In this document: positions 1 through 46,253 of the stretch, one piece after another
How the letters are laid out: each line of letters starts with the position of its first letter
How positions within the stretch are numbered: position 1 is the stretch's first letter
DNA from: a virus
Lineage: Duplodnaviria; Heunggongvirae; Uroviricota; Caudoviricetes
Length of the DNA stretch: 46,253 nucleotides
IMG/VR virus record: IMGVR_UViG_2721755496_000003
Span: 1 to 46,253 of that record
Reading direction: 5' to 3' (one strand)
The notes under the pieces: model-generated
Seen by the model: the letters and a program-made list of their open reading frames with translations, nothing else
The model's database searches: none
Told to the model about the DNA's origin: nothing
Made by a program: the position numbers and the translations under genes

Positions 1-609
1 TCAGCTTGCAGGCCATCCGATAACATAACTGCGGATCGCCTTCAGCTCTGTCAGCGCTTCAACCTCTGCTTTCATCTGAAGCTGACGTGTATTAATCTCC
101 ACACCTTTCGCAAACATCGCCTGCTCTGTCGCATCTGCCAGCGCAATTATCTCCGCCGCCGTTACCGGCACCACATTATTATCCCCGTCCGTCCAGGCAA
201 AACATTCCGGAAGACGGTTATTCTCTGCCATCAGGCGTGTCGTGCTTATCCTGGACAACGTCTTCTTGCCGTAATCCCAGTTCCTTCCGTTGAATTCCAT
301 CACGTATTCCATATTCTCCTGCACATCACGCCAGATATTAATCTCTTCCCGTTTCGCCGCCTTTGCCGCTTCAAGTACTGCAGCCGTGGCAACAAAGGCG
401 GTCACACTTCCGTATGTTCCTGCTGTCAGACCAGACCACAAGGCTTTTCCGTGTTCAGTATTATCCGTTTCCGTTGCGGTATACGGCAGCCATACCGGCT
501 CTCCTTTTTCATTGACCGCATCTTCAAACTGCACCTCACAGTTTATCCCGCCGTATTCGTTGTAGGCTGCATTTCGTACTGCAATAATCTCTTTTCCCTT
601 ATCCACCAT
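1..609 (-). CDS. Tail-fibre accessory protein (Tfa-like assembly/chaperone candidate) immediately downstream of stf; stop codon is the first 3 nt of the window
   Basis: 202-aa ORF in the lambda tfa position, start 8 nt after the stf stop; C-terminal helical region ending ...GWPAS loosely resembles the Tfa C-terminus; no confident family match. Confidence 0.4.
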   Translation of the reverse strand: MVDKGKEIIAVRNAAYNEYGGINCEVQFEDAVNEKGEPVWLPYTATETDNTEHGKALWSGLTAGTYGSVTAFVATAAVLEAAKAAKREEINIWRDVQENMEYVMEFNGRNWDYGKKTLSRISTTRLMAENNRLPECFAWTDGDNNVVPVTAAEIIALADATEQAMFAKGVEINTRQLQMKAEVEALTELKAIRSYVIGWPAS

Positions 610-616
610 GACCTCC

Positions 617-1810
617 TCATGATATGCGCTGAAATAATCCTGCCTGTCTTGTACCTGCAGCAGATGTCCATATTACCGGACCACATGCACGCCACGTGCC
701 CGGTAAACGGGTATCCCCCACACGAGAGGAAGCAATCAGAGGAGTTCCATCCGAAAGGCAACATGCAGACAGTGATGAGCCGGCAATGGCTGAGCCCGGT
801 GCCATATCCCCTGAATAACTCGTCGCATAATACGCCGCAAGGACAAAAGAACCGACACCAAACAGTCCGCTGTCAGGACTTCCTGACGGTCCCTGTGGTC
901 CTGCCGGGCCTGTGGCTCCCGTATCCCCTTTTGGCCCCTGTGGTCCTGCCGGGCCTGCAGCTCCCGTATCTCCCTTCGGTCCCTGCGGACCTTCCGGACC
1001 TGTAGCTCCCGTGTCTCCCTTTGGCCCCTGAGGTCCTGCCGGACCTGCGGCTCCCGTATCTCCTTTTGGCCCCTGAGGCCCTGCCTGACCTGCGGCTCCC
1101 GTATCCCCTTTCGGTCCCTGTGGACCTGCCGGACCTGTGGCTCCCGTATCACCTTTTTGACCCTGAGGCCCTGCCGGGCCTGCAGCTCCCGTATCCCCTT
1201 TCGGCCCCTGTGGACCTGCCGGGCCTGTATCCCCCTTGTCGCCCTTCGGTCCCTGTGGTCCGCCCGGATCGCCCTGCTCACCTTTCGGACCGGTATCCCC
1301 CTTATCGCCCTTGTCACCTTTATCCCCTTTCGGCCCCGGTGGCCCTGCCGGGCCTGTATCGCCCTTGTCCCCCTTCTGTCCCTGTGGACCAGTTGCTCCG
1401 GTGTCGCCTTTCGGTCCCTGTGGCCCCACGGCAGTTTCGGCTTTCTCAGCAGCTTCTCGCGCCCTGCGCACAGTCTCATCCGCCGCCGCTTCCAGCTTCT
1501 TCAGTGCATCAGGGTAATACGCTGCATCCGTTTCACGGAGCAGAAAGGCATTCAGGGTGCCTGGTTCGTCGTCGGCCATGACATCAATCTCGCCGGCGCA
1601 TGCCGGCTGACGACCTTCCACGCACAAGGTCACACGATAACGCCCCGGCTCAACCTGCATGCTGTAACTGCCAGTTTCGCCTGGCTGGTGCTCTGCCACC
1701 GTGGTGACTATCACCGTCTCGCTGGTTCTCACGGCTTTCAGCTCTATGGTACAGTCCGGTACCGGTTTTCCTGTACCATCCTTCAGCACACCTGAAATCT
1801 GTACTGACAT
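617..1810 (-). CDS. stf: Side tail fibre protein with collagen-like Gly-X-Y repeats
   Basis: N-terminus [17 protein letters not shown]...CTIELKA matches the lambda Stf N-terminal pattern; long ([11 protein letters not shown])n repeat region; position after lom. Confidence 0.65.
850..1440. repeat. Tandem imperfect nucleotide repeats encoding the collagen-like Gly-X-Y tract of the tail fibre
   Basis: Repeated ggtcctgccgggcctg(t/c)(g/a)gctcccgtatcccctt units visible in the sequence. Confidence 0.6.
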
Positions 1811-1874
1811 ATTCCCCCCACAAAAAAGCCCTCCAGAACCGGCGGGCTGTCATTACTCTGTGTTACCAGGCTAA

Positions 1875-2474
1875 TCAGAATTTATAACCGACCCCCACAA
1901 TGAAACCGTCAGTGCGCCAGTCGCCACTGCCGGAGCCTTCATAAGCAATATCAATGGCCACGGATTCTGTCGGGTTAAACTGCACGCCAGCCCCCCATGC
2001 CAGAGACGTGTTGCTGTAGCGACCATCATCACTTCCGGTCAGCACATCGTGTGTTTTCCCCTTGTTGTCGGTCACCTGGAGATAATATCCGGAAAAGGTG
2101 GATACACGGCTGTAAGCCACACCCGCCATCGCATACAAGCTGAACCCTTCATTCACGCGTACAGACGGTCCCGCCATCATGCTGAACCAACGGTTACGCA
2201 CAGAGTCTTCATGCCAGCGGCTATCACTGTAACGGGTAAGCTGGCGATTCCTGTCTCCTGCATAGCTGAATGACGTCACCAGCCCCAGCGTGTCCGTAAA
2301 TTCATAACGGTATTTCACGTTGAATCCTGTTAAATCATCACTACCGGACATATCAGAATGAATATGAAGATACCCGGTACTCAGTGTGGAGGGATGTTCT
2401 GCTGCACCTGCGGGCGCACCCGCAGCAACCAGCCAGACGACTGCAGACAAAATAACAGTACATAATTTACGCAT
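1875..2474 (-). CDS. lom: Lom-family outer membrane protein (Ail/Lom beta-barrel)
   Basis: Signal peptide plus C-terminal ...[27 protein letters not shown], identical in pattern to the lambda Lom C-terminus; located after J. Confidence 0.75.
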
Positions 2475-2606
2475 AATTACCTCTCGCTTTTCTGCAATAA
2501 AAAAGGCGCCATTTCTGGCACCTAATCTGGGTTATAAAAATGTCAACGGATACTGCAGCCTGAAACCCCGGCTACTTTGCCGGTAGTTGCGGCATATTCA
2601 TCGTGT

Positions 2607-5600
2607 TTACGCCTTCGACATCCAGATAACTGTCACTGCATTACCTGAAACCGACACCGTCACGGGTGTCCCCGCATTAAGCCTGAACACTTTGATCCAG
2701 ATTGTGCTGTAGACAGGTCTGTAACTGCCGCCACCATGCCCCGGACTTCCGCCGCTCCAGACACTGTCTGTCTGCATCCTTGAAAGGATCGCAGAGGAAA
2801 CCGGTGTCTGCTCGTTACCGTTAAAGTACAGGTGTTCAGCACTACCCAGCATCACCAGATTCATGGTAAATACCTGAGCCGGTATATACACACTGTTACC
2901 GTTAAGCACATACGTCTTCGCAATATCTCCGGTTATCTGTGCTGCAGATAAATTTCCCTTAATCACACAGTCCTGGTTTATCGTCACATTGTTGAGCGTG
3001 CCTGAACTGGCGGTGATACTGCCGCTGATATCCGCATTTTTAGCGGTCAGCTTTCCGTCCGGAGTCAGGGAAAATGCAGGGGGATTACCGCCGCTGGTAA
3101 TGGTGGGAGCCGTCAGGCGTTTCAGGAACACGTCGTTCATGAATATCTGATCGCCCTGTGCCACAAACATCGGCGTTGAGTTACCGTTTGCCTGGTCAAT
3201 AAACGCGATACGGTTGGCGGCGACAAGAAACTCGCTCAGTTTTCCTTCTTCCGTCTCCTCCATGCTGAGGCCAATCCCGGCAACATAATGTTTACCGTCT
3301 TCGGTCTGCTCAATTTTGACGCCCCACATGGCATTCCATTTATCGTTAGCGTCTTTCCACTGTTTCGAGAACTCATCAAGCCTGCTGGCGTTATCCTCTG
3401 TCAGTTCGAAATTCTCCAGCAGTTCCCTGCCAAGATGCGTTTTATTAATCAGCCCCTTGTAAAAATTCAGATAACCTTCCGCATCATCGCTGGGCTGACC
3501 GACGGCCTCCACAAATGCCGACTTACCCACGGTGTTAACACTGCGAACGTAAAAATAATAATCATGGCCTGGCCTGATATTGATACTGGCGGCTATCCAG
3601 TACAGCGCCGTGCCAAGATAGCGGGCTGTGGTTTCAACCTGCCTGATTTCCGCAATCCGCTTTTCCGAGAACCAGAACTCAAACTGTACCGTCGGATCAT
3701 AAACGGCAAGATGCGGCGTGGCGGTTATCTGAAAATAGCCCGGCGTCAGCTCAATCCGCGACGGCGCTGCCGGTGCGGCAATCCGGAACGATACCGATGC
3801 CGGATCGCCCTGTTGCCCCCAGGCATTTACCGCCCGGACTGTCAGCCTGTAGTTTCCCAGCGCCAGTTGCGTGAAGCGGTATGTGGTTTCCGTCGTCCGG
3901 GCCGTGCTGACCAGCCGCTCACTGCCGTCATCCGCTGCCACGGTCAGGCGAAGCAGGAAGCTCACCCCCTTCACCACCTTCGGCGTGTCCCATCGCGCCA
4001 GCACCTGATATTCCCCGCTGTCTGCGGTGACTTCGGCGGTCAGGTGCTGCACCGCTGGCGGCGTGACACCATTCACCGTGCCGCTCTGGTCGCCGTCAAA
4101 GTGCGCCCCGTTATCCACGATGGCCTCTTTTTCCGGTACATGCTGCACGGCGGTGATGGCATACGTGCCGTCGTCGTTCTCACGGATACTCACGCAGCGG
4201 AACAGGCGCTGGCGCAGCGTCGGCAGCTTCAGCCCCCACACGCTGTATTCAGCAACACCGTCAGGAACACGGCTCACTTTCACCTTCACGCCGTCGGTGA
4301 CGGACTGAACCTCCACGCTGACCGGATTGCCACTTCCGTCAACCAGGCTTATCAGCGTGGTACCGGAGGATGGCAGAGTGATTTCACGGTCGAGCGTCAG
4401 CGTCCGGGTCTGGCTGTTTACCGCCAGCACGCGCCCGCCGATGCTGATACCGGCATAGTCATCATCGCAGATTTCAATGACATCGCCCGGTACATGGCGA
4501 AGCCCTTCAGCACCCACGCTGAAATCCACGGTCTGCGTCTCCAGCAGTTCCGTTTTAATCAGCCACAGCCCGGCGCGGTGTGCCTGCCCCCGGCTGGTAC
4601 AGCCAAAGGCATCCATCTTCGTGACATTACGACCGTAACGGGCAATGGCCTGCGTATCTTCAACAAGCTCTGTCGCCGTCTCCCAGCCGTTGTTCGGGTC
4701 AATCCAGTTCACCTCAACGGCATTATGGCGGTCCTTCAGGGCGCTGAAGCTGTAGCGGAACGGCGCGCCATCATCCGGCATCACCACATTACTGCGGTTA
4801 TAGGTCCACACCTTATCTGATGGTCGGTCCTGCACGAACGTCAGCGTCTGCCCGTTCCATACCGGCATACAGCGCATCGCCGAGCAGAAATCACTGAGCA
4901 CATCCCACGCCTTGCGCTGTGTGCTCAGGTACGCATTACAGGTGATGCGCGGCTCCGTGCCGCCAAAGCCGTCCGGCACTGACTGGTCGCAGTACTGGCC
5001 GATGACATACAACGCCCATTTGTCCACATCCGCCGCACCAAGACGTTTTCCCATGCCGTAGCGCGGATGGGTCAGCATATCCCACAGACACCAGGCCGGG
5101 TTGTTGCTGTATGCCGGTTTAAACGTTCCGTCCCAGATACCGCTGTATTGCCGCGTCTGCGGGTTATAATTCGACGGCACCTGCAGAATACGCCCGCGCA
5201 GATGATAATTACGGCTCACCTGCTGGCTGCCGAACTGCTCCGAATCCACCTGCACGCCGACCAGTGCCGTGTTCGGGTAGCTCTGTTTCACATCGATGAT
5301 TTCGGTGTATGACGACCAGAGCGTTTTGTTCTGCAGCTGCTCTGTGGTGCTGTCCGGCGTCATTCTGCGCATCCGGATATTAAACGGGCGCGGCGGCAGG
5401 TTATCCACCACCACCGAGGCCAGATACTGCGAGGTGGTTTTGCCCTTAATGGTGATGTCTTTTTCCGTCACCCAGCCACCGTTACGCTGTATCTGAACCA
5501 GCAGGCGGACTTCCGACGGATTCCGGTCCCCCTTTGAGGTGGTTTCCACCAGTGCCTGCACACCGAAGGTAAAGCGCAGACGGTCGATGTTTGCCGACGT

Positions 5601-5912
5601 GATGGTCCGGGTAATCGGCGTGTCGTACTTCACTTCCGTACCCAGCACCGTCTCGGAGCCGGAGGATTCAAATCCCTCCGGCGGTGTCTGCTCCTGCTCA
5701 CCTGCCCGGAAAACCACCGTGACACCGGAGATATTGGTATTCTCCTCACTGTCCAGCACCGGTGTACTGTTCAGCAGCACGCTTTTTAATCCATCCACCG
5801 GACCTTCAACCGGCCCTTCGCTGATGGCATCAATCACACTCAGTAACTGTGTGGATTTCAGGTTGTCCTTCGCTTCGCGTGGGGTATGCCCCTTACTGCT
5901 GCCTTTACCCAT
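2607..5912 (-). CDS. J: Tail tip/host specificity protein J (central tail fibre), with a C-terminal receptor-binding region that differs from lambda J
   Basis: 1101 aa; N-terminal about 950 aa near-identical to lambda J as recalled ([34 protein letters not shown]...); last about 150 aa diverge. Confidence 0.9.
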
Positions 5913-5972
5913 TCCTCACGCTCCATAAACGACAAAACCGCCCGGAGGCGGTTTCACATAAAACATTTTGCA

Positions 5973-6614
5973 TCAGCGACCAATCACCACAACCTGACCA
6001 CCATCCCCTTCGTCTGCCGTGCTGATCACCTGAGATACCACACGTGACCCCACGCGCATTTCACCGTACAGAACAGGCAGGACATTGCCCTGGGCAACCA
6101 TGTTATCCAGTGAGGAGAAATAGGTGTTCTGTTTGCCGTTATCCGTTGTCTGTGTACGGGGAGTTCTGGGTTTAGGAGCCAGCATCTGTGCAACACCACC
6201 AAGCGTCATCGCTGCCCCCATAGAAAAGAGGATGTCACTGAAAGCGATACTGATTCCCGGCATCCAGATTGCCGTTGCAATCAGCGCCGCACCCAGCACC
6301 GCCTGAAATACACCACCACTTTTAGCACCCGCCAGACGCGGTACGATGTGGATCACGGCACCATTTGCCAACGGCTCATTAAGACGGACTGATAATTCCG
6401 TTTCACCTGCATCACGCCCGGCAATGCGCACCTGATACCAGCCGTCGCTCAGTTTCTGACGAAACGCCGGGAGCTGTGTGGCCAGTGCGCGGATGGCTTC
6501 AGCCCCCGTTTTCACACGAAGGTCGATGCGGCGACCAAATCGTTGTAAATCCCCGTAAAGGCAGATGCGCGCCATGCCCGGTGACGCCAGAGGGAGTGTG
6601 TGCGTCGCTGCCAT
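5973..6614 (-). CDS. I: Tail assembly protein I
   Basis: 213 aa, lambda order, overlaps K as in lambda. Confidence 0.8.
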   Translation of the reverse strand: MAATHTLPLASPGMARICLYGDLQRFGRRIDLRVKTGAEAIRALATQLPAFRQKLSDGWYQVRIAGRDAGETELSVRLNEPLANGAVIHIVPRLAGAKSGGVFQAVLGAALIATAIWMPGISIAFSDILFSMGAAMTLGGVAQMLAPKPRTPRTQTTDNGKQNTYFSSLDNMVAQGNVLPVLYGEMRVGSRVVSQVISTADEGDGGQVVVIGR

Positions 6615-7255
6615 TTGTCGGTGTACCTCTCTCGTTTGCTCAGTTGTTCAGGAATATGGTGCAGCAGCTCGCCGTCGCCGCAGTAAATTGCGGCGTGATT
6701 CGGCACCGATGAACCAAAACAGCACAGCAGCACATCGCCCGGCTGTGCCGCTGACAACGGCACCTGATACAGCCCCGTCGCCTCCAGATTATCCAGATAG
6801 AGATTCTGGCCGTTACGCCACCAGTCATCCTCACGATGAAAGTCCGGCATCTCAATCCCCGCCAGATGATAAGCATCCCGGAACAGTGTGTAACAGTCCG
6901 TCACACCGTGCTCAAAGCGCCGCCCGGTGAGATGCGGCACACAGCGGAACTTATGAATCGTCCCCCGGCAGACCAGCCACCACGGCAAATCACTCTGCAC
7001 CTGCAGCCGCCGGTCGGCCTCACTCAGCCAGGGCAGACCACCGGGGTGGCTGTGGACCAGCGCCACAATCTCACCCTGCATTTCTGCCTGCAGCCAGTCT
7101 TCCGGCGACATACGGAAATACGCCTCCGGCTCACCGGAGATATTCACGCAGGGGAAATATCTTTCCCCCTCCGGCGTGCTTACCACGAAGCCGCACGACT
7201 CCGCTGGCGCACATCGCCGGGCGTGCGCCAGAATCGCTGATTCTGTCTGTGTCAT
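6512..7255 (-). CDS. K: Tail assembly protein K (NlpC/P60-JAB-like)
   Basis: Position between L and I; HSHP motif region; start not verified. Confidence 0.75.
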   Translation of the reverse strand: MTQTESAILAHARRCAPAESCGFVVSTPEGERYFPCVNISGEPEAYFRMSPEDWLQAEMQGEIVALVHSHPGGLPWLSEADRRLQVQSDLPWWLVCRGTIHKFRCVPHLTGRRFEHGVTDCYTLFRDAYHLAGIEMPDFHREDDWWRNGQNLYLDNLEATGLYQVPLSAAQPGDVLLCCFGSSVPNHAAIYCGDGELLHHIPEQLSKRERYTDKWQRRTHSLWRHRAWRASAFTGIYNDLVAASTFV

Positions 7256-7260
7256 GGGAT

Positions 7261-7959
7261 TTACTGCGAAAGTTTGTTAATGGAAAGGAAGCCGCCAAAG
7301 TTGCCGACGTTATTGCGGAACTTACAACCGCTCAGGCATTTGCTGCATTTATCCTTCGTGATATCGGACGTTGGCTGGTCATATTCATCCGCGACAGCCG
7401 GACCGCTATAACCGCACTCGTCACCGCGATAGGTCCAGGTGCAGGTGTTGGCCAGCATGATACGTCCCGGAAAAACAGCGCCATCCGTTTCCGTCGGCGT
7501 GGACAGTACAAAGGAGGCACTCACCGCGCTCAGTTCGCTGCACTGCTCAATGCGCCAGCGGCTGATCACCTCCTGCTCCGGATCGGCGTAACTGTTTCCG
7601 TTGACGAAGTTCACCGCATCCAGAAAACGGGCGTAAACCTTACGCCGGACCACCGTTCCGCCGACCAGACTCTGCATATCTTCCGCCATCCCGGTGACCA
7701 TACCGTACAGGTTAGAAACCGTCAGCGTGGGGCGCGTACTGGTGCCTTTGCCATTCAGTTCAAAACCGCTCCCCTGAATGGGATACGGCTGATACTGTCG
7801 CCCCTGCCAGGTGACCGGCTCACCTTTTTCGTTCTGCTCATTACAGAAAAAATAACGTTCTCCACCGACCTCTGTCAGGTCGATTTCCCAGAGCACCACG
7901 CTGGCCGACTGCTCCGCACGGGTGCATTCATTCAGTGTTTCCTGCCGGATATCCTGCAT
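7261..7959 (-). CDS. L: Minor tail protein L
   Basis: 232 aa, matches lambda L length and order. Confidence 0.8.
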   Translation of the reverse strand: MQDIRQETLNECTRAEQSASVVLWEIDLTEVGGERYFFCNEQNEKGEPVTWQGRQYQPYPIQGSGFELNGKGTSTRPTLTVSNLYGMVTGMAEDMQSLVGGTVVRRKVYARFLDAVNFVNGNSYADPEQEVISRWRIEQCSELSAVSASFVLSTPTETDGAVFPGRIMLANTCTWTYRGDECGYSGPAVADEYDQPTSDITKDKCSKCLSGCKFRNNVGNFGGFLSINKLSQ

Positions 7960-8288
7960 CAGTTCACCACCTGTTCAAACTCTGCGCTGAACTCAACACG
8001 CAGCATACTGACCCGCGACGACCATTTTGCGCAGGTCACCTTTATCTGCCGCCACTCATAAGGCGGCGTCCACAGAAAGGATTTCCAGCCCCCGTGCTCT
8101 TCCAGAAACGACTCCAGTACCGTGGCCTCCTCACGGGGGACAGAAAGCGTCACGCTGTACGTTTTCAGGTTGGCATTCAGCCCGGCAGGCGCTCGCTGGG
8201 AATAGCCATCACCAAAGCGCACCTTTCTTACAGAAGGGACCGAAGCCACATCCATACCGGGTTTCACTTTCCAGCGGAAGGTCTTCAT
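7959..8288 (-). CDS. M: Minor tail protein M
   Basis: 109 aa, lambda order, coupled to H and L. Confidence 0.8.
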   Translation of the reverse strand: MKTFRWKVKPGMDVASVPSVRKVRFGDGYSQRAPAGLNANLKTYSVTLSVPREEATVLESFLEEHGGWKSFLWTPPYEWRQIKVTCAKWSSRVSMLRVEFSAEFEQVVN

Positions 8289-10846
8289 CGTCCACCTCCG
8301 GAGAACAGGCCACCATCACGCATCTGTGTCTGAATTTCATCACGGGCACCCTTGCGGGCCATGTCATACACCGCCTTCAGAGCAGCCGGACCTATCTGCC
8401 CGTTCGTGCCGTCGTTGTTAATCACCACATGGTTATTCTGCTCAAACGTCCCGGACGCCTGCGACCGGCTGTCTGCCATGCTGCCCGGTGTACCGACATA
8501 ACCGCCGGTGGCATAGCCGCGCATCAGCCGGTAAAGATTCCCCACGCCAATCCGGCTGGTTGCCTCCTTCGTGAAAACAAACTCACCACGGTGAACAATC
8601 CCCGCTGGCTCATATTTGCCGCCGGTTCCCGTAAATCCTCCGGTTGCAAAATGGAATTTCGCCGCAGCGGCCTGAATGGCTGTACCGCCTGACGCGGATG
8701 CGCCGCCACCAACAGCCCCGCCAATGGCGCTGCCGATACTCCCGACAATCCCCACCATTGCCTGCTTAAGCAGAATTTCTGTCATCATGGACAGCACGGA
8801 ACGGGTGAAGCTGCGCCAGTTCTGCTCACTGCCGGTCAGCATCGCCGCCATATTCTGTGCAATACCATCAAAGGTCTGCGTGGCTGCACTTTTTACCTGC
8901 GACATACTGTCCGTGGCGCTCTCTTCCCACTCACTCCAGCCGGACTTCAGGCCTGCCATCCAGTTCCCGCGAAGCTGGTCTTCAGCCGCCCAGGTCTTTT
9001 TCTGCTCTGACATGACGTTATTCAGCGCCAGCGGATTATCGCCATACTGTTCCTTCAGGCGCTGTTCCGTGGCTTCCCGTTCTGCCTGCCGGTCAGTCAG
9101 CCCCCGGCTTTTCGCATCAATGGCGGCCCGTTTTGCCCGTTGCTGCTGTGCGAATTTATCCGCCTGCTGCGCCAGCGCGTTCAGGCGCTCCTGATACGTA
9201 ACCTTGTCGCCAAGTGCAGCCAGCTGGCGTTTGTACTCCAGCGTCTCATCTTTATGCGCCAGCAGGGATTTCTCCTGTGCAGACAGCTGGCGACGTTGCG
9301 CCGCCTCCTCCAGTACCGCGAACTGACTCTCCGCCTTCCACAAATCCCGGCGCTGCTGGCTGATTTTCTCATTTGCTCCGGCATGCTTCTCCAGCGTCCG
9401 GAGTTCTGCCTGAAGCGTCAGCAGGGCAGCATGAGCACTGTCTTCCTGACGATCGCCCGCAGACACCTTCACGCCGGACTGTTTCGGCTTTTTCAGCGTC
9501 GCTTCATAATCCTTTTTCGCCGCCGCCATCAGCGTGTTGTAATCCGCCTGCAGGATTTTCCCGTCTTTCAGTGCCTTGTTCAGTTCTTCCTGACGGGCGG
9601 TATATTTCTCCAGCGGCGTCTGCAGCCGTTCGTAAGCCTTCTGCGCCTCTTCGGTATATTTCAGCCGTGACGCTTCAGTATCGCTCTGCTGCTGCGCATT
9701 TTTGTCCTGTTGACTCTGCTGTTCAGCCTTCTTTCTCGCGGCTTCAAGCGCAAGACGGGCCTTTTCACGATCATCCCAGTAACGCGCCCGCGCTTCATCG
9801 TTAACAAAATAATCATCCTTGCGCAGACTCCAGATGTCGTCCGCTTTCTTAAACGCAGCCTCTGCCTTAATCAGCATCTCCTGCGCGGTATCAGGACGAC
9901 CAATATCCAGCACCGCATCCCACATGGATTTGAATGCCCGCGCTGTCCTGTCTGCCCAGGTCTCCAGCGTACCCATGTTCTCTTTCAGGCGGCGGGTCTG
10001 GTCATCAAACCCTTTCGTCGCGGCCTCGTTCGCCGCCTGCAATGCCCCGGCTTCATCGCCGGAACGCTGCAACTGAGCAACATACGCAATCTGCTCCGCC
10101 GTCACGTTATGGAACTGGCGTGCCATCGCCGTCAGCCCCGACGTCGGGTCTGTGGTCAGCTTCCCGAAGGCTTCAGCGACCTTGTCCACCTCCACGCCGG
10201 ATGCAGAGGAGAAACGCGCCACACTCTGGCTGATGGACGCAATCTGAGCCTCACCGCTTACCCCCGCCTTAACCAGTGCGCTGAGTGACTCGCTGGTCTG
10301 GTTAAACGTCAGCCCTGCCGCCTGCCCGGCTCTGGACAGGACCAGCATACGATCTGCCGTCAGTCCCGCCTGATTGCCGGAAAGGACCAGCGTTTTGTTG
10401 AAATCGGACAGGGTTGAGTTGCCCTGATACCAGGCATACGCCAGCGCACCGGTCGCCACCGCCAGCGAGGTGGCCCCCACCATCGGCAGGGTGATCGCAC
10501 CGGCAAGCCCCCTGAACATGGGGATCATCCCGCCGAAGGAGTCCTTCACCTGCCCCCCCTGTTGCAGCAGGATCAGCCACGGACTTTGCCCGCCTGCAAG
10601 CTGCGTGGCCACGTCGGTGAACTGTGCAGGCAGCATACGCATGGCGGCTTTATACTGCCCGACGGAAATCCCCGCTTTCTGTGCAGCCAGTGCCTGTCGG
10701 CTCAGCGACTGTTCAACGACTGCCGCTGTTTTTTTCGCATCACTTTCCGTACCGGAAAAATGACGCCTGACTCTGGCCATCTGCTCGTCAAATCTGGCCG
10801 CATCCAGACTTAAATCAACGACCAGATCGCCTACCGGTTCAGCCAT
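8285..10846 (-). CDS. H: Tail tape measure protein H
   Basis: 853 aa (same length as lambda H), coiled-coil-rich, Gly-rich C-terminus. Confidence 0.85.
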   Translation of the reverse strand: MAEPVGDLVVDLSLDAARFDEQMARVRRHFSGTESDAKKTAAVVEQSLSRQALAAQKAGISVGQYKAAMRMLPAQFTDVATQLAGGQSPWLILLQQGGQVKDSFGGMIPMFRGLAGAITLPMVGATSLAVATGALAYAWYQGNSTLSDFNKTLVLSGNQAGLTADRMLVLSRAGQAAGLTFNQTSESLSALVKAGVSGEAQIASISQSVARFSSASGVEVDKVAEAFGKLTTDPTSGLTAMARQFHNVTAEQIAYVAQLQRSGDEAGALQAANEAATKGFDDQTRRLKENMGTLETWADRTARAFKSMWDAVLDIGRPDTAQEMLIKAEAAFKKADDIWSLRKDDYFVNDEARARYWDDREKARLALEAARKKAEQQSQQDKNAQQQSDTEASRLKYTEEAQKAYERLQTPLEKYTARQEELNKALKDGKILQADYNTLMAAAKKDYEATLKKPKQSGVKVSAGDRQEDSAHAALLTLQAELRTLEKHAGANEKISQQRRDLWKAESQFAVLEEAAQRRQLSAQEKSLLAHKDETLEYKRQLAALGDKVTYQERLNALAQQADKFAQQQRAKRAAIDAKSRGLTDRQAEREATEQRLKEQYGDNPLALNNVMSEQKKTWAAEDQLRGNWMAGLKSGWSEWEESATDSMSQVKSAATQTFDGIAQNMAAMLTGSEQNWRSFTRSVLSMMTEILLKQAMVGIVGSIGSAIGGAVGGGASASGGTAIQAAAAKFHFATGGFTGTGGKYEPAGIVHRGEFVFTKEATSRIGVGNLYRLMRGYATGGYVGTPGSMADSRSQASGTFEQNNHVVINNDGTNGQIGPAALKAVYDMARKGARDEIQTQMRDGGLFSGGGR

Positions 10847-11273
10847 ACCGGATTCCTCCTGCGATCCCTTCTGATACTGTCATCAGCATTACGTCATCCT
10901 CCGTCATGTCCGCCACATCCGGGGAAACGGGGATAACTTCATTCCCGTCCGGGCCAAAGCGGACGCCTCCGGCAAGCCCTGTCGCTTTCTGCATCAGCAC
11001 ATCATCTTCAGGCTCTTCGTCAGCCTCGCGCCGGTTCAGCAGACTGAAATCCAGCGGATGCATATCCGGATCGCTGAAAAACAGGCTGAGCACGGTGTAC
11101 GTCAGCCCGGAAAAGTGCATATCCAGCAGAACATCATGAAAATAATGGGTACTGTAAAAGCGGTGCCAGTCGGCATACTCCGTGGATGACATCCCGGCAA
11201 GCATGGCACGCCAGTCGGGTCGCCCCATCTCGCGCGCCAGTTTCAGGGCAAAACTCAGCTCACCGTCGAACAC
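10839..11273 (-). CDS. T: Tail assembly chaperone T frame, expressed as a G-T fusion by -1 programmed frameshift
   Basis: 144-aa ORF overlapping the 3' end of G; GGGAAAG slippery heptamer on the minus strand at 11273-11279. Confidence 0.7.
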   Translation of the reverse strand: MFDGELSFALKLAREMGRPDWRAMLAGMSSTEYADWHRFYSTHYFHDVLLDMHFSGLTYTVLSLFFSDPDMHPLDFSLLNRREADEEPEDDVLMQKATGLAGGVRFGPDGNEVIPVSPDVADMTEDDVMLMTVSEGIAGGIRYG

Positions 11274-11677
11274 TTTCCCGCAGAAACAGGCTCTGCAGGC
11301 CCGGCGTCCTCTGTCTGTTCAGGGGCATTATTCACCACAAACTCATACATACCAGACAGCCGGTACACCACGTTTTCAGCATGAGAAATTGCCTCCGTGG
11401 GCCAGGTGGTAAGCACTTCCTGCTCAATCTGTTTAACGGCTTCATTCATGGACGGCATCTGCGTCTTCTGCGGATGGTTATGCCACAGGGACATCGCCAC
11501 CAGAAACGCGCCGGTTCTGATGGCGTCTTCCACAGTAAACTTCCGGTTGCTGTCTGACTCCGCCTGTTCTGCCTGCCGTTTCATCAGGGCGAGATGCTCA
11601 ATGCGCTGCAGGGCTGACAGTTCAGAAAGCGTGACGGTCACACCGTTATGTTCAAATGATTCGGTTTTCAGGAACAT
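11255..11677 (-). CDS. G: Tail assembly chaperone G
   Basis: 140 aa, lambda G length and position. Confidence 0.8.
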   Translation of the reverse strand: MFLKTESFEHNGVTVTLSELSALQRIEHLALMKRQAEQAESDSNRKFTVEDAIRTGAFLVAMSLWHNHPQKTQMPSMNEAVKQIEQEVLTTWPTEAISHAENVVYRLSGMYEFVVNNAPEQTEDAGPAEPVSAGKCSTVS

Positions 11678-11692
11678 CGCTGACTCTCCGGA

Positions 11693-12433
11693 TTAACTGG
11701 CGGTGACGGTAATTTCTGCAACCGCAGCAAACTCACCATTACCGGATACAACCGGAATGTTGACCTTGCCTGCAGCAACGCCGTTCACGGTGATGGTCAT
11801 ACCACTGACCGACACGGTGGCTTTTGTTTTATCCGCAGACACCGCACGAAAGCTCTTGTCGGTTACGCCCTCCGGCTGGAAGGCCACGGTCAGCGTGGTG
11901 CTCTGCCCTTTCACCACCGAGGTGCTGGCAGGCGTCACGGTCATGCCGGTTGCCGCTGTTACCGTGCTGCGATCTTCTGCCATCGACGGACGTCCCACAT
12001 TGGTGACTTTCACCGTGCGGGTGATCACTTCCTTCGCCGTCACCGCCTTACCGATACTGCTGACCCAGCCACGGAACACATCGACCGTGCCGTTCGGGAA
12101 GCGGATTTTATAGGCACGGGTATCGCCTTCATTAAACCACGCCAGCAGCGCCTGCTGCCCCTGCTCTCCGGGCATCCACGCCAGCGTGAAGCTGGTATCT
12201 CCGGCAGATTTCTGCCCCTGCCCGGTCGCAGTCCAGTCTGCATCTTCATCATCGAGATAGCTGTCGTCATAGGACTCAGCGGTCAGTTCGCCGGGCGTCA
12301 GGTCTTTAACTTTTGCCAGACGCGACCAGTCAACGTCTGAAAGCGGATTCGCATAAGGGTCACCGCTCCCCTTATAAACCCACAGGGTGGTCCCGGCACC
12401 TTTCACCGGCATTGTAGGATTTGGTACAGGCAT
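11693..12433 (-). CDS. V: Major tail protein V
   Basis: [30 protein letters not shown]... matches lambda V; start set at the internal ATG matching lambda. Confidence 0.85.
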
Positions 12434-12440
12434 AGCGTCC

Positions 12441-12836
12441 TCACATTTCATAGGTAATGACATAAGTCAGATCGGCTGAACTCCACAGGCCCGCATCATC
12501 GTCGCGCCGGTAGTCATAGCCGCTGGCCACCATACTGGTGATCAAATCTGACAGTGCCGGGATATCGCTCATCACCGGATAAATCCGGGACTCCATCCAC
12601 GCATCCAGCTCTGAATCCGGCACCTGAGCAGGCAGGAAAACTTCGATATGCAGCTCCGCCTGCCAGGTATCGCTGTCCAGCTCTTCGCCCGTGTATTCAG
12701 CGCCGGTGAGATAAACGGCAACTGCCGGAAAATCCGCCTCATCAAAAACAGCGGGGCGACCATCAAAAAACGTCGCCCCGGTGTCATGCTTCTCCAGTGC
12801 ATCCAGTACGGCTGCACGGAGTTCAGTATGTTTCAT
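12441..12836 (-). CDS. U: Tail terminator protein U
   Basis: 131 aa, lambda order. Confidence 0.8.
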
Positions 12837-13411
12837 CGCTTTATTACCATCCTCAGTTGATGCTGCAGCGCATAGCCCAGCTCTTTCGGAAGACGCTCAC
12901 GCCGTATCCGCTCAATATTCTGTTTAAACGCCGTGGTCAGCGGCACCGCCATCGGGATTTTCACCACATCAATGGGGTAACGGTTTTTCCCGGCCACACG
13001 CTGCATGACATGCCAGCGGCCATTTTTCAGTTGCTGAATAAACGCGCCGGGAATACGACGGTTTCCCACCACAAGCACGCTGCCGCCACCTTTCAGGGCT
13101 GAACGCTGCCCCTTTTTACGACGCCTGCGTCGGGACAGGACAATCCGCGCGTTACCCAGCTTTATTACGGGCAAATCCCCCCGGTTAACCTTGATTCTGG
13201 CCTGCGGATTTTTGACCGTGGCCCTTTTCAGCCTGGCCCTTTCCTTTACCAGTTTCCGGCGTACCTTTGTCTCACGGGCAACCTGTGACGCCGACTGCGA
13301 TATCGCGGATGAAGCAACGCGGTTAATGGCCATTGCGGCGGCACCGGGCACCGCCGTTCTGCTGATACGGCTGAGGTTTTCAACGGCCTGCTCAAGACCT
13401 TTTATGGCCAT
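12833..13411 (-). CDS. Z: Tail completion protein Z
   Basis: 192 aa, lambda order. Confidence 0.8.
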   Translation of the reverse strand: MAIKGLEQAVENLSRISRTAVPGAAAMAINRVASSAISQSASQVARETKVRRKLVKERARLKRATVKNPQARIKVNRGDLPVIKLGNARIVLSRRRRRKKGQRSALKGGGSVLVVGNRRIPGAFIQQLKNGRWHVMQRVAGKNRYPIDVVKIPMAVPLTTAFKQNIERIRRERLPKELGYALQHQLRMVIKR

Positions 13412-13422
13412 ACATCCCTCTT

Positions 13423-13776
13423 TCAGCGGCGACGGTTAACGGCAGGCGGTACGCCCCGCCCAAGCCAGAGATGACAGCTTCCGCCATCATCCGGCGAAAT
13501 CCGGTCTATCCAGAAGTTTTCCTCACCGATAGTCAGCGTGTCGCCGCGCCGCAGCTGCCGCACATCATCAGTCCGGACAAACAGGGACGGGCTGGAGCCT
13601 TCAACGCGCACGCCCTGTCCGGCATAGCTGATATTTTCAGGGTCATCAAAAACACCACGTATCACCGCACCGGACTGCTCACCGGATGTCATGGTGGCTG
13701 ACGTTCCCATGTACCCGCGAATCGTTTCATCGGCGCGGGCAATGGCAGCATCGAACAGGTTATCGAAATCAGCCAC
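13423..13776 (-). CDS. FII: Head-tail joining protein FII
   Basis: 117 aa MADFDNLFDAAIARADETIRGYMG..., matches lambda FII. Confidence 0.8.
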   Translation of the reverse strand: MADFDNLFDAAIARADETIRGYMGTSATMTSGEQSGAVIRGVFDDPENISYAGQGVRVEGSSPSLFVRTDDVRQLRRGDTLTIGEENFWIDRISPDDGGSCHLWLGRGVPPAVNRRR

Positions 13777-13787
13777 AGCGCCTCCCG

Positions 13788-14183
13788 TTATTGCATTCTG
13801 GCCAGGCCGCGCTCTGTCATTTCAGTTGCCACACCGGCAGAGACACGGAACGCCGTTCCCGGCAGCACAAATGCCACAGGTTCATCCCGCGTGGCGTGAA
13901 GTGCATCAGTATGCAGCGTCACCAGTGCCACAACCGTGACCAGATCAGCCGTATCAGTCACGGTATCCGGCTGCGCTGATACCACCTCATTTTCATGTCC
14001 GGTCAGCGCATTTTCCGGGCTGACAGATGTGTCCTGACCGGCAGCGTCATCCGTGTCATCAAGCTCCTCTTCCAGCTCTGCCACACGGAGCGCCAGTTCT
14101 TCTTTCGTCCCCGTCAGGCTGACATCACGGTTCAGTTGTTCACCCAGCGAGCGGAGACGGGCAATCAGTTCATCTTTCGTCAT
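13788..14183 (-). CDS. FI: DNA packaging protein FI
   Basis: MTKDELIARLRSLGEQLNRDVSLTGTKEELALRVAEL... matches lambda FI; start at internal ATG. Confidence 0.75.
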   Translation of the reverse strand: MTKDELIARLRSLGEQLNRDVSLTGTKEELALRVAELEEELDDTDDAAGQDTSVSPENALTGHENEVVSAQPDTVTDTADLVTVVALVTLHTDALHATRDEPVAFVLPGTAFRVSAGVATEMTERGLARMQ

Positions 14184-14223
14184 GGACTCCTCCACAGAGA
14201 GAAATGGCCCCGAAGGGCCATGA

Positions 14224-15249
14224 TTACGCCAGTTGTACGGACACGAACTCATCAGGATCAGCCAGCAGCATCAGCGGTGCTGACTGAATCATGGTGAACT
14301 CACGCGCCGGATCACCTGATGTCTTCCAGTTTTTCGGATAACGAGGAGACGCATTAATACCCTCACTCAATGCATCCGCATCCTGAATACAGCCATAGGT
14401 ACGCAGACCGCGTGCCTGAGTGTTCCCAAGCACCATCGTGTTGTCCGGCAGGAAGTTCTTTTTGACACCGTTTTCCACGTACTGTCCGGAATACACGACG
14501 ATGGCAACATCGCCATACATCCCCTTATAGGACACCGCTTTACCCAGGTCTTTCACCGCTGTCTCCAGCTCGGAATGAGAGCCGCGACGGGTATCCAGCT
14601 TCTCCCTGACGGCTTTGAAGGAACGGAACAGCGCCCAGCCTTTCGGATCGAACACGATGATATTCACCACACCGCTGGCGTTCAGCGCGTAGGCTTCGAT
14701 ATCGTCGGTCGGGTCATACGTGGACTTGTCACGCTTGCTCCACTCCGTGCCACCGGACTGCGTGATGTTATTCGCCGCACTGCGGCCCATATCCACCTCA
14801 ACCGGATCGAAGGCTTCACCGGTCATGGTGTATTTGCCCTTAAGCACGGCAGAAACGGCCTGCATCTCTTCGACCTGGGCAATGGCCAGCTCTTCGTCAC
14901 GCATGTTCTGCATGATGATGCGACGGCGACGGTAAGCCGGGTCAGCCAAGTTCTGCGGATCTTCATCCGGCAGGCGACGCAGGGTCATCTGCGGATTCAC
15001 CTCATGCTTCGGCTTGACATATCCCGGCGTAAATTCAGAGGTGGAGCCGCCACGGGAGCGGATAACCTCACCGGAAACAATCGGCGAAACGTACAGCGCC
15101 ATGTTTACCAGTCCCGGAATTTGTGAGAGATAGACTTTCTCCGTGGTGAAGGGATAGCTCTCACGGAAAAAGAGGCGCAGAAACAGCGGATCAAACTTAA
15201 ATTTCTGCTCATTTGCCGCCAGCAGTTGGGCGGTTGTGTACATCGACAT
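14224..15249 (-). CDS. E: Major capsid protein E
   Basis: MSMYTTAQLLAANEQKFKFDPLFLRLFF..., near-identical to lambda E (341 aa). Confidence 0.9.
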   Translation of the reverse strand: MSMYTTAQLLAANEQKFKFDPLFLRLFFRESYPFTTEKVYLSQIPGLVNMALYVSPIVSGEVIRSRGGSTSEFTPGYVKPKHEVNPQMTLRRLPDEDPQNLADPAYRRRRIIMQNMRDEELAIAQVEEMQAVSAVLKGKYTMTGEAFDPVEVDMGRSAANNITQSGGTEWSKRDKSTYDPTDDIEAYALNASGVVNIIVFDPKGWALFRSFKAVREKLDTRRGSHSELETAVKDLGKAVSYKGMYGDVAIVVYSGQYVENGVKKNFLPDNTMVLGNTQARGLRTYGCIQDADALSEGINASPRYPKNWKTSGDPAREFTMIQSAPLMLLADPDEFVSVQLA

Positions 15250-15304
15250 AAAAAAATCCCGTAAAAAAAGCCGCACAGGCGGCCTTTAGTGATGAAGGGT
15301 AAAG

Positions 15305-15637
15305 TTAAACGATGCTGATTGCCGTTCCGGCAAACGCGGTCCGTTTTTTCGTCTCGTCGCTGGCAGCCTCCGGCCAGAGCACATCCTCATAACGGAACGT
15401 GCCGGACTTGTAGAACGTCAGCGTGGTGCTGGTCTGGTCAGCATCAACCGCCAGAATGCCAACGGCAGCACCGTCGGTGGTGCCATCCCACGCAACCAGC
15501 TTACGGGTGGAGGTGTCCAGCATCAGCGGGGTCATTGCAGGCGCTTTCGCACTCAATCCGCCGGGCGCGGTTGCGGTATGAGCCGGGTCACTGTTGCCCA
15601 GCGGCTGGTAATGGGTAAAGGTTTCTTTGCTCGTCAT
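15305..15637 (-). CDS. D: Capsid decoration protein D
   Basis: [27 protein letters not shown]... matches lambda D. Confidence 0.85.
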
Positions 15638-15646
15638 AAACATCCC

Positions 15647-16946
15647 TTACACTGGTGTGTTCAGCAAATCGTTAACGGCATCAGATGCCGGGTTACCTGC
15701 AGCCAGCGGTGCCGGTGCCCCCTGCATCAGACGATCCAGCGCAGTGTCACTGCGCGCCTGTGCACTCTGTGGTGCTGCGGCCAGAATGCGGCGGGCCGTT
15801 TCCACGGTCATTCCGGGGGTTTCTGCCAGCACGCGTGCCTGTTCTTCGCGTCCGTGAGCCTCCTCACAGTTGAGGATCCCCATAATGCGGCTGTTTTCTG
15901 CCGCAACCGCTGCGGTGATCTGCGCGTTCACGTCCGGCTGCGCCGCGCTGGCGTTTTCGCCCTCCGTCGCTGACACCACGTCAGTAACATCAGCCTGCGA
16001 AGCAGTGGCTGAAACAGTTGTTGATTGAGTCTCTTTGGTCATTCGCCCTCCTGAGAGACGGGGTTTACGTGCATCCAGTGCATCACGCATGACGGTGATC
16101 GCATCGGTGCTGTTAACAAGTTCATCAGCCAGTCCGGCATCAATGGCCTCCTGACCGCTGTACACTGCAGCCTCGGTATCCAGCACAGCCTGCACGGACA
16201 GGCCGGTATATGCCGACACCTTCTGCGCAAACATCTGGCGGGTTGCGTCCATCCGGGACTGCAGTGTCTCCCGGACGTCATCCGGAAGATGGCTGTAGGG
16301 GTTGCCATCCACCTTATGGCTGCCGCTGTAAATCAGCGTGATTTCCACGCCCTGTTTCTCCAGCGCAGCACCGTAATTACTGTGAGCCATCATGACGCCG
16401 ATGGAGCCTGTCCGGGCGGTCTGCGTGACCAGACGCCGGGAGGCGGCGCTGGCAAGCAGCTGACCTGCACTGCAGTTCATGTCGTTGGCCAGCGCCCATA
16501 CCGGCTTTATGTCACGCACACGGGCGATGATGTCAGCGCAGTCAAATGCCCCTGCCACCATTCCGCCGGGCGTGTCCATATCGAGCAGAATGCCGTCCAC
16601 CATCGGATCGCTGGCAGCCTGTTGCAGACGGGCGATAATGCCGTTGTAACCGGTCATCCCCGAATAAGGCTGCAGCGCCCGCGTCCGGCTGACCAGCGTA
16701 CCGGACACCGGCAGCACGGCGATGCCGTTCATGACCTGATAACTGCGGGCCTGTCGTGGTCCGTCATCATCACCGGATAACGCCAGCGTCGCGGGTGCCT
16801 CTCCGGCAGCCAGGCTGTCGCCGGATACTGCATCCGTCAGGCGGCTGATCCCAAGCTGGCCTGCAAGCGCACAAAAGAAAACCCGCGCATAGGCGGGTTC
16901 AAGCATCAGCGGCTCATTAAAAGCCATGCTGGCAATATGCGGGAGA

Positions 16947-16966
<20 letters not shown>
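15647..16966 (-). CDS. C: Capsid assembly protease C, with the in-frame scaffold Nu3 in its C-terminal part
   Basis: (V)TAELRNLPHIASMAFNEPLMLEPAYARVFF... matches lambda C; likely GTG start at 16966 preceded by AGGAGAAGA. Confidence 0.8.
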
Positions 16967-20647
<3,681 letters not shown>

Positions 20648-20673
<26 letters not shown>

Positions 20674-21193
20674 TCAGCAACCCCGGTATCAGCTCATCCA
20701 GCGCGGCTGCTTTGTTCATGGCTTTGATGATATCCCGTTTCAGGAAATCAACATGTCGGTTTTCCAGTTCCGGAAAACGCCGCTGCACCGACAGGGGGAT
20801 CCCGTCGAGAATACTGGCAATTTCACCTGCGATCCGCGACAGCACGAAAGTACAGAATGCGGTTTCCACCACTTCAGCGGAGTCTCTGGCATTTTTCAGC
20901 TCCTGTGCGTCGGCCTGCGCACGCGTAAGTCGATGGCGTTCGTACTCAATAGTCCCTGGCTGGAGATCTGTCTCGCTGGCCTGCCGCAGTTCTTCAACTT
21001 CCCGGCGCAGCTTTTCGTTCTCAATTTCAGCATCCCTTTCGGCATACCATTTTATAACGGCGGCAGAGTCATAAAGCACCTCATTACCCTTGCCACCGCC
21101 TCGCAGAACGGGCATTCCCTGTTCCTGCCAGTTCTGAATGGTACGGATACTCGCACCGAAAATGTCAGCCAGCTGCTTTTTGTTGACTTCCAT
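20648..21193 (-). CDS. nu1: Terminase small subunit Nu1
   Basis: 181 aa MEVNKKQLADIFGASIRTIQNWQEQGMPVLRGGGKGNEVLYDSAAV..., matches lambda Nu1. Confidence 0.9.
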
Positions 21194-21400
21194 TGTTCAT
21201 TCCACGGCCAAAAACAGAGAAAGGAAACGACAGAGGCCCAAAAGCTCGTTTTCAGCACCTGTCGTTTCCTTTCTTTTCAGGGGGTATTTTAAATAAAAAC
21301 ATTAAGTTACGACGAAGAAGAACGGAAACACCTTAAACCGGAAAATTTTCATAAATAGCGAAAACCCGCGCGCCTTCCGCCCCGTGGACAGGCCTACCCC
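21194..21400 (-). other. cos region (cosB/cosN/cosQ equivalent) upstream of Nu1
   Basis: Reverse complement of lambda left-end sequence as recalled (GCGAAAACCCGCG..., TTTTCATAAATAG..., GGAAACGACAG...) is recognisable; the predicted nick-site core reads cgcgccttccgcccc rather than the canonical lambda 12-mer. Confidence 0.5.
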
Positions 21401-21823
21401 ACCAGGAGGACCCATAAAAAGGTCGAAAATATACGCTCTGTTCTCACGTATTTTTCGAATTGATTACACCTCTGGAAATAAGATAAAAATACAAACGAAA
21501 AAAAAGATATATCCACTGATTCGTGCCATTTCATGCCGCATACCACCTGCGGCTTTTTTTATCATCCACTCAAATATCCTCATACCTGTATTCTTTCTTC
21601 CACGCCATGTTGCACCTGAATGAGTATGCAACATTGCTGACGATGTCAGTTGCAATAGAGGTTTACAACCAACCACAAATACAGATAAGACATATCAAAA
21701 GAATAAATTAGCAAAAAAATAATACCTCTGCTTTATCATGCGAAAATAACAAATAGACATTAGCTTTTCACTTCATTATTTTCCCGCCGCACAGTAACCT
21801 TCAGTTAAACACCATGGTTTTAC

Positions 21824-22303
21824 ATGCTTAATCTTTACATCACGCATTCTGATTTATCGCCTCCAGATTGTGTCACAAGAGAGAACAACCGGCTTAGCTC
21901 TGTTATATCCTTGCTTATTTCATCACACAATAGCGATATTATTTCCGTCACTGACTATCTTAAAAAAAATGATATCTCGCATTGTTTTTATTTCCTGTCT
22001 ACAGGGAATATACGCTTTACCACACATAACCATAGTATGATCACGGTACAGACCAAAAAAAGACCTGTTTATATAAACCACAGATCAAACAATATCTGGA
22101 CAAAACTGGTTATCAAAAAACATTTATCCGGTAGCATACCTTTTTTCCGTAGCCACTTTACTCTGTCCCAGGCAGGCATATTTAAATATGTTCTGGATGT
22201 AAACAGGAAACAATGCCAGTATTATTCAATGCAGAACCATATTTTGCATTCACAATTCATCATTCCGGTTTCTTCCACCATCGCACCGGACTGGCGATTA
22301 TGA
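21824..22303 (+). CDS. Hypothetical AT-rich protein (moron) between Rz and cos, opposite strand to the late genes
   Basis: 159-aa ORF in a markedly AT-rich island at the position lambda uses for bor; no recognisable motif. Confidence 0.3.
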   Translation: MLNLYITHSDLSPPDCVTRENNRLSSVISLLISSHNSDIISVTDYLKKNDISHCFYFLSTGNIRFTTHNHSMITVQTKKRPVYINHRSNNIWTKLVIKKHLSGSIPFFRSHFTLSQAGIFKYVLDVNRKQCQYYSMQNHILHSQFIIPVSSTIAPDWRL

Positions 22304-22456
22304 GGGTACAATCCGCGCCCCGTTCAGTTCACGCGGCAAAACCCGGTGTGTATCGTTTCTGATTATTCCCGCACACTCGCGCAGAGGAGTATCCCGCAAG
22401 GGCTGCGGTCTCTGTTAATGCGGGAATACGGCGACGATACTGCGCATAAAGAAAAC

Positions 22457-22924
22457 TTATTTCAGACACTGAGTACGGATATATGCCTGCGCCCCTTCCA
22501 GTTGCGCCTGCATCGTTTTCAACTTGTCTCTGAGGGTGAAATAATTCCATTCAGCGGCGTCTGCCAGTCTGGGGCGGGCTGCATTATCCATGCTGGCGGT
22601 TCCGGTGGTTTTGTCTGTGGTGGACACGCAGGTGGCGTTGACGCGCAGGCGCTTACGGCCAGCGGCAACATCAGCGCGCAGATTTTCATTTTCAGCTCTC
22701 GCATCGGCTAACTCCTTTGTATATTTTGCATCGAGTGCAGCAACATCACGCTGGCGCTGCTGCATGTCAGTAATGGTTGCATTCGCTTTATCCAGTTCAC
22801 TGGCTTTGTTATCGCGCTGCGCTTTGTAGGTAATGGCGTTATCACGGTAATGGTCTGTTGCCAGCCACAGAGCACCACAGGACGCCAGCAGTACAGTAAT
22901 CACCACATACAGAACACTGCTCAT
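22457..22924 (-). CDS. Rz: Inner-membrane spanin component Rz
   Basis: N-terminal TM helix then ...HYRDNAITYKAQRDN...ITDMQQRQRDVAALDAKYTKELADA... matches lambda Rz. Confidence 0.8.
   Translation of the reverse strand: MSSVLYVVITVLLASCGALWLATDHYRDNAITYKAQRDNKASELDKANATITDMQQRQRDVAALDAKYTKELADARAENENLRADVAAGRKRLRVNATCVSTTDKTTGTASMDNAARPRLADAAEWNYFTLRDKLKTMQAQLEGAQAYIRTQCLK
22519..22704 (-). CDS. Rz1: Outer-membrane lipoprotein spanin Rz1, embedded in the +1 frame of Rz
   Basis: Lipobox (LAVSAC), Pro-rich, ends ...PPAWIMQPAPDWQTPLNGIISPSE as in lambda Rz1. Confidence 0.65.
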   Translation of the reverse strand: MRELKMKICALMLPLAVSACASTPPACPPQTKPPEPPAWIMQPAPDWQTPLNGIISPSETS

Positions 22925-22931
22925 ATCACCG

Positions 22932-23063
22932 TCACCCCAGCAACCCGGATAAAGTCAATGCTCGCCAGGCCGTGGAAAGAAAAAGAGCAACCAGCATTAC
23001 TGACAATGAAATGCCGACAATTACACAGAGGACCTGCGCCAGTTTTATGAGTTTGTCTGGCAT
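22932..23063 (-). CDS. Small hydrophobic peptide (43 aa, one predicted TM helix) between R and Rz
   Basis: ATG at 23063-23061; MPDKLIKLAQVLCVIVGISLSVMLVALFLSTAWRALTLSGLLG; stop 8 nt before the Rz start; not in ORF track (below 60 aa). Confidence 0.25.
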   Translation of the reverse strand: MPDKLIKLAQVLCVIVGISLSVMLVALFLSTAWRALTLSGLLG

Positions 23064-23065
23064 GC

Positions 23066-23254
23066 TTACCCCTTAATTGCGGTAATTAACTGTGATACCC
23101 CCCATAAAAACGGGATGATCCAGACCAGCAGAAACTTCCAGTTTGGTAATTGGCCAATCATGAGTCGCAACTCCCTAATCAGTTTGCTAAAATCAATCAA
23201 GGCAGCCTCCCATAACTTACTGCCATAAACACAAAACCCCGTTTGCGCTAACAA
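23066..23254 (-). CDS. Small membrane protein between R and Rz (62 aa from a TTG start, or 31 aa from ATG at 23161 with a GGAG RBS)
   Basis: C-terminal hydrophobic helix KFLLVWIIPFLWGVSQLITAI; GGAG 9 nt upstream of the internal ATG. Confidence 0.25.
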   Translation of the reverse strand: MLAQTGFCVYGSKLWEAALIDFSKLIRELRLMIGQLPNWKFLLVWIIPFLWGVSQLITAIKG

Positions 23255-23270
23255 TCGGGGTTTTTACTTT
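23228..23270. terminator. Bidirectional intrinsic terminator-like hairpin downstream of R
   Basis: aaaaccccg-N14-cggggttttt with A-tract upstream and T-tract downstream. Confidence 0.35.
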
Positions 23271-23354
23271 TATTCACTTACGCTTTGCCATTTCGCAGGA
23301 TTTCGTGTTATCCGCCCGCGTTGGCCAACGTCATTTTTCAGCAGAACATTCTGC

Positions 23355-23888
23355 TTATCTGTCGATACTCCAGCACGCCAGCGCGCTCTCCTGGTCACGC
23401 CGCGATACCTGCCCGTAACAGTTATTTGAGCGGTTCCGACAGTCCCTGCCGCCGTCATATATCCATCGGCGGATTTCAGCACATGCACCTTTCCGGTCTC
23501 CGGCGTTCAGCTTCCGGTAAAACATTGAGGTGAAGCATTTCGAAGGCCCGATGTTGTACGGACAGAATGACGCGATGCCCGCTTTCTGGGGTTCGGTCAG
23601 TGGCACTTTGATGTTTTTCTCCACCCACGCCAGCGCCCTGTCGCGTTCAATGGCATTAACCTGAGCGCATTTTTCCTTCGTCAGCTTCATGCCGGGGACT
23701 ACTGGTCTGCCATCCACCCGGGTGGCACCACGGCAGATGGTCCAGATACCTGCGCCATCACGGTATGCCGTAGTGTGGTTGCCTTCTTTTTCATCCAGAA
23801 ACTGGTCAAGGATTTCAGGCGCAGAAGCCCCTGCGGCAATCAGCGCCAGAACGGCAGCCGACAGGCCGTATCTGATTTTTGTGTTCAT
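23355..23888 (-). CDS. R: SAR endolysin (family-24 lysozyme-type muramidase with N-terminal signal-anchor-release helix)
   Basis: N-terminal hydrophobic LSAAVLALIAAGASA then EGNHTTAYRDGAGIWTICRGATR lysozyme motif; resembles phage 21/933W R. Confidence 0.8.
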   Translation of the reverse strand: MNTKIRYGLSAAVLALIAAGASAPEILDQFLDEKEGNHTTAYRDGAGIWTICRGATRVDGRPVVPGMKLTKEKCAQVNAIERDRALAWVEKNIKVPLTEPQKAGIASFCPYNIGPSKCFTSMFYRKLNAGDRKGACAEIRRWIYDGGRDCRNRSNNCYGQVSRRDQESALACWSIDR

Positions 23889-24005
23889 GGGGATTTATAG
23901 TTTTTTAATCTCTTGATATGTTAAGTATATAATCCAACACTCATGGCAGGTCTCATAAACATATCCCTTGAGACACAACAGATAACAACAAATGAGGCCT
24001 TATAA

Positions 24006-24320
24006 ATGAACAGTAAAGAAAGTTTGCGCAGAAAATTTTTACAACTAATGACAGAAAACGTTAAATCAGAGTTACTTCTTCAGATGGCGGACAATAACGA
24101 AGTAACGAGCAGCATTCTTGCAGACCCTTACGGTAAACTCTCACATAAAACGCTGGATATTATTACCACAACACTAACACCACTTATGCTTCAACGGCTG
24201 AAACATAATATCAACGCATGGGTTAATGAAGAATTAAGTCCTCCCTGCTTATGGGATTCTCGTTACGCATGTCAGCAAAAAATGCGAATTTTCAACTTAC
24301 TATCACCAAAGCTCAGGTAG
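24006..24320 (+). CDS. Hypothetical 104-aa protein inserted between holin and endolysin on the opposite strand
   Basis: AT-rich ORF with GAGG 8-11 nt upstream of the ATG; no recognisable domain. Confidence 0.35.
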   Translation: MNSKESLRRKFLQLMTENVKSELLLQMADNNEVTSSILADPYGKLSHKTLDIITTTLTPLMLQRLKHNINAWVNEELSPPCLWDSRYACQQKMRIFNLLSPKLR

Positions 24321-24575
24321 CCATAAAATCCTGCCCTTCATGGCATACAGGATATCAATGGAATCACAATGACCGCCTCTTGCACAGCTGTGTCCCTGAC
24401 ACCCCGACAACTCAAATTTTCAGTATCTTCTGCTATCTAAAGAGAAAGCATACAAAGTCAAGGACCTTTCATCACATCCTGTTATTGATTGCCTGTTACC
24501 TTTGCATACCTTAGGGAACGTTTTTTCAGTTAGAAATATTCATTTTACAACCAGTTCGTATTTTTTATTCATCGA

Positions 24576-24791
24576 CTACTCTCCACGCGCCGCCTTACGA
24601 CGGTCCTCTTTAATCTTGAAGTACAGGTTCGTCAGGTACGTTAACAGACCAAACAGCAGACTCCCCAGCACGCCTATTGCCGCCCACTGAGACGGGGATA
24701 CCCTGTCCAGCAACTGCAGAAACCAGTATCCCGTCCCGACCGCAGACGTGGTGTATGACACACCTGTTGTGATTTTTTCCATCTGGTACAT
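24576..24791 (-). CDS. S: Class II holin (pinholin, S21-like) with dual-start motif
   Basis: [71 protein letters not shown]; two Met codons at positions 1 and 4; two TM segments. Confidence 0.8.
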
Positions 24792-24868
24792 ATCCCCGCC
24801 TCCCGCTCACCGGAAGCGCACGATAACAAAAGACCACCGCGATATGCTGGTGGCCTGTGCGTCATGTA

Positions 24869-34171: not shown

Positions 34172-34471
34172 ATGACATATGAAGTCATCATTACTCCTGA
34201 GGCCGAACAACAGATAATCAACCTGCACAGACATATAACGGAGAAAGCAGGGAACGTCATTGCTGACAATTATGCCAATGCGCTTCTTGATTTTCTTGAT
34301 GGGTTTTCCACATTCCCACACCGGGGCAATAAACGCGATGATATTCGCCAGGGGATGCGGGTAACTCATTTCCGCCACAGAACGATTATTGCTTTTGCCG
34401 TTGATGGCAATAAAGTCTTTATCGCTGGCGTTTACCATGGTGGACAAAGTTATGAAGCCGATTTCTTATAA
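34172..34471 (+). CDS. parE: Type II toxin, ParE/RelE superfamily
   Basis: 99 aa, starts 5 nt after parD; RelE/ParE fold-like sequence. Confidence 0.7.
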   Translation: MTYEVIITPEAEQQIINLHRHITEKAGNVIADNYANALLDFLDGFSTFPHRGNKRDDIRQGMRVTHFRHRTIIAFAVDGNKVFIAGVYHGGQSYEADFL

Positions 34472-34550
34472 ACTTTTACCCACATCATTCCGGTGTTAGA
34501 ATAAACCGTCCGCCCCATCTCTTACTGGCGGATTCGTAGGCTATATAAAT

Positions 34551-34588
34551 AAAAGATCCCGGCTTGTGTTTGCGTCGGGATCTTTTTT
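34551..34588. terminator. Bidirectional intrinsic terminator between parDE and the convergent minus-strand genes
   Basis: gatcccggc-N11-tcgggatc flanked by AAAA and TTTTTT. Confidence 0.5.
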
Positions 34589-34595
34589 CAGTGAT

Positions 34596-34679
34596 TTATC
34601 CCCAGCGACAAATCGAATACACAACCAGAGCCACAGCTATTGCTGCTCCTACCGTTGTGAATGCCTCAGGCCAGGTCAT
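34596..34679 (-). CDS. 27-aa hydrophobic peptide, translationally coupled (ATGA) to the upstream 158-aa gene
   Basis: MTWPEAFTTVGAAIAVALVVYSICRWG; ATG overlaps the TGA of the upstream ORF; not in ORF track. Confidence 0.3.
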   Translation of the reverse strand: MTWPEAFTTVGAAIAVALVVYSICRWG

Positions 34680-35152
34680 CGTAAAACATCCTCTACGCTT
34701 ATCAGCCCGCTCTTTTTCAGATACTCCATCGCATTTTCCGGTAGCTTGCTTGATTTATTAACGCTTTTTAAGGAATGAGATAACCGCTTCACCCACATTG
34801 TTAATTCACATAGTTGTTTACCAGGTTCGCCTTTGCCCTGAAACATGTGCTCACGACTGGACTTCCAGAATATCCATGCCAAATCAACATTCGGATCCAG
34901 GTAATTCATCCCTCCGTTGGCACGAAGCAATAATGCTTCATGGTTTTTATCATCCGCATGGAACCTGATAAGCGATTCGAACTGGTCACGACCGTCATCA
35001 GTCCATGCCACCGGTTCTGATTCCAGCGATGTCAGTGCAATTTTGAATAACTCACCCTCTACTCGTGCCACGCCTGAATTGGGATGGCATTTCGCAATCG
35101 CTATTTTTAATTTAGCTTCTTCGATTAATTGCTCTTTGGTTAATTCAGTCAT
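34676..35152 (-). CDS. Hypothetical 158-aa protein (nin-region)
   Basis: ORF with ATG start; no recognisable family. Confidence 0.5.
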   Translation of the reverse strand: MTELTKEQLIEEAKLKIAIAKCHPNSGVARVEGELFKIALTSLESEPVAWTDDGRDQFESLIRFHADDKNHEALLLRANGGMNYLDPNVDLAWIFWKSSREHMFQGKGEPGKQLCELTMWVKRLSHSLKSVNKSSKLPENAMEYLKKSGLISVEDVLR

Positions 35153-35298
35153 TTTTCATTACCGCCCTTTCGGGCGGCCTCCTGATGATTTGAGGGTGCA
35201 GAAATCCCTCCGGTTAAGGATTAAATTTTATTTACAGAACTTAATTTAATTATTCAGATATACGTATCTGTAACCTTACGAACCTACTCACTGGATGC

Positions 35299-35772
35299 CT
35301 ATTTCATAAAAATAATCCAGTGGGTTTTATCGTTTTTTCCTGTTCGTTGACCGATAACAGGTTTTCTGTCGGTCAGTACCAATATCTGGCGAACAGGTAT
35401 TTGCGTTTCATTCCATTTAAAAATCAGAACTCCGTATGGACGCAACACACGAAAGGTTTCTTTAAATCCCTGCCGCAAATCATCACGCCAGGTATCTTTA
35501 TTCAGCCATCCATATTTCTTTCCCATCCAGGCGTTATCACCAACACGCTCAAGATGCGGAGGGTCGAATATAACCATCGAAAAAGATGCGTCTGCAAATG
35601 GTAGTGCACGAAAATCAGCTATCAGATCAGGACTGATAATCAGGCGTCGTCCATCACACAATGTGTGCTCTTCCTTTCTGATATCGCTAAATATCGCCAG
35701 GTCGTCATTCTTATCGAACCAGAACATGCGACTGCCACAGCACATATCAAGAATGGTTGCCGGTGCACTCAC
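35299..35772 (-). CDS. Small SAM-dependent (probable DNA) methyltransferase
   Basis: Motif I-like ILDMCCGSRMF and motif IV-like FDPPH; GTG start overlapping the upstream stop (GTGA). Confidence 0.5.
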   Translation of the reverse strand: MSAPATILDMCCGSRMFWFDKNDDLAIFSDIRKEEHTLCDGRRLIISPDLIADFRALPFADASFSMVIFDPPHLERVGDNAWMGKKYGWLNKDTWRDDLRQGFKETFRVLRPYGVLIFKWNETQIPVRQILVLTDRKPVIGQRTGKNDKTHWIIFMK

Positions 35773-36191
35773 TGCGCTACCTCCTGAAAATTACCCTGAT
35801 AGAACGCCAGTACACGCTGCATAACTTCACTATTCCGGCACTCGCGACAGATTATGTTTTGGTGCCTGTCATAACGACGTATTTCTCCGTCTGGTAATGA
35901 CCAGATAAGGTCCGGATCAACCACAACCGGTTTCTTCGCCTTTGCCCTTGAGAGTTTTTTGCGGGCGTTTTGCCAGTCCTTACGAGCCTGTTCTGACGGA
36001 AATAACCCGTAGCCAGAATTGTATACATCGCCACTGGCAACCAGCTCTCTGGCGAGAACACTCATCAGATATCTTGTCGCACCTGTTTTCGCTTCCAGTT
36101 GCCTTAACGTCTCGCGCCCACTCTGGCGTACTAGCTCAACAACCTGCTCCTTAATTTTTTCCCGCTCTTCTTGTGTAAATACTTTTGCCAT
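35769..36191 (-). CDS. Hypothetical protein (140 aa)
   Basis: GGAGG RBS 6 nt upstream of the ATG at 36191; possible HTH (TLRQLEAKTGATRYLMSVLAREL). Confidence 0.45.
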   Translation of the reverse strand: MAKVFTQEEREKIKEQVVELVRQSGRETLRQLEAKTGATRYLMSVLARELVASGDVYNSGYGLFPSEQARKDWQNARKKLSRAKAKKPVVVDPDLIWSLPDGEIRRYDRHQNIICRECRNSEVMQRVLAFYQGNFQEVAQ

Positions 36192-36206
36192 AAGCGCCTC
36201 CGGCAA

Positions 36207-36938
36207 TCACTTTTCCGATGCAACACGGCGGGAAGAATCAGTAATCTGTCGTACAATATCCCTGTGCTTGTTCAACTCCCGCAGCGCGGCGCAGACACGC
36301 TCCCACTTCTGAACCTGACCTTTTGCCCGGCGCAACTCGCGGTTAGCCACATGCAGCGATGGCAAAATCAGGTCATCCGCTCGCGTTTCAGTAAACGATG
36401 GCAACGACTGCACAATGTCCGCCACCGCTTCTGTTTTAATCTCTTCCTGTGTTTCCGCTTCCTGTACTGGTAACGCAACACCTGCTGGCTGAGGAAAGGC
36501 TTTACCAGCAGTTTCCGTTACCGATGCAGCTTTCGGCTCTGCTGGTAAATTATCGCCCGGCAGGCAGTAACGAAATTTACCGTTCTGATTTACTCGAATC
36601 AGACGACCTTTGCTGATTGCCATTGCCAGCGTTGAATTCGCCCGGCGGGAGGTAATCCCGAACATTAACGCCAGTTCGTCAGCCGACTGAGGACCATGCT
36701 GTTCAATTGCGTTAATCAGCATCTCCGCAGTGGTTTTTGTGGCCATTTCAGTTGCCTCACTCGTCAGCCACCACATCGACCCCTTGTTATCAGCTTCACC
36801 ACGACGCTTCAGCTTCCAGAGTTCAGTAACAGCATCGTCACGTCTGATTTCAAGACGGGCTGCAATTTCGTGCGACGAGGCTTTTTTAAGTGCTTTCAGT
36901 GCGTCAAAAACGGTTTCCATTAAAATTTCCTCCGACAA
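36207..36938 (-). CDS. Hypothetical protein (243 aa) downstream of replication genes
   Basis: ORF with helix-rich N-terminal domain and Ala/Pro/Glu-rich linker. Confidence 0.5.
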
Positions 36939-36953
36939 AATTATTTCTCAAAT

Positions 36954-37619
36954 TCAGACAAAACCAGCCGCTTTCCGGCGCTCATATTCCTGTTTCAGTA
37001 ACTCAATTGGCGTTGGCCCTGGCGGGTGTTTTGGCCCTTCCAGTTGTCGTCGCACTGGCGGAACACTCATGCCGTTACCAACATTCTTTGCCCATTTGGT
37101 CAACAGTCGTTCTGCAAGTCGTTTCAGCTCACTCTCAGTCATCTGACGTTCAATCCCTCTGGTGCGCATCTCGAGGCAAATGTGGTACAGCACAGGCTGT
37201 GGCCACGGGTATTTATCACTCCCGTCGTACCGCCAGGATTCATTGCGCCAGCGACGGTATTCCTCCATCACGGTATCCACCGTCAGGCCAAATGGATTTG
37301 CCCCACTTTCCGAAAGCAACGCCACAAACTCAGCCAGGTCAGGAGGCCATGTTTCACCCGTCCGGCAACGGTCCATGCACTGTCGGCAGACCTGCCGGAT
37401 TTGCTGCTCAGTCATCGCGCCAATCTGTGCAATCCAGAGCTTCGAAGGTGCGGCCCCGTTCTTCTGGGTCCAGCGGTTCGAATAAACCTCCCCCATGAGC
37501 TCCCACAGCTTCCACGCCGTTTCCGTCGCTGACAAATCCGTTTTCACGTTCCCACTGCTCACGTGCTGCCCGAATTTCCCGAACGGCCCGTGATGCGGTG
37601 CCACCTGGTGCTGCTGCAT
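36954..37619 (-). CDS. Replication protein P-like (helicase loader)
   Basis: Architecture and residues resemble lambda P (...YPWPQPVLYHICLEMRTRGIERQMTESELKRLAERLL...); AGGGGG RBS at 37625-37631; the 5' 212 nt overlap the upstream gene. Confidence 0.6.
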   Translation of the reverse strand: MQQHQVAPHHGPFGKFGQHVSSGNVKTDLSATETAWKLWELMGEVYSNRWTQKNGAAPSKLWIAQIGAMTEQQIRQVCRQCMDRCRTGETWPPDLAEFVALLSESGANPFGLTVDTVMEEYRRWRNESWRYDGSDKYPWPQPVLYHICLEMRTRGIERQMTESELKRLAERLLTKWAKNVGNGMSVPPVRRQLEGPKHPPGPTPIELLKQEYERRKAAGFV

Positions 37620-38427
37620 GGCTCACCCCCTTGCTGACTGGCTTAACCTGCGCCCTGACGTGATTTACGTGACGGGCGAATTTCTGCTCCCACTGAACCT
37701 GCGTGAAAACTTTACCCTCCGCTTCCCAGTAGTCCCGGAAGGCGACAAGTTCAGCAGGTGTAAATTCAGGCTCCGGCAGAGCCACTCCCCACAGTGCAGC
37801 CCGCCGTCGAAAATCCGGCGACGGATGCCAGCCACCGGCCATCGGAAACTTCCCGATGGGTTCGCTCAGGCTTTCCAGGTAATCAGGTTCCGCTGCCTGC
37901 AACGGCGTACCGTTCGACTCACTGGTCGGAGCACTCTCGCGCACGCGCGCGTAATGTGTGGGGTTTAATTCTTTTAGATCTGTATCTTTATTAGTTGCTT
38001 TTGTGTTGGCATCATGTTCAAGCACAACACCAACATCTGTTTGAACACCTGTTAAATTTAGTTCGCGATTTGTTTGAACATCCGCTTCCTTTCTGTTTCT
38101 TCTGGCCTGAACGGATGCTTTCCCTGCTGCTGATTTTTTGGTTAATTTTTCCCTGACTGATGCCAGATCTTCCTCAATCCGAAGATGCACCCATTCATCG
38201 CCGTTATCGCAAAAAAACTCCCGCAAGGATGGTTCCACATCAGCCCATCGCTCGTTAGTCAGACGGGCAATTTTTGCCAGCCTGTTTTTGGGTATTGGCT
38301 TCCCTGTTTGCCAGTAATTGAACATCAGCAACAAATACGCACCGTGCTCCTCTGCTGACAAATGCATGGTGTCAGCCAGGTAATCAGCTATGTACAGTTG
38401 CATGTATGGTAATGCGGCCATGTTCAC
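37408..38427 (-). CDS. Replication initiator, YdaU-type (DUF1376 N-domain plus DnaT-like C-terminal region)
   Basis: N-terminus MAALPYMQLYIADYLADTMHLSAEEHGAYLLLMFNYWQTGKPIP typical of DUF1376; position after ydaT as in Rac. Confidence 0.6.
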   Translation of the reverse strand: MNMAALPYMQLYIADYLADTMHLSAEEHGAYLLLMFNYWQTGKPIPKNRLAKIARLTNERWADVEPSLREFFCDNGDEWVHLRIEEDLASVREKLTKKSAAGKASVQARRNRKEADVQTNRELNLTGVQTDVGVVLEHDANTKATNKDTDLKELNPTHYARVRESAPTSESNGTPLQAAEPDYLESLSEPIGKFPMAGGWHPSPDFRRRAALWGVALPEPEFTPAELVAFRDYWEAEGKVFTQVQWEQKFARHVNHVRAQVKPVSKGVSHAAAPGGTASRAVREIRAAREQWERENGFVSDGNGVEAVGAHGGGLFEPLDPEERGRTFEALDCTDWRDD

Positions 38428-38500
38428 CTCATCTGGTGCCGAACCTTCCTCTGGTTATAATCTGTGCTCCCCCAATCAACAGAACCAGAGGAGGTTCGAC

Positions 38501-38896
38501 ATGGATTTTGCAACTATCACAAGTAGTGTTGTGTTGAGTGCATGTGTTGCTGGCGTGGTTTCGCTGGTTAATGGTGCCTGGCAACTCAAATCGGAACGAA
38601 CCATTGAAGCGCAACGCCGGGCTGCTGAAGCCAGGGCTAAAATAAGAGAAATGGCTCTCACCCTCGCATTGAAAGAATGGGAACTTCACCAAACCATATC
38701 GAAGACAAAGGGGTATGGTGTCAGCGGACCGGAAGTTTACGTCTTTCGATACTTTCGTATGCTCAACCTGATGGAAGAAAACAAATTCACGATTGAAAAT
38801 CTCAGACTGATCCAGTACGACTCCATGTGCGCTGTTGCAGCAATTCAGGCTGAGATCGAGCGATATCGGGAGAAAAACGGCCTCCCGATGCCATAA
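38501..38896 (+). CDS. Membrane-anchored hypothetical protein (131 aa) transcribed antisense to the replication operon
   Basis: TATAAT at 38456-38461, GGAGG 6 nt upstream of ATG 38501; N-terminal TM helix (ITSSVVLSACVAGVVSLVNGAW) then helical domain. Confidence 0.45.
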   Translation: MDFATITSSVVLSACVAGVVSLVNGAWQLKSERTIEAQRRAAEARAKIREMALTLALKEWELHQTISKTKGYGVSGPEVYVFRYFRMLNLMEENKFTIENLRLIQYDSMCAVAAIQAEIERYREKNGLPMP

Positions 38897-38900
38897 ACAA

Positions 38901-39149
38901 TCAGCGTTTTTCATCTTTCCAAATCCTCATATCAGGCTTGCGCCCGATGAACCGACGAAAACAATTTAAAATCCACCGGGTGAAGTAATCCCTGAAACCA
39001 AAGAGATACCAGGTGAACAGATTCACGATAAAATGTCCGGTCAGAGCCCCACCGATACCACAGGCAAGAACAGTAAAAAAATCATGTAGATTCACATGCC
39101 CCCCGTCATTGTTAACGCCATCCGTGCTTTTAGTGCACCACCACGGCAT
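38901..39149 (-). CDS. Small membrane protein (82 aa) following ydaT
   Basis: Hydrophobic segment FFTVLACGIGGALTGHFIVNLFTWYLFGF; overlaps the ydaT 3' end by 20 nt. Confidence 0.3.
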   Translation of the reverse strand: MPWWCTKSTDGVNNDGGHVNLHDFFTVLACGIGGALTGHFIVNLFTWYLFGFRDYFTRWILNCFRRFIGRKPDMRIWKDEKR

Positions 39150-39555
39150 TACCTGCCGGGCCGCCGCGATTCATCTGGTCATACAAAACGACCGCTGACG
39201 CAACAAAATCGTCGACTTCCTTCACCAGCCGATCCCGCCGTTCGACAATCTCCCGGTAATACTCAGAACTGTGACTGCGCATACGGGCCACCAGCAAAGT
39301 CGGCATTGCCTTTTCGATCGCAGGTAACAACGCCTGAATTTTTTCAACCGCATCAGGAGTGTCTTTCTCCACCCAGCGGAAAATTTTCTGTGTATTACGA
39401 GCCAGGGCTTCCGGATGGCTGTCTTCGTACAGTTCCGGGAACGTCATTCCCAGTTCGAAATAAGCCTGGGTTATTCCAGCTGCTGGAACTTTTTCACCGT
39501 CCGGATACGCCCAGGCATTCATCGCCATGCGGATGTGCTCATGCTTGATTTTCAT
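39130..39555 (-). CDS. YdaT-family protein (CII-like regulator of Rac-type prophages)
   Basis: 141 aa; position and size match Rac ydaT after ydaS. Confidence 0.6.
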   Translation of the reverse strand: MKIKHEHIRMAMNAWAYPDGEKVPAAGITQAYFELGMTFPELYEDSHPEALARNTQKIFRWVEKDTPDAVEKIQALLPAIEKAMPTLLVARMRSHSSEYYREIVERRDRLVKEVDDFVASAVVLYDQMNRGGPAGNAVVVH

Positions 39556-39820
39556 GAATCAAGCTCCTAGAAAATGGTTGTGTTAACGTTTTGGTATCTT
39601 CCAGCTCGGGCCAAATATTCATCCAATCAAAAGGCCTTAGTTGCTGACGTGTAACTTCACCATTACTGGCTCGCTCAATAAGGACACATAACGATGCCCC
39701 TAGCACTTGACCTTTACTCAATGCCTTTCTTAGATAACCGATGCTGGTACCACACTCGTATGCAAACATACGCTGTTCATCTGACGAAAGAGAATTGAGA
39801 AATATTCTTAATTCTTCCAT
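39539..39820 (-). CDS. YdaS-family HTH protein (Cro-like)
   Basis: ...MFAYECGTSIGYLRKALSKGQ...LIERASNGEVTRQQLRPFDW, YdaS-type motif; divergent from the repressor. Confidence 0.65.
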   Translation of the reverse strand: MEELRIFLNSLSSDEQRMFAYECGTSIGYLRKALSKGQVLGASLCVLIERASNGEVTRQQLRPFDWMNIWPELEDTKTLTQPFSRSLIHENQA

Positions 39821-39920
39821 AGCTACTCCTTAGTAAACACAGCAAAGAATACCCTCAGGTAAACAAAAGTCAATACCCACAGGTTGTTTACCTTGCGGTA
39901 ATTGCATCTATTATTTACCT
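39821..39920. promoter_or_regulatory. Divergent promoter/operator region between the Cro-like and repressor genes
   Basis: TACCCTCAGGTA (39850-39861), TACCCACAGGT (39874-39884) and GGTAAACAA/TTGTTTACC inverted repeat. Confidence 0.5.
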
Positions 39921-40340
39921 ATGGACAAATATGAATTTAGACGACAGCAACTCATCAAAATTCGTGATGAGAAATGCGATGGTAAAGCGGTTAACGTGGC
40001 CAGAAAGATCGGGCGCGAGCCTTCTTATGTATCAAGAATGTTGTACCCAGAGGGGAAAAAGGGAAAAAAACGGATCGCCGATGATATGGTGGAGATTATC
40101 GAAGAGTCCTTTGGGTTACCCCGGGGATGGATGGATGGTATCGTTTCATCATCAACGAACACAGCCTCCAGTTATGAAACAAGGGTTCTAACGCCACGAC
40201 AACGTATTTTTTTAGATCTCTTAGACGAACTGCCAGAAAGTGAAGCGGATAACTTATTAAAAACTCTTGAAGAGAAAAAACAGTATTACAATATGATCTA
40301 CGAAGAAATCCGTAAAAAGAAAGCACAAAACGCATCATAG
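39921..40340 (+). CDS. Prophage repressor (HTH, no S24 peptidase domain; RacR/DicA functional analogue)
   Basis: 139 aa with N-terminal HTH (AVNVARKIGREPSYVSRML); divergent from ydaS. Confidence 0.6.
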   Translation: MDKYEFRRQQLIKIRDEKCDGKAVNVARKIGREPSYVSRMLYPEGKKGKKRIADDMVEIIEESFGLPRGWMDGIVSSSTNTASSYETRVLTPRQRIFLDLLDELPESEADNLLKTLEEKKQYYNMIYEEIRKKKAQNAS

Positions 40341-40383
40341 CTCACCAAACAACCAGTCACCAGTTAAGACACCGCAAAAAAAT

Positions 40384-40420
40384 TACCCATGGGTATTTAC
40401 TTTTTAAATACCCATGGGTA
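40384..40420. promoter_or_regulatory. Two perfect 12-bp palindromes TACCCATGGGTA (candidate operators for the leftward-equivalent operon)
   Basis: Exact palindromes at 40384-40395 and 40409-40420, related to the half-sites in the 39821-39920 region. Confidence 0.4.
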
Positions 40421-40605
40421 TCCTTCTTTTCATACCAACCCACCCCGCCCCACAGAACGCAGGGCAATACTTCGAGTTACCAGGCAGTGGTCAGGGGTTA
40501 AGTAGCCAGCCCGAGGCGTATGAACATGACGGCGGGAACGCTTTGTATAACAGCGCAGCAGGTTTTTAGTTCCGCGACCCGGCGTTAAGGGTAAATGAGG
40601 TCAAC

Positions 40606-40758
40606 ATGGATATGCTCAATCTTGGCAACAATGAATCTCTGGTGTGCGGAGTATTCCCCAACCAGGACGGCACATTCACCGCCATGACGTATACCAAAAG
40701 CAAAACGTTTAAAACCGAATCTGGCGCGCGTCGCTGGTTAGCAAGAAACTCTGACTAA
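40606..40758 (+). CDS. Small protein (50 aa), YdfA-like position
   Basis: GAGG RBS 8 nt upstream of the ATG; not in ORF track. Confidence 0.35.
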   Translation: MDMLNLGNNESLVCGVFPNQDGTFTAMTYTKSKTFKTESGARRWLARNSD

Positions 40759-40873
40759 TGAAATCTGGTAATTAAGGAATCCTCCACGGGGGGGGAAGTG
40801 GTGCACACGCGCCGGATACAAGCAAGCATCCGGCATGCTCTTTAACAATCTGGATATCCATAACAGTAAAAAT

Positions 40874-41365
40874 CTACAGATTGCCGTTCAGTTTTCTGGC
40901 CAACTCTTCAATAGATGGAGGCGATACGTAATCCGGATTTTTATTCATAAGAAACTGATTTTCACAGTATAGGCACCTGCTTTTATGAAAAAACTCACAT
41001 TCTCTAACCGGGAATGGCTGAAGTATCGATACTATCTTTTGTCCAAAACATTTTGGACAAAGATGCATGATTATGCTGCCGCCGTTCACGGTTACCTCCT
41101 TCGAGTACACAAAAGTTCCCGACTCAAGTTGGCTAAGGATATAACCTTCCGTCTGAGCCTCAAAGTTTTCAAATTCTGCAATTTTAGCTTTGAGAGAAGC
41201 ATTTATTTCTTGATAAGTGCCCACCAGCTCAACGAGAGACACGCATTCGCGCTGAATAGATGCAAGCTTTGAGTTCAGTTCACCAATAGCCGCATTTACT
41301 TCAGCTTGAGTTTTTGCCTCGTTCATTAGTTTTGCAATCTGGGCGGTTTCACGAATAGCCGTCAT
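40874..41365 (-). CDS. Hypothetical coiled-coil protein with C-terminal four-cysteine zinc-ribbon-like motif, antisense within the dicB-type operon
   Basis: About 164 aa from ATG 41365 (ORF open to 41671; no clear SD); CPKC...CLYC motif; AT-rich. Confidence 0.45.
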   Translation of the reverse strand: MTAIRETAQIAKLMNEAKTQAEVNAAIGELNSKLASIQRECVSLVELVGTYQEINASLKAKIAEFENFEAQTEGYILSQLESGTFVYSKEVTVNGGSIIMHLCPKCFGQKIVSILQPFPVRECEFFHKSRCLYCENQFLMNKNPDYVSPPSIEELARKLNGNL

Positions 41366-41699
41366 TGCTGCCGTTAATTCAGCGATCACATTCAATACTC
41401 TTATTGTTGTTGGGGATATCCAGATTAACAAGATCCTTGTTGTTGGGGAATAACGGGGACCACCTCGCCTGACGTGGTAAAAAGCAGGCACACAACACGA
41501 AAGCGCACGGCGAGGTTGCTGGTTCATAGATAGCCTGTCGTTAAATTTTCGTCGACCGTGCGCTTCCGGTTGTGGCAATCCGCGAAATGGTGCGGCGGTA
41601 AGTATGGCGGGGTTATTCCTTCTCCGTTGAGTACACCGGGTTGTCAGGTTGACCATACGCTTAAGAGACAACCACGCTGCAACGCCCTCTGTTATCCAT

Positions 41700-41758
41700 T
41701 TTCTGGTGACGTTTGGCGGTACCAGTTTTACTCCGTAACTGCTCTGCCGCCTTTTTTA
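41700..41758 (+). ncRNA. dicF: DicF-like sRNA (ftsZ-targeting antisense RNA) with intrinsic terminator
   Basis: tttctggtgacgtttggcggtaccagttttactccgtaactgctctgccgcc followed by tttttt; matches E. coli DicF as recalled with 2-3 substitutions. Confidence 0.7.
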
Positions 41759-41932
41759 AAGTGAATTTTGTGATGCGGTGAATGCGGCTCAGCGCACGCG
41801 GAACAGTTAAAACAAGCGGTCTTTTACGGGCGTAACGGGAATGCTCTGTATCCGGCGTTAATTGTTAACTGGTTAACGTCACCTGGAGGCACCAGGCACT
41901 GCATCACAAAATTCATTGTTGAGGACGCGATA

Positions 41933-42121
41933 ATGGAAACGTTATTACCAAACGTTAATACGTCTGAAGGTTGTTTTAATATTGGCATTCAGCTCAGTAA
42001 TAAAGACTTCACTGATGATGCCATTAATATGAGGAAATATGAGCCTTATCTTCTGAATGATAATTCCATACTTTCAAGAATTGCTCTTCTTCAACTTGGC
42101 ATTTTTGGAGAACAGCGATGA
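41933..42121 (+). CDS. dicB: Cell division inhibitor DicB
   Basis: 62 aa, METLLPNVNTSEGCFNIG... closely resembles the K-12 DicB N-terminus; immediately downstream of DicF. Confidence 0.7.
   Translation: METLLPNVNTSEGCFNIGIQLSNKDFTDDAINMRKYEPYLLNDNSILSRIALLQLGIFGEQR

Positions 42122-46253: not shown

Follow-up and report, generated by a model that had tools for sequence, protein, structure and literature searches.

What occupies the space between the endolysin and the spanins in this lysis cassette, and what might it do there? Phage lysis is held to be well mapped in terms of holin, endolysin and spanin, and spanins, releasins and disruptins were each discovered as overlooked small genes within lysis cassettes. 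The window, by which we mean the whole stretch of DNA analysed (46,253 nt, positions 1 to 46,253 of IMG/VR record IMGVR_UViG_2721755496_000003), holds an E. coli prophage lysis cassette on its minus strand, in the order R, hairpin, orfA, orfB, Rz/Rz1. The first-pass annotation had noted a terminator-like hairpin and two small ORFs between R and Rz, and these are present as claimed. It had also taken S, R and Rz to be contiguous in lambdoid phages, which is true of the Qin prophage of K-12, where R and Rz overlap, but not as a general rule; the two genes are apart here and in many prophages, and the interval is matched in 1534 of 5426 complete E. coli genomes (about 28%). The features of the locus are as follows.

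24576-24791, minus strand: S21-type holin
23355-23888, minus strand: SAR-type endolysin R (177 aa), which precedes the module (Pfam PF00959, E = 2.6e-25; phrog_7 endolysin)
23233-23264, both strands: terminator-type hairpin (folding, covariation, RNAalifold)
23201-23224, minus strand: second small stem-loop (GGCAGU...GCUGCC; fold -8.9 kcal/mol)
23066-23200, minus strand: orfA, 44 aa, TTG start (phrog_6632, dN/dS, hydropathy)
23185-23193, plus strand: extended -10-like motif TGCTAAAAT, a speculative promoter, complement of orfA codons 3-6 (consensus match only)
23171-23175, minus strand: internal GGGAG in orfA, candidate internal ribosome-binding site (codon table)
22932-23063, minus strand: orfB, 43 aa, ATG start (phrog_4906, dN/dS; called a hypothetical protein by PGAP)
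22457-22924, minus strand: Rz i-spanin, downstream partner of the module (PF03245, E = 1.8e-47)
22519-22704, minus strand: Rz1 o-spanin, embedded in Rz (PF06085, E = 1.8e-19)

R homologues in E. coli loci carry the annotation rrrQ/lysozyme, and the prophage encodes a Q antiterminator gene (31407-32081). The genes downstream of the hairpin are closely packed, with 2 nt from the orfA stop to the orfB start and 7 nt, rather than the 8 nt first given, from the orfB stop to the Rz ATG. A scan for promoter-like and terminator-like sites found none between orfA and Rz.

Chance alone yields many small ORFs (69 ORFs with 20 aa or more overlap the 4 kb examined here), hence the reality of orfA and orfB rests on conservation and codon statistics and not on their presence. 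The loss of these frames from homologous intervals, which the first-pass annotation named as grounds for dropping them, was not what we found, as the orfA frame is intact in 171 of 176 loci and orfB is without an internal stop in all 165. With dN/dS of 0.24 for orfA and 0.28 for orfB, the proposed frame is in each case the lowest among the six, against 0.44 and 0.39 for the shadow frame on the opposite strand. The orfA protein is conserved across genera though its synonymous sites are near saturation (pS = 0.66), and homologues are found in at least ten genera, including Providencia, Citrobacter, Brenneria, Pantoea, Edwardsiella, Sodalis and Yersinia. It matches phrog_6632 (E = 2.8e-15, profile positions 2-43 of 45) and orfB matches phrog_4906 (E = 3.3e-22, positions 9-49 of 49), both families being labelled as of unknown function; full-length tblastn matches to orfB occur in 276 phage records, Stx phages among them. 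The single hydrophobic helix per ORF seen earlier is borne out by one 19-residue segment in each with Kyte-Doolittle hydropathy of at least 1.97. The orfA product (44 aa, TTG start; MIDFSKLIRELRLMIGQLPNWKFLLVWIIPFLWGVSQLITAIKG) has a charged N-terminal helix followed by one C-terminal transmembrane helix, for which the positive-inside rule favours an N-in topology, and the orfB product (43 aa, ATG start; MPDKLIKLAQVLCVIVGISLSVMLVALFLSTAWRALTLSGLLG) has one transmembrane helix. By these measures orfA and orfB are real genes for predicted tiny membrane proteins. An opposite-strand ORF of 37 aa (23115-23228, ending at the hairpin) was rejected as a true gene; its dN/dS is 0.44 against 0.24, and in the commonest E. 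coli type the frame is open for only 28 codons.

The length of orfA had been given as 31-62 aa. The ORF itself stands, and the 62-aa start was corrected to one of 44 aa, as the upstream TTG lies inside the hairpin loop, the extension amounts to translated hairpin and ribosome-binding site, and homologues begin at the TTG/GTG instead. Going by homologues and the PHROG profile, the gene begins at TTG 23200, and GGGAGG precedes it by 5 nt. No locus starts on ATG here, and 169 of the 176 have GTG or TTG. Annotation pipelines usually miss orfA or give it a wrong length (31 to 77 aa), which the start defined here mends. A second candidate start, the ATG at 23161-23159 (codon 14, giving 31 aa), is invariant across the family, and the ribosome-binding site earlier proposed for it, read as GGAG, is the GGGAG at 23171-23175 (codons R9-E10), 9 nt upstream. 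A codon table built from 45 unique sequences shows that all intact family members encode R9 by AGG or CGG and E10 by GAG, so that the gene carries both a conserved GTG/TTG start and an invariant ATG with an invariant GGGAG, as candidate starts. Synonymous divergence in codons 2-13 (0.31) is half that in codons 15-43 (0.66).

The arms of the hairpin are AAAACCCCG (23233-23241) and CGGGGTTTT (23256-23264), giving a GC-rich stem of 9 bp (AAAACCCCG/CGGGGUUUU) with additional inner pairs. Folding energies are -16.6 kcal/mol for the minus-strand RNA, after which comes UUUUGUGUUUAU, and -15.2 kcal/mol for the plus-strand RNA, after which comes UUUUUACUUUUAUU; the plus-strand fold has z = -4.8, with 0 of 200 shuffles reaching its stability. 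A-rich and U-rich tracts border the hairpin at roughly 23225-23275, and hence it has the look of an intrinsic terminator on both strands; the U-rich tract lies directly 3' of the stem on either strand and is kept in relatives. Among 24 diverse leaders 95.5% of cells are paired, 8 of 13 pairs have double changes and 0 of 500 shuffles do equally well, and RNAalifold on leaders returns the same structure. The built-in terminator scan missed the hairpin only because its loop limit is 8 nt, and it does flag the homologous hairpin in the relative L181. Of the two strands, the sense RNA (minus strand, late operon) forms the more stable hairpin in 36 of 41 unique variants, with 48 G.U pairs against 17, which points to selection on the late-operon strand. 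Judged by folding, covariation and RNAalifold, the hairpin first described as terminator-like is a genuine and selected structure of the intrinsic (Rho-independent) terminator type.

Between the hairpin and orfA, the second stem-loop places the orfA Shine-Dalgarno sequence GGGAGG (23211-23206) in its loop and 3' arm. Taken alone it lacks significance (z = -1.4), and relatives have a stem at the same spot in at least five distinct sequence versions. The R-Rz interval gave nothing in Rfam, at gathering or relaxed thresholds, beyond chance-level matches to sar, BSnc120 and the rimP leader. The AgvB/AsxR anti-sRNAs and Pas sRNAs were rejected as candidates, being located upstream of the holin and not between R and Rz.

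The arrangement of hairpin and small ORFs is common among enterobacterial prophages, Shiga-toxin phages included, and is no oddity of this phage; the module is found in Salmonella prophages too, and was seen only in temperate phages and prophages. It consists of a constant 5' leader, made up of the hairpin with its A and U tracts and then a short stem-loop near the Shine-Dalgarno sequence, followed by between one and four small genes in close succession, each encoding a single-pass inner-membrane protein of 28-60 aa; the last of these genes abuts the i-spanin gene Rz. The same leader precedes orfA, orfC-long, orfD-long and other small transmembrane ORFs, and the architectures range over R-A-B-C-D-Rz, R-A-B-Rz, R-C-B-Rz, R-ant-B-Rz and plain R-Rz. 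Profile-profile comparison gave no sign that orfA, orfB and orfC/D share an ancestor (probabilities at most 1.6%), and common ancestry was rejected. By eye, likeness is confined to the first 14 codons of orfA and orfC-long, at the N-terminus.

Counting neighbours at the 87 orfA loci with a sizeable upstream ORF, we found that this ORF is an endolysin of phrog_7 (61 loci), 873, 315, 181 or 465, and that the ORF downstream is an Rz-like spanin in about 70 loci; about 75 of the 87 contexts run from an endolysin to a spanin. Almost always the spanin comes directly after the module. The endolysins that precede the module thus belong to five or more unrelated families; orfA occurs alongside non-SAR endolysins and canonical holins as well, and orfB follows GH108-type as well as SAR endolysins. 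About six loci have the hairpin and orfA apart from the lysis genes, flanked by baseplate genes of the V-like and W-like kinds, and it is hard to see how a strong terminator would suit that position. The R-Rz junction is known as a hot spot for insertions, among them ant and a methyltransferase. The hairpin and small ORFs are a mobile, mosaic and widespread accessory module of the late operons of enterobacterial temperate phages, and the hairpin travels with the cassette.

The databases say little about the function of the two proteins. All their database names are 'hypothetical', 'transmembrane' or 'phage protein'; the feature is common and already catalogued, as hypothetical. Searches of Pfam, NCBIfam and PHROG showed no similarity of orfA or orfB to holin (Phage_holin_2_1, S21 type, included), Rz, Rz1 or DUF2730 releasin families, and profile searches no likeness to any characterised lysis regulator. 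As spanins they would have periplasmic tails of just 2 and 14 residues, with no lipobox and no match to PF03245 or PF06085; as releasins they have no Pfam match to DUF2730, and the orfA transmembrane helix is C-terminal, not N-terminal. Defence-system, Pfam, NCBIfam and PDB searches gave nothing informative, PADLOC had no matches, and the published literature, searched by topic and by peptide string, held nothing on orfA or orfB.

We suggest, with a probability of roughly 45%, that orfA and orfB encode inner-membrane accessories of the lysis cassette that are non-essential and made late, in dependence on Q antitermination. In the lytic cycle, RNA polymerase modified by Q would transcribe from pR' past the hairpin, and orfA, orfB and Rz/Rz1 would then be translated as a coupled chain. 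Where antitermination is lacking the hairpin would stop transcription arriving from upstream, and with the help of orfA's obligatory weak start (GTG/TTG) it may keep the membrane peptides and the spanins off in the lysogen. The peptides would enter the inner membrane N-in and could modulate the final membrane-level steps of lysis, such as timing or the behaviour of spanin and holin, as dispensable factors and not as core lysis effectors. The link to the endolysin-spanin junction across unrelated endolysin families fits such a role, and the gaps of 2 and 7 nt with no intervening promoter-like or terminator-like site favour co-expression with Rz. As many phages lyse without the module, its part in lysis can be modulatory at most. 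Of the roles first offered for the small ORFs, that of accessory lysis regulators keeps its tie to the endolysin-spanin junction and loses the proposed antiholin or spanin relation, for which similarity, a periplasmic domain and a lipobox are lacking; an uncoupling of Rz expression is unlikely in lytic growth, because the prophage encodes a Q antiterminator and the close packing of orfA, orfB and Rz suits translational coupling.

The temperate-only range and the insertion hot spot fit equally well a moron benefiting the lysogen or prophage, for example by superinfection exclusion, membrane-stress tolerance or anti-defence, with the position next to Rz being merely a permissive insertion site. 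We regard this as unlikely, though as the most probable of the rivals. The mosaic, quickly changing composition is in its favour, as are the acceptance of ant and a methyltransferase by the same junction, the insertion between genes (R, Rz) that are adjacent in related phages, and the occurrence of orfA between baseplate genes; the HK97 gp15 exclusion moron similarly lies among tail genes. A generic insertion site, however, predicts less specificity than the endolysin-to-spanin context of about 75 in 87, the scan found no sense-strand promoter of its own, the terminator is upstream and not downstream, and PADLOC gave no matches. Further, orfA and orfB abut Rz and appear translationally coupled to it, and they should therefore be made late and not in the lysogen. 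The module shares with lambdoid-phage morons (Juhala et al. 2000, cited in PMC4104026) the extra DNA between genes adjacent in relatives, the small membrane proteins and the restriction to temperate phages. Classical morons, however, have their own upstream promoter and downstream terminator, a layout unlike that of the module, whose terminator comes first and whose genes lead into Rz.

A broader proposal, which we consider unlikely, is that the hairpin-led cassette would be an unrecognised regulatory unit of enterobacterial temperate phages, Stx phages among them: mosaic bitopic inner-membrane peptides from at least four PHROG families, silenced by the terminator with or without a cis-antisense sRNA and released only by late antitermination, orfA perhaps having a dual start (44 and 31 aa) in the manner of antiholins. 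Its peptides could be new modulators of lysis timing or of spanin and holin, or a toxin-like effector.

A type-I-toxin-like or sar-like arrangement seems improbable to us, yet has a number of observations behind it. Here the leader would encode, on the plus strand from about 23200 to 23270, a cis-antisense sRNA some 70 nt long that silences a toxic membrane peptide, with the -10 in the first codons of the first small ORF, the hairpin as sRNA terminator, and pairing with the ribosome-binding site and start codon. The extended -10-like TGCTAAAAT is found in 43 of 43 unique orfA leaders, and all 35 orfC-long leaders have, equally far from the start codon, TATACT or TATAAT preceded at 18 nt by TAGTCA; these may not count as two independent cases, since orfA and orfC-long appear to be related at their N-termini. 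The promoter scan flags the -10 site in L181 and in L216, but these are consensus matches alone, 0.6 chance matches are expected in the L181 stretch, and none were found in the window. Lower synonymous divergence at the beginning of orfA speaks for this reading, and the predicted RNA would have a 5' stem-loop with an anti-SD sequence, an A-rich spacer, and a terminator with U tail. The peptides, as candidate toxins, are small and hydrophobic (44 and 43 aa, below 60 aa, with one transmembrane helix each), and the start codon of orfA is obligatorily weak. Against this stand the greater stability of the hairpin as sense RNA and the absence of an Rfam family match. Type I toxin-antitoxin loci (hok/sok, ibs/sib, zorO/orzO; PMC2887945) and the P22 sar RNA resemble the cassette in the hydrophobic peptide below 60 aa and its restrained translation, and an antisense RNA that covers the ribosome-binding site and stops at a terminator could exist here; the cassette differs in a hairpin that is better as sense RNA and in a peptide gene inside a late operon, not stand-alone.

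That orfA and orfB have no protein function, being chance or shadow ORFs or ribosome-passing spacers to Rz with only the hairpin mattering, is very improbable and already largely refuted, for the frequency of chance ORFs, the opposite-strand ORF overlapping orfA and the many functional phages without the module are outweighed by the dN/dS minimum in both proposed frames, the short open run of the opposite frame and the cross-genus conservation of the protein.

If the peptides tune lysis they would offer a handle on Stx release and prophage-mediated killing; in Stx2 phages orfB lies directly before Rz, where lysis timing governs toxin release. If they are morons or part of a toxin/antisense pair, they would be a common, unannotated part of the interplay between prophage and host.

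Among other known systems, phage P2 reportedly has a dispensable membrane-protein gene, lysA, flanked by the gene for endolysin K on one side and the spanin genes lysB/lysC on the other (Ziermann et al. 1994; Summer et al. 2007). Like orfA and orfB it is placed between the endolysin and the equivalents of Rz/Rz1, and in P2 it is co-transcribed; unlike them, LysA is larger and multi-pass, is without a terminator-type leader, and shows no sequence similarity to orfA or orfB. The dual-start holins, lambda S107/S105 and phage 21 S21 71/68, are small inner-membrane proteins with two starts, which in orfA are candidates 13 codons apart; each of these candidates has its own ribosome-binding site and the longer form would add a charged N-terminal segment, whereas orfA is a separate gene downstream of R with no similarity to the S21 holin of the prophage. 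The DUF2730 releasin gp25 of Mu (PMC9239132) is likewise a small membrane-tethered protein in the lysis region, and its family accompanies both SAR and cytoplasmic endolysins (PMC9239132). Its N-terminal transmembrane helix and cytoplasmic domain (PMC9239132) are, however, the opposite of the layout in orfA and orfB, which have no Pfam match to it. The hairpin itself resembles the tR'-type terminators of Q-antiterminated late operons, with a GC-rich stem and U tract and with a Q gene present, and Q makes polymerase resistant to such terminators; unlike tR', it occupies the middle of the lysis cassette and travels with the small genes, also into operons that are not obviously Q-controlled.

The window is a lambda-like prophage with its late genes on the minus strand, and the Q antiterminator gene lies upstream of the cassette analysed here. 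The late genes and the features between R and Rz are ordered as follows.

31407-32081: Q antiterminator gene (PF06323)
25512-27467, minus strand: nanS-like esterase, a late gene
after the esterase and before the holin, minus strand: DUF826 gene, a late gene
24576-24791, minus strand: S21-type holin
23355-23888, minus strand: SAR endolysin R
23233-23264: hairpin
23066-23200, minus strand: orfA
22932-23063, minus strand: orfB
22457-22924, minus strand: Rz, with Rz1 embedded at 22519-22704
past Rz/Rz1, minus strand: Nu1/A terminase, then head and tail genes

The R-to-Rz interval of 430 nt holds the features named by the first-pass annotation, a terminator-like hairpin and two small ORFs. The hairpin consists of the arms AAAACCCCG (23233-23241) and CGGGGTTTT (23256-23264). 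The folding energy is -16.6 kcal/mol for the minus-strand RNA, with UUUUGUGUUUAU after the hairpin, and -15.2 kcal/mol for the plus-strand RNA (z = -4.8; none of 200 shuffles reached this stability), with UUUUUACUUUUAUU after it, so that the element has the structure by which intrinsic terminators are defined. A simple terminator scan missed it because of a loop limit of 8 nt; the same scan does detect the homologous hairpin of a related locus (L181). A like hairpin was found 35-45 nt 5' of the orfA start in 57 of the 59 unique orfA loci examined, independent of genus and of the upstream gene, and the stem sequence varies in a compensatory way (e.g. AAAACCCCG, AAAGCCCCG, AAAGCUCCG, AAGGCCCAG). 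When 24 diverse leaders, i.e. the hairpin and ribosome-binding-site region, were aligned, 95.5% of cells were paired with both-side changes in 8 of 13 pairs; none of 500 shuffles was as good, shifting the partner by one column reduced pairing to about 60%, and RNAalifold predicted the same helix unguided. A 3' U tract and a 5' A tract are conserved with the stem, a pattern that at the sequence level marks a bidirectional intrinsic terminator. Folding, covariation and the A/U tracts on both strands thus substantiate the hairpin first noted between R and Rz/Rz1. Among 41 unique hairpins the late-operon-sense RNA was the more stable in 36 (mean difference -2.4 kcal/mol), and G.U pairs numbered 48 in the sense strand versus 17, hence selection seems to act mainly on the sense transcript. 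Beside the ribosome-binding site a second small stem-loop has at least five sequence versions among relatives; in the window its fold is not significant by itself. Two loci have a tandem pair, in which another, unrelated terminator-like hairpin precedes the leader hairpin by about 60 nt (CCGACCGCTGAGAGCGGTTTTTTT in L012, CCCCTG...CAGGGGGTTTT in L130).

Both small ORFs exist, with a new boundary for the first. Its proposed 62-aa form opens at a TTG within the hairpin loop and was rejected, as the PHROG profile and the homologue alignment put the start 18 codons later, at TTG 23200; from there orfA encodes 44 aa and has GGGAGG 5 nt upstream. The 43-aa orfB begins 2 nt past the orfA stop, and 7 nt separate its end from the Rz ATG, not 8 nt as first counted. 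Each protein has the single hydrophobic helix ascribed to it (one segment with hydropathy of at least 1.97 over 19 residues), and the charge distribution of OrfA favours an N-in orientation.

There are 69 ORFs of at least 20 aa overlapping 4 kb here, and as chance ORFs of such size are found everywhere the test for a gene must be evolutionary. The PHROG matches, phrog_6632 for orfA and phrog_4906 for orfB, are both of unknown function. Homologues of orfA were found in Escherichia, Salmonella, Citrobacter, Providencia, Cronobacter, Enterobacter, Brenneria, Pantoea, Edwardsiella, Sodalis, Yersinia and others. The range of orfB is narrower (10 clusters at 50% identity among 1.8 billion representatives), and it is present at full length in 276 phage records, VT2-Sakai and EDL933-Stx among them. 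The frames are conserved across the collected homologous loci, being intact in 171/176 for orfA and 165/165 for orfB. For 40 unique orfA and 34 unique orfB sequences, pooled Nei-Gojobori dN/dS was 0.24 and 0.28, respectively, each the lowest of six frames, with 0.44 and 0.39 for the opposite-strand shadow frame. Judged by this sequence evolution, orfA and orfB are real protein-coding genes. A plus-strand ORF of 37 aa with its end at the hairpin was rejected as a gene; given the higher dN/dS of the opposite-strand frame it is a shadow, and the commonest E. coli variant leaves only 28 codons of its frame open.

The orfA start codon (23198-23200 in the window) was GTG in 81 and TTG in 88 of 176 loci (169/176) and ATG in none, and the ribosome-binding site before it was strong in all cases. 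A non-ATG start despite a strong ribosome-binding site suggests that weak initiation is selected for. Codon 14 is an invariant ATG (23161 in the window) with GGGAG 9 nt upstream, confirming the earlier sighting of an internal ATG with a GGAG-type site. In all intact family members this GGGAG comes from a rare Arg codon, AGG or CGG, plus GAG. Three to four degenerate loci have kept only the part from this ATG onward, and a 31-32-aa form is the call of some annotators. A dual start yielding 44 and 31 aa is possible.

A leader pattern search of viral contigs revealed the same hairpin and ribosome-binding site at the head of several small transmembrane ORFs: orfA, orfC-long (60 aa), orfD-long (50 aa, C-terminal RWW) and two others. 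Among loci retrieved with orfA the architecture R-A-B-C-D-Rz is commonest; R-A-B-Rz, the window type, is rare (3 loci; one E. coli genome, strain A39, is near-identical). We also found R-Clong-B-Rz, R-ant-B-Rz in Stx2 phages, a GH108-type endolysin followed by Clong, B and a lipoprotein gene, and plain R-Rz in K-12 Qin. Sequence comparison suggests that a deletion between short GGTGA repeats removed orfC and orfD from the window. Profile comparison detected no relationship among families A, B and C/D.

Of 87 orfA loci in which a sizeable ORF lies upstream, 61 have a SAR endolysin there and about 13 more an endolysin of phrog_873, 315, 181 or 465 or a CHAP-like enzyme; downstream, an Rz-like spanin followed in about 70 loci. 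The hairpin and orfA lie between baseplate V-like and W-like genes in about 6 loci. The 461-nt interval was matched in 1534 of 5426 complete E. coli genomes, in 702 over at least 80% of its length, and all isolated phages with orfA or orfB are temperate.

Several further observations were made. In R-A-B-C-D-Rz the short forms of orfC (38 aa) and orfD (28 aa) are N-terminally truncated versions of the 60-aa and 50-aa proteins, which head the cassette elsewhere (L024 2812-3032, L181 1301-1486, L268); the cassette evolves through recombination inside its small genes. An RWW C-terminus lies right before the Rz start in several cassette proteins (TGGTGGTGATATG). One locus has a 311-aa methyltransferase-like gene inserted between orfB and Rz (L241 1640-2575), and in Stx2 phages the ant antirepressor gene lies between R and orfB, the insertion replacing the hairpin (VT2-Sakai, L005 3179-3748). 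The baseplate-sited copies are in Pantoea, Dryocola and Yersinia prophages (L010, L015, L017, about 2400-2650), with three more tandem small transmembrane ORFs in L015. In the window an AT-rich insert separates holin and endolysin genes and carries a 104-aa ORF opposite to the late genes (24006-24320, plus strand; phrog_1853, unknown function, no Pfam match). As this place is taken in relatives by a YdfR-family gene that is co-oriented (L002) or by a different plus-strand hypothetical (L001), the S-R junction is a second variable insertion site. A DUF1398 (YdfO-like) gene (21824-22303, plus strand) is convergent with Rz, where lambda has bor; behind the gene lies no more than a weak terminator-like site (22394-22408), so antisense transcription through Rz-orfB-orfA to the bidirectional hairpin is conceivable. 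Between Q and the late genes, on the opposite strand, an LpxR-like outer-membrane lipid A deacylase gene (28520-29545, plus strand; PF09982, E = 1e-37) is a likely virulence or envelope-modifying moron. Rfam gathering-level matches were STnc100 (83.5 bits, 28146-28355, minus strand) in the late leader region downstream of Q, and DicF (70.5 bits, 41701-41752, plus strand) in the early region.

The unit thus comprises a conserved hairpin with a ribosome-binding site and, packed against Rz, small genes for single-pass membrane proteins; a sequence scan found no promoter-like or terminator-like site between the small genes and Rz. During lytic growth Q-modified polymerase would pass the hairpin, and orfA, orfB and Rz/Rz1 would then be translated in a coupled chain. 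Without Q the hairpin would halt transcription arriving from upstream and, along with the obligatory weak start codon, keep membrane peptides and spanins silent. Uncoupling of Rz expression, as once considered, is unlikely under Q. Since the cassette is junction-specific across unrelated endolysins, dispensable and mosaic, its suggested role is to modulate late lysis, and we tentatively propose, at a probability of roughly 0.45, that the peptides modulate the last, membrane-level steps rather than execute them. An accessory lysis role accords with conserved ORFs tied to the lysis cassette; the antiholin or spanin relation proposed with it is not supported, as OrfA and OrfB have no similarity to holin, spanin or DUF2730 families, and their sequences contain no periplasmic domain and no lipobox.

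A moron benefiting the lysogen seems unlikely to us; restriction to temperate phages, the mosaic make-up, the copies among baseplate genes and the hot spot for insertions would suit it, but the upstream terminator and the coupling to Rz fit poorly. We find it doubtful, more so than the moron, that a cis-antisense sRNA makes this a type-I-toxin-like or sar-like unit. In 43/43 leaders an extended -10, TGCTAAAAT, is formed by the complement of orfA codons 3-6; equally far from the start codon, orfC-long leaders have TATACT or TATAAT, preceded 18 nt upstream by TAGTCA; synonymous divergence of orfA codons 2-13 is half that of the remaining gene; and the 70-nt RNA that is predicted resembles a typical sRNA in its layout. 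These are, however, consensus-level matches, the orfA and orfC-long cases may have a common origin, and in the strand test the sense hairpin comes out ahead. That the ORFs have no protein function is highly improbable, as codon statistics contradict it.

All database names for the two families are 'hypothetical', 'transmembrane' or 'phage protein', and our literature search found no paper on either gene. The feature is real and common, and databases already list its proteins as hypothetical, so the window copy is an ordinary member of an uncharacterised family. What appears undescribed is the directly testable module-level picture: a terminator-type leader and a mosaic small-membrane-protein cassette at the endolysin-spanin junction, with obligatory non-ATG starts and a possible dual start or antisense RNA.

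Among known systems, morons are alike as extra DNA at a gene junction, but the cassette was found without the promoter of its own and the downstream terminator that define them. The peptides are alike in size to type I toxins, and the two candidate starts of orfA recall dual-start antiholins. In position the cassette is like P2 lysA, and as small membrane-tethered lysis accessories its proteins resemble the Mu releasin (PMC9239132).

Follow-up and report, generated by a model that had tools for sequence, protein, structure and literature searches.

Lambdoid phages carry extra genes, present or absent at one place among related phages, in or next to their lysis regions. The closest cases are so-called morons: bor of lambda, on the opposite strand downstream of Rz, and the porin genes nmpC of DLP12 and lc of PA-2, which lie near the lysis region between Q and S. 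In lambda, the late transcript runs across bor, and such crossing of opposite-strand morons is normal for lambdoid late operons. In the Qin prophage of K-12, the place between an S21-type holin and lysozyme R is filled by ydfR, of the DUF1327 family (essQ-ydfR-rrrQ). YdfR is reported to bind the catalytic (N-terminal) half of RNase E, and possibly RNA as well (PMC13232886); DUF1327 is mentioned in one paper, in passing. A further parallel is the "ant moron" slot of P22, where one position in the late operon undergoes high gene flux and the alternative contents include degraded and opposite-strand genes (PMC2629481).

Here, we analyze the lysis region of a 46,253-nucleotide stretch of caudoviral DNA from a lambdoid prophage, which we call the window. 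Its four lysis genes, S, R, Rz, and Rz1, are all full length (Table 1). The translation of R shows a Gly/Ala-rich, SAR-type N-terminus and an E-x8-D-x5-T motif. The counterparts of S and R at homologous E. coli loci are annotated as a class II holin family protein and as rrrQ/lysozyme, respectively. Exactly 687 bp (23889-24575) separate S from R, and this gap contains one long open reading frame (ORF), on the strand opposite to the late operon, plus two pseudogene fragments. The gap is AT-rich, with a GC content of 0.33 between R and the ORF, 0.38 in the ORF, and 0.39 in the spacer that follows it, versus 0.56 in R and 0.54 in S. The original prediction that an AT-rich, opposite-strand 104-aa ORF splits the holin and endolysin genes is thus correct in every feature and position. 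Its reading of the gap as the simple insertion of one gene does not hold, as the content is better described as a two-gene module minus one.

Table 1. Coordinates of the lysis genes and of the features found between S and R in the window.
Feature	Position	Strand	Details
Spanin gene Rz	22457-22924	-	Downstream of R
Spanin gene Rz1	22519-22704	-	Downstream of R
Lysozyme R (endolysin), 177 aa	23355-23888	-	PF00959, 3e-25; downstream cassette member
Upstream region travelling with the ORF, 117 bp	23889-24005	+	TATAAT, inverted repeat, GAGG
104-aa ORF, PHROG 1853 family	24006-24320	+	ATG start; GAGG at 23994-23997, 8 nt before ATG
Decayed remnant of partner C-terminal domain (PHROG 1085 C-terminal part)	24281-24499	-	Core 24368-24499; at least 4 in-frame stops
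YdfR/DUF1327 5'-end remnant	24540-24572	-	MNKKYELVVK then stop; begins 3 nt after S stop codon
S21-type class II holin S, 71 aa	24576-24791	-	PF04971 Phage_holin_2_1, 7e-33; upstream cassette member

Several neighboring features of the region are also of note. A second split separates R from Rz, which lie 430 bp apart (22925-23354). Two minus-strand ORFs occupy this interval, neither with a Pfam match: a hydrophobic, membrane-like ORF of 43 aa (22932-23063), annotated as hypothetical in strain A39, and one of 62 aa (23066-23254). Between Rz and the terminase genes, a second AT-rich opposite-strand gene (21824-22303, +; GC about 0.35 to 0.37) encodes a 159-aa DUF1398 (YdfO-like) protein (PF07166, 3.6e-21); the equivalent place in K-12 Qin holds ydfO/ynfO. 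At 24869-25388 (-), the longest DUF826 ORF (147 aa), which starts with GTG at 25312, extends over the 3' end of a DUF1378 ORF (25200-25388). The Pfam match of this ORF begins at residue 47 and its annotation in strain A39 is 101 aa, so the true DUF826 start is probably internal.

The 104-aa ORF is a real gene under purifying selection. Compared with seven homologous loci, it gives pairwise dN/dS values of 0.13 to 0.2 for the closer pairs. Relative to the O157-type copy, 3.5% of its sites differ, versus 11.1% in the 5' intergenic region and 8.8% in the 3' spacer; the ORF is therefore conserved three times better than its surroundings (Fisher test against both flanks, P = 0.002). Of the 11 differences within the ORF, six fall at third codon positions. 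In all 79 IMG/VR loci, as in the E. coli copies that we examined, the frame is unbroken. Automated annotation (PGAP) places the start 14 residues downstream, giving a 90-aa product. However, the omitted N-terminal residues are open and conserved in all relatives; the segment (MNSKE..LRRKFLQL) is kept in full-length members that are 63 to 78% identical, and the frame from the upstream ATG is also open in the O145 and O157 copies. The correct length is 104 aa, a point not noted before.

The ORF is already cataloged. Its residues 1 to 102 match positions 57 to 158 of the 159-position PHROG 1853 profile (3.4e-45, 154.9 bits), a phage protein family without an assigned function whose RefSeq label is "hypothetical protein". 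It is a common accessory gene in a known variable slot. There are 17 homologs among 5.8 billion clustered proteins, and all named ones come from E. coli. A profile search of 1.84 billion cluster representatives returned only 20 matches, comprising small proteins of the same family and one spurious repeat protein, and no relatives were found across 185,579 species-representative genomes. In these sequence collections, the family is tiny and confined to E. coli. Searches of the literature for ECs1097, WP_000138558, BAF34038, and phrog_1853 found no paper and no report of expression, and a study of expression in Phi24B lysogens does not cover the gene.

The predicted product is a soluble, basic, all-helical small protein of the cytoplasm. 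It has a mass of 12.1 kDa, a pI of 9.3, and no hydrophobic segment (maximum 19-residue Kyte-Doolittle score 0.52; GRAVY -0.38), and its AlphaFold2 model comprises six helices (pLDDT 80, pTM 0.64). The homology and structure searches proposed with the original prediction placed the protein in PHROG 1853 but yielded nothing further: there was no Pfam match at E ≤ 0.1 and none in NCBIfam or PADLOC, the best hit of a PDB sequence profile search was a designed protein (E = 0.05), and no fold match to the modeled product was found. When 12 family members were compared with Pfam at E ≤ 10, only scattered single matches appeared, none of them to PF07041.

Three candidate identities were rejected on these grounds. 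An antiholin or holin-like regulator does not fit a protein that has no transmembrane domain, a soluble predicted model, and no match to a holin family. A component of a known toxin-antitoxin or anti-phage system is not indicated either, as PADLOC, NCBIfam, and Pfam gave no match and the partner, in loci that have one, is convergent and not cotranscribed. Membership of YdfR/DUF1327 (PF07041) is rejected because of the missing Pfam match, and DUF1327 itself survives only as a 10-codon remnant elsewhere in the gap. Our best guess is that the protein is a host- or phage-directed binding factor that acts on other proteins independently of a partner that has been lost.

Evidence of that lost partner is preserved in the spacer. 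Immediately after S, the codons ATG-AAT-AAA-AAA-TAC-GAA-CTG-GTT-GTA-AAA-TGA encode a decapeptide that is 83 to 90% identical to the first 10 to 12 residues of the DUF1327 proteins of PhiR5_1, Stx2_EH2201, and Stx2 phage 86 (tblastn). Toward R, DNA homology to PhiR5_1 and Stx2_EH2201, which have a DUF1327 gene in this slot, breaks off at 23925/23926; toward S, it begins again at 24537. Farther from S, a stop-riddled segment aligns over 73 aa with a 213-aa protein of a related locus, L013 (32% identity, 29.3 bits, tblastn), a score reached by none of 2000 dinucleotide shuffles (maximum 25.0). A profile of the partner C-terminus also detects this segment (17.9 bits, E = 7e-7), in the remnant frame only, all other frames scoring below 0. 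The trace corresponds to the most conserved part of the partner C-terminal domain, and its 3' end overlaps that of the ORF, as in intact relatives. It diverges by 8.8% from the O157 copy, near the ORF dS of 0.097. In E. coli genomes, the spacer occurs only alongside the ORF and nowhere else.

Intact versions of the arrangement exist in relatives whose ORF is 49 to 78% identical to that of the window. There, S is followed by a gene of 189 to 268 aa on the same strand, then by a convergent ORF of 104 to 106 aa, and then by R, with the two 3' ends abutting or overlapping (by 21 bp in L009). This order is found in loci L005 to L010, in Stx2 phage 86, and in the Stx2a phages of strain 12E129. Pfam has no domain for the partner, which covers positions ~117 to 296 of PHROG 1085, the first ~112 positions of which are DUF1327. 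A partner search found 176 proteins, all from E. coli or Shigella, many of which are "YdfR family proteins" of 287 to 333 aa that combine a DUF1327 N-terminus with a partner-type C-terminal extension. The AlphaFold2 model of the partner (pLDDT 52.8) was below the level useful for a fold search. The 10-codon start, the stop-riddled C-terminal trace, and the intact relatives together indicate that the gap once held a two-gene module, of which the late-strand gene was destroyed and the opposite-strand gene kept. The pseudogenized YdfR-family partner has not been noted before. YdfR itself, the one lead to a function in this neighborhood, is no longer encoded in the window.

Another close comparison is with Stx2 phage 86 (AB255436) and the Stx2a phages of 12E129, in which tblastn finds a 104-aa homolog (orf6 in phage 86) that is 52% identical to the ORF, divergent from R, and in the same position and orientation (S - orf5 - orf6 - R). 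They differ from the window in that their YdfR-family partner (orf5), of 268/213 aa, is intact. The likeness to K-12 Qin is one of place, as the window retains the first 10 codons and a decayed long-form C-terminal piece of the gene found there; in contrast to ydfR, however, its intact gene is not DUF1327, has no sequence relationship to it, and is encoded on the opposite strand.

The pairing admits another reading. The 104-aa protein might be a cognate inhibitor, like an immunity protein or antitoxin, of the partner C-terminal domain, and in the window an orphan retained since co-resident or incoming lambdoid phages supply related partner proteins. The two genes are adjacent, convergent, and sometimes overlapping, and they co-occur in every diverged lineage of the S-R slot (ORF 49 to 66% identical to that of the window), which could reflect functional coupling instead of autonomy. 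They also diverge together (in L081, ORF identity is 49% and partner identity 40 to 42%), and EHEC genomes are rich in S/R-type prophages, with up to 15 places per genome. Nevertheless, convergent genes form no operon, and the partner belongs to the late operon, which is silent in lysogens. Purifying selection on the ORF also persists where the partner is absent, both among window-type loci and next to the porin and PerC genes described below, and no PADLOC or toxin-antitoxin family was matched. We consider this reading unlikely. A wider proposal is that the small protein and the long-YdfR C-terminal domain form a previously unrecognized two-component module of the lysis cassette, one gene being expressed late, with the lysis proteins, and the other in the lysogen, from the opposite strand. 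In that case, the small protein would neutralize partner-type proteins of co-resident or superinfecting phages, or gate lysis or an RNase E-directed activity. Although we regard this proposal as quite unlikely, it would account for the survival of the orphan in about one-ninth of the complete E. coli genomes, the majority of them EHEC.

In S21/R-type lambdoid and Stx prophages, the junction of S and R is a polymorphic slot, used recurrently by accessory genes. In 933W, S and R lie 4 bp apart and the slot is empty, while many Stx1 and Stx2c phages have a 114-aa DUF1327 gene there, and PhiR5_1 has a 211-aa DUF1327 protein plus an opposite-strand ORF of 86 aa. The latter (L003, 2701-2961, +) has the same R-proximal position as the 104-aa ORF and overlaps the 3' end of the DUF1327 gene; it belongs to PHROG 2572, which is labeled DUF1823, and matches that Pfam family only at E = 0.023. 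A relationship between the two small ORFs was rejected (hhalign probability 0.2%). The premise that holin and endolysin genes normally abut is true of ~39 of 48 phage records in a spread sample, but ~9 of the 48 have inserts, as does K-12 Qin, and the gap studied here recurs widely in E. coli genomes. The comparison of junctions in related phages revealed deposited genomes, those of Stx2 phage 86 and of PhiR5/PhiR12, that share this layout or have an analogous one.

Of 5426 complete E. coli genomes, 627 have the whole 687-bp gap at 93 to 99% identity; these are mainly O157:H7, O145, O103, and O111, and mostly EHEC. The 79 IMG/VR loci, which include many near-identical prophages and are not independent, comprise 52 of the partner-less window type (ORF 96 to 99% identical), 26 with the partner, and one contig whose length does not allow a decision; in every locus that includes the flanks, the ORF is located between R and S. 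In Sakai, the copy is ECs_1097, between ECs_1096 (R) and ECs_1100 (holin) in prophage Sp4, adjoining pchA. The pchA-Rz-R-ORF-holin segment of Sp4 (NC_002695.2, 1183365-1186375) has an inverted orientation compared with the remaining prophage and is flanked in O157:H7 by IS629/IS1203 and ISEc8; the SS17 holin is truncated beside an IS.

These surroundings bear on the view that the ORF is a nonfunctional leftover in a crippled cassette, with R uncoupled from S. The gap does contain two pseudogene fragments, the O157:H7 segment does lie within an IS-disrupted, rearranged prophage (Sp4 of Sakai; SS17), and the gap has no DNA match among 50,697 phage records. Such a leftover would not be expected to show dN/dS well below 1 or to be intact in every IMG/VR locus and E. 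coli copy examined, nor would a crippled cassette be expected to have all four lysis genes full length, as in the window. Furthermore, homologous or analogous split cassettes occur in deposited phages with named propagation hosts (PhiR5/PhiR12 and Stx2 phage 86). This view is highly improbable, and the arrangement is that of an ordinary accessory-gene slot, with no indication of a defective or unusual lysis mechanism.

Outside the S-R slot, the ORF is found in two other genomic contexts. In Logan contigs L019 (4001-5823) and L020 (1608-3430), a copy with 71% identity immediately precedes a 370-aa porin gene in the same orientation. The order there is Q (-), then ORF (+) and porin (+), with the ORF divergent from a holin_8/holin_3_7/GH108 cassette (-). 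This position, between the Q antiterminator and the lysis cassette, resembles that of nmpC in DLP12 and lc in PA-2. In the second context, at a prophage end, the neighbors of a 72%-identical copy are a PerC gene and an R stub. In the porin-context loci (L019 to L021), homology to the window covers precisely 23888-24319, corresponding to the upstream region and the ORF; in the PerC-context loci (L016 and L017), it extends from 23775, inside the R stub, to 24338. The ORF and its upstream region form a discrete unit that moves independently.

The upstream region contains conserved signals. A -10-like TATAAT (23928-23933), preserved as TA[TC]AAT in all seven aligned loci and across three genomic contexts, is preceded at a 17-nt spacing by a weak -35 element (TTAATC, 3/6), and a relaxed promoter scan of the region gives a 9/12 match. 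The leader also holds an inverted repeat, GTCTCA-N13-TGAGAC (23950-23974, +), ~17 nt downstream of TATAAT. It is kept in six of seven homologous loci in the three contexts, with one compensatory change from G-C to A-T, and could be an operator or a 5'-UTR hairpin. On the other strand, the first ~37 bp of the upstream region form the region immediately upstream of the R start, and homology to phages without the ORF ends at their edge, at 23925/23926. The orf6 homologs of Stx2 phage 86 (L012, ~2390-2430) and L013 differ from the window here, as a GC-rich hairpin plus T-run (CGCCAG..CTGGCG TTTTT) replaces the TATAAT block. This structure, on the ORF strand and upstream of the orf6 homolog, is terminator-like and faces transcription that exits R antisense.

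A standard scan of both strands of the whole gap detected no promoter and no terminator. The search for a hairpin plus T-run after the ORF was likewise negative, and no terminator-like hairpin was found on the minus strand of the gap. For R, the original prediction offered either a separate promoter or read-through across the antisense gene. The first was rejected, as the gap contains only 8/12 matches, the level expected by chance in AT-rich DNA. With no convincing promoter for R and no minus-strand terminator-like hairpin, read-through is the most economical account of R expression.

The stretch from the ORF stop to S is free of terminator-like sites, which also suits a reading in which the antisense transcript is itself the main functional product. 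Transcription from the ORF promoter into S would collide or pair with late mRNA, and so damp leaky holin and endolysin expression in lysogens or tune the timing of lysis. The unit does always occupy the strand opposite to that of the late operon and diverge from a lysis gene, which is R here and holin_8 in L019 and L020. The dN/dS values, however, reflect constraint at the level of protein and show selection on the peptide itself, as does the share of differences at third codon positions. The spacer toward S evolves at about the neutral rate, and the PerC context has no downstream lysis gene. The gap also has no Rfam match, and its spacer folds no better than shuffled sequences (z = +1.2). We regard this reading as very unlikely.

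We favor, with moderate confidence, the explanation that the gap is one state of an accessory slot, in which the ORF is an independently transcribed moron and R is expressed by read-through of the late operon. The ancestral slot held the convergent 104-aa gene together with a long YdfR-family gene that ran with the late operon and joined a DUF1327 N-terminus to a conserved C-terminal domain. In the lineage of the window, the YdfR-family gene was then destroyed, leaving 10 codons and a decayed C-terminal fragment, while selection kept the 104-aa gene. We infer that this gene is probably transcribed in the lysogen from its own sigma-70 promoter, with the conserved TATAAT, antisense to the silent late operon. 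Upon induction, the Q-antiterminated late transcript from upstream of S would cross the gap into R, Rz, and Rz1. If the late transcript runs through in this way, lysis needs no separate promoter for R.

Position, composition, patchy distribution, and a self-contained upstream region all fit the definition of a moron (PMC2629481). The gene is present in some related phages and absent from others at the same position, and the GC content of its segment (0.33 to 0.39) is unlike that of the flanking phage genes (0.54 to 0.56). As with other lambdoid morons, the ORF itself is AT-rich (0.38 versus 0.55) and lies on the strand opposite to a late operon that must be transcribed across it, and one of its copies directly precedes a prophage porin gene. 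In contrast to Bor and the porins, the product has no signal peptide, lipobox, or membrane segment, and is thus not an envelope protein of their kind. The unit also departs from a textbook moron in its weak promoter and terminator signals, of which the -10 element alone stands out. The P22 slot is comparable in its possible side effects on read-through into a downstream late gene, although it belongs to a different phage group, precedes the tailspike gene, and holds unrelated genes (PMC2629481).

The possibility that S-[ORF]-R is the norm of this phage family, with a known function for the ORF, is realized only in part: the arrangement is common, but the searches assigned no function to the ORF. 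For annotation, the ORF should be called at 104 aa and the spacer marked as two YdfR-family pseudogene fragments. The locus also defines one tiny, E. coli-restricted orphan family, maintained by selection and present in about 12% of the complete genomes of the species, the majority of them EHEC. Should its product have host or phage targets in the lysogen, the gene would join the uncharacterized prophage cargo of pathogenic E. coli.

What the first reader, a model, noticed from the sequence alone, without database searches (positions are those of the whole stretch)
34596..35152. 158-aa protein translationally coupled to a 27-aa hydrophobic peptide in the nin-like region
The 158-aa ORF ends in TGA overlapping the ATG of a 27-aa peptide (MTWPEAFTTVGAAIAVALVVYSICRWG) that is essentially one transmembrane helix; a bidirectional terminator follows. 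ATGA coupling argues that the peptide is translated. Small membrane peptides paired with a soluble partner are typical of toxin or effector modules, and the pair sits beside a bona fide ParDE module, suggesting an addiction/defence islet.
Basis: partly seen in the sequence, partly recalled or inferred. Interest (0 to 1): 0.52.

Follow-up and report, generated by a model that had tools for sequence, protein, structure and literature searches.

The report
Conserved unannotated phage membrane micro-protein gene
The 27-codon reading frame is very probably a real, widely conserved but almost never annotated phage gene for a tiny membrane protein; it is not a dedicated partner of the 158-aa protein, and it marks the edge of a slot where toxin-antitoxin cassettes are swapped in and out.

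Summary
On the minus strand, a 158-aa ORF (35152..34676) ends in TGA overlapping the ATG of a 27-aa ORF (34679..34596). A hairpin that could terminate transcription in both directions follows, then a convergent ParD/ParE pair.

The peptide ORF is a self-contained module with its own Shine-Dalgarno (SD) site. It occurs in 1609 of 5426 complete E. coli genomes, in Stx phages (933W, VT2-Sakai, BP-4795), in P1-like phage-plasmids and in a virulent phage. In about 190 loci, conservation jumps from about 0.55 to 0.93 at the ATG and drops right after the stop. The frame is intact in 179 of 192. pN/pS is 0.26, against 1.2-1.6 in four other frames. No conserved RNA fold exists.

The ATGA-coupled upstream gene falls into five unrelated C-terminal classes, so there is no specific two-gene toxin or effector pair. 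The 158-aa protein is a three-module mosaic of the Ea/DUF551-type accessory block, with no known fold or function.

The window's parDE cassette (33824-34594) starts right after the peptide stop. Most relatives carry hok/sok there. K-12 Qin holds relBE-hokD at the rem-ydfU end of the same slot.

The peptide's function is unknown. Most likely it is a single-pass inner-membrane protein that acts through helix packing.

The parts
34596..34679 (-). 27-codon ORF (stop included) encoding a single-pass membrane micro-protein, MTWPEAFTTVGAAIAVALVVYSICRWG.
   Evidence: Searches show the ORF. It is intact in 179 of 192 related loci. pN/pS is 0.26. The conserved island matches the ORF boundaries exactly. 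The hydrophobic core is residues 6-24. Among 50 distinct peptide variants, A6 and Y21 are invariant, G11, A15, S22 and W26 are 98% conserved and E5 is 96% conserved.
34689..34693 (-). Shine-Dalgarno GAGGA, 9 nt upstream of the peptide ATG and inside the last codons of the 158-aa gene.
   Evidence: One search gives the site. GGAGG or AGGAGG occupies the same place in 94 of 110 distinct contexts.
34676..35152 (-). 158-aa all-helical mosaic protein of the Ea/DUF551-type accessory gene block. It has three modules: A (1-50), B (51-112) and C (118-158). Its TGA overlaps the peptide ATG.
   Evidence: It matches phrog_660 and phrog_924 plus N-terminal-only PHROGs, with no Pfam, NCBIfam or PADLOC hit. 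Module shuffling is visible in the alignment. The AF2 model has pLDDT 52. There is no PDB relative.
34551..34588 (.). Hairpin (stems 34555-34561 and 34576-34582) flanked by an A-run and a T-run; a plausible bidirectional intrinsic terminator that forms the end of the parDE cassette.
   Evidence: It folds on both strands. The same sequence accompanies parDE in L003 and is absent from hok-type loci.
33824..34594 (+). Swappable TA cassette: a promoter-like site (33846-33873), ParD (33909-34166), ParE (34172-34471) and the terminator.
   Evidence: Pfam matches are and the promoter-like site. Homology to hok-type loci stops at 33823 and resumes at 34595. RefSeq annotates ParD and ParE in L003.
35153..35298 (-). 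Conserved 146-nt intergenic leader of the 158-aa gene, with a GCCGCCC-GAAA-GGGCGG hairpin (35162-35177) between an AGGAGG and the start codon.
   Evidence: No sigma-70-like promoter was found on this strand.

Best explanation
The 27-codon ORF is a genuine, translated phage gene. It is an autonomous module made of an SD site plus an 84-nt ORF, and it forms the last cistron of the hypervariable Ea/DUF551-type accessory gene block of lambdoid and P1-like phages.

In this prophage it is probably transcribed with the early-right operon, which runs from the replication genes through the methyltransferase and the 158-aa gene. Co-transcription is inferred from gene order and from the absence of a promoter-like site. 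Ribosomes start at the AUG that overlaps the UGA of the upstream gene, helped by the SD embedded in that gene's last codons. This step is inferred from conserved sequence signals.

The product should insert as a single helix in the inner membrane, with the N-terminus out and the C-terminus in (E5 at the N-terminal side, R25 at the C-terminal side; inferred from the positive-inside rule). It probably acts by helix-helix packing through its nearly invariant small-residue face (G11, A15, S22) and its interfacial aromatic residues (W3, Y21, W26). The partner would be itself or a host or phage membrane protein, during the lytic programme. This step is inferred and no target is known.

The peptide is not a specific partner of the 158-aa protein. 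Its stop codon marks one boundary of a cassette slot that holds parDE here and hok/sok in most relatives; the rem-DUF968 end of that slot holds relBE-hokD in K-12 Qin.
For: Distribution: the sequence occurs in 1609 of 5426 complete E. coli genomes, with up to 7 copies per genome. It is also in 93 phage records, including 933W, VT2-Sakai, BP-4795 and the virulent phage Av-05, and in 181 plasmid records that are mostly non-mobilizable phage-plasmids of about 95 kb.

ORF integrity: 179 of 192 sites are intact, 186 keep ATGA, and the indel variants (23 and 25 codons) preserve the frame. Consensus identity is about 0.55 in the flanks, 0.88-0.98 inside the ORF and 0.83 at the SD.

Selection: pN/pS is 0.26 in the peptide frame and 1.2-1.6 in four other frames, and none of 1000 column shuffles reached the observed value. 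Substitutions within the helix are hydrophobic-for-hydrophobic, while W3, P4, E5, A6, G11, A15, Y21, S22, R25 and W26 are kept in variants as little as about 63% identical. There is no conserved RNA fold (-3.8 kcal/mol, no compensatory pairs) and no Rfam hit.

Autonomy: the upstream gene falls into five unrelated C-terminal classes.

Cassette slot.
Against: There is no direct evidence of translation. No paper mentions the sequence, and it is absent from the supplements of an EHEC Sakai Ribo-seq study. PGAP never annotates it.

The mirror antisense frame has the same pN/pS (0.28) and is open in 65 of 68 alleles.

The loci were retrieved with seeds inside the ORF, which inflates conservation at its two ends, although not in codons 8-20.

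Nonsense mutations at codon 3 occur in a few lineages, so the gene is dispensable for prophage carriage.

The membrane target and the biological role are entirely inferred.
Confidence: 0.6

Rival explanations
1. One reading: the 158-aa protein and the peptide form a dedicated two-gene toxin/antitoxin or effector module, with a membrane toxin and a soluble partner.
For: The ATGA coupling and the TM peptide are real. TA cassettes lie next door. Relatives that share the C-terminal module of the 158-aa protein almost always keep the peptide.
Against: The peptide is coupled in the same way to five unrelated C-terminal classes and nine N-terminal classes of upstream gene. The 158-aa protein is a shuffled three-module mosaic, and many family members lack module C and have no peptide next to them. 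Neither protein hits PADLOC. The co-occurrence with module C is explained by the peptide's SD lying inside module C's last codons.
Confidence: 0.07
2. The peptide is a membrane-damaging toxin of the type I toxin or holin-like kind. It would depolarise the membrane, for abortive infection or lysis timing, rather than modulate a partner protein.
For: At 27 aa with one TM helix, it matches the size and shape of TisB, DinQ and Hok-type toxins (own knowledge) and of the small toxic Salmonella membrane protein TimP (title and abstract of PMC7667032). It lies directly upstream of hok in 108 of 182 loci.
Against: No antisense RNA family was detected. It has no promoter of its own and no structured leader. 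Instead it has a strong accessible SD and is coupled to ordinary early genes. The conserved polar and small-residue motif suggests a specific interface. It is also present in a virulent phage and in loci without any TA.
Confidence: 0.15
3. The 84-nt block is not a gene. It is a conserved DNA linker at a mosaic junction, kept because homologous recombination between phages passes through it, and the ORF is incidental.
For: The block is flanked on both sides by unrelated sequence classes, and the cassette breakpoint lies exactly at its end. There is no experimental evidence of translation.
Against: The substitution pattern is frame-specific: pN/pS 0.26 against 1.2-1.6, and minimum changes of 23, 18 and 39 at codon positions 1, 2 and 3. 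Start, stop and SD are conserved. Indels preserve the frame. Variants only about 63-67% identical in protein keep the helix and the motif residues.
Confidence: 0.1
4. The selected product is encoded on the opposite strand, in the mirror frame that shares wobble positions (YPQRQIEYTT...).
For: pN/pS in that frame is 0.28 and it is open in 65 of 68 alleles. The window has + strand ORFs of 65 and 70 aa across the region.
Against: That frame has no conserved start or stop, and stop-to-stop extents vary from 53 to 97 aa because the flanks are unrelated. It would run antisense to the operon and, in the window, would start inside the terminator. A low pN/pS in the mirror frame is the expected by-product of selection on the sense frame.
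Confidence: 0.03

Closest known systems
Small single-pass inner-membrane regulatory proteins of enterobacteria (AcrZ, MgtS, KdpF, MgrB, PmrR, Blr); own knowledge plus the review PMC12648545 listed.
   Same: The peptide has fewer than 50 aa and a single TM helix. It has short conserved interfacial motifs and a small-xxx-small face (G11xxxA15). It was missed by annotation pipelines.
   Different: There is no sequence homology. The only hit, KdpF, scores 14.6 bits against a cutoff of 26.85. The peptide is phage-borne and multi-copy, its partner protein is unknown, and it is the terminal cistron of a phage accessory block.
Type I toxins: Hok/Gef, TisB, DinQ (own knowledge) and TimP (PMC7667032, title and abstract).
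   Same: They are also small hydrophobic peptides. The peptide is physically adjacent to hok/sok in most relatives.
   Different: The peptide has no antisense RNA, no promoter of its own and no folded leader. It is ATGA-coupled with a strong SD. It lies outside the annotated sok/mok/hok genes: in 933W its stop is 91 nt before sokW and 153 nt before mokW.
relB-relE-hokD locus of the K-12 Qin cryptic prophage.
   Same: It occupies the same genomic slot directly upstream of rem-ydfU (DUF968)-Q. That slot is filled by parDE here and by hok/sok in most relatives.
   Different: Qin lacks the peptide ORF, and the upstream accessory and replication genes are deleted there.
P22 EaA, lambda Ea22 and DUF551 accessory proteins of the lambdoid early (exo-xis or nin-like) regions; PHROGs 660, 924, 60 and 5117.
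   Same: The 158-aa protein shares its N-terminal 'IALASLEAEP' module and its mosaic behaviour with them. The peptide follows these genes in BP-4795, PhiR12, 933W and P1-like plasmids.
   Different: The 158-aa protein has no DUF551 domain and no Pfam match. These families have no known function, so the comparison does not explain what the protein does.
Prophage small proteins that protect by acting on inner-membrane proteins: DicB of Qin (title and abstract of PMC6832061); HK97 gp15 and T4 Imm (own knowledge).
   Same: They are small phage or prophage products whose effect is exerted at inner-membrane proteins. This is the kind of role proposed here.
   Different: There is no homology. By my own knowledge, DicB is a soluble 62-aa protein. 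No exclusion phenotype has been tested for this peptide.

Membership tests
Two-gene toxin-antitoxin or effector pair (158-aa protein plus peptide) | The two genes co-occur specifically and co-vary as a unit. | tested here: not met
   The peptide follows five unrelated C-terminal classes and nine N-terminal classes of upstream gene. Family members without module C have no peptide next to them.
Two-gene toxin-antitoxin or effector pair (158-aa protein plus peptide) | Similarity to a known TA or defence protein family. | tested here: not met
   Both proteins give no PADLOC hit. The 158-aa protein gives no Pfam or NCBIfam hit and no PDB relative.
Two-gene toxin-antitoxin or effector pair (158-aa protein plus peptide) | One product is toxic and the other neutralises it. 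| not testable with these tools
   This needs expression experiments.
Type I toxin-antitoxin (Hok/Sok-like) | A small hydrophobic membrane peptide. | tested here: met
   The peptide is 27 aa with a 19-residue hydrophobic core of mean Kyte-Doolittle 2.1.
Type I toxin-antitoxin (Hok/Sok-like) | A cis- or trans-encoded antisense RNA, plus its own promoter and a structured leader that restricts translation. | tested here: not met
   There is no Rfam match, no conserved RNA structure and no promoter-like site on the strand. Instead the ORF has an exposed conserved SD and an ATGA overlap with the upstream gene.
Small inner-membrane regulatory proteins (AcrZ/MgtS/KdpF-like class) | At most 50 aa, a single TM helix, and conservation under purifying selection. 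| tested here: met
   
Small inner-membrane regulatory proteins (AcrZ/MgtS/KdpF-like class) | Sequence homology to a characterised member. | tested here: not met
   The only NCBIfam hit is KdpF at 14.6 bits, below the 26.85 cutoff. There is no PHROG.
Small inner-membrane regulatory proteins (AcrZ/MgtS/KdpF-like class) | Binding to and modulation of a larger membrane protein. | not testable with these tools
   This needs pull-down or two-hybrid experiments.
Lipoprotein or secretory signal peptide | A positively charged n-region and a lipobox L-[ASTVI]-[GAS]-C, or an AXA cleavage site. | tested here: not met
   By inspection of the sequence, the n-region MTWPE is acidic. Y-S-I-C is not a lipobox, and cleavage there would leave only 4 residues.
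ParDE type II TA (the neighbouring module, not the finding itself) | A ParD antitoxin (RHH) gene followed by a ParE toxin gene in one operon. | tested here: met
   PF03693 matches at 2.5e-7 and PF05016 at 1.7e-9, with a 5-nt gap between the two genes. RefSeq names the L003 homologues ParD and RelE/ParE.

The most novel reading that the evidence does not exclude
The peptide founds an uncharacterised family of phage micro-proteins. The family would be present in about 30% of E. coli genomes, in the classical Shiga-toxin phages and in P1-like phage-plasmids. It would have a specific inner-membrane target and a phenotype such as superinfection exclusion, blocking a transporter or receptor used for DNA entry, or control of membrane energetics during induction. 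In addition, its 84-nt gene would serve as the fixed anchor of a recombination hot-spot through which TA cassettes (hok/sok, parDE) are exchanged between phages.
Probability: 0.25. Interest if true: 0.65.

Novelty: new member of a known kind. Interest (0 to 1): 0.42.

Why it matters
If the peptide is translated, one of the most widespread phage-borne genes of E. coli is missing from RefSeq annotation simply because it is 27 codons long. It can occur in up to seven copies per genome and is present in 933W and VT2-Sakai. It would be a tractable new small membrane protein with natural knock-out alleles (amber or opal at codon 3). Its position gives a precise landmark for the slot where hok/sok and parDE cassettes are exchanged among lambdoid prophages (K-12 Qin holds relBE-hokD at the rem-ydfU end of the same slot). 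That landmark is useful for annotating prophage TA cargo. The result also warns against reading every ATGA-coupled small hydrophobic ORF as half of a toxin pair.

Tried and rejected
- **Pfam, NCBIfam, PHROGs and PADLOC on both proteins:** these returned only function-unknown PHROGs for the 158-aa protein and nothing for the peptide.
- **PDB profile search:** no credible hit; the best, Mpp10 at E 0.0026, looks like coiled-coil noise.
- **AlphaFold2 with a 39-sequence alignment:** the model reached pLDDT 52, so I ran no fold search because the matches would be meaningless.
- **Rfam and RNAalifold:** these found no RNA family and no conserved structure, so I rejected an RNA-element explanation.
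- **Protein database search with the peptide:** Its apparent clustering with DUF551 proteins is a clustering artefact, because those proteins do not contain the peptide.
- **Literature:** the peptide sequence returned no paper, and it is not in the supplements of the Sakai Ribo-seq study. For the CFT073 preprint no supplements are held. SMP7 of CFT073 is a different, 63-codon ORF.
- **Programmed -1 frameshift fusing the upstream protein to the peptide:** rejected by inspection, because neither junction class has a slippery heptamer (junction sequences).
- **Lipoprotein signal:** rejected by inspection.
- **K-12 Qin:** it has the TA slot but not the peptide.

Full report
**1. What is there**

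The window is a Rac/Qin-type lambdoid prophage of E. coli. The closest protein to the 158-aa ORF is a 99%-identical E. coli hypothetical protein. The genes in question are on the minus strand.

Reading downstream along that strand, the order is:
- YdaS-like and YdaT-like regulators
- a DUF1376/DnaT-domain replication protein and a lambda-P-like protein
- DUF1627, DUF977 and an orphan-type DNA methyltransferase
- the 158-aa ORF (35152..34676) and the 27-aa ORF (34679..34596)
- a convergent ParD (33909-34166) and ParE (34172-34471) pair on the plus strand
- a Rem-like ORF, DUF968, RusA and antiterminator Q

The TGA of the 158-aa ORF overlaps the ATG of the 27-aa ORF (ATGA). A GAGGA lies 9 nt upstream of that ATG. 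The peptide MTWPEAFTTVGAAIAVALVVYSICRWG has a 19-residue hydrophobic core, residues 6-24, with mean Kyte-Doolittle 2.1.

Six nucleotides after its stop begins a hairpin flanked by an A-run and a T-run. The hairpin folds well on both strands (-16.9 and -18.6 kcal/mol, z -4.9 and -3.3). Taken alone, though, a 27-codon ORF means nothing: 86 ORFs of at least 20 aa overlap this 5-kb stretch.

**2. The peptide ORF is a conserved, sharply bounded unit**

The 84-nt sequence occurs in 1609 of 5426 complete E. coli genomes, with up to 7 copies per genome, and 162 of the places are on plasmids. tblastn finds it in 93 phage records. These include 933W, VT2-Sakai, Stx1 phages, BP-4795, Min27, Shigella phage POCJ13 and the virulent Vequintavirinae phage Av-05. 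It also finds 181 plasmid records, mostly non-mobilizable replicons of about 95 kb from E. coli and Salmonella.

RefSeq/PGAP leaves it unannotated every time. The gap between the flanking CDSs is exactly the ORF. A few GenBank submitters did call the 27-aa product 'bacteriophage protein' or 'hypothetical protein'.

Two seed searches of IMG/VR, one anchored at each end of the ORF, gave about 190 loci:
- 179 of 192 sites have an intact ORF of 27 codons, or 25 or 23 codons after in-frame deletions. Three have a premature stop, four have lost the stop and six lack the ATG. 186 keep ATGA.
- Across 110 distinct contexts, consensus identity is about 0.55 upstream and rises to 0.83 over the SD. It is 0.88-0.98 from the ATG to the stop and falls back to about 0.55 immediately after the stop. 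The middle of the ORF, which neither seed constrains, is as conserved as the ends.
- GGAGG or AGGAGG precedes the ATG in 94 of 110 contexts.

**3. The pattern of change is that of a protein**

Among 74 distinct alleles, pN/pS is 0.26 in the peptide frame and 1.2 and 1.5 in the other two sense frames. None of 1000 column shuffles reached the observed value. The minimum number of changes at codon positions 1, 2 and 3 is 23, 18 and 39.

One caveat applies. The mirror antisense frame, which shares wobble positions, scores 0.28 and is usually open. However, it has no conserved start or stop, and its stop-to-stop length varies from 53 to 97 aa because the flanks are unrelated. I read it as a by-product of selection on the sense frame.

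Diverged copies keep the helix and the same motif residues:
- BP-4795: MNWPEAFTAVGVAIAVAFILYSLFRWG
- PhiR12: MSWPDAIVTLGMVFAAAFVVYSICRWG
- Av-05: MTWPEAFTTVGVVMAVAFAVYSVCRWG
- P1-like plasmids: MSWPEAFTTVGIVMAAALGLYSICRWW

Among 50 distinct peptide variants, M1, A6 and Y21 are invariant. G11, A15, S22 and W26 are 98% conserved. E5, A17, I23 and C24 are 96% conserved. G11xxxA15 together with S22 forms a small-residue face, which is the classical signature of TM helix packing (established knowledge).

An RNA explanation finds no support. There is no Rfam hit. The consensus fold is only -3.8 kcal/mol, with no compensatory pair.

**4. The peptide is not the partner of the 158-aa protein**

The gene whose stop overlaps the peptide ATG falls into five C-terminal-domain classes with no detectable similarity to each other, and nine N-terminal classes:
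- the window's '...NGLISVEDVLR' module (32 distinct sequences)
- the DUF551 domain '...HWMPLPEPPQEVNQ' (25 sequences)
- an Ea22-like coiled coil '...NIEQEVNR' (7 sequences)
- two single-locus classes

One DUF551-tailed protein is annotated as a dATP/dGTP pyrophosphohydrolase-domain protein.

There are two junction types...GGAGGATnTTTTACGATGA and ...AGGAGGTGAATCAATGA. The second forces the tail QEVNQ/R onto otherwise unrelated proteins. This shows that the SD belongs to the peptide module.

The 158-aa protein is itself a mosaic of three modules: A (1-50), B (51-112) and C (118-158). Relatives carry A+C, A+B or A+linker+B+C. It has no Pfam, NCBIfam or PADLOC match and no PDB relative. Its AlphaFold2 model is all-helical but unreliable, with pLDDT 52.

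I also examined 80 loci retrieved by homology to the 158-aa protein, independently of the peptide. Those that end in module C almost all carry an intact peptide ORF. Exceptions are TAG at codon 3 in L199 (the same allele as L001; L001 is the top hit of the 92%-identical group H1-H6, which includes several O55:H7 strains) and a lost stop in L206. Relatives ending in other modules have no peptide. The association with module C is explained by the embedded SD, not by a functional pairing.

**5. The neighbourhood is a TA cassette slot**

Compared with hok-type relatives (L002, L194), homology covers window 32402-33823 (DUF968 and Rem-like) and resumes at 34595, one base after the peptide stop. The 771 nt in between, carrying parDE and the terminator, are replaced by a 484-nt hok locus. 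L003, a parDE-type relative, shares the terminator sequence.

Among 182 peptide loci with enough downstream sequence:
- 108 have hok in the same orientation, with the CDS usually 211-212 nt after the stop
- 27 have parDE in the opposite orientation (two loci have both and are counted in each group)
- 42 have none of the tested downstream genes

The loci without any TA include the classical early-left arrangement Ea22-EaA-Ea22-[peptide]-ORF4-ORF3-xis-int of BP-4795 and PhiR12, as well as Av-05 and the P1-like plasmids.

In 933W the order is L0139-[peptide]-sokW/mokW/hokW. In K-12 Qin the same slot next to rem-ydfU holds relB-relE-hokD, but the peptide is absent. The bidirectional terminator is part of the parDE cassette.

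**6. How it most likely works**

Shown by the analysis: the ORF, its SD, its start and its stop are conserved as one unit. Substitutions follow the peptide frame. The product is a single hydrophobic helix with conserved interfacial and small residues. The module is independent of the upstream gene.

Inferred:
- The ORF is co-transcribed with the early-right operon. No promoter-like site lies on that strand between the methyltransferase and the 158-aa gene.
- Translation starts by termination-reinitiation or by direct SD-driven initiation at the overlapping AUG.
- The peptide inserts N-out/C-in, by the positive-inside rule (E5 against R25).
- It acts by helix packing with itself or with a membrane protein during lytic growth.

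Its presence in a virulent phage and in early-left operons argues for a role in infection rather than in prophage addiction. Occasional nonsense alleles at codon 3 show that it is dispensable for carriage. A membrane-damaging, toxin-like action cannot be excluded.

**7. Comparison, novelty and verdict**

By class, the peptide resembles the small single-pass membrane regulators (AcrZ, MgtS, KdpF and similar). More loosely, it resembles type I toxins. It is homologous to none of them: KdpF scores 14.6 bits against a cutoff of 26.85. It also lacks the antisense RNA and leader architecture of type I systems.

No paper in the library contains its sequence. An EHEC Sakai Ribo-seq study does not list it.

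I file it as a new, uncharacterised member of a known kind, namely phage-encoded small membrane proteins. Interest is moderate. The gene is real-looking, extremely widespread and systematically unannotated, and it offers a clean landmark for TA cassette exchange. However, nothing points to a new mechanism, and the proposed toxin/effector pairing is not supported.

Noticed in passing
window 33824-34594, compared with L002 2517-3000 and L194: There is a clean cassette swap. The window's parDE plus terminator (771 nt) occupies the place of a hok/sok locus (484 nt) in relatives. The breakpoints lie one base after the peptide stop and at the Rem-like gene. K-12 Qin has relBE-hokD next to rem-ydfU at the same slot.
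   Followed up: yes
window 35153-35298 (-), especially 35162-35184: The 146-nt leader of the 158-aa gene is conserved upstream of other Ea-type genes in phages Rac, ArgO145 and mEp460. It holds a stable GCCGCCC-GAAA-GGGCGG hairpin between an AGGAGG and the start codon. A 4-codon mini-ORF (ATGAAAAATGACTGA, MKND*) overlaps that start. This could be a hairpin-bridged ribosome-binding site.
   Followed up: partly
window 33495-33827 (-): The 110-aa ORF is a Rem homologue. phrog_1212 covers only residues 45-110 and RefSeq homologues are about 90 aa, so the true start is probably downstream of the listed TTG.
   Followed up: partly
loci L010, L011, L012 and similar (IMG/VR); L127, L128: Unrelated DUF551-type and Ea22-type proteins all end in QEVNQ or QEVNR, because the peptide's ribosome-binding site (AGGAGGTGAATCAATGA) is embedded in their last codons. 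This is an example of a downstream gene dictating the C-terminal tail of whatever gene is recombined in front of it.
   Followed up: yes
L001/L199 and L242: Independent nonsense mutations occur at the same peptide codon: W3 TGG to TAG in the background closest to the window (L001/L199), and TGG to TGA behind a DUF551 gene. These are natural knock-out alleles.
   Followed up: partly
L198 (Escherichia phage Av-05, KM190144.1 74413-74493): The peptide ORF, again ATGA-coupled to the preceding CDS (a hypothetical protein here; called 'EaA protein' in the related phages) and again unannotated, is present in a virulent 121-kb Vequintavirinae phage. The module is therefore not restricted to temperate phages.
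   Followed up: partly
window 35299-35772 (-): A 157-aa methyltransferase matches the PADLOC MTase_II (2e-71) and orphan-MTase (6e-49) models and PHROG 'DNA methyltransferase'. No restriction partner is evident nearby, so it is probably an anti-restriction orphan methylase.
   Followed up: no
window 39130-39820 (-): The Cro-position and cII-position genes match the Pfam families 'YdaS_toxin' and 'YdaT_toxin', the former below its cutoff. These Pfam names suggest toxins, but the genes occupy the regulator positions of a Rac-type immunity region.
   Followed up: no

Follow-up and report, generated by a model that had tools for sequence, protein, structure and literature searches.

Background

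PD-λ-6 is a prophage-borne anti-phage system of E. coli that was both selected and validated with lambda-vir, and adsorption was unaffected for all the systems of the same study, PD-λ-6 included (Vassallo et al. 2022, Nat Microbiol, PMC9519451). In the passages of that paper that concern it, PD-λ-6 is described as a single gene; the cloned region, from UMB6655, measured 912 bp and was expressed from its native upstream DNA in a promoterless vector, and the HHpred table gives only membrane-segment and holin-like profiles, over residues 6-40 (PMC9519451). The main text contains no individual discussion of PD-λ-6 (PMC9519451), and our literature search returned no paper that gives its mechanism.

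Two further systems are similar in their layout. In phi80, the defence gene TaiEcA lies antisense in the late operon, adjacent to a small operon-sense counter-defence gene, AtiEcA (He et al. 2024, PMC11364771). The defence is expressed in the lysogen, and the TaiEcA protein falls when the operon is driven (PMC11364771). The self-immunity element of BstA, called aba, is 63 bp long and extends over the promoter and the 5' part of the defence gene (Owen et al. 2021, PMC8585504); it protects the prophage's own lytic growth (PMC8585504). BstA itself is soluble and localises to replicating phage DNA, whereas PD-λ-6 is predicted to be membrane-anchored.

HK97 gp15 and P22 SieA resemble PD-λ-6 in being prophage-expressed inner-membrane moron proteins that act post-adsorption. 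HK97 gp15 is said to be a classic moron inside a lytic operon, responsible for superinfection exclusion. Two abortive systems that prophages express, and that include membrane components, are SieB of lambda and P22, together with Esc, and RexAB of lambda. SieB is reportedly neutralised in P22 and lambda by the phage product Esc, which makes the system self-sparing, and one literature passage states that SieB spares P22 itself.

The window, i.e. the whole stretch of 46,253 nucleotides that was analysed, carries a gene that is like the published PD-λ-6 in its length, its N-terminal membrane segment and its kind of locus, a lambdoid prophage. The published PD-λ-6 is, however, one gene, whereas the unit in the window adds a conserved second ORF and a conserved hairpin. 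As in TaiEcA/AtiEcA, an opposite-strand defence gene interrupts a lytic operon beside a small operon-sense gene. TaiEcA, on the other hand, blocks tail assembly and belongs to a late operon, while the PD-λ-6 of the window is in the early-right operon; and AtiEcA is a counter-defence gene, a role that the small ORF of the cassette may share. The aba element and the 65-nt element at 38437-38501 are alike in position and size, but aba acts as DNA and is described with terminal direct repeats, whereas the cassette element is a hairpin whose wobble-pair pattern favours the opposite-strand RNA. HK97 gp15 and P22 SieA are superinfection-exclusion proteins, whereas a DNA-entry block is only a candidate activity for PD-λ-6, and searches with Pfam and Foldseek found no sequence or fold similarity between them and PD-λ-6. 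Esc is an in-frame internal product of sieB, unlike the small ORF of the cassette, which is a separate convergent gene, and neither SieB/Esc nor RexAB has homology to the cassette proteins.

The locus and its flanking genes

The carrier of the cassette is a lambdoid (Rac/Stx-type) E. coli prophage. The genes of the locus are listed below, in the order of the window.

36954-37619: lambda P-like gene, after the DUF1376/DnaT gene (Pfam search)
37408-38427, minus strand: replication gene, DUF1376/YdaU family with a DnaT domain (Pfam DUF1376 E 3.9e-26, DnaT E 6.2e-17)
38432-39110: whole mobile cassette, ~680 bp, the homology block common to copies in unrelated contexts
38501-38896, plus strand: 131-aa ORF, ATG start and TAA stop, read from the sequence
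38901-39149, minus strand: 82-aa ORF reading, from the ORF list
38901-39095, minus strand: conserved small gene, 64 aa, GTG start at 39095 and stop at 38901-38903 (alignment, tblastn)
39096-39149, minus strand: 18-residue N-terminal extension of the 82-aa reading, window-specific, overlapping the 3' end of ydaT by 20 nt
39130-39555, minus strand: YdaT/CII-like gene (Pfam YdaT_toxin E 2.5e-10; phrog_163, CII-like transcriptional activator, E 3e-47)
39539-39820, minus strand: cro/YdaS-like ORF
39846-39873, minus strand: pR-like promoter TTGACT-16-TATTCT, upstream of the cro-like gene (promoter scan)
39921-40340, plus strand: repressor-like ORF, divergent from the cro/YdaS-like ORF

In the early-right operon, the YdaT/CII-like gene is upstream, the cassette follows and the DUF1376/DnaT replication gene is downstream. 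Transcription from early-right must traverse the cassette before it reaches the DUF1376/DnaT gene, and the operon-sense transcript with the small ORF and the hairpin is presumed to come from the pR-like promoter at 39846-39873. A first-pass annotation had placed the 131-aa ORF on the plus strand between a YdaT-like and a YdaU-type gene, which was confirmed in the sequence and by Pfam and PHROG. The stop codons of the two convergent genes, given there as 5 bp apart, are in fact separated by 4 nt (38897-38900).

The limits of the cassette were taken from a MAFFT alignment of the window with the loci of E. coli, Citrobacter, Trabulsiella and E. albertii, in which homology stops left of ~38432 and right of the ribosome-binding site of the small ORF. 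The cassette consists of three conserved parts, namely the ~65-nt inverted repeat, the PD-λ-6 gene and the convergent 64-aa gene.

A PD-λ-6 allele on the plus strand

Residues 1-131 of the protein align with positions 1-131 of the 131-position PADLOC profile PDLC04020 PD-Lambda-6 (E 6.9e-89, 292.7 bits), and the protein also matches phrog_36733 (E 3.7e-89), a PHROG family without function. The gene is a PD-λ-6 allele, i.e. an already known, catalogued defence system. The first-pass annotation had guessed at a moron with a membrane-anchored product that shields the lysogen against superinfection, and this guess is supported by the full-length match to PD-Lambda-6, a system validated against lambda-vir with adsorption unaffected. 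With the common E. coli allele the window protein shares 97.7% identity, its 3 substitutions being L29, T68 and N93; at residue 29 it has L, where 11 of the 12 aligned family members have R (R29L). The published protection against lambda-vir (PMC9519451) belongs to the reference allele, from which the window allele differs at 3 residues, and anti-phage activity of the window allele is assumed here.

Between lineages the dN/dS of the 131-aa gene is 0.03-0.15, and the reading frame is conserved in the relatives. The 19-residue Kyte-Doolittle maximum of 2.02, at residues 5-23, indicates one N-terminal membrane segment, and the AlphaFold2 model (pLDDT 86.4) has helices at residues 3-70, 77-92 and 98-125. 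An N-terminal membrane helix followed by a cytoplasmic three-helix domain is predicted from this model, in agreement with the transmembrane helix and helical domain that had been claimed earlier. When the model was compared with PDB and BFVD using Foldseek, no match had E < 0.7 and no mechanistic lead was obtained; the top matches to lambda P had E > 1. Pfam and NCBIfam found no domain in the 131-aa protein or in the small ORF, and a replication-related domain was absent from the 131-aa protein in Pfam, PHROG and NCBIfam. The profile search of 1.84 billion representatives gave only 27 matches, all of them short, membrane-anchored and without annotation.

Both published primers map exactly onto E. 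coli relatives (L002 and others), at the locus of the common allele, with an amplicon of 912 bp, and the published clone includes the entire small ORF together with 59 bp upstream of it. At the F primer site the window shows 2 mismatches (39136-39153), and the R primer site is absent because the neighbouring replication gene differs: the neighbour of PD-λ-6 is the DUF1376 gene in the window, compared with a 361-aa gene at the primer-matching loci.

A conserved convergent small gene

The minus-strand ORF had been described as an 82-aa protein with a hydrophobic segment. The ORF and the segment are both there (19-residue Kyte-Doolittle maximum 1.75 at residues 24-42, indicating one membrane segment), but the conserved form is the 64 aa read from the GTG at 39095. 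Other E. coli copies have frame-changing indels upstream of this GTG, and their sequences over the extension are unrelated; judged from these alignments, the extension at 39096-39149 is probably not translated as part of the small protein. In the annotation of other genomes, a hypothetical protein of 64, 69 or 73 aa adjoins the 131-aa gene.

By tblastn, the small ORF is found beside PD-λ-6 in 4 of 4 contexts, with 59-85% amino-acid identity, its start kept as GTG or ATG and an SD-like motif upstream. What had been treated as a mere neighbour is instead a conserved part of the cassette. Its dN is 0.17-0.31 against a saturated or near-saturated dS, and 33-34 of the 56-64 differences fall at third codon positions; by these counts the small ORF is under purifying selection, with a coding-type substitution pattern. 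The between-lineage substitution patterns thus mark both the 131-aa gene and the small ORF as true coding sequences. Homology does not reach beyond the immediate upstream side of its ribosome-binding site, so that a conserved promoter of the small ORF is lacking.

One N-terminal membrane helix with a basic C-terminal tail is predicted for the small protein. Its AlphaFold2 model, a single long helix at residues 3-49 with pLDDT 71, is uninformative. PADLOC, Pfam, PHROG and NCBIfam gave no match to the small ORF, and its homologue family is tiny. The conservation of this ORF beside PD-λ-6 appears to be undescribed, and the literature search found no experiment on it or on the hairpin.

Distribution, insertion contexts and decay

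Of the 5426 complete E. coli genomes, 3032 carry the ydaT-type gene, at 5401 places in total. The cassette is found in 16 of the 5426, corresponding to ~0.3% of the ydaT loci. In two cassette-free relatives, the junction between ydaT and the replication gene is 22 bp. From this distribution, the cassette is an accessory insertion, not a component of the replication operon. The earlier suggestion of a moron inserted into a normally uninterrupted replication operon is borne out by these counts, by the empty junctions and by the four different insertion contexts that were found; the interval is neither ubiquitous nor associated with a replication domain.

In E. coli the cassette follows ydaT and in Citrobacter it follows cro; in Trabulsiella it is located within a capsid/packaging late operon. 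In all of these copies the cassette is antisense to the operon and the small ORF is operon-sense. The same arrangement of an opposite-strand PD-λ-6 and an operon-sense small gene is seen in Hafnia and at other E. coli loci. Antisense placement in a phage operon holds for every context with an intact-looking prophage, and this placement appears to be undescribed. Relatives at 35-45% protein identity (L012, L013 and L017) also have a convergent small membrane ORF, of unrecognisable sequence. In L012 this ORF overlaps the upstream operon gene by ATGA, and in both L012 and L013 it physically overlaps the PD-λ-6 relative. L024, at 35% identity, has a non-membrane 89-aa ORF in the same place.

In a prophage remnant of E. 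albertii, the small ORF is frameshifted beside an intact PD-λ-6 (dN/dS 0.10-0.15). A homologue of the small ORF also occurs apart from PD-λ-6, in 672 E. coli genomes, beside a different convergent gene that encodes a 590-aa hypothetical protein; this pair is also located in the nin region of Stx-type phages. Three of the four nin-region copies sampled are frameshifted. Where the ORF accompanies PD-λ-6 in an intact-looking prophage, its frame is open and purifying selection acts on it.

Promoter and conserved hairpin upstream of PD-λ-6

The following elements precede the 131-aa gene.

38437-38501, minus strand: hairpin or inverted repeat, ~65 nt, arms 38437-38456 and 38483-38501
38456-38461, plus strand: -10 element TATAAT of the 131-aa gene, read from the sequence
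38489-38493, plus strand: Shine-Dalgarno GGAGG, 7 nt before the ATG, read from the sequence

The TATAAT and the GGAGG ribosome-binding site had both been pointed out earlier and are present. Independent promotion had been deduced from them: the -10 element exists, but there is no good -35, the consensus promoter scan missed the TATAAT, and no convincing intrinsic terminator was found between the convergent genes or after the hairpin. We infer the promoter of the 131-aa gene from the -10 element only. In other lineages TATTCT or TATCCT occupies the -10 position, and the Shine-Dalgarno of the relatives is (A/G)GGAGG or AGAAGG.

Viewed on the plus strand, the hairpin has the -10 element in its loop and the Shine-Dalgarno in its right arm. 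The minus-strand RNA folds with -34.5 kcal/mol (z -3.9), and none of 200 shuffled sequences was as stable; the region was also reported as inverted repeats I4 and I5. The hairpin is recognisable upstream of relatives at 35-45% protein identity. RNAalifold gave 27 pairs, 7 of them with compensatory double changes, and the covariation score was reached in 0 of 500 shuffles. On the minus strand 92.5% of the alignment cells pair, compared with 83.8% on the plus strand. The outer helix, which needs an arm upstream of the -10 that is absent from the plus-strand mRNA, has compensatory changes and tolerates G-U for the minus strand only, while the plus-strand mRNA would have the inner helix too, at its 5' end. 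Since the hairpin is absent upstream of the alternative 590-aa cargo, it travels with PD-λ-6 and not with the small ORF. No Rfam family matched it, and a conserved hairpin at PD-λ-6 appears to be undescribed.

Proposed mechanism and alternative explanations

The explanation that we find on the whole somewhat probable is that a PD-λ-6 allele carried in the cassette defends the lysogen and that its companion parts switch the defence off. In the lysogen, the early-right promoter would be repressed and PD-λ-6 would be expressed from its own promoter. The protein would be anchored in the inner membrane, its short N-terminus in the periplasm and its helical bundle in the cytoplasm, and would block a superinfecting phage after adsorption; we lean towards an early and membrane-proximal block rather than abortive infection. 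Upon induction, early-right transcription would pass through the cassette and the small membrane protein would be translated. The read-through would also yield RNA antisense to PD-λ-6 and collide with PD-λ-6 transcription, and the hairpin would form in the early-right RNA just ahead of the replication genes. The small protein, the antisense RNA, the collision and the hairpin may together switch off or neutralise PD-λ-6, and the prophage would be spared from its own defence.

The step in which the cassette works as a non-contiguous operon, its operon-sense parts silencing or neutralising PD-λ-6 during the prophage's own lytic growth, is held tentatively and given slightly less than an even chance; it follows the logic of phi80 TaiEcA/AtiEcA, with BstA/aba as a second precedent. 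It is also possible, though rather doubtful, that the cassette is a portable three-part switch for lysogeny-only defence: beside the defence gene it would contain an antidote, the small membrane protein, and either a structured RNA or an aba-like DNA element. Since antidote and RNA would both be read from the operon strand, such a cassette, placed antisense in any phage operon, be it early or late, would keep the defence ON in the lysogen and OFF in the carrier's lytic growth.

Some observations touch on these steps from both sides. The decay of the small ORF in the E. albertii remnant and in most of the sampled nin copies without PD-λ-6 fits self-immunity, and the covariation of the hairpin, with its better pairing in the operon-sense RNA, for an operon-sense role. 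Against neutralisation by the small ORF, the clone that carries it still defended, so the ORF is either unexpressed there, or does not neutralise PD-λ-6, or is needed for defence. L024, with its non-membrane ORF at the small-ORF position, also counts against it, and ~400 nt of untranslated antisense RNA would leave early-right transcripts open to Rho. Considering the homologue that occurs apart from PD-λ-6 in 672 genomes, the small ORF is perhaps an independent neighbour or a recombination flank.

A defence by the clone would also be expected if PD-λ-6 could not work without the small membrane protein, which might be a holin-like pore or a membrane effector gated by PD-λ-6; the system would then have two genes instead of one. 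The validated 912-bp clone held both genes, which were never separated; the same single-pass topology is predicted for the two proteins; the small ORF is kept beside PD-λ-6 in 4 contexts, with analogues beside distant relatives; and the HHpred results published for PD-λ-6 are, in the table as given, membrane-segment and holin-like profiles only. We nevertheless consider such a two-component defence unlikely. The small ORF, without a conserved promoter and oriented with the repressed lytic operon, should be silent in the lysogen, exactly where defence is needed; PD-λ-6 is intact (dN/dS 0.10-0.15) beside the frameshifted ORF of E. albertii, and L024 has no membrane ORF at that position. Broken small ORFs that coexist with intact PD-λ-6 also argue against a type I toxin-antitoxin-like pair, in which the small protein would be a membrane toxin of the hok/tisB kind; the PD-λ-6 transcript, convergent and without a terminator, would silence its mRNA as an antisense RNA, and phage infection would tip the balance towards cell death. 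The convergent genes and the small single-pass hydrophobic product fit this idea; with a gap of 4 nt and no convincing terminator the two transcripts must overlap, and the genes of L012 and L013 overlap physically. However, the small protein, with its 64 aa and long basic tail, exceeds the usual size of type I toxins; nothing connects transcription of the small ORF with the arrival of a heteroimmune phage; and the antisense partner is not RNA alone, since it encodes a strongly conserved protein (dN/dS ~0.04). We regard this as very improbable.

PD-λ-6 may also act by itself, with immunity control independent of the small ORF and the hairpin. In that case the small ORF would be an independent accessory phage gene or a conserved flank for recombinational cargo swaps, and the inverted repeat would serve as promoter architecture, as a stabiliser of the 5' end of the mRNA, or as an insulator that lets the host operon function. 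Joint movement of short blocks is common in lambdoid mosaicism, the small-ORF homologue does occur beside the 590-aa cargo in the Stx-type nin region, and the inner helix of the hairpin is also possible at the 5' end of the plus-strand mRNA. On the other hand, most of the sampled stand-alone small ORFs are frameshifted while those beside PD-λ-6 in intact-looking prophages are open and subject to purifying selection; a convergent membrane ORF is kept in distant relatives even though its sequence is unrecognisable; and the minus-strand-only covariation and G-U tolerance of the outer helix, together with the lack of its upstream arm in the plus-strand mRNA, would be unexpected. We judge this explanation improbable as well, and a lysogen defence with built-in companion parts is still preferred.

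Significance

Besides PD-λ-6 itself, the validated fragment included another conserved gene and a structured element that is likewise conserved, both of them missing from the catalogue entry. If the self-immunity proposal is true, PD-λ-6 would be the third unrelated prophage defence with a built-in off-switch, after Tai/Ati and BstA/aba, and the switch would be very compact (~680 bp) and would work inside early or late operons. It would then affect defence annotation, in which single-gene models miss unannotated small ORFs, bear on how prophages avoid autoimmunity, and inform the design of tests for the PD-λ-6 mechanism.

An antisense reading frame across the cassette

A 161-aa antisense ORF at 38429-38914 on the minus strand was considered as a candidate coupling ORF, extending from the end of the small ORF to the start of the replication gene, and was rejected as a gene. 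It is interrupted in Trabulsiella, E. albertii, L012, L013, L017 and L024. The frame is open because it is in codon register with the sense gene, which lacks TTA, CTA and TCA codons (chance ~0.1).

Locus layout and identity of the 131-aa gene

A lambdoid prophage with its lytic genes on the minus strand makes up the window. The features of the locus are listed below.

Features of the locus in the window
37408-38427, minus strand: flanking gene with DUF1376 and DnaT domains (domain match)
38456-38461, plus strand: TATAAT, -10 (read from sequence)
38489-38493, plus strand: GGAGG, ribosome-binding site (read from sequence)
38501-38896, plus strand: 131-aa ORF (read from sequence)
38901-39149, minus strand: 82-aa ORF reading (read from sequence)
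39130-39555, minus strand: YdaT_toxin / CII-like flanking gene (domain / family match)
39873-39846, minus strand: pR-like promoter upstream of the YdaT gene (promoter scan)

A lambda P-like gene comes next after the DUF1376 + DnaT gene, and a cro/YdaS-like gene and a divergent repressor-like gene also lie upstream. The first-pass annotation had described these ORFs, motifs and flanks as they stand in the sequence. The convergence that it reported is likewise real, but 4 nt, not 5 bp, lie between the two stop codons. It had also credited the 131-aa gene with its own promoter; the TATAAT is present, but the consensus promoter scan did not call it because there is no usable -35. By hydropathy, the 131-aa protein and the small protein each have one N-terminal membrane segment.

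The 131-aa protein matches PADLOC PD-Lambda-6 over its full length (E 6.9e-89, 1-131 of 131) as well as phrog_36733, whose function is not annotated, while the Pfam and NCBIfam domain search gave no match. The gene is an already catalogued defence system, almost certainly the PD-λ-6 defence moron. PD-λ-6 is one of 21 systems obtained by functional selection of E. coli fosmid libraries (Vassallo et al. 2022, PMC9519451), where it is tabulated as clone lambda-64, "Hypothetical", from source strain UMB6655, with one CDS, validated and without escape plaques. The cloned region is 912 bp; each system was placed, native promoter included, into a promoterless low-copy vector, adsorption was unaffected by any of them, and the HHpred table for PD-λ-6 gives only weak membrane-segment and holin-like matches at residues 6-40 (PMC9519451). 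No mechanism for PD-λ-6 was found in the literature searched, and fold searches gave no lead on one.

The family is rare, with nine 90%-identity clusters, and a profile search of 1.84 billion representatives returned 27 matches, all short and membrane-anchored. The coding frame, whose loss in relatives would have spoken against a moron according to the first-pass annotation, is conserved with dN/dS of 0.03-0.15. The exact window sequence of the allele occurs on 25 contigs in public data; it shares 97.7% identity with the common E. coli allele, from which three substitutions separate it. One of these, R29L, falls at a position that is arginine in 11 of the 12 aligned family members, and therefore the defence activity of the window allele is only assumed. 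Residue 29 (window 38589 region) sits directly after the membrane segment; its arginine is kept even in relatives at 35% identity, and is leucine here. Judged from this position, the substitution could alter topology or activity.

The cassette is an insertion

Of 5426 complete E. coli genomes, 3032 carry the ydaT-type gene, at 5401 places in total, and only 16 have the whole cassette (window 38432..39110). In two cassette-free relatives, 22 bp separate ydaT from the replication gene. The cassette is thus an insertion and not part of the replication operon. The earlier view of the interval as foreign to a normally uninterrupted operon, and of the gene as a membrane-anchored moron protecting against superinfection, therefore holds in substance; the interval is far from ubiquitous in Rac-like prophages. 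Elsewhere the cassette adjoins a different replication gene (other E. coli), directly follows a P22-type cro (Citrobacter), lies within a capsid/packaging late operon (Trabulsiella) or belongs to a prophage remnant adjoining icd and an integrase fragment (E. albertii). Wherever the prophage looks intact, the operon around the 131-aa gene runs antisense to it.

A conserved small membrane ORF

By tblastn, the small protein was found beside the 131-aa gene in 4/4 contexts at 59-85% identity. In the multi-context alignment, shared homology spans ~38432 to just upstream of a start codon at 39095; depending on the lineage this conserved codon is GTG or ATG, and an SD-like motif precedes it. The conserved small protein is therefore 64 aa long. 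The first-pass annotation was correct in seeing a hydrophobic coding ORF here, but not in its 82-aa length, as other E. coli copies have the 18-residue extension in another frame. The dN between lineages is 0.17-0.31 with dS saturated or near-saturated, and third-position differences dominate (33-34 of 56-64). Many public annotations, Salmonella included, give a locus tag next to the 131-aa gene to a hypothetical protein of 64, 69 or 73 aa.

A convergent small membrane ORF is also present beside distant relatives of the 131-aa protein (L012 and L013, 45% identity; L017, Hafnia, 35%), where no recognisable sequence similarity to that of the window is left; the L012 copy shares an ATGA overlap with the operon gene upstream of it. 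These patterns indicate that the small ORF belongs to the cassette. At the viral-contig locus L024 (35% identity to PD-λ-6), an 89-aa non-membrane ORF without a Pfam match (4401-4670, minus strand) takes its place, and the upstream hairpin is still recognisable.

The published PD-λ-6 primers have exact sites on E. coli relatives of the cassette, and the 912-bp amplicon holds the entire 64-aa ORF plus 59 bp upstream. Therefore, the defence phenotype was never assigned to the 131-aa gene alone.

A conserved hairpin at the left edge

An inverted repeat with arms at 38437-38456 and 38483-38501 forms the left edge of the cassette; on the plus strand it places the -10 in the loop and the ribosome-binding site in the right arm. 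The folding energy of its minus-strand RNA is -34.5 kcal/mol (z -3.9), with 0/200 shuffles as stable. RNAalifold on six sequences gave 27 pairs, 7 of them with compensatory double changes. Paired cells make up 92.5% on the minus strand, where eight one-sided changes stay paired via G-U; on the plus strand the figures are 83.8% and one only. The pairing is thus suggestive of a minus-strand RNA, in a sample of six sequences of which three are near-identical. A plus-strand mRNA that begins after the -10 could not form the outer helix, which would then be confined to the host-operon transcript.

The hairpin can be recognised at nucleotide level upstream of relatives with 35-45% protein identity (L017: -31.4 kcal/mol, z -4.3), and is therefore better conserved than the protein. 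Across lineages the loop retains the -10, which reads TATAAT, TATTCT or TATCCT. An Rfam search with the hairpin matched no family.

A possible role in self-immunity

The identity of the gene as PD-λ-6, the structure and orientation of the cassette and the conservation of its three parts are direct observations; how the parts work together can be proposed from them. PD-λ-6 is probably a single-pass inner-membrane protein with a short outside N-terminus, and the K/R-rich flank after the membrane segment places its helical domain, by prediction, in the cytoplasm. In the lysogen, PD-λ-6 would be expressed from its own promoter. The small ORF, which lacks a conserved promoter and is oriented with the repressed lytic operon, should therefore be made only in the lytic phase of the carrier. 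Once the prophage turned lytic, the small protein would be made, and operon transcription would at the same time yield RNA antisense to PD-λ-6 and collide with its promoter. That the small ORF and the hairpin give the carrier prophage self-immunity is a tentative proposal, which we rate at somewhat below even chances.

The same arrangement was shown by experiment in phi80, where the defence gene TaiEcA interrupts the late operon on the opposite strand, the adjacent small operon-sense gene AtiEcA provides counter-defence, and the level of the defence protein falls when the operon is driven (PMC11364771); in the PD-λ-6 cassette the small ORF would play the part of AtiEcA. BstA/aba, whose short self-immunity element covers a prophage defence gene's promoter and 5' end (PMC8585504), is a precedent for such an element at this position.

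The small ORF could instead be an independent neighbour or a recombination flank, and its homologue does occur without PD-λ-6: a version at ~86% DNA identity is carried by Stx1 phages and by 672 further complete E. coli genomes, flanked on one side by ninE and on the other by a different, convergent low-GC gene for a 590-aa hypothetical protein that has no Pfam or PADLOC match.

PD-λ-6-free homologues of window 38892-39080
L014: 3010-3153
L033, L034: ~2500-2690
L030: 4001-4195

A T7-to-T6 homopolymer frameshift is present in 3/4 sampled nin-region copies, the L030 copy being intact. In E. albertii (L004-L007), the small ORF is frameshifted by a 2-nt deletion (region ~4406-4615 in L004) and the PD-λ-6 homologue is intact at 81% identity. 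The decay in both settings fits self-immunity. Counted against self-immunity are the published clone, which defended despite carrying the small ORF, and the ~400 nt of untranslated antisense RNA that early-right transcription must survive. A 161-aa antisense ORF, considered as a bridge over this stretch, was rejected as a chance feature. The residual interest lies in two conserved, undescribed companions within a validated clone and in self-immunity as a testable idea.

The PD-λ-6-free homologue is un-annotated in all sampled RefSeq and phage records. In phage SH2026Stx1 (L014 ~560-650), about nine ATTTCT hexamer repeats lie upstream of the 590-aa gene.

Other accessory genes of the prophage

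A 341-aa ORF (28520-29545, plus strand) matches the LpxR domain of outer-membrane lipid A deacylases (E 1e-37). It runs counter to the late genes of the minus strand in which it is embedded, and its neighbours are the Q antiterminator gene and a NanS-p-like esterase (DUF1737 + SASA + DUF6645; 25512-27467, minus strand). From its domain and placement it looks like another moron and may remodel the lysogen surface. A further candidate is the 159-aa DUF1398 ORF (21824-22303, plus strand), also against minus-strand lytic genes. The prophage additionally encodes an orphan type II methyltransferase (35299-35772, minus strand) and an 812-aa RecE / exonuclease VIII-like protein with a DEDDh domain (42394-44832, plus strand).

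What the first reader, a model, noticed from the sequence alone, without database searches (positions are those of the whole stretch)
40874..41671. Zinc-ribbon/coiled-coil gene inserted antisense inside the dicB-type operon, with upstream direct repeats
The plus strand carries a Qin-like array (repressor, ydfA-like ORF, DicF sRNA, dicB, ydfD-like). The roughly 900 bp where ydfB/ydfC would sit is instead occupied by a minus-strand gene of about 164 aa with a heptad-rich helical N-terminal half and a C-terminal CPKC...CLYC four-cysteine motif. It is AT-rich relative to its flanks. Two copies of TTGTTGTTGGGGA (41404-41416 and 41437-41449) lie in its 5' leader, and the ORF stays open far upstream of the first ATG with no obvious SD, so the start and regulation are unclear. 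The slot next to the repressor is where lambdoid phages keep exclusion and abortive-infection genes (rexAB, sieB), so this is a candidate lysogen-expressed defence or regulatory protein that I cannot assign to any family.
Basis: partly seen in the sequence, partly recalled or inferred. Interest (0 to 1): 0.62.

Follow-up and report, generated by a model that had tools for sequence, protein, structure and literature searches.

The report
Rip1-family defence gene in sieB slot
The antisense gene is a diverged relative of Rip1, a recently described prophage protein that kills infected cells by forming a membrane pore around rings of another phage's packaging proteins. It sits in the prophage position where phage lambda keeps its exclusion gene sieB and has the same upstream control region, so it is a new member of a known kind, not a new system.

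Summary
The gene is real, but it runs 40874-41389 on the minus strand (171 aa, GTG start). It is not the 265-codon open frame, and not 164 aa.

A profile of 39 homologues matches solved Rip1 of phage HK446 (PDB 9OOX) at E=9.5e-24. An AlphaFold model (pLDDT 91) finds only that structure in the PDB. All four zinc-ribbon cysteines are invariant, and dN/dS is 0.16-0.33.

Like HK446 rip1, HK630 hkaP and lambda sieB, the gene lies antisense inside the early-left operon, next to the repressor.

Its upstream 100 nt are more conserved than the gene itself (85% against 65%). They begin with a 30-nt block that is nearly identical upstream of sieB in lambda and P22 and of HK446 rip1.

P22's annotated sieB promoter, RNA start and published sas antisense RNA map onto this region. 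On the plus strand, one forms a hairpin with a GGGG loop that has compensatory changes.

K-12 Qin carries a deletion scar of this cassette; ydfB/ydfC is a separate indel.

Verdict: a new, untested clade of a known defence family with a known type of regulatory module. Defence activity, trigger and regulation are inferred, not shown.

The parts
40874..41389 (-). Rip1-family gene, 171 aa, GTG start. The N-terminal part is two helices (residues 2-24 and 28-79). The C-terminal part is a beta domain with a four-cysteine zinc ribbon (C111, C114, C139, C142).
   Evidence: Profile against PDB 9OOX Rip1: E=9.5e-24. hhalign probability 98.8%. Foldseek E=6e-7 with TM 0.72. dN/dS 0.16-0.33.
41398..41402 (-). 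Weak Shine-Dalgarno-like AAGAG, ending 8 nt before the GTG start.
   Evidence: An AAGAG/GAG at the same distance is conserved in the window clade, P22 sieB and HK446 rip1. Its function is inferred.
41404..41416 (.). Direct repeat copy 2 (TTGTTGTTGGGGA on the plus strand, TCCCCAACAACAA in gene sense). It lies at the inferred 5' end of the mRNA.
   Evidence: In P22 the annotated sieB RNA start is the base just before the second copy of its own repeat, ACCCCTACAG.
41424..41429 (-). -10-like hexamer GTTAAT (4 of 6). The inferred transcription start is about 41416-41419.
   Evidence: Position transferred from the P22 annotation (sieB promoter 29690-29720, RNA start 29727) through alignment A2. The sigma-70 consensus scan found nothing here, so this is inference.
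41437..41449 (.). Direct repeat copy 1, overlapping the -35 position of the inferred promoter. On the plus strand it is the 5' arm and loop of a hairpin.
41434..41459 (+). Predicted plus-strand RNA hairpin UCCUUGUUGUU-GGGG-AAUAACGGGGA, with the GGGG loop at 41445-41448.
   Evidence: fold; this helix has 8 pairs, 4 of them with changes on both sides, and 95.6% of cells are paired. Its many G-U pairs would be A-C mismatches on the gene-sense strand.
41460..41489 (.). Conserved 30-nt block GCCTGCTTTTTACCACGTCAGGCGAGGTGG (gene sense). The same block lies upstream of sieB in lambda and P22 and upstream of rip1 in HK446, and it forms the 3' end of the P22 sas antisense RNA.
   Evidence: (165 phage records). 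The distance from the block end to the start codon is 71 nt here and 72 nt in P22.
41385..41495 (+). Inferred sas-like antisense RNA region, or an equivalent segment of the early-left transcript, complementary to the ribosome-binding site and leader of the gene.
   Evidence: Homology to the P22 sas sequence published in PMC13397905 and alignment A2. No promoter was found and the folding z-score is only -0.6. Not shown.
41414..41426 (.). 5' arm of the inverted repeat (GGATATCCAGATT on the plus strand), overlapping the inferred -10 and RNA start.
   Evidence: the motif occurs only at these two places in the window; conserved across genera.
40837..40859 (.). Conserved element just after the stop codon. 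It reads GGATATCCAGATTGTTAAAGAGC in gene sense and contains the 3' arm of the inverted repeat (40847-40859).
   Evidence: Present in most of the 30 distinct flank variants. No compensatory changes with the 5' arm.
40811..40834 (.). GC-rich hairpin GCCGGAT...ATCCGGC. It stands where other loci have a canonical terminator (GCGTCC...GGGCGC followed by a T run) after the gene. There is no T run here.
   Evidence: K-12 Qin has the equivalent hairpin.
40606..40758 (+). ydfA-like DUF1391 gene, the first gene of the early-left (dicB-type) operon. It converges on the Rip1-family gene.
   Evidence: E=1e-29.
41701..41752 (+). DicF small RNA.
   Evidence: 70.5 bits, full length.
41933..42121 (+). dicB.
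   Evidence: E=2.4e-33.
39921..40340 (+). Prophage repressor candidate, in the dicA/racR position.
   Evidence: synteny. No Pfam hit.

Best explanation
Window 40874-41389 (minus strand) encodes a 171-aa member of the Rip1 (ring interacting pore) family. It sits in a complete-looking lambdoid prophage of an Escherichia coli-like host.

By homology, the protein is made in the lysogen and is harmless on its own. When a superinfecting phage assembles ring-shaped packaging proteins (small terminase or portal) late in infection, the C-terminal zinc-ribbon domain should bind around the ring. The N-terminal helices of about 12 copies should then form a membrane pore that kills the cell before progeny are released. 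This is abortive infection.

The gene is expressed from a sieB-type module that lies antisense inside the early-left (ydfA-dicF-dicB-exo) operon:
- a weak promoter whose -35 position and RNA start coincide with the two direct repeats;
- a short leader with an AAGAG ribosome-binding site;
- a conserved GTG start.

The opposite strand of this leader corresponds to the P22 sas antisense RNA. The likely consequence is that the prophage's own early-left transcription, or a sas-like RNA, shuts the gene off when the prophage itself goes lytic.

Shown here: homology, fold, conservation, gene position, and homology of the regulatory region.
Inferred: defence activity, trigger, pore formation, transcription start, antisense control.
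For: Homology and fold:
- phmmer of the protein against PDB sequences hits only Rip1 9OOX (E=3.4e-7).
- A profile of 39 homologues gives E=9.5e-24 over profile positions 6-151 against chain residues 16-160 of 164.
- hhalign probability is 98.8%.
- The AlphaFold model (pLDDT 90.9) has 9OOX chains as its only significant Foldseek PDB matches (E=6e-7, probability 1.0, TM 0.72 by target length; the next hit has E=0.17).
- The 9OOX chain is identical to HK446 gp37.
- CxxC...CxxC is conserved in the window protein, HK446, HK630 and JBD30.

The gene is under selection and belongs to a large family:
- 109 homologues across Enterobacterales.
- 3324 representative clusters at E<=1e-3.
- dN/dS 0.16-0.33.

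What Rip1 does is taken from PMC13434031, PMC13601566 and PMC12908700.

Position:
- Antisense in the early-left operon in HK630, HK446, PhiR49_1 and in several of the enterobacterial genome loci, where exonuclease and/or repressor homologues flank it on the opposite strand (L008, L009, L012, L014, L015, L018, L020).
- This is the same slot as lambda sieB.

Regulatory module:
- The leader is 85% identical across genera against 65% for the coding sequence.
- The block is identical upstream of lambda sieB, HK446 rip1 and HK630 hkaP, and differs at one base upstream of P22 sieB.
- P22's annotated promoter and RNA start, and the published sas sequence, map onto it.
- The plus-strand hairpin has compensatory changes and G-U pairs.

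The prophage has its own small terminase, large terminase and portal, so some form of self-silencing or self-insensitivity is needed.
Against: - Identity to characterised Rip1 proteins is only 27-30%, so trigger and activity could differ.
- PADLOC (2023), Pfam and NCBIfam give no hit.
- The hydrophobic moment of the N-terminal helix (0.44) is like HK446 Rip1 (0.42) but is not above shuffled sequence.
- No sigma-70 consensus promoter was found on either strand.
- The predicted antisense RNA does not fold better than shuffles (z = -0.6).
- There is no conserved internal start comparable to P22 esc.
- The primary Rip1 paper (Patel et al. 2026, Nature 651:1060) could not be read, so it is unknown whether this clade was already tested.
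Confidence: 0.72

Rival explanations
1. The protein has the Rip1 fold but a different job. It could be an exclusion protein that senses another oligomeric phage structure, or that acts without forming a pore, for example by blocking DNA packaging through sequestering terminase.
For: Identity to tested Rip1 proteins is only 27-30%. Known Rip1 proteins already differ in trigger: portal for Pseudomonas phages and small terminase for coliphages. The amphipathicity of the N-terminal helix is not statistically distinctive.
Against: The homology runs the full length, including the N-terminal helices. The size is the same (164-171 aa), as is the single-gene antisense arrangement in prophages.
Confidence: 0.15
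2. It is a zinc-ribbon, coiled-coil regulator of the prophage itself. It might bind nucleic acid to control the dicF/dicB operon or the lysis-lysogeny decision, and would then not be a defence protein.
For: Zinc ribbons often bind nucleic acids. The gene lies next to the repressor and converges on the operon that makes DicF and DicB. A 13-bp inverted repeat brackets the gene.
Against: No DNA-binding family matches. The only structural relative is Rip1. The same protein family occurs in Pseudomonas Mu-like phages, between a DNA-binding (small-terminase-like) gene and the large terminase gene and far from any repressor. The gene is absent from most dicB operons, which work without it.
Confidence: 0.05
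3. It is a chance or decaying ORF on the antisense strand of the early-left operon, with no product.
For: There is no strong ribosome-binding site and no consensus promoter. The start codon is GTG. The frame stays open well upstream of it.
Against: There are 109 full-length homologues with 39-97% identity and invariant cysteines. dN/dS is 0.16-0.33. The fold prediction is confident. The GTG start and AAGAG are themselves conserved.
Confidence: 0.01

Closest known systems
Rip1 of Escherichia phage HK446 (gp37, PDB 9OOX, in complex with T6 small terminase; Patel et al. 2026)
   Same: - Length: 164 aa against 171 aa.
- N-terminal helices followed by a C-terminal CxxC...CxxC beta domain.
- Full-length profile homology (E=9.5e-24) and a fold match (TM 0.72).
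- A single gene antisense in the early-left operon of a lambdoid phage.
- The same 31-nt upstream block, with a pair of direct repeats before an AAGAG site.
   Different: - Only about 27% identical.
- The direct repeat is ACCCCTACAG, not TCCCCAACAACAA.
- ATG start, not GTG.
- No inverted repeat bracketing the gene.
- Sits between N and an anti-restriction/cIII gene, not between ydfA and dicF.
- Activity is shown for HK446 Rip1 and not for this clade.
Pseudomonas Rip1-type proteins of JBD30/DMS3/MP38-like phages
   Same: About 30% identity over 89% of the length. Same size and cysteine motif. Antisense to its neighbours.
   Different: Located between a DNA-binding (small-terminase-like) gene and the large terminase gene in a Mu-like phage, not in the early-left operon. 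No sieB-type upstream block was seen there.
SieB/Esc with the sas antisense RNA of P22, and sieB of lambda
   Same: - The same slot and orientation.
- The same conserved upstream block, with the same spacing to the start codon (72 against 71 nt).
- Paired direct repeats at the -35 position and at the RNA start.
- An AAGAG site.
- The published sas sequence is the reverse complement of this region.
   Different: The cargo protein is unrelated. There is no SieB Pfam hit and no membrane-spanning segments. There is no conserved internal esc-like start. Beyond the block, the repeat and stem sequences differ.
HkaP of HK620/HK630/HK629
   Same: A Rip1-family protein (30% identity) in the same antisense slot, with the same block.
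   Different: A different clade. No function has been published, as far as the papers I could read show.
dicB operon of the K-12 Qin prophage (ydfA-ydfB-ydfC-dicF-dicB-ydfD)
   Same: ydfA, the region before dicF, dicF, dicB and ydfD are 87-90% identical at the DNA level where they align.
   Different: Qin has ydfB and ydfC and lacks the cassette. It keeps a junction, aGGATATTTCC-ctg-AAAAGTCAGACCATAAC, that joins the 3' repeat arm to the end of the block. This is a deletion of about 620 bp.

Membership tests
Rip1 (ring interacting pore) family | Sequence homology over the full length to an experimentally characterised Rip1 | tested here: met
   phmmer E=3.4e-7. Profile E=9.5e-24, positions 6-151 against chain residues 16-160 of 164. 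hhalign probability 98.8%. tblastn also finds JBD30, DMS3 and HK620 homologues.
Rip1 (ring interacting pore) family | Fold: N-terminal helices plus a C-terminal ring-binding domain | tested here: met
   AlphaFold pLDDT 90.9. Foldseek against the PDB gives 9OOX chains only (E=6e-7, TM 0.72 by target, 120 columns).
Rip1 (ring interacting pore) family | Conserved CxxC...CxxC motif | tested here: met
   C111, C114, C139 and C142 are invariant in 39 homologues. The motif is present in HK446, HK630 and JBD30.
Rip1 (ring interacting pore) family | Amphipathic N-terminal helix able to enter the membrane | tested here: inconclusive
   The highest hydrophobic moment is 0.44 at residues 7-24. HK446 Rip1 has 0.42 at the same place. 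Shuffled sequence gives 0.40 +/- 0.08.
Rip1 (ring interacting pore) family | Single prophage gene, not toxic alone, expressed in the lysogen | tested here: inconclusive
   A single antisense gene in an intact-looking prophage. Expression and toxicity are not testable here.
Rip1 (ring interacting pore) family | Assembles as about a 12-mer around small terminase or portal rings and forms a pore; abortive infection phenotype | not testable with these tools
   Known for HK446 and Pseudomonas Rip1 only through PMC13434031 and PDB 9OOX.
sieB-type promoter / sas antisense module (P22, lambda) | Conserved block GCCTGTCTTTTAACCAC(A/G)TCAGGCTCGGTGG about 70 nt upstream of the start codon | tested here: met
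   Window 41460-41489. Alignment A2. The block is identical in lambda, HK446 and HK630, and differs at one base in P22. Spacing is 71 nt against 72 nt.
sieB-type promoter / sas antisense module (P22, lambda) | Promoter and RNA start at the positions annotated in P22 | not testable with these tools
   Only positional transfer from the NC_002371 annotation. The consensus scan finds no sigma-70 site.
sieB-type promoter / sas antisense module (P22, lambda) | Structured antisense RNA across the leader | tested here: inconclusive
   The three-hairpin layout is shared with P22 sas and HK446. 96% of cells are paired, and 6 pairs have changes on both sides against 1.4 in shuffles. However, z = -0.6 for the window sequence, and the structure was derived from the same sequences.
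sieB-type promoter / sas antisense module (P22, lambda) | Internal in-frame start producing an Esc-like inhibitor | tested here: not met
   No conserved internal Met beyond position 9 in alignment A1.
SieB protein family | Homology to SieB | tested here: not met
   No SieB family among the Pfam or PHROG hits. The protein is predicted soluble, helical plus beta.
Qin/Rac-type dicB operon | ydfA, DicF, dicB and ydfD in order on one strand downstream of a repressor | tested here: met

The most novel reading that the evidence does not exclude
The conserved block, the paired repeats and the antisense hairpins may form a portable, cargo-independent control cassette of lambdoid prophages. Such a cassette would keep an abortive-infection gene on in the lysogen and switch it off by antisense RNA when the carrier phage itself grows lytically.

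The cargo would be freely exchanged. Cargos seen here are SieB/Esc, three Rip1 clades, and unknown 63-90-aa proteins in Rac-SA53, SfII and a Hafnia phage.

In the window clade, the extra 13-bp inverted repeat that brackets the gene would be a second functional site of this cassette: a convergent promoter, a protein-binding pair, or an exchange junction.

If the cassette idea is right, the block is a sequence tag for finding new single-gene defence proteins.
Probability: 0.3. Interest if true: 0.6.

Novelty: new member of a known kind. Interest (0 to 1): 0.45.

Why it matters
- **An unannotated gene gets a function.** The gene is present with its flanks in at least 337 of 5426 complete E. coli genomes, including O157:H7 and O55:H7, and is annotated everywhere as hypothetical. 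This analysis gives it a likely function. It also extends the Rip1 family to a distinct enterobacterial clade that Pfam, NCBIfam and PADLOC 2023 miss.
- **Old and new biology connect.** The 1993 P22 sieB/sas regulatory region is the same module that drives the experimentally studied HK446 rip1 and this gene. That suggests how a prophage could avoid being killed by its own ring-sensing toxin.
- **A search handle.** The shared block offers a simple way to look for other cargos in the same slot.
- **K-12 Qin explained.** The unexplained ydfC-dicF spacer of K-12 Qin is a deletion scar of this cassette.

Tried and rejected
- **Family libraries.** Pfam, NCBIfam and PADLOC gave only noise for the protein. 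PHROGs gave phrog_1244, function unknown.
- **RNA families.** An Rfam E-value scan of 38000-44000 found nothing in the leader. It found only DicF, a sub-threshold STnc100 match and a spurious mir-2041 hit.
- **Promoters and terminators.** The sigma-70 and terminator consensus scan found no promoter on either strand near the gene.
- **Pairing of the mRNA's 5' and 3' ends through the 13-nt inverted repeat.** Rejected as unsupported. Variants of the 3' arm (GGATACCC, GGACATCC) are not compensated in the 5' arm. By analogy with P22, most of the 5' arm would lie upstream of the RNA start.
- **Invertible segment flanked by the repeats.** No locus showed the gene inverted relative to the leader. A pattern search that required the leader followed by the gene in the same orientation matched 89 of the sequences then held, and the listed top E. 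coli matches are single-piece. Inversions were not searched for exhaustively.
- **An Esc-like internal start.** Not conserved.
- **The 265-codon frame as the true protein.** Rejected because of 1-nt indels in the leader and the conserved MIAEL start.
- **The conserved leader as a pseudoknot** (CCAC/GUGG interleaved with GCCUG/CAGGC). The stems are essentially invariant, so there is no evidence either way.
- **Hydrophobic-moment test.** Not discriminating.
- **The primary Rip1 paper.** It could not be retrieved by DOI, and no other search turned it up.
- **A literature search for hkaP and WP_000559929.** It gave nothing relevant.
Full report
**What is there**

The window from about 39.1 kb to its right end is the immunity and early-left region of a Rac/Qin-like lambdoid prophage. 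In order it holds:
- a ydaT-like gene (39130-39555, minus) and a cro/ydaS-like gene (39539-39820, minus);
- a repressor candidate (39921-40340, plus);
- ydfA/DUF1391 (40606-40758, plus);
- the minus-strand ORF under study;
- DicF (41701-41752, Rfam 70.5 bits), dicB (41933-42121) and a DUF1482/ydfD-like gene (42118-42279);
- an 812-aa exonuclease (42394-44832), an excisionase and an integrase.

The rest of the window carries small terminase, large terminase, portal and major head genes on the minus strand. The prophage therefore looks complete. The exact protein is found in NCBI draft assemblies with the same neighbours. The closest complete genomes are E. coli O55:H7 and O157:H7, at 97%.

**The gene**

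The open frame runs to 41671, but the gene is 40874-41389:
- All 39 aligned homologues begin MIAEL at the codon that is GTG 41389 here.
- GTG is the start codon in 15 of 17 loci from different genera.
- PGAP annotates the same 516-nt gene (WP_000559929.1, hypothetical).
- Upstream of it, homologues differ by single-base indels, so that part is not translated.

The family has 109 close relatives in Enterobacterales and 3324 representative clusters at E<=1e-3 in the large library. Q46, G91, Y95 and the four cysteines are invariant. dN/dS against the window sequence is 0.16-0.33. This is a real gene under purifying selection.

**What the protein is**

Pfam, NCBIfam and PADLOC give nothing. PHROGs gives phrog_1244, function unknown.

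Three lines of evidence point to Rip1:
1. Against PDB sequences, the single protein hits one entry, 9OOX 'ring interacting pore 1 (Rip1)', at E=3.4e-7. The 39-sequence profile hits it at E=9.5e-24 over essentially the whole length. hhalign gives 98.8% probability.
2. An AlphaFold model built from the alignment (pLDDT 90.9) has helices at 2-24 and 28-79, then a beta domain carrying the zinc ribbon.
3. Foldseek against the PDB returns the two 9OOX Rip1 chains (E=6e-7, probability 1.0, TM 0.72 by target length) and nothing else below E=0.1.

9OOX is Rip1 of Escherichia phage HK446 bound to the T6 small terminase. Its sequence is HK446 gp37.

According to a 2026 review of Patel et al. (Nature 651:1060), Rip1 is a single prophage protein that is harmless alone. 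Twelve copies assemble around the 11-mer ring of a phage small terminase (or, for Pseudomonas phages, the portal), and its amphipathic N-terminus then forms a pore that kills the infected cell. Relatives are widespread in Proteobacteria, mostly in prophages. I could not read the primary paper.

The window protein is about 27% identical to HK446 Rip1 and about 30% identical to HK620/HK630 HkaP and to the JBD30/DMS3 proteins. It therefore represents a separate clade.

**Position**

- In HK446 and HK630 the Rip1-family gene is antisense between N and the cIII/kil genes.
- In PhiR49_1 it is antisense next to cI.
- In several of the enterobacterial genome loci it is antisense between repressor and/or exonuclease homologues.
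- In lambda, sieB occupies exactly this antisense slot between ral and N.

**The upstream region and the direct repeats**

The 100 nt before the start codon are 85% identical on average across genera, against 65% for the coding DNA. The proteins are only 41-59% identical.

The region begins with a 30-nt block (window 41460-41489). The consensus block is identical upstream of lambda sieB, HK446 rip1 and HK630 hkaP, and differs at one base upstream of P22 sieB; the window's copy differs from the consensus at a few positions. It is present in 165 phage records.

The P22 RefSeq record annotates the sieB promoter just downstream of the block. It places the sieB RNA start at the base before the second copy of a direct repeat, ACCCCTACAG. 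The P22 sas antisense RNA sequence published from small-RNA sequencing (PMC13397905) is the reverse complement of block, both repeats and the sieB ribosome-binding site.

The window has the same layout with the same spacing (block end to start codon 71 against 72 nt), but a different repeat, TCCCCAACAACAA. By positional transfer:
- repeat copy 1 (41437-41449) overlaps the -35 position;
- GTTAAT (41424-41429) is the -10;
- the RNA would start at about 41416-41419, immediately before repeat copy 2 (41404-41416);
- AAGAG (41398-41402) is the weak ribosome-binding site.

It is still inference, because the consensus promoter scan finds nothing.

**Antisense strand**

Folded as plus-strand RNA, the window, P22 sas and the HK446 equivalent share a layout of three hairpins. 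The middle hairpin presents a GGGG loop and is built from repeat copy 1.

On an alignment of 24 sequences from all clades:
- 96% of cells pair;
- 6 of 17 pairs show changes on both sides, against 1.4 in shuffles (0 of 500 shuffles reach 6);
- slid controls pair at 33-41%.

The middle helix contains many G-U pairs, which would be A-C mismatches in gene sense. If the structure is real, it therefore works on the plus strand, the strand of the early-left transcript.

Caveats: the structure was derived from these same sequences, the block stems hardly vary, and the window RNA does not fold better than shuffles (z = -0.6).

The likely reading is that early-left transcription or a sas-like RNA silences the gene when the carrier phage grows lytically. 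That would matter for a toxin triggered by terminase or portal rings, which this prophage also makes. No esc-like internal start is conserved.

**Relation to Qin**

Against K-12 Qin:
- ydfA aligns (40568-40751).
- ydfB and ydfC are simply missing right after it.
- 40768-40833 aligns weakly to the sequence after ydfC.
- 40834-41479 has no counterpart.
- 41480-42037 aligns at 90%.

At the junction, K-12 reads aGGATATTTCC-ctg-AAAAGTCAGACCATAAC. This is the 3' repeat arm joined to the end of the block. Qin therefore lost the cassette by a deletion of about 620 bp; the window did not gain it in place of ydfB/ydfC.

In complete E. coli genomes, 337 of 5426 carry at least 80% of window 40760-41700 (the gene plus its flanks) in one piece and 4169 match only part of it. 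Other occupants of the region include ydfB/ydfC and unnamed ORFs.

**Unexplained**

A perfect 13-nt inverted repeat, AATCTGGATATCC / GGATATCCAGATT, brackets the gene at 40847-40859 and 41414-41426. It extends to 26 nt at 81% and occurs nowhere else in the window.

The 3' copy, with GTTAAAGAGC and usually a terminator, is conserved after the stop codon across genera, but it shows no compensatory changes with the 5' copy. I read the pair as two inverted copies of one roughly 24-bp site. The 5' copy coincides with the inferred -10 and RNA start. The function of the 3' copy is unknown.

The same block also precedes other small antisense genes: Rac-SA53 rac10, SfII_36 and Hafnia MIFENG_33. One Kosakonia locus has two modules in tandem, and one Trabulsiella locus has a truncated N-terminal paralogue in front of the full gene. 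This suggests a reusable module with exchangeable cargo.

**Verdict**

The gene is a new, untested clade of the Rip1 family, carried in the classical sieB slot with a sieB/sas-type control region.

This is a new member of a known kind, of moderate interest. The most novel part is the shared regulatory cassette, which remains a hypothesis.

Noticed in passing
window 40384-40420: Two perfect 12-bp palindromes, TACCCATGGGTA, lie 13 nt apart between the repressor gene and ydfA. The scan calls them a bidirectional terminator and Rfam gives a spurious mir-2041 hit. Similar TACCC-N3-GGT(A) half-sites occur in the cro-repressor intergenic region (39850-39910). They are more likely the left operators of the early-left promoter.
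   Followed up: partly
window 40847-40859 and 41414-41426: A perfect 13-nt inverted repeat brackets the gene exactly and is unique in the window. The 3' copy is conserved across genera after the stop codon, but shows no compensatory changes with the 5' copy. Function unknown.
   Followed up: yes
L003 (K-12 Qin) 3640-3680, against window 40850-41495: The ydfC-dicF spacer of K-12 Qin contains a junction, GGATATTTCC-ctg-AAAAGTCAGACC. It looks like a deletion scar of the whole Rip1-family cassette.
   Followed up: yes
L111 1501-1807, L112 1501-1762, L114 1501-1872: The conserved sieB-type block also precedes unrelated small antisense ORFs: Rac-SA53 rac10 (77 aa), SfII_36 (63 aa) and Hafnia phage MIFENG_33 (90 aa). 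These are possible unknown exclusion genes in the same slot.
   Followed up: partly
L011 4698-4934 and 5001-5516; L021 4369-4721 and 4900-5522: In a Trabulsiella locus, a 78-aa ORF resembling only the N-terminal helical half of the protein sits between a copy of the block and the full-length gene. In a Kosakonia locus, two block-plus-cargo modules stand in tandem, the first with an unrelated ORF of about 94 aa.
   Followed up: no
window 41389 and homologous loci: The non-ATG start (GTG in 15 of 17 loci, TTG in one) and the first four codons, GTGATCGCTGAA, are conserved at the nucleotide level across genera. This is consistent with selection for low translation, or with an overlapping antisense constraint.
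   Followed up: partly
window 41750-41965: A sub-threshold match to the Rfam sRNA STnc100 (34 bits, gathering score 47) covers the dicF-dicB spacer and the start of dicB.
   Followed up: no
window 42394-44832: The 812-aa early-left exonuclease combines an N-terminal exonuclease VIII (RecE-like) segment with a C-terminal Rv2179c-like 3'-5' exoribonuclease domain.
   Followed up: no
L106 1061-3516: In one E. coli assembly the identical gene lies directly next to excisionase and integrase. dicB, ydfD and the exonuclease are absent, so the cassette survives deletions of the operon around it.
   Followed up: no
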